Assembly: GCA_036340075.1 (NCBI GenBank)
Contig: JAYYZJ010000009.1
Location: 1-12,128, forward strand
Length of the DNA stretch: 12,128 bases
Direction: 5' to 3'
Source of the DNA: Thermodesulfobacteriota bacterium
GTDB lineage: Bacteria; Desulfobacterota_D; UBA1144
Shown: positions 1 to 12,128 of the stretch, piece by piece
Numbering within the stretch: the first letter of the stretch is position 1
How the letters are laid out: each line of letters begins with the position of its first letter
Position numbers and translations under genes: made by a program
Notes under the pieces: generated by a model
What the model was told of the DNA's origin: nothing
Database searches by the model: none
What the model saw: only the letters and a program-made list of their open reading frames with translations

Positions 1-1247
1 TCTCTTGCTCCATCGAGATATCTTGTATAGTCAGCTTTTAAAACAATGTTGTATATTGGTTTTACAGAAATACCAGTTGTATGATATTTTGTTCTGTAAT
101 CAATGTTTCTTTCAGCAGATGCTTCAACTTCATCATGAAAATTCAAATATTCATATCTGTAGAATGGAGCAACATACCAAGAAGTTCCAATATATGGACC
201 TAAATCATGAGCTACTTCACCATAATAACCAACTTGTTTCTTACCAAATTTAAGGTGTTTAGCTGATGTCAAAGTATTGTTCAACCTTTGTACGTGACTA
301 AAGTTATTTTCTGCATAAAGGAAAACATATTCAATGTCCATAACCTCACCTTTAGTGAATACACTAAGCATTTGAACTGAAGTGTGTGGATCATTAACTT
401 CAAAACCAGTTACACCTGAACTTGGGTTAACTTTACCTTCATACCATGATCCACCAATCATCATGTTTGGTGTCAATTGATATTCAAGTCTACCTATAGT
501 AGCCATTTCATTTGAAACTGTTTGACTTCCTTTACCTCTAAAATCTCTCATTCCACCACCTTGCTTAGTGACTCCTGGATATTTTAAAGAGGTTACATAA
601 TACAATTTATAGTCTAACTTCTCACCAAGTTGTCCGAAAATACCGACTCCGTTTTCTCTTGATGTTGTAGGTATAATTTTGTTTTCTGTCCATGGTCTAT
701 AAACTCCATGGAAAAGAGTTGGTTCATGCTTCTCATTTATTATTCCTAAAGGGAGTAATAAAAGACCGGCTCTTGCACCTAACTTACCATTTGTTGCTTT
801 TGGTGCGTAATCGATATAAGCAAACTCAAGATATGATTCGTCTGCGTGCTCAAATTCAACTTCAGTGTTTAATGTCCACTCGTCATCGAACTTGTAACCA
901 ACATAAAGAATACCTCTGTATGCATCAGATTGATCATATTTGTCTCCTTCAATATATGCTTTGTTTACTATTTCACCATATCCACCGATTGCTAAACCTT
1001 TGGATGTGTTGTAAACCTTTGAAGCTGCAGCACCAAATCCTCTTTGAGAACCTAATTCACCACCAAATAATTCTTGGTTTTTTAGTCTCTCGATTTCTTC
1101 TGCTAAAATATCAATTTTTTCACTAGTGGAAGCTCCAGAAAGCTTATCACTTGTTGATACATCAGCAGTGTCTTTAGAGAGGGATGGCATGCTAGACATT
1201 GAAAGAACCACAAATAGAAAAATTAAAAAACTTACCGTTCTATTCAT
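1..1247 (-). CDS. Outer-membrane beta-barrel protein / putative porin (OprO/OprP-like fold suspected), runs off the left edge
   Basis: Manual translation from ATG 1247 (GGAGG at 1254-1258) is open to position 1 (~415 aa): MNRTVSFLIFLFVVLSMSSMPSLS (signal peptide), coiled-coil-like KIDILAEEIERLK, then IGGYGE, ILYVGYKFDD, EVEFEH, YLEFAYIDY, RAGLLLLPLGIINEKHEPTLF, RPWTENKIIPTT, FYRYEYLN, PIYNIVLKADY. Aromatic-rich alternating beta-strand pattern; motifs recognised from a widespread porin-like family. Not in the ORF track because there is no stop in the window. Confidence 0.85.
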   Translation of the reverse strand, partial: MNRTVSFLIFLFVVLSMSSMPSLSKDTADVSTSDKLSGASTSEKIDILAEEIERLKNQELFGGELGSQRGFGAAASKVYNTSKGLAIGGYGEIVNKAYIEGDKYDQSDAYRGILYVGYKFDDEWTLNTEVEFEHADESYLEFAYIDYAPKATNGKLGARAGLLLLPLGIINEKHEPTLFHGVYRPWTENKIIPTTSRENGVGIFGQLGEKLDYKLYYVTSLKYPGVTKQGGGMRDFRGKGSQTVSNEMATIGRLEYQLTPNMMIGGSWYEGKVNPSSGVTGFEVNDPHTSVQMLSVFTKGEVMDIEYVFLYAENNFSHVQRLNNTLTSAKHLKFGKKQVGYYGEVAHDLGPYIGTSWYVAPFYRYEYLNFHDEVEASAERNIDYRTKYHTTGISVKPIYNIVLKADYTRYLDGAR

Positions 1248-1306
1248 ATCTTACCTCCTAAGATAATCTAGATATCATGGACCCCCTAGGTCTATGATAT
1301 CCGGAT
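1247..1306 (-). promoter_or_regulatory. Structured 5' leader of the porin gene (two adjacent hairpins, SD in the loop of the second)
   Basis: Inverted repeat 1266-1283/1289-1306 (18-nt arms, 15 Watson-Crick pairs) immediately followed by perfect 7-bp stem UAUCUUA-GGAGG-UAAGAUA (1247-1265). Confidence 0.6.
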
Positions 1307-1310
1307 ATAT

Positions 1311-1338
1311 ATATTATTTGTTTTTTACATTTAGTCAA
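1311..1338 (-). promoter_or_regulatory. Putative sigma70 promoter of the porin gene
   Basis: Minus-strand TTGACT (1338-1333), 16-bp spacer, TAATAT (1316-1311); predicted start near 1304, at the base of the leader hairpin. Confidence 0.5.
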
Positions 1339-1357
1339 GTAAAAAAGGGAGGTTTAT

Positions 1358-2374
1358 TCACTTTAAGTTATTAAAAATCTCAATAGATTTACCATCAGAG
1401 TTATATTCGATAATCAAAAATTGAGCGTTTTTTAATGTGGATATCTTACTTAGAGCTATTTCTAGAGGCATAGATATCAAAGCAGTTGAGATAGCATCGG
1501 CAAAGATAGGATCATCAGAAACTACACTTATTGATAAATTTTTATTGTTTTTAGAGTCATTTGATAAGGGGCTTATAATATGAGATTTAATTTTATTTTT
1601 TAGAATAAAGCTTTTACTGTAAGTGTTAGATGTTGAAATTGATAAATTATTAATTGGAACACTAATAGACTTGGTATCGTTCTTTTTGTTGGAATTTCTT
1701 ATAGTGCTTTTCCAATCATGATTTGTAGAAATTGTTGTTATATTTCCTCCAAAGTTTATCATGGCATCTTGGATTCCATCTTCTATCAAGCTTTCTATCA
1801 TAAGATTTATTACATATCCTTCAGCTATTCCACCAAAATCAATCTGTATACATTGATTTTCTTTTGAAATTGTTCCTTTGTCTGATTTATAAATTATTTT
1901 TTCTAGACCGGTACATTCCTTAATAATCTTTTCATATTCTTTTCTTGTCATATTTATTTGAGCTGTTGTTTCGTAATTAACCATACTTGTTATTCTGCCT
2001 AGAGTTATATCAAAATATTTGTCAGAGATTTTATTGTATTTGTTAGATAGCTCATAAAGAGTTCTAAAGTCGTTTGAAATCTTCATTTCTTTTTTTGAAT
2101 CCAATTGATTGAATTGCGATACTTCTGACTCTTTATCGTAATTATTAAATATTTTACTTTTTTCAACAGCTATATCTTGTGCTTCATTAATAATTTTATT
2201 AATCGTTTTAGAGTCAGCTTCAGAAATAACTATAAAGTCTAAATTAGTCCCCCAGGCTATGAAACTACGTCTAACCTCTTTAGTAGAAAAAAAAGAATTA
2301 AAAATGATTACTATTATTGTTAAGGCTAAAATGCAAAATATAAATCTATTACTGCTGCTAAGCTTTTCTATCAT
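1358..2374 (-). CDS. apbE: FAD:protein FMN transferase (ApbE/Ftp family), membrane anchored
   Basis: Motifs AWGT, SEVSQFN, FDITLG, IDFGGIAEGY, NFGGNI, ISTS, SHIISP, ADAISTAL; N-terminal hydrophobic helix. Start moved from the track's TTG 2413 (overlaps the start of the divergent gene) to ATG 2374; ATG 2389 is an alternative. Confidence 0.9.
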   Translation of the reverse strand: MIEKLSSSNRFIFCILALTIIVIIFNSFFSTKEVRRSFIAWGTNLDFIVISEADSKTINKIINEAQDIAVEKSKIFNNYDKESEVSQFNQLDSKKEMKISNDFRTLYELSNKYNKISDKYFDITLGRITSMVNYETTAQINMTRKEYEKIIKECTGLEKIIYKSDKGTISKENQCIQIDFGGIAEGYVINLMIESLIEDGIQDAMINFGGNITTISTNHDWKSTIRNSNKKNDTKSISVPINNLSISTSNTYSKSFILKNKIKSHIISPLSNDSKNNKNLSISVVSDDPIFADAISTALISMPLEIALSKISTLKNAQFLIIEYNSDGKSIEIFNNLK

Positions 2375-2412
2375 ACTAAAATTATACATATGATGTATAT
2401 TAATTCTTTGCA

Positions 2413-4152
2413 ATGAATTCTTTACTTTCTTTACTGCCAGAACATAAAAAAAGCATATTATTTGGTGTGCTTGGCCTTACTTTCGTTGACGGAATAATGT
2501 TGCTAGTTCCCATAATTATTGGTGATATAGTGACAAAATTATCTGAAGCTAACTCATCTGAATATTTATTATCTTCAATAAATAAAGCTTCTCTTTATCT
2601 ACTAATTTGTGGTTTAGTGATGGCTTTTTTTAGATTTGTATGGAGATATTTTTTGATGGGCACTGCCAGAAGAATAGAAAAGAAAATTAGAGAAAAGTAT
2701 TTTCAACAATTACAAGATTTACCTATGTCATTTTTTAGTCATAAGAATGGAGGTGATTTAATGACAAGAGGGGTAAATGATATAGAAAACATTAAAATGG
2801 CTTGCGGCTTTGGAATAGTTCTGGTGTACGATGGAATCGTACTCCTTGCATTTATATTTATTTCTATGTTTGTAATATCTCCAGACTTTACCATGTACGC
2901 TGCAATACCTTTTATTTTAATGGGTTTTTTGATTTTAAGATATGGTGACTATATACAACAACTCTTTTTAAACGTACAAAATACTTTTTCAAAATTAACG
3001 GAGGAAGTAAGAAAGATTATCTTTTCTATTCGTGCTATTAAGTCATTAAACGATGAACAAAATCAAATTGCTAAATTTACAAATGTAAGTAAATCATATG
3101 AAATGGAAAATCTAAATTTAATTAAAATATGGGGAGGGTATCAACCAGTTATAACTTTTTTAACAGGAATTTCTATATTAGTTTTAATTTTTCTTGGAAG
3201 CAATATGGTTTATGAAGATAAGATATCTTTAGGAGAATTTTCTTCTTTAATGGTCTATTTGACTATGTTAAGTTGGCCTGTAATCGCAATGGGAATGGCA
3301 GTTGATTTCTTAAAGAGAGGCAATGCTTCTTTATCAAGGGTTAATGAAATAATTTTTAATGAACCAGAGAAAGACGAAGATTTGCTTAAAAAAATTAATT
3401 CTATAAAAAAAATAGAATTCCGAAATGTTAATTTTTCCTATAAAAATGATGATTTTATTAAAAATCTATCTTTAGAAATCAGAAATTCACAGACTATCGG
3501 GATAACAGGTAAAACAGGATCGGGTAAATCTACTTTATGTAAGCTAATCATGAAATCTATTAAAGCTGAAAATATTTATCTTAATGATGATGAAATTAAC
3601 AATCTAAATAAAGAATCGATTAGATCTCAAATTGCCTATGTTGACCAGGAGCCGATTATTTTTTCTGGAACAATAAGAGAAAATGTAAGCTTTTTTGATA
3701 AACAACCAAAAGATTCTTCCATAATAGAATCTCTAGAGACAGCAGGCTTCCAGAAAGACTTATCTAAAATGCCCAAAGGTTTGGAGACTATTGTTGGAGA
3801 GAGAGGTTTGAGTCTTTCAGGTGGACAGAGACAAAGATTGTCTTTAGCTAGAGCATTATATCAAAATCCTAGTGTTTTAATATTAGATGATAATTTGTCA
3901 TCACTAGATGTTGAAACCGAATTAAAAATTTTAAACAATATCAAGAGAAAGTTTAAAGATAAAATACTTATTCTTGTGTCATCACGAATCTCAACAATTT
4001 TTACTTTTGATAAAATTGTTGTTCTTGATTCAGGGAAAATAGTACAGTTTGGGAACTCAAGTCTACTGGAAAACGAAGTAGGTTTATTTAGAGATTTGAT
4101 GTTAACTCAGAAAAATCTACCTGTTGAGGAAGAAACCAATGTCTCAGAATAA
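2413..4152 (+). CDS. ABC exporter half-transporter (TMD+NBD), MdlA/YheI-like subunit with degenerate catalytic residues
   Basis: N-terminal TM helices, GDLMTRGVND, Walker A GKTGSGKST, Q-loop YVDQE, signature LSGGQRQR, Walker B LILDD (no catalytic Glu), switch region VSSRIS (no His). Confidence 0.93.
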   Translation: MNSLLSLLPEHKKSILFGVLGLTFVDGIMLLVPIIIGDIVTKLSEANSSEYLLSSINKASLYLLICGLVMAFFRFVWRYFLMGTARRIEKKIREKYFQQLQDLPMSFFSHKNGGDLMTRGVNDIENIKMACGFGIVLVYDGIVLLAFIFISMFVISPDFTMYAAIPFILMGFLILRYGDYIQQLFLNVQNTFSKLTEEVRKIIFSIRAIKSLNDEQNQIAKFTNVSKSYEMENLNLIKIWGGYQPVITFLTGISILVLIFLGSNMVYEDKISLGEFSSLMVYLTMLSWPVIAMGMAVDFLKRGNASLSRVNEIIFNEPEKDEDLLKKINSIKKIEFRNVNFSYKNDDFIKNLSLEIRNSQTIGITGKTGSGKSTLCKLIMKSIKAENIYLNDDEINNLNKESIRSQIAYVDQEPIIFSGTIRENVSFFDKQPKDSSIIESLETAGFQKDLSKMPKGLETIVGERGLSLSGGQRQRLSLARALYQNPSVLILDDNLSSLDVETELKILNNIKRKFKDKILILVSSRISTIFTFDKIVVLDSGKIVQFGNSSLLENEVGLFRDLMLTQKNLPVEEETNVSE

Positions 4153-5767
4153 AAATATGATTCACTGGCTACTTTCTTTTTGTAAGCCCTATAGATTTCA
4201 GCTACTAATGGCTTTTGGATCAATGATATTAGTTGCTTTTTTTGAAATTACAATCCCTTATAAAATTAAAGAAATAGTTGACGGATTAATATTAAATCAA
4301 ATCAACAAAGACAATATACTGAATATATCCTTAATTGTTTTATCTTTGATTTGCGGAGTACTCTTTTTTAGTTGCATTTTTAGCTATGTGCTAAACATAA
4401 CAGGCCAAAAGATTATGCATCAAATAAGAACAACAGTTTTTAGTCATATAATGTCTCTTCCTCAGAGTTTTTTTGATAAAGAAAATGTTGGCAAAATAAC
4501 TACTAGAATCACTAATGATATTAATGCCTTAACTGAATTTTATACAAATGTATTAATACAATTTTTAAAAGAAATAATTGTTTTCTTTGGAATATTATTG
4601 GTGATTTTTCAATTTAATTCTAATCTTGCCCTTGTAATGATTGGTGTAAACATATTTATAATTATTTTTGCTTTTCTATACAAAAAAAGACTTAGAAGGG
4701 TCTATATTAAATTACGAAAAACTATAGCAGAACTTAATGTTTTTATAAGTGAAACAGTAAGAGGCTTGCCGGTATTAAAAATATTTAGTAAAGAGAAAAG
4801 GAATTATGAAAGGTTTCAGGAGTATAGTAATAGGAATTTTGAAGTAAACATGGAGCAAATGTATACGTTTGCAATCTTTAGACCGATGATTGAATTTATG
4901 TATGCATTTTCCCTATCGTTGGTTGTTTGGCTAGGCGGTAGATTGATAATTGATGAAAGTTTGTCTATAGGAAGTCTTCTGGCGATAATTTTCTATATAA
5001 GAATGTTGTTTAGACCTATACTCGAACTTGCTGATAAATATAATCTCTTACAGTCTGCCCTTGCAGCTAGCGATAATTTATTTTCAATTATTTCAACTAA
5101 ATCAGAAGAGAATGGCAATAGTGAATTTGATGGGAACTTTGAAACTATTTTATTTGATAATGTTTCTTTTAGTTATGATGAAGAAACCTGGGTATTGAAA
5201 AATTTCACTTTAGAAATAAAAAAAAGCGAATCTCTAGTTTTGCTGGGACCAACAGGTTCAGGAAAAACAACAATTGTTAATCTTCTTTTAGGGTTTTATT
5301 TGCCACAAGAAGGAGCTATCTATATAGATGGAAAACCATTAAGCAGTTTTGATCTTCGAACAGTTAGAGCAAATTTATCTGTAATAATGCAAGATACCCC
5401 CTTGCTTAACAATGTTGCAGACGAAGGGTCCTACCATGATATGGATATTGCCCAATCTAGAGGTGAAAAGCAGATTAAGAACATAAAGAAAGTAATAGAA
5501 AAGCCTTTTCATATAATAATATTAGACGAAGCAACATCTAATCTTGATTTAGATTTAGAGCAATATGTGAAGAATTCTTTAGATAAAATTAAAAATAAAA
5601 CATCTGTTTTGATAGCACATAGATTGAATTTAATAAAAGAATTGAGTCAAATTATTATATTAGAAAATGGTAAGATTAAAGAGAAAGGAATACACAAAAA
5701 GCTTATTTTAGAAGAAGGAGAATATAAAAAAATATTTAATTTAAACAAAGAATTCTACTTGAGATAG
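4139..5767 (+). CDS. ABC exporter half-transporter (TMD+NBD), MdlB/YheH-like partner subunit
   Basis: FFDKENVGKITTRITND, Walker A GPTGSGKTT, Walker B IILDEATSNLD, switch IAHRL; signature degenerate (QSRGE). Start chosen at ATG 4139 (GAGGA at 4126-4130) rather than TTG 4124; overlaps upstream gene by 14 nt. Confidence 0.9.
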   Translation: MSQNKNMIHWLLSFCKPYRFQLLMAFGSMILVAFFEITIPYKIKEIVDGLILNQINKDNILNISLIVLSLICGVLFFSCIFSYVLNITGQKIMHQIRTTVFSHIMSLPQSFFDKENVGKITTRITNDINALTEFYTNVLIQFLKEIIVFFGILLVIFQFNSNLALVMIGVNIFIIIFAFLYKKRLRRVYIKLRKTIAELNVFISETVRGLPVLKIFSKEKRNYERFQEYSNRNFEVNMEQMYTFAIFRPMIEFMYAFSLSLVVWLGGRLIIDESLSIGSLLAIIFYIRMLFRPILELADKYNLLQSALAASDNLFSIISTKSEENGNSEFDGNFETILFDNVSFSYDEETWVLKNFTLEIKKSESLVLLGPTGSGKTTIVNLLLGFYLPQEGAIYIDGKPLSSFDLRTVRANLSVIMQDTPLLNNVADEGSYHDMDIAQSRGEKQIKNIKKVIEKPFHIIILDEATSNLDLDLEQYVKNSLDKIKNKTSVLIAHRLNLIKELSQIIILENGKIKEKGIHKKLILEEGEYKKIFNLNKEFYLR

Positions 5768-5768
5768 C

Positions 5769-5797
5769 TTTCTTGTTTAAAATTTTCATTGTATAAT
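5769..5797 (+). promoter_or_regulatory. Putative promoter of tRNA-Pro
   Basis: Perfect TATAAT at 5792-5797, weak -35 TTTCTT at 5769-5774 with 17-bp spacer, 12 nt before the tRNA. Confidence 0.5.
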
Positions 5798-5809
5798 GGA
5801 TTTCTTAAT

Positions 5810-5882
5810 CGGGGTGTAGCGCAGCTGGTAGCGCACCTGTTTTGGGAACAGGGGGTCGGAGGTTCGAGCCCTCTCACCCCGA
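5810..5882 (+). tRNA. tRNA-Pro(TGG)
   Basis: Acceptor CGGGGTG/CACCCCG, anticodon arm CCTGT-TTTGGGA-ACAGG, T-arm GGAGG-TTCGAGC-CCTCT, discriminator A; no encoded CCA. Confidence 0.97.
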
Positions 5883-5917
5883 TTAAATAAATCAAATCAA
5901 TAGAATTAATTTTTCTT

Positions 5918-6121
5918 TTAATTTAAATCTAATTGAATATTAGCAAACAAACTATTTCGAGCTTTTCTTTCAATGCTTTTTCGATAAGCTTTTAAAGCAT
6001 AAGAATGTCTAAAAAAAGAAAGTTTCTCTTTAACAGACAATGCTACTTTTTTTGTTTGCCTTTGTACTTGGGTATTGTTAACGGTAACCACCAAGTTTGT
6101 TCTTAGTTCAGTCTTGAGCAT
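5918..6121 (-). CDS. Small basic hypothetical protein (67 aa); weak by-eye resemblance to ribosomal protein bS21
   Basis: Strong SD AAAGGAGGT (GGAGG at 6131-6135) 9 nt before ATG 6121; the track's TTG 6127 is too close to the SD. Candidate promoter at 6259-6267. K/R-rich with no TM segment. Confidence 0.7.
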   Translation of the reverse strand: MLKTELRTNLVVTVNNTQVQRQTKKVALSVKEKLSFFRHSYALKAYRKSIERKARNSLFANIQLDLN

Positions 6122-6155
6122 ATCCAAATACCTCCTTTAAAAAAGATATTCGAAC
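6122..6155 (-). promoter_or_regulatory. SD-sequestering hairpin (fourU-like) in front of the 67-aa ORF
   Basis: GAAUAUCUUUU-UUAA-AGGAGGUAUUU forms 11 contiguous pairs (4 G-U), extendable to 15 with GUUC/GGAU right up to the AUG. Confidence 0.55.
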
Positions 6156-6249
6156 TTGTAACGCATGTTCAATGCGAGTCTTTTAACCCATGACCTATGG
6201 AGGCTTTTCACTCATGTCCTATGAGGGTCTTTTTGGCCATGACCTATGG
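6152..6249 (-). ncRNA. Array of four tandem 24-25 nt repeats, each a predicted minimal H-type pseudoknot (cis-regulatory leader or processed small RNA)
   Basis: Units 6249-6226, 6225-6201, 6200-6177, 6176-6152; stem 1 CCAU/AUGG, CUCAU/AUGAG, CCAU/AUGG, CGCAU/AUGCG; loop-to-downstream stem 2 GGUC/GACC, GGAC/GCCU, GGUC/GACU, GAAC/GUUC; A-rich connecting loops. The repeat is certain, the fold is predicted. Confidence 0.7.
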
Positions 6250-6258
6250 AATACTTTA

Positions 6259-6267
6259 ATTATATCA
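6259..6267 (-). promoter_or_regulatory. Extended -10 promoter (TGnTATAAT) for the repeat array and small ORF
   Basis: Minus strand reads TGATATAAT at 6267-6259; predicted +1 near 6252-6253, 3-4 nt before the first repeat. No recognisable -35. Confidence 0.65.
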
Positions 6268-6280
6268 AATATATATTGAA

Positions 6281-6309
6281 TTTCATTAATAAATAATGGA
6301 AGATAAAAT
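6281..6309 (+). promoter_or_regulatory. Putative promoter of tRNA-Arg/tRNA-His
   Basis: TTTCAT (6281-6286), 17 bp, TAAAAT (6304-6309), 10 nt before tRNA-Arg; the region is very AT-rich so the match is not highly specific. Confidence 0.4.
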
Positions 6310-6319
6310 GATTAATGAT

Positions 6320-6393
<74 letters not shown>

Positions 6394-6403
6394 GGATTTT
6401 TAT

Positions 6404-6478
6404 GGTGGATGTAGCTCAGTTGGTTAGAGCATCGGTTTGTGGTTCCGAGGGTCGCGGGTTCGAATCCCGTCTTCCACC
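6404..6478 (+). tRNA. tRNA-His(GTG)
   Basis: Encoded G-1 (6404) opposite C73 (6478), acceptor GTGGATG/CTTCCAC, anticodon loop TTGTGGT, T-arm GCGGG-TTCGAAT-CCCGT; no complete CCA. Confidence 0.96.
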
Positions 6479-6507
6479 CTTATTATTAATACAAAAAAAT
6501 ATTTTAC

Positions 6508-7689
6508 TTATGTTGTATATAAAGAATTCAATTTTATATAATCATGGCCAATATCATTGGTTAGCATAAATGCTTGGCTTTTTCCTTTATTTAAATTAAT
6601 TGTAATTTCTATTGATTTTTTCTTCATTAATTTTTTGGCTGATGATAAATTCCCGTATAGTTCTCCATTCTTAACAATTTTTATTTTCCCTATATGTATA
6701 TCTATTTTGTTTGGTTTTATATAATTAATCTGTGTTGAACCAACAGATGCAATAATTCTCCCCCAGTTTGGATCTGATCCATACAATGCAGTCTTGAATA
6801 GTAGAGAGGTAGATATTTGTCTAGCAATAAAATCAGCTGATTTTTTATCTCTCGCTCCTTTTACCACGACTCTACAGATTTTAGTTGACCCCTCCCCATC
6901 TCTTACAATATCTTCCGCTAAAGAATCGAATATTCCCTGTATTTCTTTTGTTACTTTACCTAGACCTGCACTTTTATTGTCTATCATTTTGTTCTCTGCC
7001 ATTCCATTTGATAATGCTAATACTGTGTCGTTAGTAGACATATCACCATCAACACTGATGCAATTAAAAGAACTATCTACGGCGTTGTTGATTAATTTTT
7101 TAAAAGTATTTTTATTGAATTTTAAATCGGTTATAAGAAAACATAGCATTGTAGCCATCCCCGGATGTATCATTCCTGCCCCTTTAGCAATTCCTAATAT
7201 GTTTCCTTTGTGTTTACCAATGCTAACTTGAACATGCTTGTATTTTATATACTTGTCAGTTGTTCTAATTGATTCTGCGAAATCTTTAAAATTATTTTGA
7301 TTAAGAGATTTTACAAGCTTACTGATACCGTTATTTATTTTTCCGTAGTCTAGCTGAACTCCAATAATTCCAGTTGAAGAAGGAAAGAAATTATATGATT
7401 GATAACCAGTTGCTTTGGACAGACTATTTAATATTTTGTTTGTTGCTATAACGCCTTTATTGCCTGTGCATGCATTTGCATTTCCGCTATTCGCAATTAC
7501 TCCAAATAATTCATCAAATCTTAGTATTTCTTTCCCAACTTCTAATGGAGCAGCAATAACTTTATTTTTTGTAAAAACCGCATGGGCTATGCATTTTTCG
7601 TCTGATAAAATTAAACCCAAATCTTTTTTATTAGATTTTTTAAGTCCACAATTAATACCCGCAAATCTAAAACCCTTAACTTTAACCAT
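6508..7689 (-). CDS. argJ: Glutamate N-acetyltransferase / ornithine acetyltransferase ArgJ
   Basis: Motifs VFTKN, ANSGNANACTG, SSTGIIG, AKGAGMIHPGMATML, SFNCISVDGDMSTNDT, DGEGSTK, DPNWGRI, C-terminal YTT; TAATG coupling to recO. Confidence 0.97.
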   Translation of the reverse strand: MVKVKGFRFAGINCGLKKSNKKDLGLILSDEKCIAHAVFTKNKVIAAPLEVGKEILRFDELFGVIANSGNANACTGNKGVIATNKILNSLSKATGYQSYNFFPSSTGIIGVQLDYGKINNGISKLVKSLNQNNFKDFAESIRTTDKYIKYKHVQVSIGKHKGNILGIAKGAGMIHPGMATMLCFLITDLKFNKNTFKKLINNAVDSSFNCISVDGDMSTNDTVLALSNGMAENKMIDNKSAGLGKVTKEIQGIFDSLAEDIVRDGEGSTKICRVVVKGARDKKSADFIARQISTSLLFKTALYGSDPNWGRIIASVGSTQINYIKPNKIDIHIGKIKIVKNGELYGNLSSAKKLMKKKSIEITINLNKGKSQAFMLTNDIGHDYIKLNSLYTT

Positions 7690-8390
7690 TATGTCTCTAA
7701 GTATTTAACAGAATTAAACTCTTTTCCAGAGTGAAATTCACTAAAAAGAGCTATAATTTTAACTAAGGAGGATTTAGAGGAATCATTTTTCTTTATATTC
7801 TTCAAGTCTATAGTTTTTTTTAATCTAATACTGTCTGAATCAACACTTTTTTGACAAGGAATACAAAGGCTTCCCCCATTTCTTAGGTCAAAGTATGTTA
7901 TCTCTTTTAAAACACAATTGCACTTAAGGCATTTGTTTATTATTGGCTCAATACCTAATTCTTTTAAATATCTTATTTGAAATTTTATTGTTTCATTTAA
8001 ACATAAAGAGTAATTGTTCTTCTTGTGGCGCAAGAAGAAGGTTTTTATAAAATCAAATTTCTTTTTATTAGGATTTTTGTCTTCTTCAAAATTTTGAATA
8101 TATTCATTAATTAATGATGATAAAACTATAATTTTTGTATCAAGTTCACAAAATCGACTATCGTCATCTAAATTAGCTGACTCTAAAAGATTAAGATTGT
8201 TTCTGTCGTTATATTTAAAATTTAAATTAATTAAATTAAATGGCTCTAATTTCCCTAAGAACCGTTTTTTACTTTTTTTTGCATTCTTAACTAATAGATT
8301 AATTTTTCCGGAATAAGCAGTATAAAAAGTTCCGATTATGTCATAATCTCCATATTCTGTTTTGTTAAGAATGAATCCACTGTCTTCCAT
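7689..8390 (-). CDS. recO: DNA repair protein RecO (zinc-finger type)
   Basis: N-terminal OB-fold pattern GFIL...YGDYDII...GKI...AKKSKKRFLGKLEPFN; LGIEP followed by CLKC...GGSLCIPC four-Cys motif; 233 aa. Confidence 0.92.
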   Translation of the reverse strand: MEDSGFILNKTEYGDYDIIGTFYTAYSGKINLLVKNAKKSKKRFLGKLEPFNLINLNFKYNDRNNLNLLESANLDDDSRFCELDTKIIVLSSLINEYIQNFEEDKNPNKKKFDFIKTFFLRHKKNNYSLCLNETIKFQIRYLKELGIEPIINKCLKCNCVLKEITYFDLRNGGSLCIPCQKSVDSDSIRLKKTIDLKNIKKNDSSKSSLVKIIALFSEFHSGKEFNSVKYLET

Positions 8391-8395
8391 CTTGA

Positions 8396-9745
8396 TTACA
8401 TAATTAGAACCGCAATTAATAAATATGAAATTGCGGAAAATATATCGTTCGCCATTGTTACGAATGGCCCAGAACCATTTGCTGGATCAGATTTAAATTT
8501 ATCTAAAAGAATTGGAAAAGAAGCACCAAAAAGAGCTGACATTAAAGAAGCAATTGATAATGAAATACATATAACAATAAAGAAGTTGACCCCTATAGTT
8601 TTATCCCCTGTTATCATTAAGCCCATTAATCCAGCAACTAATCCACAAATCAAACCTAAAACAAAAGATAGTTTTAATTCAGAAACTATTACTTTTAAAG
8701 CTTGATTTATATTTATAGAACCCATACCAATCCCTCTGATTATGATTGCTGATGATTGTATTCCAACGCTACCCCCGGTGGCCATTACAGCTGGCATAAA
8801 GGCTGCTAATAAAATAAATTCCTCAAGAGTAGTTTGAAAATAAACATAAATTACATAAGCGATTATTAGCTCACCTACCAAAGTTATTAATAACCAAGGA
8901 AGTCTGGATTTAGCTTTTGAAATAAAACCAGAATAAATAGGGTGATTGTATTCATTAACACCAGCAAGTGAGTATAAATCTTCCTCCGCTTCTTCAGTTA
9001 TAACATCTAAAATATCGTCTGATGTTATTCGTCCAAGAAGTTTGTCATCACTATCAACAACTGGCAAAGATACAAGATTATAATTCTTAAATATTCTACT
9101 AACTTCTTCTTGGTCAACTTCGGGATTTACAGATACTTTGATTTCTTCCATTGTAGATTTTACATTTGAGGAAGGATCAGCAAGTATCAATGCTCTTAAT
9201 GAAATAATTCCAACCAACTTATCGTTTTCATTTGTAACATATATCTGATAAAAATCAGGAACTTCATCAGCTATAAGTCGAATCCAGTTTATAGTGTCCT
9301 TAATAAGAGAGCTATCTTTTACTTGAATTAGCTCTGTCTGCATAATACCGCCAGCAGAATCATCGCTGTACTGAAGAAGAGTTTGAACTTCACTCGAATC
9401 TCTTGGATCCATTTCTTCTAAGATTTCTTTACTTTTGTCTTCGTCTAGATGAGATATTAAATCTGCTGCATCATCTGAATCAAGCTCTTCAATAAAATTC
9501 AAGATTGCTTTGTTATCAAGCTTAGTAAGAACATTTGTTCTTATATCTTCAGGAAGTTCAAGTATGATTTCTCCTGATTGTTCAACTGTTAGAGCCGATA
9601 GAATATCGCATATATCCTCTTCTTTGAATCTTAAGATTACGTTAGCTATATCCGCAGGATTCTTTTTCTTGAGAATATCAACCACTGATGAAAAGTTCTT
9701 CGCTTCTACAGCTACTTTTAACTCATTAAATGTTTCTAAATTCAT
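8396..9745 (-). CDS. mgtE: Magnesium transporter MgtE
   Basis: NPADIA, LDSDDAADL, YSDDSAGGIM, tandem CBS domains, RLPWL, TGGSVGIQS, DPANGSGPFVTMAND; 449 aa. Confidence 0.97.
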   Translation of the reverse strand: MNLETFNELKVAVEAKNFSSVVDILKKKNPADIANVILRFKEEDICDILSALTVEQSGEIILELPEDIRTNVLTKLDNKAILNFIEELDSDDAADLISHLDEDKSKEILEEMDPRDSSEVQTLLQYSDDSAGGIMQTELIQVKDSSLIKDTINWIRLIADEVPDFYQIYVTNENDKLVGIISLRALILADPSSNVKSTMEEIKVSVNPEVDQEEVSRIFKNYNLVSLPVVDSDDKLLGRITSDDILDVITEEAEEDLYSLAGVNEYNHPIYSGFISKAKSRLPWLLITLVGELIIAYVIYVYFQTTLEEFILLAAFMPAVMATGGSVGIQSSAIIIRGIGMGSININQALKVIVSELKLSFVLGLICGLVAGLMGLMITGDKTIGVNFFIVICISLSIASLMSALFGASFPILLDKFKSDPANGSGPFVTMANDIFSAISYLLIAVLIM

Positions 9746-9773
9746 ATTTCACCAAAGATAATCCTAATAAATT

Positions 9774-9782
9774 TGTTAATAT
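9774..9782 (+). promoter_or_regulatory. Extended -10 promoter positioned for a leaderless UbiA-family mRNA
   Basis: TGTTAATAT at 9774-9782, 6 nt before ATG 9789; no SD upstream. Confidence 0.45.
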
Positions 9783-9788
9783 ATTTTA

Positions 9789-10637
9789 ATGTTTGATAAA
9801 AAAAATACTAGTTTAGCCCTTGAGCTAATTACTTTTTCTCACACATTGTTCGTACTTCCTCTAATTTTTACTGGATACTTTATTTCGATTGAAAAATTTG
9901 ATCTAATTATTTTTCTCCTGATTTTAGTTTGTGCTGTATCTGCAAGAACTATAGGAATGTTGTTGAATAGACTAATAGATGCAGAAATAGATTCCAAAAA
10001 TCCAAGAACCGCAGAAAGACCAGTCCCAGCAAAAAAAGTTACTAAGAGATTTGTCTTATTTTTCTTAGCTATAAGTTTGGCAACATTTCTTCTTTGTTCA
10101 TGGCTTATATGCGATTTAGTTTTTATTCTTGCTCCTATTCCAATAATTCTTTTCTTTGTTTACCCTTATCTAAAAAGATGGACTTACATGTGCCACTTCT
10201 TTCTCGGAGTTACTTTATCTATAGGTCCTTTGGCTGGAGGAATTGCAGCAACCTGTTCATTGCAAAGTATTAACGAAACACTCCCTATAGCCATTTTTAC
10301 AATTTTTTGGATTTCAGGGTTCGATATATTATATGCATTGCAAGATTTCAAACATGATGTGAAAAGTGGAATATATTCAGTGCCATCATACTTTGGAAAA
10401 AAGAAAGCTATAATTTTATCAAGTATTTGTTTTGTTACAGCTTCAAGCTCTATTTTCTACTATTTACACTCAAACAATTCACATGGCTCTACGTATATAT
10501 TGTTAATTTTATTGGTATTAGGATTTTTCATTCAAATATTAAGATGCAATCGAATGGATTTCTCTTTTTTTAAATATAATTCATATATAGGATTTCTAAT
10601 TTTAATATTAATTTTTTCAGATATATTACTTAGATGA
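9789..10637 (+). CDS. ubiA: UbiA-family polyprenyltransferase, MqnP-like (futalosine-type menaquinone pathway suspected)
   Basis: HTLFVLP, SARTIGMLLNRLIDAEIDSKNPRTAERPVP, YPYLKRWT..CHFFLG, GFDILYALQDFKHD; multiple TM helices. Confidence 0.9.
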   Translation: MFDKKNTSLALELITFSHTLFVLPLIFTGYFISIEKFDLIIFLLILVCAVSARTIGMLLNRLIDAEIDSKNPRTAERPVPAKKVTKRFVLFFLAISLATFLLCSWLICDLVFILAPIPIILFFVYPYLKRWTYMCHFFLGVTLSIGPLAGGIAATCSLQSINETLPIAIFTIFWISGFDILYALQDFKHDVKSGIYSVPSYFGKKKAIILSSICFVTASSSIFYYLHSNNSHGSTYILLILLVLGFFIQILRCNRMDFSFFKYNSYIGFLILILIFSDILLR

Positions 10638-11200
10638 GAACAGTTATAGCTATCACTGGCGCATCGGGTTCAAATTTTGCTCTTAATTTTATAGAGAAAT
10701 GTCCTAGTGAAAAATATCTAGTTGTTTCAAAATGGGGAAAAAGAGTTATTTTTGAAGAACTAGGTGTTAAATACGAAGAAATAAAATCGATGGTAGATAA
10801 TACATTCCCGGATAATGATTTAGCTTCACCTTTTGCTTCAGGTAGTAATCATTTTGATTCTCTAGTTATTTTGCCCTGTTCTATTTCTACTTTAAATAAA
10901 ATAGCTTCAGGAATATCAGACACTTTAATTACAAGAATGGCTCAAATCGCACTAAAGGAAAGAAGAAGATTGATAATAGCTGTTAGAGAAACACCATTGG
11001 ATTCAATAACTCTTGAGAATGCTTTAAAGCTTTCAAATGCAGGAGCAATTATAGCCCCTGTGTGTCCAGGGCTTTACATGGAAGAATCATCTATATCTGA
11101 CTTAGCTAATACTTTCTCTAAGAAAATTTTAAGTTTAATTGGAGCAGAGAAGGAAAACGGCTGGAGAAGCAGGGATATTCATGAGCCAACAGAAGTTTAA
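10634..11200 (+). CDS. ubiX: Flavin prenyltransferase UbiX
   Basis: AITGASG, ASGS, PCSISTL, LKERRRL...RETPL; 4-nt overlap with the upstream gene. Confidence 0.95.
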   Translation: MRTVIAITGASGSNFALNFIEKCPSEKYLVVSKWGKRVIFEELGVKYEEIKSMVDNTFPDNDLASPFASGSNHFDSLVILPCSISTLNKIASGISDTLITRMAQIALKERRRLIIAVRETPLDSITLENALKLSNAGAIIAPVCPGLYMEESSISDLANTFSKKILSLIGAEKENGWRSRDIHEPTEV

Positions 11201-12128
11201 TGATCTAGGTACCTACATAGATTTTTTAGATAGAATAGGTGACTTAAAAAGAATTAAATCAGAAGTTGATCCAATTCTAGAAATTTCAGAAATATCTTGC
11301 AAAACAATAGAATCAAATGGGCCAGCATTACTTTTTGAAAACGTTAAAGGTTCGACTTACCCTGTAGCTACCAATCTATTTGGCTCCGAAGAAAGATTAA
11401 GATTATCTTTAGGATGTAATCCAAAAGAACTTGGAGAAGAAATTGTGGATTTTGCAGAAAAAGCAATGCCACCTTCTTTAGGTAATATCTTCAACTCTCT
11501 TCCTTTTATAAAAAGAGTTACAAATTTTAGGACTAAAAAAGTATCATTAAATTCACCTTGTCAGCAAGTTGAGGATGAATCTGATTTGGATAGTTTGCCA
11601 ATAATAAAATGTTGGCCTGATGATGGAGGAAGATTTATAACTATGGGTCTAACAATTTCCGAAAGTCCAAAAACTTCAAAAAGGAACATGGGCATGTATA
11701 GACTTCAAGTACATGATAAAAATACTCTTGGAGTTCATTGGCATCCACATAAAGGTGGAGCCGCACATTATCATGAAGCTCGTGGCTTAGGAGTGGATTT
11801 TCCAATCGCTGTAGTACTCGGAGGTGATCCATCATTGATTTTTGCAGCAATAGCACCTTTGCCAGACAATATTGATGAATTATTATTCGCGGGTTTTTTA
11901 AAGAAAAAACCAGTAGAACTTTGCAAAACTAGGACATCTAACCTTAGAGTTCCATCGAATGCTGAATTTATAATTGAAGGGACTGTTCCTTTAAATGAAA
12001 CTAAACTTGAAGGTCCTTTTGGAGACCACTTTGGATACTATTCAATGGAAAGCCAATTCCCATTTTTAAACATTAAAACGATTACTAGAAAACATAATGC
12101 AATATTTCCAGCAACTGTTGTAGGAAGG
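11181..12128 (+). CDS. ubiD: prFMN-dependent UbiD-family decarboxylase (MqnL-like), runs off the right edge
   Basis: Manual translation from ATG 11181 is open for 316 codons: MSQQKFNDLGTYIDFL, EVDPILEI, GPALLFEN, NLFGS, LPIIKCWPDDGGRFIT, RNMGMYRLQ, HWHPHKGG, AEFIIEG, EGPFGDHFGYY, ATVVGR. Not in the ORF track. Confidence 0.95.
   Translation, partial: MSQQKFNDLGTYIDFLDRIGDLKRIKSEVDPILEISEISCKTIESNGPALLFENVKGSTYPVATNLFGSEERLRLSLGCNPKELGEEIVDFAEKAMPPSLGNIFNSLPFIKRVTNFRTKKVSLNSPCQQVEDESDLDSLPIIKCWPDDGGRFITMGLTISESPKTSKRNMGMYRLQVHDKNTLGVHWHPHKGGAAHYHEARGLGVDFPIAVVLGGDPSLIFAAIAPLPDNIDELLFAGFLKKKPVELCKTRTSNLRVPSNAEFIIEGTVPLNETKLEGPFGDHFGYYSMESQFPFLNIKTITRKHNAIFPATVVGR

Follow-up and report, generated by a model that had tools for sequence, protein, structure and literature searches.

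A minus-strand module carried by uncultured marine bacteria combines a promoter-like site, four contiguous 25-nt repeats predicted to fold as compact H-type pseudoknots, a helix that buries the Shine-Dalgarno (SD) sequence, and a gene for a small basic protein. We interpret it as a default-off translational leader whose pseudoknot array would be bound, most likely by the protein that it encodes downstream, and we tentatively give this reading a probability of roughly 0.4. The module lies between plus-strand tRNA genes in the window, by which we mean the whole analysed stretch of 12,128 nucleotides, and the same module is present in three syntenic relatives (L001-L003), so that four loci can be compared. 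It appears to be a self-contained and vertically inherited device for post-transcriptional control, and taken together it looks like an orphan protein family joined to a new RNA motif within a narrow clade. The features and their positions are collected in Table 1.

Table 1. Features of the leader and its gene, numbered from the first letter of the window.
Feature	Position	Strand	Description
Promoter-like site	6259..6286	-	-35 ATGAAA at 6286-6281, 16-nt spacer, TG + TATAAT -10 at 6264-6259
Unit R1	6226..6250	-	Stem CCAU/AUGG, loop AGGUC, A-rich linker CCAAAAA, tail GACC complementary to GGUC of the loop
Unit R2	6201..6225	-	Stem CUCAU/AUGAG, loop AGGAC, linker UGAAAA, tail GCCU
Unit R3	6177..6201	-	Stem (U)CCAU/AUGG(G), loop AGGUC, linker UUAAAA, tail GACU
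Unit R4	6152..6176	-	Stem CGCAU/AUGCG, loop UGAAC, linker UUACAA, tail GUUC
SD-sequestering helix	6122..6155	-	15 bp, 5 G-U pairs, 4-nt loop; UCUUUU run pairs with AGGAGG
Shine-Dalgarno AAGGAGG	6131..6137	-	9 nt ahead of ATG, within the 3' arm of the helix
ORF	5918..6121	-	67 codons + stop; ATG at 6121, stop at 5918; orphan basic protein

A preliminary description of this DNA had proposed a promoter just ahead of the first repeat, four pseudoknot-capable repeats filling the leader, an SD sequence hidden in a hairpin, and a K/R-rich open reading frame of 67 codons, and each of these elements was recovered. The near-consensus -10 element, TGATATAAT (6267-6259, minus strand), is invariant at all four loci, and a promoter scan scores ATGAAA-16 nt-TATAAT (6286-6259) at 10 of 12 consensus matches with TG ahead of the -10; promoter-like sites are in number not above chance between 5700 and 6600 (3, against 3.4 +/- 1.6 in shuffled sequence). 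The transcription start is predicted near 6254-6250, and a start near 6252 would yield a leader of about 131 nt, 99 nt of which are occupied by the array (6250-6152).

The repetition is registered by Tandem Repeats Finder as a period of 24 with 3.1 copies (score 85, 6176-6250), and by a repeat search as a 49-nt double unit whose two copies, 6155-6201 and 6204-6250, are 79% identical. A repeat core, CATAGGNCATG, occurs exactly three times in the window, each time within the array and in phase, and the fourth unit carries it with two mismatches. Units R2 and R3 have U6201 in common. The units fall into two alternating classes, R1 with R3 and R2 with R4; two copies of a 49-nt pair may therefore be the functional arrangement. 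Unit R1 scores 33 bits with a covariance model trained on the 16 units of the four loci, and a search of 34,412 bases with this model finds no copy beyond the training units, the next best match having an E value of 0.28. Variation among loci is unevenly placed: R2 is unchanged at all four apart from linker column 50, the R3 loop reads AGGUC, AAGUC, AUGUC or GUGUC according to locus, the R4 loop is UGAAC or AGAAC, and both stem changes of R1 in L003 yield U-G pairs. We considered and set aside short upstream reading frames starting at the AUG inside each unit, whose stops and frames vary (column 50 reads TGA, TAA, TCA and TCA, and L003 has a 1-nt deletion), as well as a T-loop-like GUUCGAAU and a UGGN/NCCA complementarity to tRNA ends, both of which are unsupported numerology.

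Each unit can form a hairpin of 4-5 bp, with a loop that can reach over an AAAA linker to pair with a tail lying 6-7 nt further on. The loop-tail pairing is perfect in R1, R3 (with one G-U) and R4, and in R2 it has one A-C mismatch or, in a shifted register, 3 bp (AGG:CCU). Pairing is retained in 176 of 176 cells across the four loci: 40 of the 44 pairs never vary, each of the five paired columns that do vary keeps its pairing, and the other seven variable columns of the array correspond to the single loop base, to the beginning of a linker or to a position just beyond a stem. The only double compensatory change is in R3, where pair 64:82 is G-U, A-U, U-A and U-A in the four loci; pair 66:80 of the same unit is U-A in two loci and U-G in two. 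The covariation score of the four-locus alignment was reached by 84 of 500 shuffles. An alignment of all 16 units, which mixes paralogues with orthologues and whose rows are not independent, is 94.4% paired, against 29-41% when the partners are slid, and gives a covariation score of 0.451 against 0.184 +/- 0.029, reached by none of 500 shuffles; the R4 pairs covary relative to those of R1 and R3. We regard this covariation as modest evidence for the predicted pseudoknots. Taken singly, the unit geometry occurs about as often as chance predicts (56 sites in the window; 53.2 +/- 7.4 in shuffled sequence), and what exceeds chance is the phasing, conservation and covariation of the units. RNAalifold offers a nested alternative fold in which R1 pairs with R3. 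The component helices are weak, -1.6 to -4.1 kcal/mol for S1 and -0.8 to -3.8 kcal/mol for S2, which makes a stabilising partner plausible. Read on the opposite strand, the G-U pairs of the SD helix, R1 and R3 would turn into A-C mismatches, which favours the minus strand. At the gathering threshold Rfam reports only three tRNAs over the window, and with E values up to 10 only four noise matches between 5880 and 6330 (sroB, Tombus_3_III, SNORD78, and alpha_tmRNA at 6.6 bits).

The SD-sequestering helix takes up the final 34 nt of the leader and ends one base short of the AUG, and its first 4 nt (6155-6152) are at the same time the tail of R4. Its folding energy is -13.5 kcal/mol (z = -5.02), equalled by none of 200 shuffles, and a second estimate gives -12.7 kcal/mol for the full helix and -6.9 kcal/mol for its upper 11 bp at 37 C. 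All 15 pairs are invariant at the four loci, as is the GGAGG of the SD sequence, and the helix loop varies. With so stable a helix burying the SD sequence, translation of the 67-aa protein would be off by default. We rejected two further ideas: an anti-sequestrator formed by the A-tract of R4 pairing with CUUUU, which is weak and is broken by the C at column 101 in the window, and a 9-codon upstream reading frame that runs into the helix, which exists in the window only and has 2 codons in the three relatives.

Judged by its coding signature, the reading frame behind the leader is a real gene under purifying selection: there are no indels, dN/dS is 0.20-0.34 in five of six pairs, and every other frame contains 3-8 stops. 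The protein encoded in the window has 14 lysine and arginine residues against 4 aspartate and glutamate residues (net charge +10, pI 10.8), and its relatives range from +10 to +12 and from pI 10.6 to 11.3. They form 11 protein clusters, all of 67 aa, a narrow distribution that limits the general reach of the module, and no longer or fused relatives were found. AlphaFold2 predicts two helices, residues 2-23 and 30-66 (pLDDT 75.5-76.6), and the C-terminal LF-NIQL-L is invariant. For neither protein nor RNA did Pfam, NCBIfam, PADLOC, PHROG, Rfam or PDB hold an entry above threshold. None of the 12 family members matches the CsrA model of Pfam at E values up to 10 or any ribosomal protein model of Pfam or NCBIfam; the best PHROG is a single-member match of unknown function (E 0.16), the PDB sequence profile gave one chance match to CTP synthase (E 1.4), Foldseek returned nothing from PDB and one match in BFVD at E 9.6, and the ESM Atlas had no usable match. 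A sub-threshold lead points to FlbT (PF07378), a post-transcriptional regulator that binds the 5' UTR of flagellin mRNA: residues 2-47 of one member (P0011) align to profile positions 1-46 of 125 with 19.4 bits and E 0.0011, below the gathering score of 27 bits, and the other 11 of the 12 members have no match. A resemblance of the predicted two-helix protein to Rop, a helical hairpin that binds stacked RNA helices, was considered and set aside, the literature offering nothing useful on it.

The preliminary description had named co-occurrence of array and reading frame across genomes as a check on their association, and the array is identically placed in all three full-length relatives, where promoter, four units, SD helix and 67-codon ORF occupy the identical tRNA-flanked slot. 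Among the five more distant pairs of loci the leader is 88-93.5% identical and the region upstream of it 88-91.5%, with 67-82% for the ORF; the 3' flank is 43-53% identical in the four distant pairs, and the neighbouring argJ is 68.5% identical overall and 46-47.5% at third codon positions. Leader conservation is thus about twice that of neutral sites (88-93.5% against 46-47.5% identity). The leader is also conserved far more than the protein that it precedes, the distant clade showing 51-57% amino acid identity where the leader has about 90%. The flanks are housekeeping genes in conserved synteny, and argJ proteins are 69% identical between genomes with the module. Plasmids gave no blastn match, and the phage search returned only five irrelevant matches, short and AT-rich, that cover 9-13%. 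A literature search with the repeat core as a string found no paper, and one for tandem pseudoknot leaders found nothing comparable.

Our preferred explanation would work as follows. The strong promoter-like site would drive transcription of the leader of about 131 nt, and the SD helix would keep translation off. Because the units follow one another without spacers, their helices could stack end to end as a single rod, and the array would act as a sequence-specific docking site for a factor supplied in trans. That factor is most probably the basic protein itself, whose binding would couple its level to its own translation. By one route, a stabilised R4 pseudoknot would deprive the SD helix of its 4 basal bp; by another, a rigid ribonucleoprotein beside the SD sequence could either trap the ribosome or keep it away. 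The four sites on every transcript would in addition titrate the protein. Support for a partnership comes from the strong basicity of the protein (net charge +10 to +12), as in nucleic-acid binders, and support for the explanation as a whole from the co-conservation of the module in all three full-length relatives and from a leader under greater constraint than either ORF or 3' flank. Against it, the protein diverges much faster than the RNA, which would be no less expected of a cellular partner that is itself more conserved; further repression seems unnecessary in view of the stability that the SD helix already has; formation of the R4 pseudoknot would open the base of the SD helix and hence give positive, not negative, feedback; and four sites exceed the number in known autogenous operators. 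Among the three models put forward in the preliminary description without a choice between them, autoregulation still appears to be the best fit.

Precedents are S15 on Escherichia coli rpsO and gp32 on T4 gene 32, where each protein binds a pseudoknot in its own leader. As in those systems, the gene for a small basic protein stands right behind a pseudoknotted leader that abuts the SD sequence and start codon, which would point to control of translation initiation. Unlike them, the present leader would hold four contiguous 25-nt pseudoknots in two classes instead of one pseudoknot, has a separate 15-bp helix to hide the SD sequence, and precedes a protein of no ribosomal or known RNA-binding family. 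Stacking has a different precedent, in that the pseudoknots of tobacco mosaic virus, which lack spacers, stack as a quasi-continuous helix. The upstream pseudoknot domain of that virus consists of consecutive small pseudoknots that serve as a protein-binding platform (PMC4683447). It is a viral domain in a eukaryotic setting, located in a 3' UTR and without sequence kinship to the array, and for the array we infer stacking from the zero-length spacers.

The alternatives differ in what the array would bind, if anything. It could be a platform or sponge for some other conserved cellular factor, or a 5' stabiliser, with the ORF as simply the regulated cargo; such a factor might be a CsrA-like protein that recognises GGA, Hfq bound to the A-tracts, ribosomal protein S1 or else an RNase. 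We regard this as possible although doubtful. A near-invariant RNA next to a diverging protein is what a slowly evolving host factor would lead one to expect, and an invariant AAAA tract is reported for each unit, the R4 linker of the window reading UUACAA. The leader of E. coli csrA, which has four CsrA sites and is self-repressed, offers a parallel. CsrA represses through GGA motifs (PMC4894983). CsrA/Rsm sites and csrA leaders share with the present leader repeated short hairpins, some with A-GGA loops, and a GGA in the SD sequence. At all four loci GGA is found in R2 (CAU-AGGAC-AUG) and in the SD sequence, and the protein sizes are similarly small (61-67 aa, here and for csrA). The motif is nonetheless limited to the R2 loop, one of four loops, and the SD sequence: R1 and R3 have GGU, the R3 loop is not kept as GG, and the loop sequences of R3 and R4 vary across loci, which indicates that selection preserves the pairing of the loops and not a GGA. 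The absence of a unit copy elsewhere in the 34,412 bases also speaks against a shared factor, with the qualification that this is too little sequence to judge a regulon. A role on DNA or on the other strand, in which the repeats would be repressor operators or would insulate tRNA-Pro from tRNA-Arg as weak terminators in tandem, seems highly improbable. There is a CATG-centred palindrome in every unit, the antisense of R4 scored as terminator-like on the plus strand (6162-6176), and plus-strand tRNA genes flank the module. Yet the G-U pairs (R1 in L003, R3, and five in the SD helix) would be lost as A-C mismatches at the DNA level or in the plus strand, the compensatory change between loop and tail of R3 swaps bases while keeping the pairing, unlike operator half-sites, the plus-strand T-runs come 4 nt after stems of only 4-5 bp, and one terminator-like site was found where 0.6 +/- 0.9 were expected.

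A tandem cooperative riboswitch, the second model of the preliminary description to be weighed here, or a physical sensor would have a ligand, an ion or temperature stabilise the pseudoknots and R4 relay the change to the SD helix. The R4 tail is common to the base of that helix, so the two structures would exclude each other, and the marginal stability of the pseudoknots is typical of ligand-dependent folds. A hairpin with an A-rich tail pairing to its loop recalls preQ1-I, also a very small H-type pseudoknot with a short hairpin and an A-rich tail beside the SD sequence. The present unit differs in being 25 nt long and not about 34, in standing four in tandem, in leaving the SD sequence to a separate helix, and in having neither a second loop nor a conserved pocket base: the sole unpaired base of the loop can be A, U or G, which makes a riboswitch unlikely, and the A-tract offers the only conserved unpaired bases, little from which to build a pocket. 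No riboswitch family, including preQ1-I (RF00522), matched at the gathering threshold over the window or at E values up to 10 between 5880 and 6330, and the gene offers no clue to a ligand. With 4 bp opened, the SD helix would still keep 11 bp and -6.9 kcal/mol at 37 C. As for temperature, a fourU-type thermometer pairs a U-run with the SD sequence in a helix weak enough to melt within the physiological range. Here UCUUUU pairs with AGGAGG, and the whole helix (-13.5 kcal/mol at 37 C, -18 to -27 at temperatures of 4-25 C) seems too stable for a thermometer. The riboswitch model is weakened accordingly by the variable loop base, the missing second loop and the Rfam result, and we consider it very unlikely.

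The remaining model treats the module as a type III toxin-antitoxin-like pair, in which RNA units released by processing, either 25 nt long or as 49-nt pairs, would sequester a harmful small protein and SD occlusion would keep the RNA in excess. According to PMC3401426, type III loci are recognised by a promoter, tandem repeats, a palindromic terminator and then the toxin gene; repeats measure 31-62 nt in 1.9-5.6 copies (40-48 nt and 1.9-3.4 copies for cptIN, 39-57 nt and 1.9-3.0 copies for tenpIN), and the toxin families have mean lengths of 149-168 aa. As described there, toxIN, cptIN and tenpIN share with our module the order of promoter, tandem repeats, palindrome and gene (PMC3401426); their repeats form pseudoknots, as predicted for the units here, and in both cases a device would keep the RNA in excess. 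Read as 49 nt in 2.0 copies (79% identity) the array falls within the ranges published in that text, and read as 24-25 nt in 3.1-4 copies it is shorter than the range of any type III family given there (PMC3401426). The units are pseudoknot-capable with A-rich tracts, and a default-off SD helix would raise the ratio of RNA to protein. The palindrome here, however, hides the SD sequence and is not a terminator: a scan of 5700-6600 found no minus-strand terminator, and the helix is followed by AUGCUC and no U-tract. Similarity to ToxN, CptN or TenpN is absent, with no match in Pfam, NCBIfam or PADLOC at E values up to 10, and a predicted two-helix protein of 67 aa contrasts with the family means of 149-168 aa (PMC3401426). 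A syntenic core-genome slot among housekeeping genes and a near-invariant RNA are also unlike the patchy, fast-evolving distribution of defence loci, and blastn found neither a phage nor a plasmid copy. Gene order and, as 49 nt x 2, repeat size thus survive from the toxIN-like proposal of the preliminary description, and toxin family, terminator and mobile distribution do not; we judge a true pair of this type to be distinctly unlikely. An unlikely but slightly more credible variant would retain type III logic with an unrelated, smaller partner in a vertically inherited chromosomal module of a new kind, fixed for housekeeping: a rod of four spacer-less 25-nt pseudoknots would stoichiometrically capture a hitherto undescribed two-helix basic RNA-binding protein made from the same transcript, with SD occlusion and not a terminator setting the ratio of RNA to protein.

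Whatever its partner, the leader is a candidate for a new family of structured RNAs from a marine lineage without cultured members, and a leader about twice as conserved as neutral sites presents a clean target for motif discovery and for mining of metatranscriptomes. If array and protein are partners, as a default-off leader with a platform for its own product would have it, they would constitute a compact and portable pair of a 25-nt RNA unit and a 67-aa protein, and would add a further class of small RNA-binding proteins. Such a partnership would also provide a bacterial example of spacer-less, stacked pseudoknots serving as a regulatory platform, and an instance of type III-like control of RNA and protein stoichiometry outside defence systems.

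All the elements listed in the preliminary description at 5918..6267, namely a promoter-like site, an array of putative pseudoknots, a Shine-Dalgarno (SD) sequence predicted to be occluded and a gene for a 67-aa basic protein, were found at those positions on the minus strand, between the tRNA-Pro gene and the genes for tRNA-Arg and tRNA-His. Its neighbours are genes of an ordinary chromosome (ApbE, two ABC exporter genes, ArgJ, RecO, MgtE, UbiA, UbiX-like and UbiD), and the G+C content of the window is 30.9%. The two exporter genes are adjacent on the plus strand (2413-4152 and 4124-5767, a 29-base overlap), both encode a membrane domain as well as an ATPase domain, and they look like a heterodimeric exporter pair; the ABC_tran match of the second is partial (profile positions 1-74 of 137).

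Features of the module and the flanking tRNA genes
Feature	Coordinates	Strand	Remarks
tRNA-Pro	5809-5883	+	convergent with module
tRNA-Arg	6319-6394	+	divergent from module
tRNA-His	6405-6479	+	divergent from module
-10-type element TGATATAAT	6267-6259	-	weak -35 ATGAAA 16 nt upstream; 10/12 positions matched
R1	6250-6226	-	
R2	6225-6201	-	one base common to R2 and R3
R3	6201-6177	-	
R4	6176-6152	-	tail 6155-6152 is also base of SD helix
SD helix	6155-6122	-	contains AAGGAGG at 6137-6131
ORF, 67 aa	ATG 6121, stop ends 5918	-	

Only 34 nt (5884-5917) lie between the ORF stop and the 3' end of tRNA-Pro, and a scan of 5700-6600 found no minus-strand terminator, so that the module mRNA may run into the antisense of tRNA-Pro. 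The sole terminator-like call in that interval, at 6162-6176 on the plus strand, is the antisense of R4 followed by that of the R3 A-tract; read on the plus strand, each unit is a weak hairpin, and a T-run begins 4 nt beyond it. The number of promoter-like sites is not significant (3, versus 3.4 ± 1.6 expected).

The protein family is narrow, with four clusters in a word-indexed search, two at the 50% identity level in an exhaustive representative search, and 11, at 51-96% identity, in a profile search; members derive from metagenomes, marine ones among them, and are exactly 67 aa in every case, no longer forms being found. A genome scan matched 48 stretches, five of which passed tblastn. Three of these (L001, L002 and L003) match residues 1-67; the other two (L004 and L005) match in part only, over 29 and 12 residues, lack the array and were treated as spurious. 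The gene order at all three full-length relatives is that of the window (argJ, tRNA-His, tRNA-Arg, module, tRNA-Pro, ABC exporter), and the earlier proposal that array and ORF belong together holds to the extent that both occur in the same slot in 3/3. L002 is labelled Thermodesulfobacteriota and L001 and L003 uncultured Spirochaetales, all three being syntenic with the window; at least one of the taxonomic labels is probably incorrect.

Comparison of identities by region indicates that constraint on the leader, the ~131 nt from the putative transcription start to the ATG, is much stronger than on the downstream protein or the housekeeping enzyme ArgJ. Leader identity is 88-93.5% in the five more distant locus pairs, as against 67-82% for ORF nucleotides across loci, 43-53% for the 3' flank (four distant pairs), 68.5-68.6% for argJ nucleotides (window versus L001 and L002) and 69% for ArgJ protein (window versus L002). 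The 59-bp spacer from the module -10 to tRNA-Arg (6260-6318), 88-91.5% identical in the more distant pairs, presumably holds the divergent tRNA-Arg/His promoter; TTGAAT and TAAAAT hexamers were spotted there by eye on the plus strand. Downstream of the ORF in L002 (3240-3256), an SD-like AAGGAAGG precedes a start-stop pair, ATG then TAA, of which L003 lacks the ATG; the window and L001 lack the whole segment.

The repeat itself is real: TRF gives it a score of 85, with a period of 24 and 3.1 copies, and the core CATAGGNCATG has exactly three copies in the 12,128 bases, every one in phase within the array. A 49-nt double unit was detected by find_repeats, R1R2 against R3R4 at 79% identity, so that the units fall into two alternating classes. 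No description of the motif was found in the openly accessible literature searched. Single-unit mini-pseudoknot geometry (4 bp + 4 bp, G-U allowed) is not rare, with 56 sites on both strands versus 53.2 ± 7.4 in 200 shuffles, and the whole-leader nested fold is unremarkable (z = -0.39); it is therefore phasing, conservation and covariation, and not the window alone, that make the case for pseudoknots.

The proposed structure has four parts: unit stems of 4-5 bp with a CAU/AUG core in every unit, a 5-nt loop that pairs with the tail through its last four bases, a linker of 6-7 nt ending in AAAA directly before the tail, and the SD helix. In the leader alignment of the four loci it pairs in 176/176 cells, versus 33-50% with partners slid. 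Forty of the 44 pairs never vary, three change on one side, and one, 64:82 in the R3 loop-tail helix, changes on both (G-U, A-U, U-A, U-A); its neighbour 66:80 goes from U-A to U-G. The 99-nt array has 12 variable columns, five in paired positions with pairing kept in all five, and seven at the unpaired single loop base, at the linker start or just outside a stem. Variation is so scarce that 84/500 shuffles equal the covariation score, which is not significant as a lone test. Aligning all 16 units gives 94.4% paired cells (29-41% slid), 15 cells with changes on both sides, and a score of 0.451 versus 0.184 ± 0.029 that 0/500 shuffles reach; these rows, paralogues and orthologues together, are non-independent, and a 1-nt deletion in R1 of L003 throws that row out of alignment. 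At every locus R2 has an A-C mismatch, or else adopts a shifted register, AGG:CCU. RNAalifold gives a nested fold as an alternative, R1 and R3 being paired with each other through their identical stems; this leaves the 64:82 covariation unexplained. Pseudoknots in R1-R4 are likely but not proven.

Of the single features, the SD helix stands out most strongly (-13.5 kcal/mol, z = -5.02; 0/200 shuffles fold equally well), with separate estimates of -12.7 kcal/mol at 37 °C and of -18 to -27 kcal/mol between 4 and 25 °C; from these calculated energies, translation of the ORF should be off by default. The unit helices are weak (stems -1.6 to -4.1, loop-tail helices -0.8 to -3.8 kcal/mol), and formation of the pseudoknots probably depends on stacking, Mg2+, low temperature or a bound partner. 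Because the units abut without spacers, R2 and R3 sharing a base, end-to-end stacking into one rod would be geometrically possible. A stabilised R4 pseudoknot would take the base of the SD helix, so that 11 bp, at -6.9 kcal/mol, would remain. The window alone has a 9-codon uORF (6137-6166, minus strand), opened by the R4-stem AUG, that crosses the 5' arm of the SD helix and terminates in the helix loop; a C-to-A difference reduces it to two codons in the three relatives.

Sequence comparison identifies the 67-codon ORF as coding: it is of equal length with zero indels in 4/4 loci, the other two frames have 3-8 stops each, and dN/dS is 0.20-0.34 in five of six pairs (0.63 in the sixth), with stronger constraint at codons 28-67. 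The ORF has a lower synonymous divergence (pS 0.32-0.64) than argJ (0.76-0.80), and its third positions are 60-76% identical versus 46-47.5% in argJ (window versus L001 and L002), which suggests extra mRNA constraint within the ORF or strong codon bias, the two not being separable. The protein has a net charge of +10 to +12 and, among 12 sequences, 24 invariant columns, mostly in residues 28-66 and the C-terminal LF-NIQL-L. AlphaFold2, given 6 or 12 sequences, models two helices (residues 2-23 and 30-66; pLDDT 75.5-76.6, pTM 0.37-0.38), the first of them uncertain since a second clade has proline at position 18, within it. Searches against families, structures and the atlas gave no match for the protein; a sub-threshold FlbT match in 1/12 members (19.4 bits, cut-off 27) is not counted as evidence. 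FlbT is described in PMC4894983 as a post-transcriptional regulator interacting with the flagellin mRNA 5' UTR.

Two points argue against the encoded protein as the partner of the array: it evolves faster than the RNA, and an SD that is already closed would need no repressor. We rank the alternatives in the order given here. That the array serves another conserved factor or acts as a stabiliser would accord with a near-invariant RNA beside a diverging protein, and is unlikely overall. A type III-like sequestration pair fits in element order and in the reading of the array as 49 nt x 2, by the criteria and ranges in PMC3401426, although toxin family, terminator and patchy distribution are all misfits, and we consider it improbable. 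A tandem riboswitch or sensor is still less probable, given a variable loop base and the absence of both an Rfam match and a pocket. The G-U pairs, five in the SD helix and others in R3 and, in L003, in R1, indicate that the folded strand is the ORF-sense strand, and argue against a DNA-level or plus-strand role of the repeats, which is very improbable.

A conserved, strand-specific, structured leader, with an SD helix predicted to keep translation off by default, thus precedes a real gene for a small basic protein. We infer that its array is a putative platform to which a partner, most likely the encoded protein, would bind (probability about 0.4).

Follow-up and report, generated by a model that had tools for sequence, protein, structure and literature searches.

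A conserved array of four putative minimal pseudoknots in the leader of a small-protein gene from a marine bacterium

The locus and its strand

The window, by which we refer to the whole stretch of 12,128 nt analysed in our study, comes from a marine bacterium and holds a 98-nt array at positions 6152-6249 of the minus strand, whose sequence an earlier note on this DNA had quoted exactly. The array adjoins a hairpin containing a Shine-Dalgarno (SD) sequence and then the open reading frame (ORF) of a 67-aa protein, all of them on the minus strand, and is made of four directly abutting units of 24-25 nt. The features discussed below are the following:

6259..6286, minus strand: promoter-like site (ATGAAA, 16-nt spacer, TATAAT, with TG before the -10, that is, an extended -10)
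6226..6249, minus strand: unit 1, CCAU-A-GGUC-AUGG-CCAAAAA-GACC; stem 1 of 4 bp, stem 2 of 4 Watson-Crick bp
6201..6225, minus strand: unit 2, CUCAU-A-GGAC-AUGAG-UGAAAA-GCCU; stem 1 of 5 bp, stem 2 the weakest, with one G-U and one A x C
6177..6200, minus strand: unit 3, CCAU-A-GGUC-AUGG-GUUAAAA-GACU; stem 1 of 4 bp, stem 2 of 4 bp including one G-U
6152..6176, minus strand: unit 4, CGCAU-U-GAAC-AUGCG-UUACAA-GUUC; stem 1 of 5 bp, stem 2 of 4 bp
6122..6155, minus strand: predicted SD-sequestering hairpin of 15 bp with a 4-nt loop and 6 G-U pairs, ending one base before the AUG
6131..6138, minus strand: Shine-Dalgarno sequence AAAGGAGG, 9 nt before the AUG at 6121 and identical in the related locus L001
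5918..6121, minus strand: small-protein gene (67 aa, basic, pI 10.8; two predicted helices, residues 2-23 and 30-66)

The 3' end of the promoter-like site is located 9 nt upstream of unit 1. Its hexamers match the consensus at 10 of 12 positions, in addition to the TG; this is a match to consensus only, and sites of this kind (4 observed vs 4.9 expected) are no commoner than in shuffled sequences. The -10 hexamer is kept in L001, and conservation between the two genomes starts at the first base of unit 1, with three of the five bases just upstream differing. Judging from the promoter-like site, a transcript would start near 6252-6254, 3-5 nt before unit 1. The array belongs to a non-coding leader upstream of the SD, and the reading frames through it are closed; no terminator-like site was found on the minus strand within 5600-6700, and none separates the array from the gene. 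ARAGORN identified three tRNAs in the window, all of them on the plus strand (tRNA-Pro, tRNA-Arg and His), and no tmRNA, an RNA with a tRNA-like domain and a tag reading frame flanked by pseudoknots; the position of the locus between tRNA genes is syntenic in the L001 genome at ~70% identity. Our results support the minus strand as the functional one, because the promoter-like site, the SD and the ORF are all found there, the G-U pairs of the array fit this strand only, and the SD hairpin is specific to it.

Conservation of the leader

Our comparison covers two genomes, that of the window and that of L001 (8,201 nt), which are ~70% identical overall; the scan of genome contigs, whose patterns were taken from the close clade only, gave one locus among 51 pattern matches. 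The array is identical in L001 at 95 of its 98 positions and the stretch from the array to the AUG at 28 of 30, whereas the flanking genes are 63-71% identical (ArgJ, 811/1182; RecO, 450/710); the ORF stands at 168/204 and the tRNAs at 71-75 of 75-76 positions, so that the leader is conserved like a tRNA. Of the 128 leader positions, 5 differ, vs 35 of 174 neighbouring sites that are presumed to be neutral, namely intergenic positions and third positions of codons (Fisher P = 2e-5). These values bear out the view of the earlier note that the array is under selection, and this selection is strong.

All five changes in the leader are structure-neutral, since they fall in loops or linkers or turn a G-U pair into an A-U pair. 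Unit 1 is identical in L001. Units 2 and 4 each differ at one linker base (G to A and C to A, respectively), and in unit 3 a loop G is replaced by A, by which a stem-2 G-U becomes A-U and the pairing is kept. The remaining two changes are both in the loop of the SD hairpin.

Four units with two interleaved complementarities

Each unit can be read as a stem 1 of 4-5 bp, a loop 1 of 1 nt, a stem 2 of 4 bp and an A-rich loop 3 of 6-7 nt, in which the hairpin loop is complementary to the four bases located 3' of the A-rich linker. The CAU/AUG core of stem 1 and three adenines of the linkers are invariant. Stem 1 of unit 3 reaches 5 bp through a U-G pair that borrows the last base of unit 2, and, on a reading of the sequence, the loop of unit 2 could form four pairs with the tail of unit 4 vs three with its own. 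These dimensions are nearly identical to those of the luteoviral BWYV-type pseudoknot, which has a stem 1 of 4-5 bp, a loop 1 of 1-2 nt, a stem 2 of 3-4 bp and an A-rich loop of 6-7 nt. The luteoviral element, however, is viral, occurs singly and lies in overlapping reading frames, a few nt downstream of a slippery heptamer, whereas the array is bacterial, fourfold and part of a non-coding leader; its position upstream of the SD and its closed reading frames differ from the frameshift setting.

The repetition is evident from several searches. Tandem Repeats Finder reported a period of 24 with 3.1 copies at 6176-6250 (score 85), the fourth unit being more diverged, and the pattern CATNGNNCATG has five matches in the 12,128 nt, four of them in the array, against 0.20 expected, a count of five being reached in none of 200 shuffles. 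A covariance model of the unit, run over the window and L001 together (20,329 nt), recovered only the eight units on which it had been trained, the next match having E=0.15. Further copies outside the arrays were found neither in the window nor in L001, so that these 20,329 nt give no sign of a dispersed, REP-like repeat.

To describe the pairing, the units were placed in a 25-column register with stem 1 at columns 1-5/11-15 and stem 2 at columns 7-10/22-25. In the four units of the window, 34 of the 36 pair cells are standard pairs; the two exceptions are a U x C at the outer end of stem 1 in unit 1 and the A x C in the second stem of unit 2, where a double change is uncompensated. Unit 2 is the weakest of the four, with its A x C and its G-U, as had been noted earlier. 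When the units of L001 are included (eight rows), 68 of 72 cells pair (94.4%), a figure to be read with the fact that the L001 rows are near-duplicates of those of the window and that the structure was derived from the same sequences on which it was tested. Controls in which the 3' partners were slid by 1-3 columns gave 25-36% paired cells, and the observed value was reached in 0 of 500 shuffles.

Across the eight units, four pairs are changed on both sides. Compensatory changes occur in both stems, in agreement with the covariation claimed in the earlier note: in stem 1 at columns 2/14 (C-G, U-A and G-C), and in stem 2 at columns 8/24 (G-C to A-U) and 9/23 (U-A to A-U), while columns 7/25 vary among G-C, G-U and A-U. 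Between unit 4 and units 1 and 3, three pairs are doubly compensated; ten random substitutions that make unit 3 resemble unit 4 would keep nine of nine pairs with P ~0.001. When the unpaired part of each unit was shuffled, the probability of finding the stem-2 complementarity by chance was 0.0003, 0.07, 0.018 and 0.019 for units 1 to 4, respectively. It is important to note that units 1 and 3 are near-copies, so that the number of independent unit types is about three, and since the two genomes under comparison have almost the same array, the covariation comes from these ~3 types within one array.

Searches of Rfam 15 retrieved no family at its gathering score apart from the three tRNAs. With the cut-off relaxed to E<=10, 435 nt of the window and 439 nt of L001 gave four and two weak chance matches, respectively, none of them near threshold (alpha_tmRNA, for example, at 6.6 bits vs a gathering score of 50). 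The earlier note had recognised no described bacterial RNA family here and had proposed this comparison, whose outcome agrees with it.

Folding energies and the case for hairpins only

Thermodynamic analyses are neutral on the second stem. The nested minimum free energy (MFE) of the 98-nt array has z = 0.09, giving no support from nested folding, and the pair probability of stem 1 in the nested ensemble is 0.01-0.02 in units 1 and 3, 0.44 in unit 2 and 0.87 in unit 4. A pseudoknot energy of -3.7 to -4.5 kcal/mol per unit, a crude value obtained from a sum of stacks and Dirks-Pierce penalties, compares with -2.7 to -4.0 kcal/mol for the best nested fold; by the same crude estimate, the gain of the pseudoknot over the hairpins alone is ~0.5-1.2 kcal/mol, which we regard as neutral.

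These values leave room for a simpler structure, which we consider unlikely: four stem-loops separated by A-rich single strands, the complementarity between loop and tail being incidental. Placed at the 5' terminus, these stem-loops would protect the transcript from 5'-end-dependent RNases or offer a binding site to a general RNA-binding protein such as Hfq, ribosomal protein S1 or a CsrA-like factor. Such a structure agrees with the better support for stem 1 in units 2 and 4, with energies that do not require stem 2, with the mismatch in stem 2 of unit 2, and with the location of an array with invariant linker adenines at the extreme 5' end. It leaves unexplained, however, the three stem-2 pairs that are changed on both sides, the per-unit chance values of 0.0003-0.07, and the only loop change in L001, which preserves the pairing as G-U to A-U; in addition, conservation at 95 of 98 positions goes beyond the needs of a stabiliser or a generic binder. 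The recognition motif of CsrA contains GGA, which is present in the loop of unit 2 only, and a CsrA/Rsm sponge was therefore rejected.

The SD hairpin and its overlap with unit 4

The predicted SD hairpin has a free energy of -12.8 kcal/mol (z -3.27; an equally good fold arose in 1 of 200 shuffles) and pair probabilities of 0.57-0.99, and its counterpart in L001 reaches -12.7 kcal/mol (z -2.29), whereas the plus-strand complement reaches -2.0 kcal/mol (z 0.16). The palindrome (6155-6122) contains the SD and is not followed by a U-tract. In both genomes, and in both the MFE and the centroid structures, the AGGA of the SD is paired with an uninterrupted run of four U, an arrangement of the fourU type. 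In fourU thermometers, four consecutive U are described as pairing with the AGGA of the SD (PMC10586365, PMC3185406). The likeness concerns the hairpin, which is rich in A-U and G-U pairs, and not the array; unlike those elements, its stem has 15 bp, no Rfam thermometer matched, and the gene matched no heat-shock or virulence family.

The last four bases of unit 4, GUUC, double as the base of the SD hairpin. With all 15 bp the hairpin is estimated at -11.7 kcal/mol vs -6.9 kcal/mol for the 11 bp that remain without GUUC:GGAU. Because GUUC is common to both structures and the hairpin falls to the lower stability when it is taken, the two would compete, and the pseudoknot of unit 4 and full closure of the hairpin would be mutually exclusive. 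The contact is limited to unit 4; this counts against a coupling between array and hairpin as a full account of the array, in that the need for four units is not explained by it.

A leader peptide was also considered. An upstream ORF starts at the AUG of unit 4 and, in the window, runs for nine codons as far as the SD hairpin loop; it was rejected because it is shortened to two codons in L001.

The 67-aa protein

The ORF is considered real because its family comprises 12 members, all of them of 67 aa, without indels, 51-96% identical and with 24 invariant columns. The distant members (P0005 and P0008-P0013) are 51-57% identical, and for one of them the name given by the source is that of a Thermodesulfobacteriota MAG protein. 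With respect to L001, the gene is better conserved than the neighbouring genes, and its differences fall at the three codon positions as 10/10/16. The two-helix model of AlphaFold2 has a pLDDT of ~75.

By its sequence, the protein is a member of a conserved orphan family that belongs to no known family. It matched no Pfam family (E<=0.01), no PADLOC family (E<=1) and no NCBIfam family at the thresholds used, and thus no RNA-binding, toxin, defence, heat-shock, virulence or DNA-binding family among them. PHROG gave nothing for the protein of the window and one marginal match for its homolog P0005 (E=0.16). A search of the PDB by sequence gave one chance match (E=1.4); Foldseek gave none in the PDB and one in BFVD (E=9.6), and no usable match was found in the ESM Atlas. 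A profile search of 1.84 billion representatives returned four matches, of which two are real (67 aa) and two are spurious, being repetitive or of low complexity. Longer or fused forms of the protein were not found in these searches, which is weak evidence as to their existence.

Other explanations for the array

A second explanation, which we judge to be quite improbable, is that of an RNA-protein pair acting in trans in the manner of type III toxin-antitoxin systems, in which the array would be cut into units that each bind the small protein and neutralise it or assemble with it, its translation not being the target of control. The loci of these systems are described as consisting of a promoter, tandem direct repeats proposed to be pseudoknots, a palindrome and a gene (PMC3401426), an order that is also found here: a repeat array with a period of 24 and ~4 copies follows a promoter-like site and precedes a palindrome and the gene of a small, basic protein. 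In the ToxI, CptI and TenpI families, however, the repeats measure 31-62 nt and the toxins average 149-168 aa (PMC3401426), values well above the 24-25 nt of the units and the 67 aa of the protein. Furthermore, the palindrome holds the SD without a U-tract, the minus strand carries no terminator, and neither Pfam nor PADLOC gave a toxin match, ToxN, CptN and TenpN included. A locus that is syntenic between tRNA genes at ~70% identity, with a gene better conserved than its neighbours, is also unlike a mobile defence island. The antitoxin role entertained by the earlier note loses ground on the size of the protein, its lack of a match to any toxin or defence family, the missing terminator and the synteny. 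Concerning an origin from phages or plasmids, which was rejected, blastn with 401 nt gave matches to 30 phage and 3 plasmid records; among the matches listed, each falls either within the 56 nt of AT-rich sequence upstream or within the ORF, and the repeats are covered by none of them.

The preQ1-I aptamer has a length of ~34 nt, whereas the units of the array have 24-25 nt, occur four in tandem and lack the loop between stem 2 and stem 1. A tandem riboswitch of minimal aptamers of this kind, in which a ligand bound to unit 4 would open the SD hairpin, nevertheless deserves comparison, and we hold it to be very unlikely. The preQ1-I riboswitch is presented as a compact H-type pseudoknot in a 5' leader, coupled to the accessibility of the SD, with an A-rich loop 3 expected in the minor groove of stem 1 (PMC11625349). 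Its specificity cytosine pairs with the ligand and belongs to a UC or AC that directly precedes the 3' half of P1 (PMC11625349). The units would share the H-type fold with its A-rich loop 3, to which their covariation conforms, albeit drawn from few independent units; in addition, a UC or AC stands ahead of the 3' half of stem 1, and the array overlaps an SD-sequestering hairpin. In contrast, the cytosine that would read the ligand is paired in cis with an invariant G in eight of eight units, and Rfam gave no match to preQ1-I or any other riboswitch even at E<=10. The gene encodes an orphan 67-aa protein, which is neither an enzyme nor a transporter and is unrelated to the synthesis or transport of queuosine, and here the pseudoknot would free the SD instead of hiding it.

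We give an equally small probability to the array being a set of DNA operators, four CAT-N5-ATG palindromes bound by a dimeric transcription factor, possibly the small protein itself, which would block transcription just past its start. The palindromes measure 13-15 bp, share an invariant CAT/ATG core and cover ~+3 to +100 of the promoter-like site. Their outer arm position, however, varies symmetrically (C-G, U-A, G-C), which fits base pairing better than a single recognition sequence; the positions of the G-U pairs are non-palindromic in DNA, the A-rich linker is strand-asymmetric, and the interleaved second complementarity has no rationale in DNA binding. The spacing of 25, 24 and 25 bp would place successive sites ~103-137 degrees apart on the helix, and the protein, predicted as a plain helical hairpin, matches no DNA-binding family.

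A role on the plus strand, as weak tandem terminators or processing hairpins in a transcript running from tRNA-Pro to tRNA-Arg-His, is hardly credible: all three tRNAs lie on that strand, which has one terminator-like site at 6162-6176 (the hairpin of unit 4 followed by TCTTTTAA) vs 0.6 expected, but terminators whose stems have 4-5 bp and whose T-run is separated from them by 4 nt would be poor, only one of the four units passes the scan, the G-U pairs become A x C, the array folds with z -0.27, the adjoining hairpin forms on the minus strand only, and the shallow groove would have to be spanned by a loop of 1 nt, which is sterically disfavoured.

A proposed structured leader for translational control

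The array is the 5' end of a small-protein leader and its last stem overlaps the SD hairpin, a context that the earlier note had overlooked, and a role in cis regulation is therefore the leading explanation. The one we favour, while still holding it somewhat below an even chance, is that the 98 nt form the 5'-terminal part of a structured leader, in which the array is coupled to a hairpin that hides the ribosome-binding site (RBS) and controls translation in cis. In this leader the units would fold as minimal H-type pseudoknots, and the CAU/AUG stem core together with the invariant adenines of loop 3 would give a compact, triplex-like fold. Units 2 and 3 may alternatively pair with the first codons. 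Anything that stabilises the array would weaken the occlusion of the RBS and shift the translation of the small protein.

The likeliest effector would be the encoded basic protein, through multivalent binding to the four repeats (autogenous control); the binding of this protein to RNA is proposed purely as a candidate. Temperature or a small ligand is less likely to be the effector. As it is described, the operator of T4 gene 32 offers a precedent, with a 5'-terminal pseudoknot of ~28 nt at which binding of the gene's own product is nucleated and from which it proceeds towards the RBS (PMC535899). In both, the mRNA begins with a pseudoknot, a putative one in our case, that precedes the RBS, and the effector is a basic nucleic-acid-binding product, which in our case is a proposal. 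In contrast, the account of gene 32 (PMC535899) involves one pseudoknot with unstructured UUAAA repeats, whereas here there are four units and a structured SD hairpin, an unrelated protein and a binding that is proposed.

A more ambitious version of this leader seems doubtful to us. The array could represent a new RNA class, a 5' rod of four coaxially stacked H-type pseudoknots of 24-25 nt, smaller than the known autonomous riboswitch aptamers, which would act as a multivalent, cooperative sensor of its own protein or of a small ligand and would gate translation against the fourU-type SD hairpin and the pairing with the first codons. Together with the orphan protein, such an RNA would constitute a dedicated RNP module of an uncultured marine lineage.

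If the fold is real, few self-contained pseudoknot modules of cellular RNA would be as small as these units, and the array would be the first bacterial leader known to us that is made of tandem pseudoknots; a full-text search of the literature on tandem pseudoknots in bacteria found no such leader. It would also be a model for the cooperative folding of minimal pseudoknots and for the tuning of a translational switch by the number of repeats, and a route to the role of an orphan 67-aa basic protein that is conserved in uncultured marine bacteria. Its small size makes the element amenable to direct tests by means of synthetic RNA and reporter fusions.

A succession of H-type pseudoknots, which are modelled as a stack, is present in the 3' UTR of tobamoviruses. 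The same organization has been described for tmRNA (PMC1168896). Unlike the units of the array, the pseudoknots of both RNAs are found beside tRNA-like domains and do not repeat a single unit.

Organization of the locus

The window has the composition of AT-rich bacterial DNA (~30% G+C) and carries ordinary genes (ApbE, two ABC exporter subunits, ArgJ, RecO, MgtE, and UbiA/UbiX/UbiD). The array of four units and a small ORF sit in the 435-nt gap from tRNA-Pro to tRNA-Arg, and the minus strand from 6249 to 6152 reproduces exactly the 98 nucleotides quoted in the earlier note. The main features are as follows:

5809-5883, plus strand: tRNA-Pro
5918-6121, minus strand: small ORF, 67 codons opened by the AUG at 6121; two other frames closed
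6155 to 6122 (34 nt), minus strand: hairpin burying the Shine-Dalgarno (SD), 15 bp, -12.8 kcal/mol, z = -3.27
6249..6152, minus strand: array, units 1-4
Ends at 6259, minus strand: promoter-like site, ATGAAA, 16 nt, TATAAT, with TG before the -10
6319-6394, plus strand: tRNA-Arg
6405-6479, plus strand: tRNA-His

Tandem Repeats Finder describes the array as 3.1 copies with a period of 24, and the core pattern CATNGNNCATG has five matches in the window, four of them within the array, against 0.20 expected. AAAGGAGG lies directly 3' of unit 4, and the AUG at 6121 is 9 nt further on. The promoter-like site is a consensus match only, from a scan that gave 4 sites against 4.9 expected; a transcript from it would begin 3-5 nt upstream of unit 1.

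An AT-rich 69-nt spacer (6250-6318) separates the tRNA-Arg and tRNA-His genes (plus strand) from the divergent small-gene leader (minus strand), and their promoters probably share it; on its plus strand, TTCATT, a 16-nt spacer and TAAAAT can be seen by eye, below the threshold of the promoter scan. The sole terminator-like site in 5600-6700 is on the plus strand (6162-6176), where a T-run follows the reverse-complemented unit 4 hairpin. The same scan found none on the minus strand 3' of the small ORF, and the transcript may therefore run antisense into tRNA-Pro.

The encoded 67-aa protein

The small protein is basic (pI 10.8) and is predicted to form two helices (pLDDT about 75). Its family comprises 11 database clusters and the window's own member, all 12 exactly 67 aa long without indels, with 51-96% identity, 24 invariant columns, and an N-terminal MLK preserved in every one; longer forms were not found, which counts as weak evidence. 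No match was found in Pfam, NCBIfam, or PADLOC, and PHROGs gave a single marginal match, to the homolog P0005 (E=0.16). The search of solved structures returned one chance match (E=1.4), and Foldseek with the predicted fold gave no PDB match and one BFVD match at E=9.6. This layout, together with a protein family without known relatives, places the array in the 5' portion of the leader of a small-protein gene that is real and an orphan.

Conservation of the leader

Among species-representative genomes our scan gave a single related locus, L001, in a MAG labelled uncultured Spirochaetales bacterium, with the same order as in the window (tRNA-His, tRNA-Arg, array, ORF, tRNA-Pro). Over 7.6 kb, identity between the two genomes is 70-71%.

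Identity between the window and L001, by region
Array: 95/98 (97%)
Array to AUG: 28/30 (93%)
tRNAs: 71-75 of 75-76 (95-100%)
Small ORF: 168/204 (82%)
Upstream spacer: 59/70 (84%)
ArgJ: 811/1182 (69%)
ABC subunit 2: 1112/1644 (68%)
RecO: 450/710 (63%)

Conservation is far higher in the leader than elsewhere in the tRNA-gene island: 5/128 nt differ, compared with 35/174 in the island's neighbouring spacers and third codon positions (Fisher P = 2e-5). All five changes are neutral for the structure: A-rich linkers and the SD-hairpin loop hold two each, and the fifth changes a stem-2 G-U to A-U. Conservation begins with base 1 of unit 1, three of the five preceding bases being different. The leader is a real, strongly selected, undescribed structured element. 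The whole 435-nt island (5884-6318) is 78-97% identical by part, compared with 63-71% for the flanking protein genes; the near-identical flanking tRNA genes could serve as recombination arms, and the island's common ancestor may therefore be more recent than that of the surrounding DNA.

Pairing within the array

We scored pairing over the units in a 25-column register, with stem 1 as the 4-5 bp hairpin and stem 2 as its loop paired with the four bases after the A-rich linker (loop 3). In the window's four units, 34 of 36 cells hold standard pairs. Adding the four L001 units gives 68/72 (94.4%), which none of 500 shuffles reaches, compared with 25-36% for slid controls. In this set unit 3 is nearly a copy of unit 1, the L001 rows nearly duplicate those of the window, and the pairing model was derived from the same sequences. 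The compensatory change previously claimed for both stems is borne out by four pairs altered on both sides: stem 1 columns 2/14 (C-G, U-A, G-C) and stem 2 columns 8/24 (G-C to A-U), 9/23 (U-A to A-U), and 7/25 (G-C, G-U, A-U). Unit 2 carries an uncompensated double change in stem 2 (A x C). All nine pairs would survive ten random substitutions in unit 3 with P about 0.001, and when each unit's unpaired part is shuffled, the observed stem-2 complementarity has a chance of P 0.0003-0.07 per unit. The CAU/AUG core and three loop-3 adenines are invariant.

Nested folding of the array gives nothing unusual (z 0.09), with stem-1 probabilities of 0.01-0.02 in units 1 and 3. Crude pseudoknot energies (stack sums plus Dirks-Pierce penalties) are -3.7 to -4.5 kcal/mol per unit, compared with -2.7 to -4.0 when each unit takes its best nested fold, a modelled comparison that we regard as neutral. 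The pseudoknot fold is plausible, supported by covariation from few independent events. That the units act as hairpins only, as a 5' stabilizer or a protein pad, seems to us unlikely.

Known families and alternative readings

An Rfam search without a match agrees with the earlier note, which did not recognise a described bacterial RNA family here. The luteoviral-type resemblance that it proposed holds insofar as a unit would work like a compact pseudoknot; the unit is not a member of that family, and the frameshift context is absent. A search of an open-access library showed us no published bacterial leader made up of minimal pseudoknots in tandem, which is not proof of absence; the papers it gave deal with tmRNA, human mRNAs, viral IRESs, and a method of prediction.

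The array is similar to ToxI-type repeats in layout only. Compared with five criteria drawn from PMC3401426, the locus agrees in one, the repeat-array layout, and disagrees in three, and a type III toxin-antitoxin-like RNA-protein pair acting in trans is improbable. A unit would also work like the compact preQ1-I pseudoknot, yet it is not a member of that family, and its would-be specificity C pairs in cis; we consider a tandem riboswitch very doubtful. We give equally little credence to DNA operators, against which stand the symmetric variation of the arms, the presence of G-U positions, a second complementarity interleaved with the first, and a spacing of 24-25 bp. Plus-strand terminators are hardly credible.

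The SD hairpin

The energy of the SD hairpin was equalled by one of 200 shuffles. Six of its pairs are G-U, for which reason the plus-strand complement forms no such fold (-2.0 kcal/mol, z 0.16); the hairpin is therefore an RNA-level, minus-strand-specific feature. The AGGA of the SD is paired by four consecutive U, described in PMC10586365 and PMC3185406 as the defining feature of fourU thermometers; the hairpin fits their sequence definition, with a putative temperature response. A GUUC is common to its bottom four pairs and the 3' strand of unit 4 stem 2, and without these pairs the energy changes from -11.7 to -6.9 kcal/mol.

Proposed mechanism

Taking as observed the promoter-like site, the four units, the SD hairpin, the ORF layout, the complementarities, the GUUC overlap, and the conservation, we infer the function of the leader. 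We tentatively propose, at somewhat under even chances for the reading as a whole, that the array steers ribosome access to the small ORF in cis. By the steric rule, a 1-nt loop 1 and an A-rich loop 3 of 6-7 nt suit the minus strand only. The units would fold as minimal H-type pseudoknots, whose stems should stack coaxially because no nucleotide separates them, an assumption applied to such knots in PMC2853144. The CAU/AUG core and loop-3 adenines would match the contacts of adenines with the minor groove that PMC11625349 describes for preQ1-I knots.

Folding of unit 4 would compete with the SD hairpin closing completely, and in nested folding the first codons can be paired by strands from units 2 and 3; a folded array should therefore favour ribosome access, and an unfolded one disfavour it. 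The encoded basic protein would be the likeliest effector, ranked first on the model of the T4 gene 32 operator, where a pseudoknot of ~28 nt at the 5' end is the nucleation site for binding that proceeds towards the RBS (PMC535899). The presence of four repeats also points to binding that is multivalent. Second in rank would come temperature and a small ligand.

The unit 3 loop and 3' stem-1 strand (6195-6186) can form a 9-bp helix with one 1x1 internal loop with 6119-6110 on the minus strand, that is, the start-codon G and codons 2-4 (in L001, 3927-3936 with 4003-4012). Its probability is ~0.75 in L001 versus 0.04 in the window, where the MFE has a unit 2 variant. The first codons repeat CUCA (unit 2 5' strand) and GACU (unit 3 tail). 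At the unit 2/3 junction, GCCUCC (6199-6204, minus strand) is complementary to the SD GGAGGU (6130-6135) and is by sequence a possible long-range anti-SD; this pairing is absent from every predicted fold.

Other genes in the window

A 415-aa open frame (3-1247, minus strand) runs off the window; its N-terminus resembles a signal peptide, it matches no Pfam family at E<=0.01, and it may encode an outer-membrane protein of an undescribed family. The overlapping ABC exporter genes (2413-4152 and 4124-5767, plus strand) seem, from their motifs, to encode a heterodimer in which one ATP site is degenerate. The first subunit has an aspartate in place of the expected Walker B glutamate (LILDDN), and the second has a degenerate signature motif, its ABC_tran match spanning only profile positions 1-74 of 137.

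Follow-up and report, generated by a model that had tools for sequence, protein, structure and literature searches.

Tandem minimal pseudoknots in nitrogen-related leaders of marine bacteria and phages as a candidate small-molecule switch

The window analyzed here, a 12,128-nucleotide stretch of DNA from a Thermodesulfobacteriota bacterium, raises the question of what four minimal RNA pseudoknots, lined up in front of a small open reading frame (ORF), might do in a marine host with a ∼1-Mb (963-kb) genome of 31% GC. The initial annotation had read 98 nt of the minus strand as four abutting minimal H-type pseudoknots, and rereading of the sequence reproduced these letters exactly. Alignment of 12 arrays yielded a consensus unit of 25 nt, composed of a 5-bp stem 1, a 1-nt loop 1, a 4-bp stem 2, and a 6-nt A-rich loop 3. 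In the window, unit 1 (6226..6250, minus strand, as are all units) has a 4-bp stem 1 and a stem 2 of GGUC/GACC, two pairs of which were doubly changed among the 12 arrays. Unit 3 (6177..6201) has a 5-bp stem 1 with a terminal U-G pair and a stem 2 of GGUC/GACU, and unit 4 (6152..6176) pairs GAAC with GUUC, the latter strand being shared with a hairpin at the ribosome-binding site (RBS). Unit 2 (6202..6225) comprises 24 nt. It had been described as carrying an A-C mismatch and a G-U pair, but the alignment fits better with a one-base deletion that leaves a bulged A in stem 2 (GG-A-C with GCC); the gap is common to 4 of the 12 arrays, and in the other 8 all four stem-2 positions are paired (GGGC/GCCC, GAGC/GCUC, GUAC/GUAC, GAAC/GUUC). 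The last U of unit 2 forms part of stem 1 of unit 3.

A pseudoknot descriptor relying on pairing geometry and not on sequence found chains of one, two, three, and four units 7,930, 167, 7, and 1 times, respectively, in the 963-kb genome. The sole chain of four was the window array, to which two of the seven chains of three also belonged. Among dinucleotide-matched resamples of the window, 0/300 contained a chain of four and 7/300 a chain of three. The proposed row of four pseudoknots was thus borne out. A search of Rfam returned nothing over 6152-6250 at E values up to 5, and only three tRNAs and sub-threshold noise for the window, in agreement with the earlier failure to recognize a described family.

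Stem 2 covaried strongly. Within the 12 arrays, 98.6% of 427 cells were paired, and 17 double-sided changes were counted versus 5.2 in shuffles (0/500), with slid partners as a control pairing at 27 to 40%. When all lineages were pooled, 89 distinct units were obtained, of which 86, 89, and 82 paired at the three free positions of stem 2. The 29 distinct stem-2 types formed 81 of 87 pairs, compared to 37.0 ± 4.4 in 20,000 shuffles and 26 to 37% with slid partners; kinship among units inflates the contrast to shuffles, but the types derive from several groups of phages as well as from two bacterial groups unrelated to each other. Similarly, 82 distinct units from all lineages (from 85 25-mers minus three bulged unit-2 variants and one duplicate, with the window row one base out of register) were 97.2% paired versus 69.4% when shuffled, with 205 versus 61 double changes. 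The invariant CAU, CAUG, and AAG were partly imposed by the search pattern, which contained these letters; a few natural variants outside it (L043, L220) still pair. Loop 1 was variable (A 59, U 13, G 5, C 4 of 81 units). Since G-U pairs outnumbered A-C combinations 20 to 7 in the units, the minus strand is favored as the functional one. The earlier proposal of a selected RNA structure is supported, with covariation across lineages far above shuffles.

In the window's family, the four-unit cassette was present in 14 of 19 genomes, at differing places. A tie to the spacer between tRNA-Pro and tRNA-Arg did not persist in relatives, and a link to argJ or to tRNAs was rejected because the genomic context differs among them. 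Two units preceded gltB in 7/19 family genomes, alongside or in place of the four-unit cassette; one genome (G004) had a gltB array, and no peptide array was found in it. The gltB, glnA, and amt leaders of the window genome itself contained no units, and 101 other genomes of the class gave no true hit. Matches to a two-unit pattern numbered 77 among 185,579 species genomes, 25 among viral contigs, and at least 120 among metagenomes. The range of the motif is a lower bound because single units without an adjoining aptamer would mostly have been missed. Overall, SAR86 and marine phages shared the unit with the window's marine family, in one to four copies.

Classed by downstream sequence alone, the 77 genome loci comprised 29 with gltB, 19 with a glutamine aptamer, 12 with a peptide, and 17 others, of which 1 was an overlooked peptide locus and 16 were chance or simple repeats. 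Viral loci were mostly followed by peptides (23 of 25, with 2 others), and the metagenome matches listed (at least 120) included 27 gltB, 18 glutamine-aptamer, 36 peptide, and 39 other contexts. Genes after the units encoded a TorF-type porin, PII, an ammonium transporter, and GltB, as well as glutamine synthetase (GS) I and GlnII-like proteins. A covariance model matched in 47/151 SAR86-order genomes. Its 33 lower-ranked SAR86 hits included 18 single units with an aptamer ahead of glutamine synthetase (two of these calls were profile checked, the rest made by N-terminal likeness), 9 ahead of gltB, 4 with a unit, two glutamine aptamers, and a 45-amino-acid (aa) basic ORF, and 2 false hits. In 151 sampled gammaproteobacterial genomes, the sole hit besides two SAR86 was locus L754, where two units without a glutamine aptamer precede a DUF4278-like gene (E 1e-4, below cut-off), for which no viral relatives were found. 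DUF4278 itself was hit once in 401 sampled gammaproteobacterial genomes, with no unit upstream. The model search in 6 relatives of genome G359 found none, a loose viral scan yielded 0 true cases in 118 loci, and arrays and peptides had no counterpart in named phages, the viral capsid being only 30 to 34% like that of isolates. Model hits L404, L405, L495, and L506 were discarded because they lie within coding sequence.

Tandem repeats of 22 to 26 nt with a CAT-N5-ATG core were also observed in Magnetovibrio/Rhodospirillaceae (L090, L111, L114, L123), in several intergenic places and followed by a shared sequence of 40 to 60 nt. Their stem 2 pairs, but the copies are near identical and the contexts unrelated; they probably constitute a separate repeat element and were left uncounted.

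The initial annotation overlooked that the array lies in a 5' leader, that it overlaps a hairpin burying the RBS, and that its family is tied to nitrogen assimilation. Upstream of the array, a promoter-like site with an extended −10 element (6259..6286, minus strand; TATAAT at 6264-6259) is predicted to start transcription at about 6252; it ranked first among 3 hits to the consensus (10/12, with the TG), and shuffles yield 3.4 such hits. Marine RNA-library contigs (4 runs, 3 studies) spanned 5870-6237, thus the array and the ORF, at 0 to 9 differences. Contigs of the window and related arrays ended at 6213-6249, those of related arrays at 6244-6249, and read depth was absent at 6266-6302 and over the flanking protein genes. 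This extent is consistent with a short separate transcript, the contigs carrying no strand and the runs having been picked for containing the stretch. A Shine-Dalgarno sequence, AAGGAGGU (6130..6137, minus strand), was predicted by folding to be buried in a hairpin at 6123..6155 of the same strand, a candidate expression platform whose base begins within unit 4 and draws on the 3' strand of stem 2 there. After the stop codon, an A/U-rich 12-bp hairpin (5891-5925, minus strand) faces the convergent tRNA-Pro, whereas terminator-like hairpins rich in GC were seen in relatives that carry the cassette elsewhere.

According to nearest-neighbor estimates in which the pseudoknot was treated as a constraint, formation of unit 4 in the window lowers the cost of opening the segment between the Shine-Dalgarno sequence and the start codon from 19.8 to 11.8 kcal/mol (20°C), with 11 bp of the RBS hairpin (11.8 kcal/mol) remaining. 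The native triplet ranked 3rd of 64 for the competition between unit 4 and the RBS hairpin, and the stem-2 strands of units 4, 1, and 3 gave 8.7, 6.6, and 4.0 kcal/mol, respectively, at this hairpin. In 37 leaders, which are related and hence amount to fewer than 37 independent tests, the competing fold took at least 2 stem-2 nt in 36, the pseudoknot eased RBS opening by more than 1 kcal/mol in 30, and the native triplet was within the top 8 of 64 in 20. The overlap with the RBS recurred with unrelated sequence in SAR86 gltB leaders and in most phage peptide leaders. The layout in the window is therefore a candidate translational ON switch, as the modeled geometry implies that expression would be on when the pseudoknot is stabilized. 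This geometry was not supported in the gltB leaders of the window's family (ranks 18 to 41 of 64), in T4-like phage leaders (ranks 16 to 42 of 64), or at L754 (8.0 versus 8.8 kcal/mol, rank 37 of 64). The units of glnA and amt leaders, in which glutamine should switch expression off, are located at a distance from the RBS.

The ORF behind the array (5918..6121, minus strand) encodes an Arg/Lys-rich basic protein of 67 aa (net charge +10), with counterparts of 46 to 73 aa in relatives. A modest excess of synonymous changes was found, chiefly in the C-terminal part. The conserved C-terminal ∼30 residues were homologous to 13 phage peptides of 29 to 36 aa in reciprocal profile tests (0 to 2 of 1,000 shuffles). 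Four close homologues of the window peptide were identified, and its profile gave 11 hits, one being a 1,300-aa repeat protein and the rest family members. Homology of a SAR86 peptide was unsupported (55 and 245 of 1,000 shuffles scored as high), as was that of T4-like phage peptides to the window family. The window peptide matched nothing in Pfam, NCBIfam, PHROGs, PDB sequences, or the ESM Atlas, including DUF4278; 23 aligned peptides gave no Pfam hit, and five further peptides gave no NCBIfam hit. Near the peptide cassette of one genus is a 439-aa gene with an N terminus that, by eye, resembles that of glutamate dehydrogenase (flanks of L031 and L032).

The window genome encodes GS I, PII, two Amt proteins, and a GlnD-like gene, and no full GlnE was found in it; GlnE hits in the family were only 37 to 54 aa long, within frames of 843 to 858 aa. 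Short basic inhibitors of glutamine synthetase, IF7 and IF17, are described from organisms without adenylylation of the enzyme (PMC6316151). The window cassette resembles the cyanobacterial gifA/gifB genes for these inhibitors in its short basic protein, in the suggested nitrogen control at the RNA level, and in an organism without GS adenylylation, but its peptide has neither a DUF4278 nor an IF hit, and it occurs in a noncyanobacterial host and in phages. By this analogy, it is plausible that the window peptide acts on glutamine synthetase, at odds that we put well below even.

One of the closest known counterparts of the motif is the glutamine-I riboswitch (glnA motif, RF01739). Both are associated with GS, GOGAT, PII, ammonium transporter, and DUF4278 genes and other short basic ORFs, both occur in marine bacteria and phages and in tandem copies, for both RBS release has been proposed, and they are often directly adjacent. 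RF01739, however, is a three-way junction of 53 positions without sequence match to the motif. Its model matched neither the window (E values up to 5) nor the window genome, and elsewhere its matches began 3' of the units, directly so in 5/20 and 8/15 loci scanned. The gene set of the motif equals that reported for glnA RNAs (PMC2864571), and the context characteristic of glutamine-I, nitrogen genes or short basic/DUF4278 ORFs, was found throughout the motif family, although the window ORF is not DUF4278. DUF4278 genes are described as the usual targets of glutamine riboswitches, which turn on DUF4278/IF17 genes, probably via RBS release (PMC6212724). Among the 120 viral glutamine-I matches listed, 2 carried a unit directly 5' of the aptamer, both before DUF4278-type ORFs, with the domain scoring over the cut-off in L672 and below it in L712. 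Most of the at least 120 viral loci consist of a promoter, the aptamer, an RBS, and a basic ORF of 26 to 65 aa from many unrelated families; none of the ORFs of L634 to L753 gave a good score against the profile of the window peptide, with a maximum of 10.8 bits among the matches listed. Glutamine-I riboswitches of marine phages and SAR86 have been published before (PMC9004378, PMC12379486), and the word "pseudoknot" is absent from the former.

Glutamine-II (Downstream-peptide, RF01704) is likewise a pseudoknot-based sensor before short peptides in marine microbes, but has three coaxial helices, a G>G-C triple pocket, picocyanobacterial hosts, and about twice the length; its model had no match in the window or in the other motif loci scanned. 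The STAXI motif (RF01728), a pseudoknot described in two or three tandem copies (PMC2864571), differs in its occurrence in Enterobacteriales, its position near DNA-handling genes, its UUCG loops, and its 153-position model, which had no match in the window genome at E 10. The motif lacks an Rfam match, is shorter (25 nt) than the small H-type riboswitches, and is set apart from them by one to four abutting copies and nitrogen genes. PreQ1-I, guanidine-III, SAM-II/V, and tandem guanidine-II riboswitches have a compact H-type fold with an A-rich loop 3 or repeated mini-aptamers, their 3' end lying near the RBS; binding sites in such H-type pseudoknots are noted in PMC6698751. A search of the openly accessible literature found no published account of the motif. 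The main text of a large-scale clustering of intergenic motifs (bioRxiv 10.64898/2026.10.21.760802) mentions neither glutamine, gltB, SAR86, nor nitrogen; its catalogue and supplements may contain the motif.

Comparison of sequences showed the fold, strand, position, and gene associations of the motif, and on this basis it is an uncatalogued cis-regulatory RNA of nitrogen assimilation, real and strongly covarying. As is generally expected of a riboswitch, it is a conserved, covarying structure in a 5' leader. We consider it probable, from its sequence and contexts, that it represents an orphan riboswitch class, a small-molecule switch for nitrogen status; of the functions first suggested, that of a ligand binder is hence the one we favor. 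Glutamine would be the likeliest ligand, with a chance that approaches even, as it fits best with a gene set equal to that of glnA RNAs and with DUF4278 genes being preceded by units with or without an aptamer. Taken as a whole, a translational switch that senses glutamine is our best explanation, and we would place it just short of an even bet. The array would then be the sensor of a cis-acting switch in the 5' leader of the small basic protein. The 25-nt pseudoknot would be marginally stable, and a small ligand would stabilize it at the conserved junction of stems 1 and 2. Once formed, the last unit would remove 3 to 4 nt from the base of the RBS-hiding hairpin, so that translation rises, and the upstream copies would sharpen the response or stack on the last unit. 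Glutamine, signaling plentiful nitrogen, would turn on glutamate synthase, its consumer, and also the short basic peptide, which may damp glutamine synthetase in a family without GlnE, as IF7 and IF17 do. That only 2 of the 120 viral glutamine aptamers listed have a unit speaks against this reading. Moreover, in the glutamine-I/II pocket as described, a G>G-C triple lies over a C-G pair, together with a metal ion (PMC6698751); at the sequence level, the only counterpart in 81 units was one invariant C-G, with no conserved G for the triple.

The same switch might instead respond to 2-oxoglutarate, glutamate, or ammonium, which seems unlikely to us. 2-Oxoglutarate, a dianion, would be a hard ligand for 25 nt. 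With such a ligand, the pseudoknot and the glutamine-I aptamer of SAR86 would form an RNA gate reading both carbon skeleton and nitrogen, like GlnD/PII in protein, and gltB would be turned on with its other substrate. In keeping with this, the units adjoin and do not replace glutamine aptamers in glnA and amt leaders, stand alone on gltB, and have no evident glutamine-type pocket, and dual sensing of glutamine and 2-oxoglutarate is described as the rule in nitrogen control (PMC6316151). Units before DUF4278-like genes, however, are found whether or not a glutamine aptamer is present (L672, L712, L754), and this suggests one and the same signal; tandems for one ligand and for two are both known, and SAM-II/SAM-V exemplifies two classes sensing one ligand (PMC9481103). 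Rather improbable is a reading of the units as repeated sites for a protein, either a nitrogen-responsive RNA-binding regulator or the Arg/Lys-rich peptide itself, which would stabilize the pseudoknots and open or close the RBS. Their small, repetitive build, conserved in shape with stem 2 free in sequence, would suit it, but the motif spans two unrelated bacterial lineages and phages with no shared partner identified, and G004 has the gltB array without a peptide array having been found. Mini-ykkC turned out to sense a metabolite (guanidine-II), a precedent against protein sites. In favor of them, small repeated motifs like those of mini-ykkC had been read as such sites (PMC2864571).

The units might also act without sensing, as a 5'-end cap against decay or as a folding insulator for nitrogen mRNAs, and to this we assign a small chance. 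Units often start right after a promoter-like site, are remote from the RBS in glnA and amt leaders, and lack the ON geometry in some leaders. This reading nevertheless explains neither the strict association with nitrogen genes nor why units repeatedly overlap RBS hairpins whose sequences are unrelated; the distance from units to TAnnnT hexamers had no single peak in 102 upstream sequences, and in one phage group the capsid gene and then a terminator-like hairpin come before the array. A stand-alone stacked rod, another early suggestion, does not agree with the occurrence of single units and pairs. DNA operator repeats (CAT-N5-ATG every 25 bp) or an array of type III antitoxin are very improbable and largely refuted. 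The core is palindromic, and tandem H-type pseudoknots are typical of ToxI, but loop and downstream bases vary freely among homologues and yet stay complementary, and G-U prevails over A-C. Type III antitoxins (ToxI/CptI/TenpI) are laid out as a repeat array, a terminator, and an endoribonuclease toxin gene. Here, the array is followed on the minus strand by an RBS and a familyless 67-aa ORF, with no intervening terminator, toxin-sized gene, or Rfam match, and elsewhere by housekeeping nitrogen genes. CsrA-type sites were dismissed because GGA is present only in unit 2 of one clade.

If the preferred ligand, glutamine, is correct, the motif would be a third, structurally unrelated class of glutamine riboswitch, used as a module that can be stacked one to four times, and with 25 nt it would, to our knowledge, rank among the smallest natural aptamers. 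A binder of 2-oxoglutarate, glutamate, or ammonium, for which we know of no riboswitch, would introduce a new riboswitch ligand at the center of nitrogen sensing. A still wider picture, in which a 25-nt aptamer for one of these three forms an all-RNA carbon/nitrogen gate with glutamine-I aptamers and phages dose a peptide that retunes host glutamine synthetase, has odds that we put well on the low side. With either ligand, abundant uncultured, streamlined marine bacteria and their phages would control nitrogen assimilation by RNA, and the new host-and-phage peptide family would be a candidate regulator. Testing would be inexpensive, as the RNAs and the list of ligands are short and disrupt/restore mutations are at hand.

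Several further features were seen around the units. In a set of viral contigs that includes L156, L158, and L159, the major head gene (phrog_1005) and a hairpin resembling a terminator immediately precede the array and the peptide. A second viral group (L205, L222, L285, L312, L316, L357, L364, L385) has two units after a TAAATA late-promoter-like motif, preceding different basic peptides of 33 to 40 aa. In SAR86 glutamine synthetase leaders (L483 to L502, L508, L424), an intact unit is followed by a decayed second unit that is a plain hairpin, by one glutamine-I aptamer or two, and by an additional conserved hairpin, and the two ends of the leader have stretches rich in UGCA that could pair; many of the genes behind them are GlnII-like and not GS I. 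Upstream of gltB in L080, L089, and L112 is a GCAC-N5-TGGTGCA site, which we take to resemble an NtrC box. In the SAR86 locus L087, the gltB and porin-amt genes diverge (3-1412, minus strand, and 1696-3045, plus strand), with the array and the glutamine aptamer in the space separating them.
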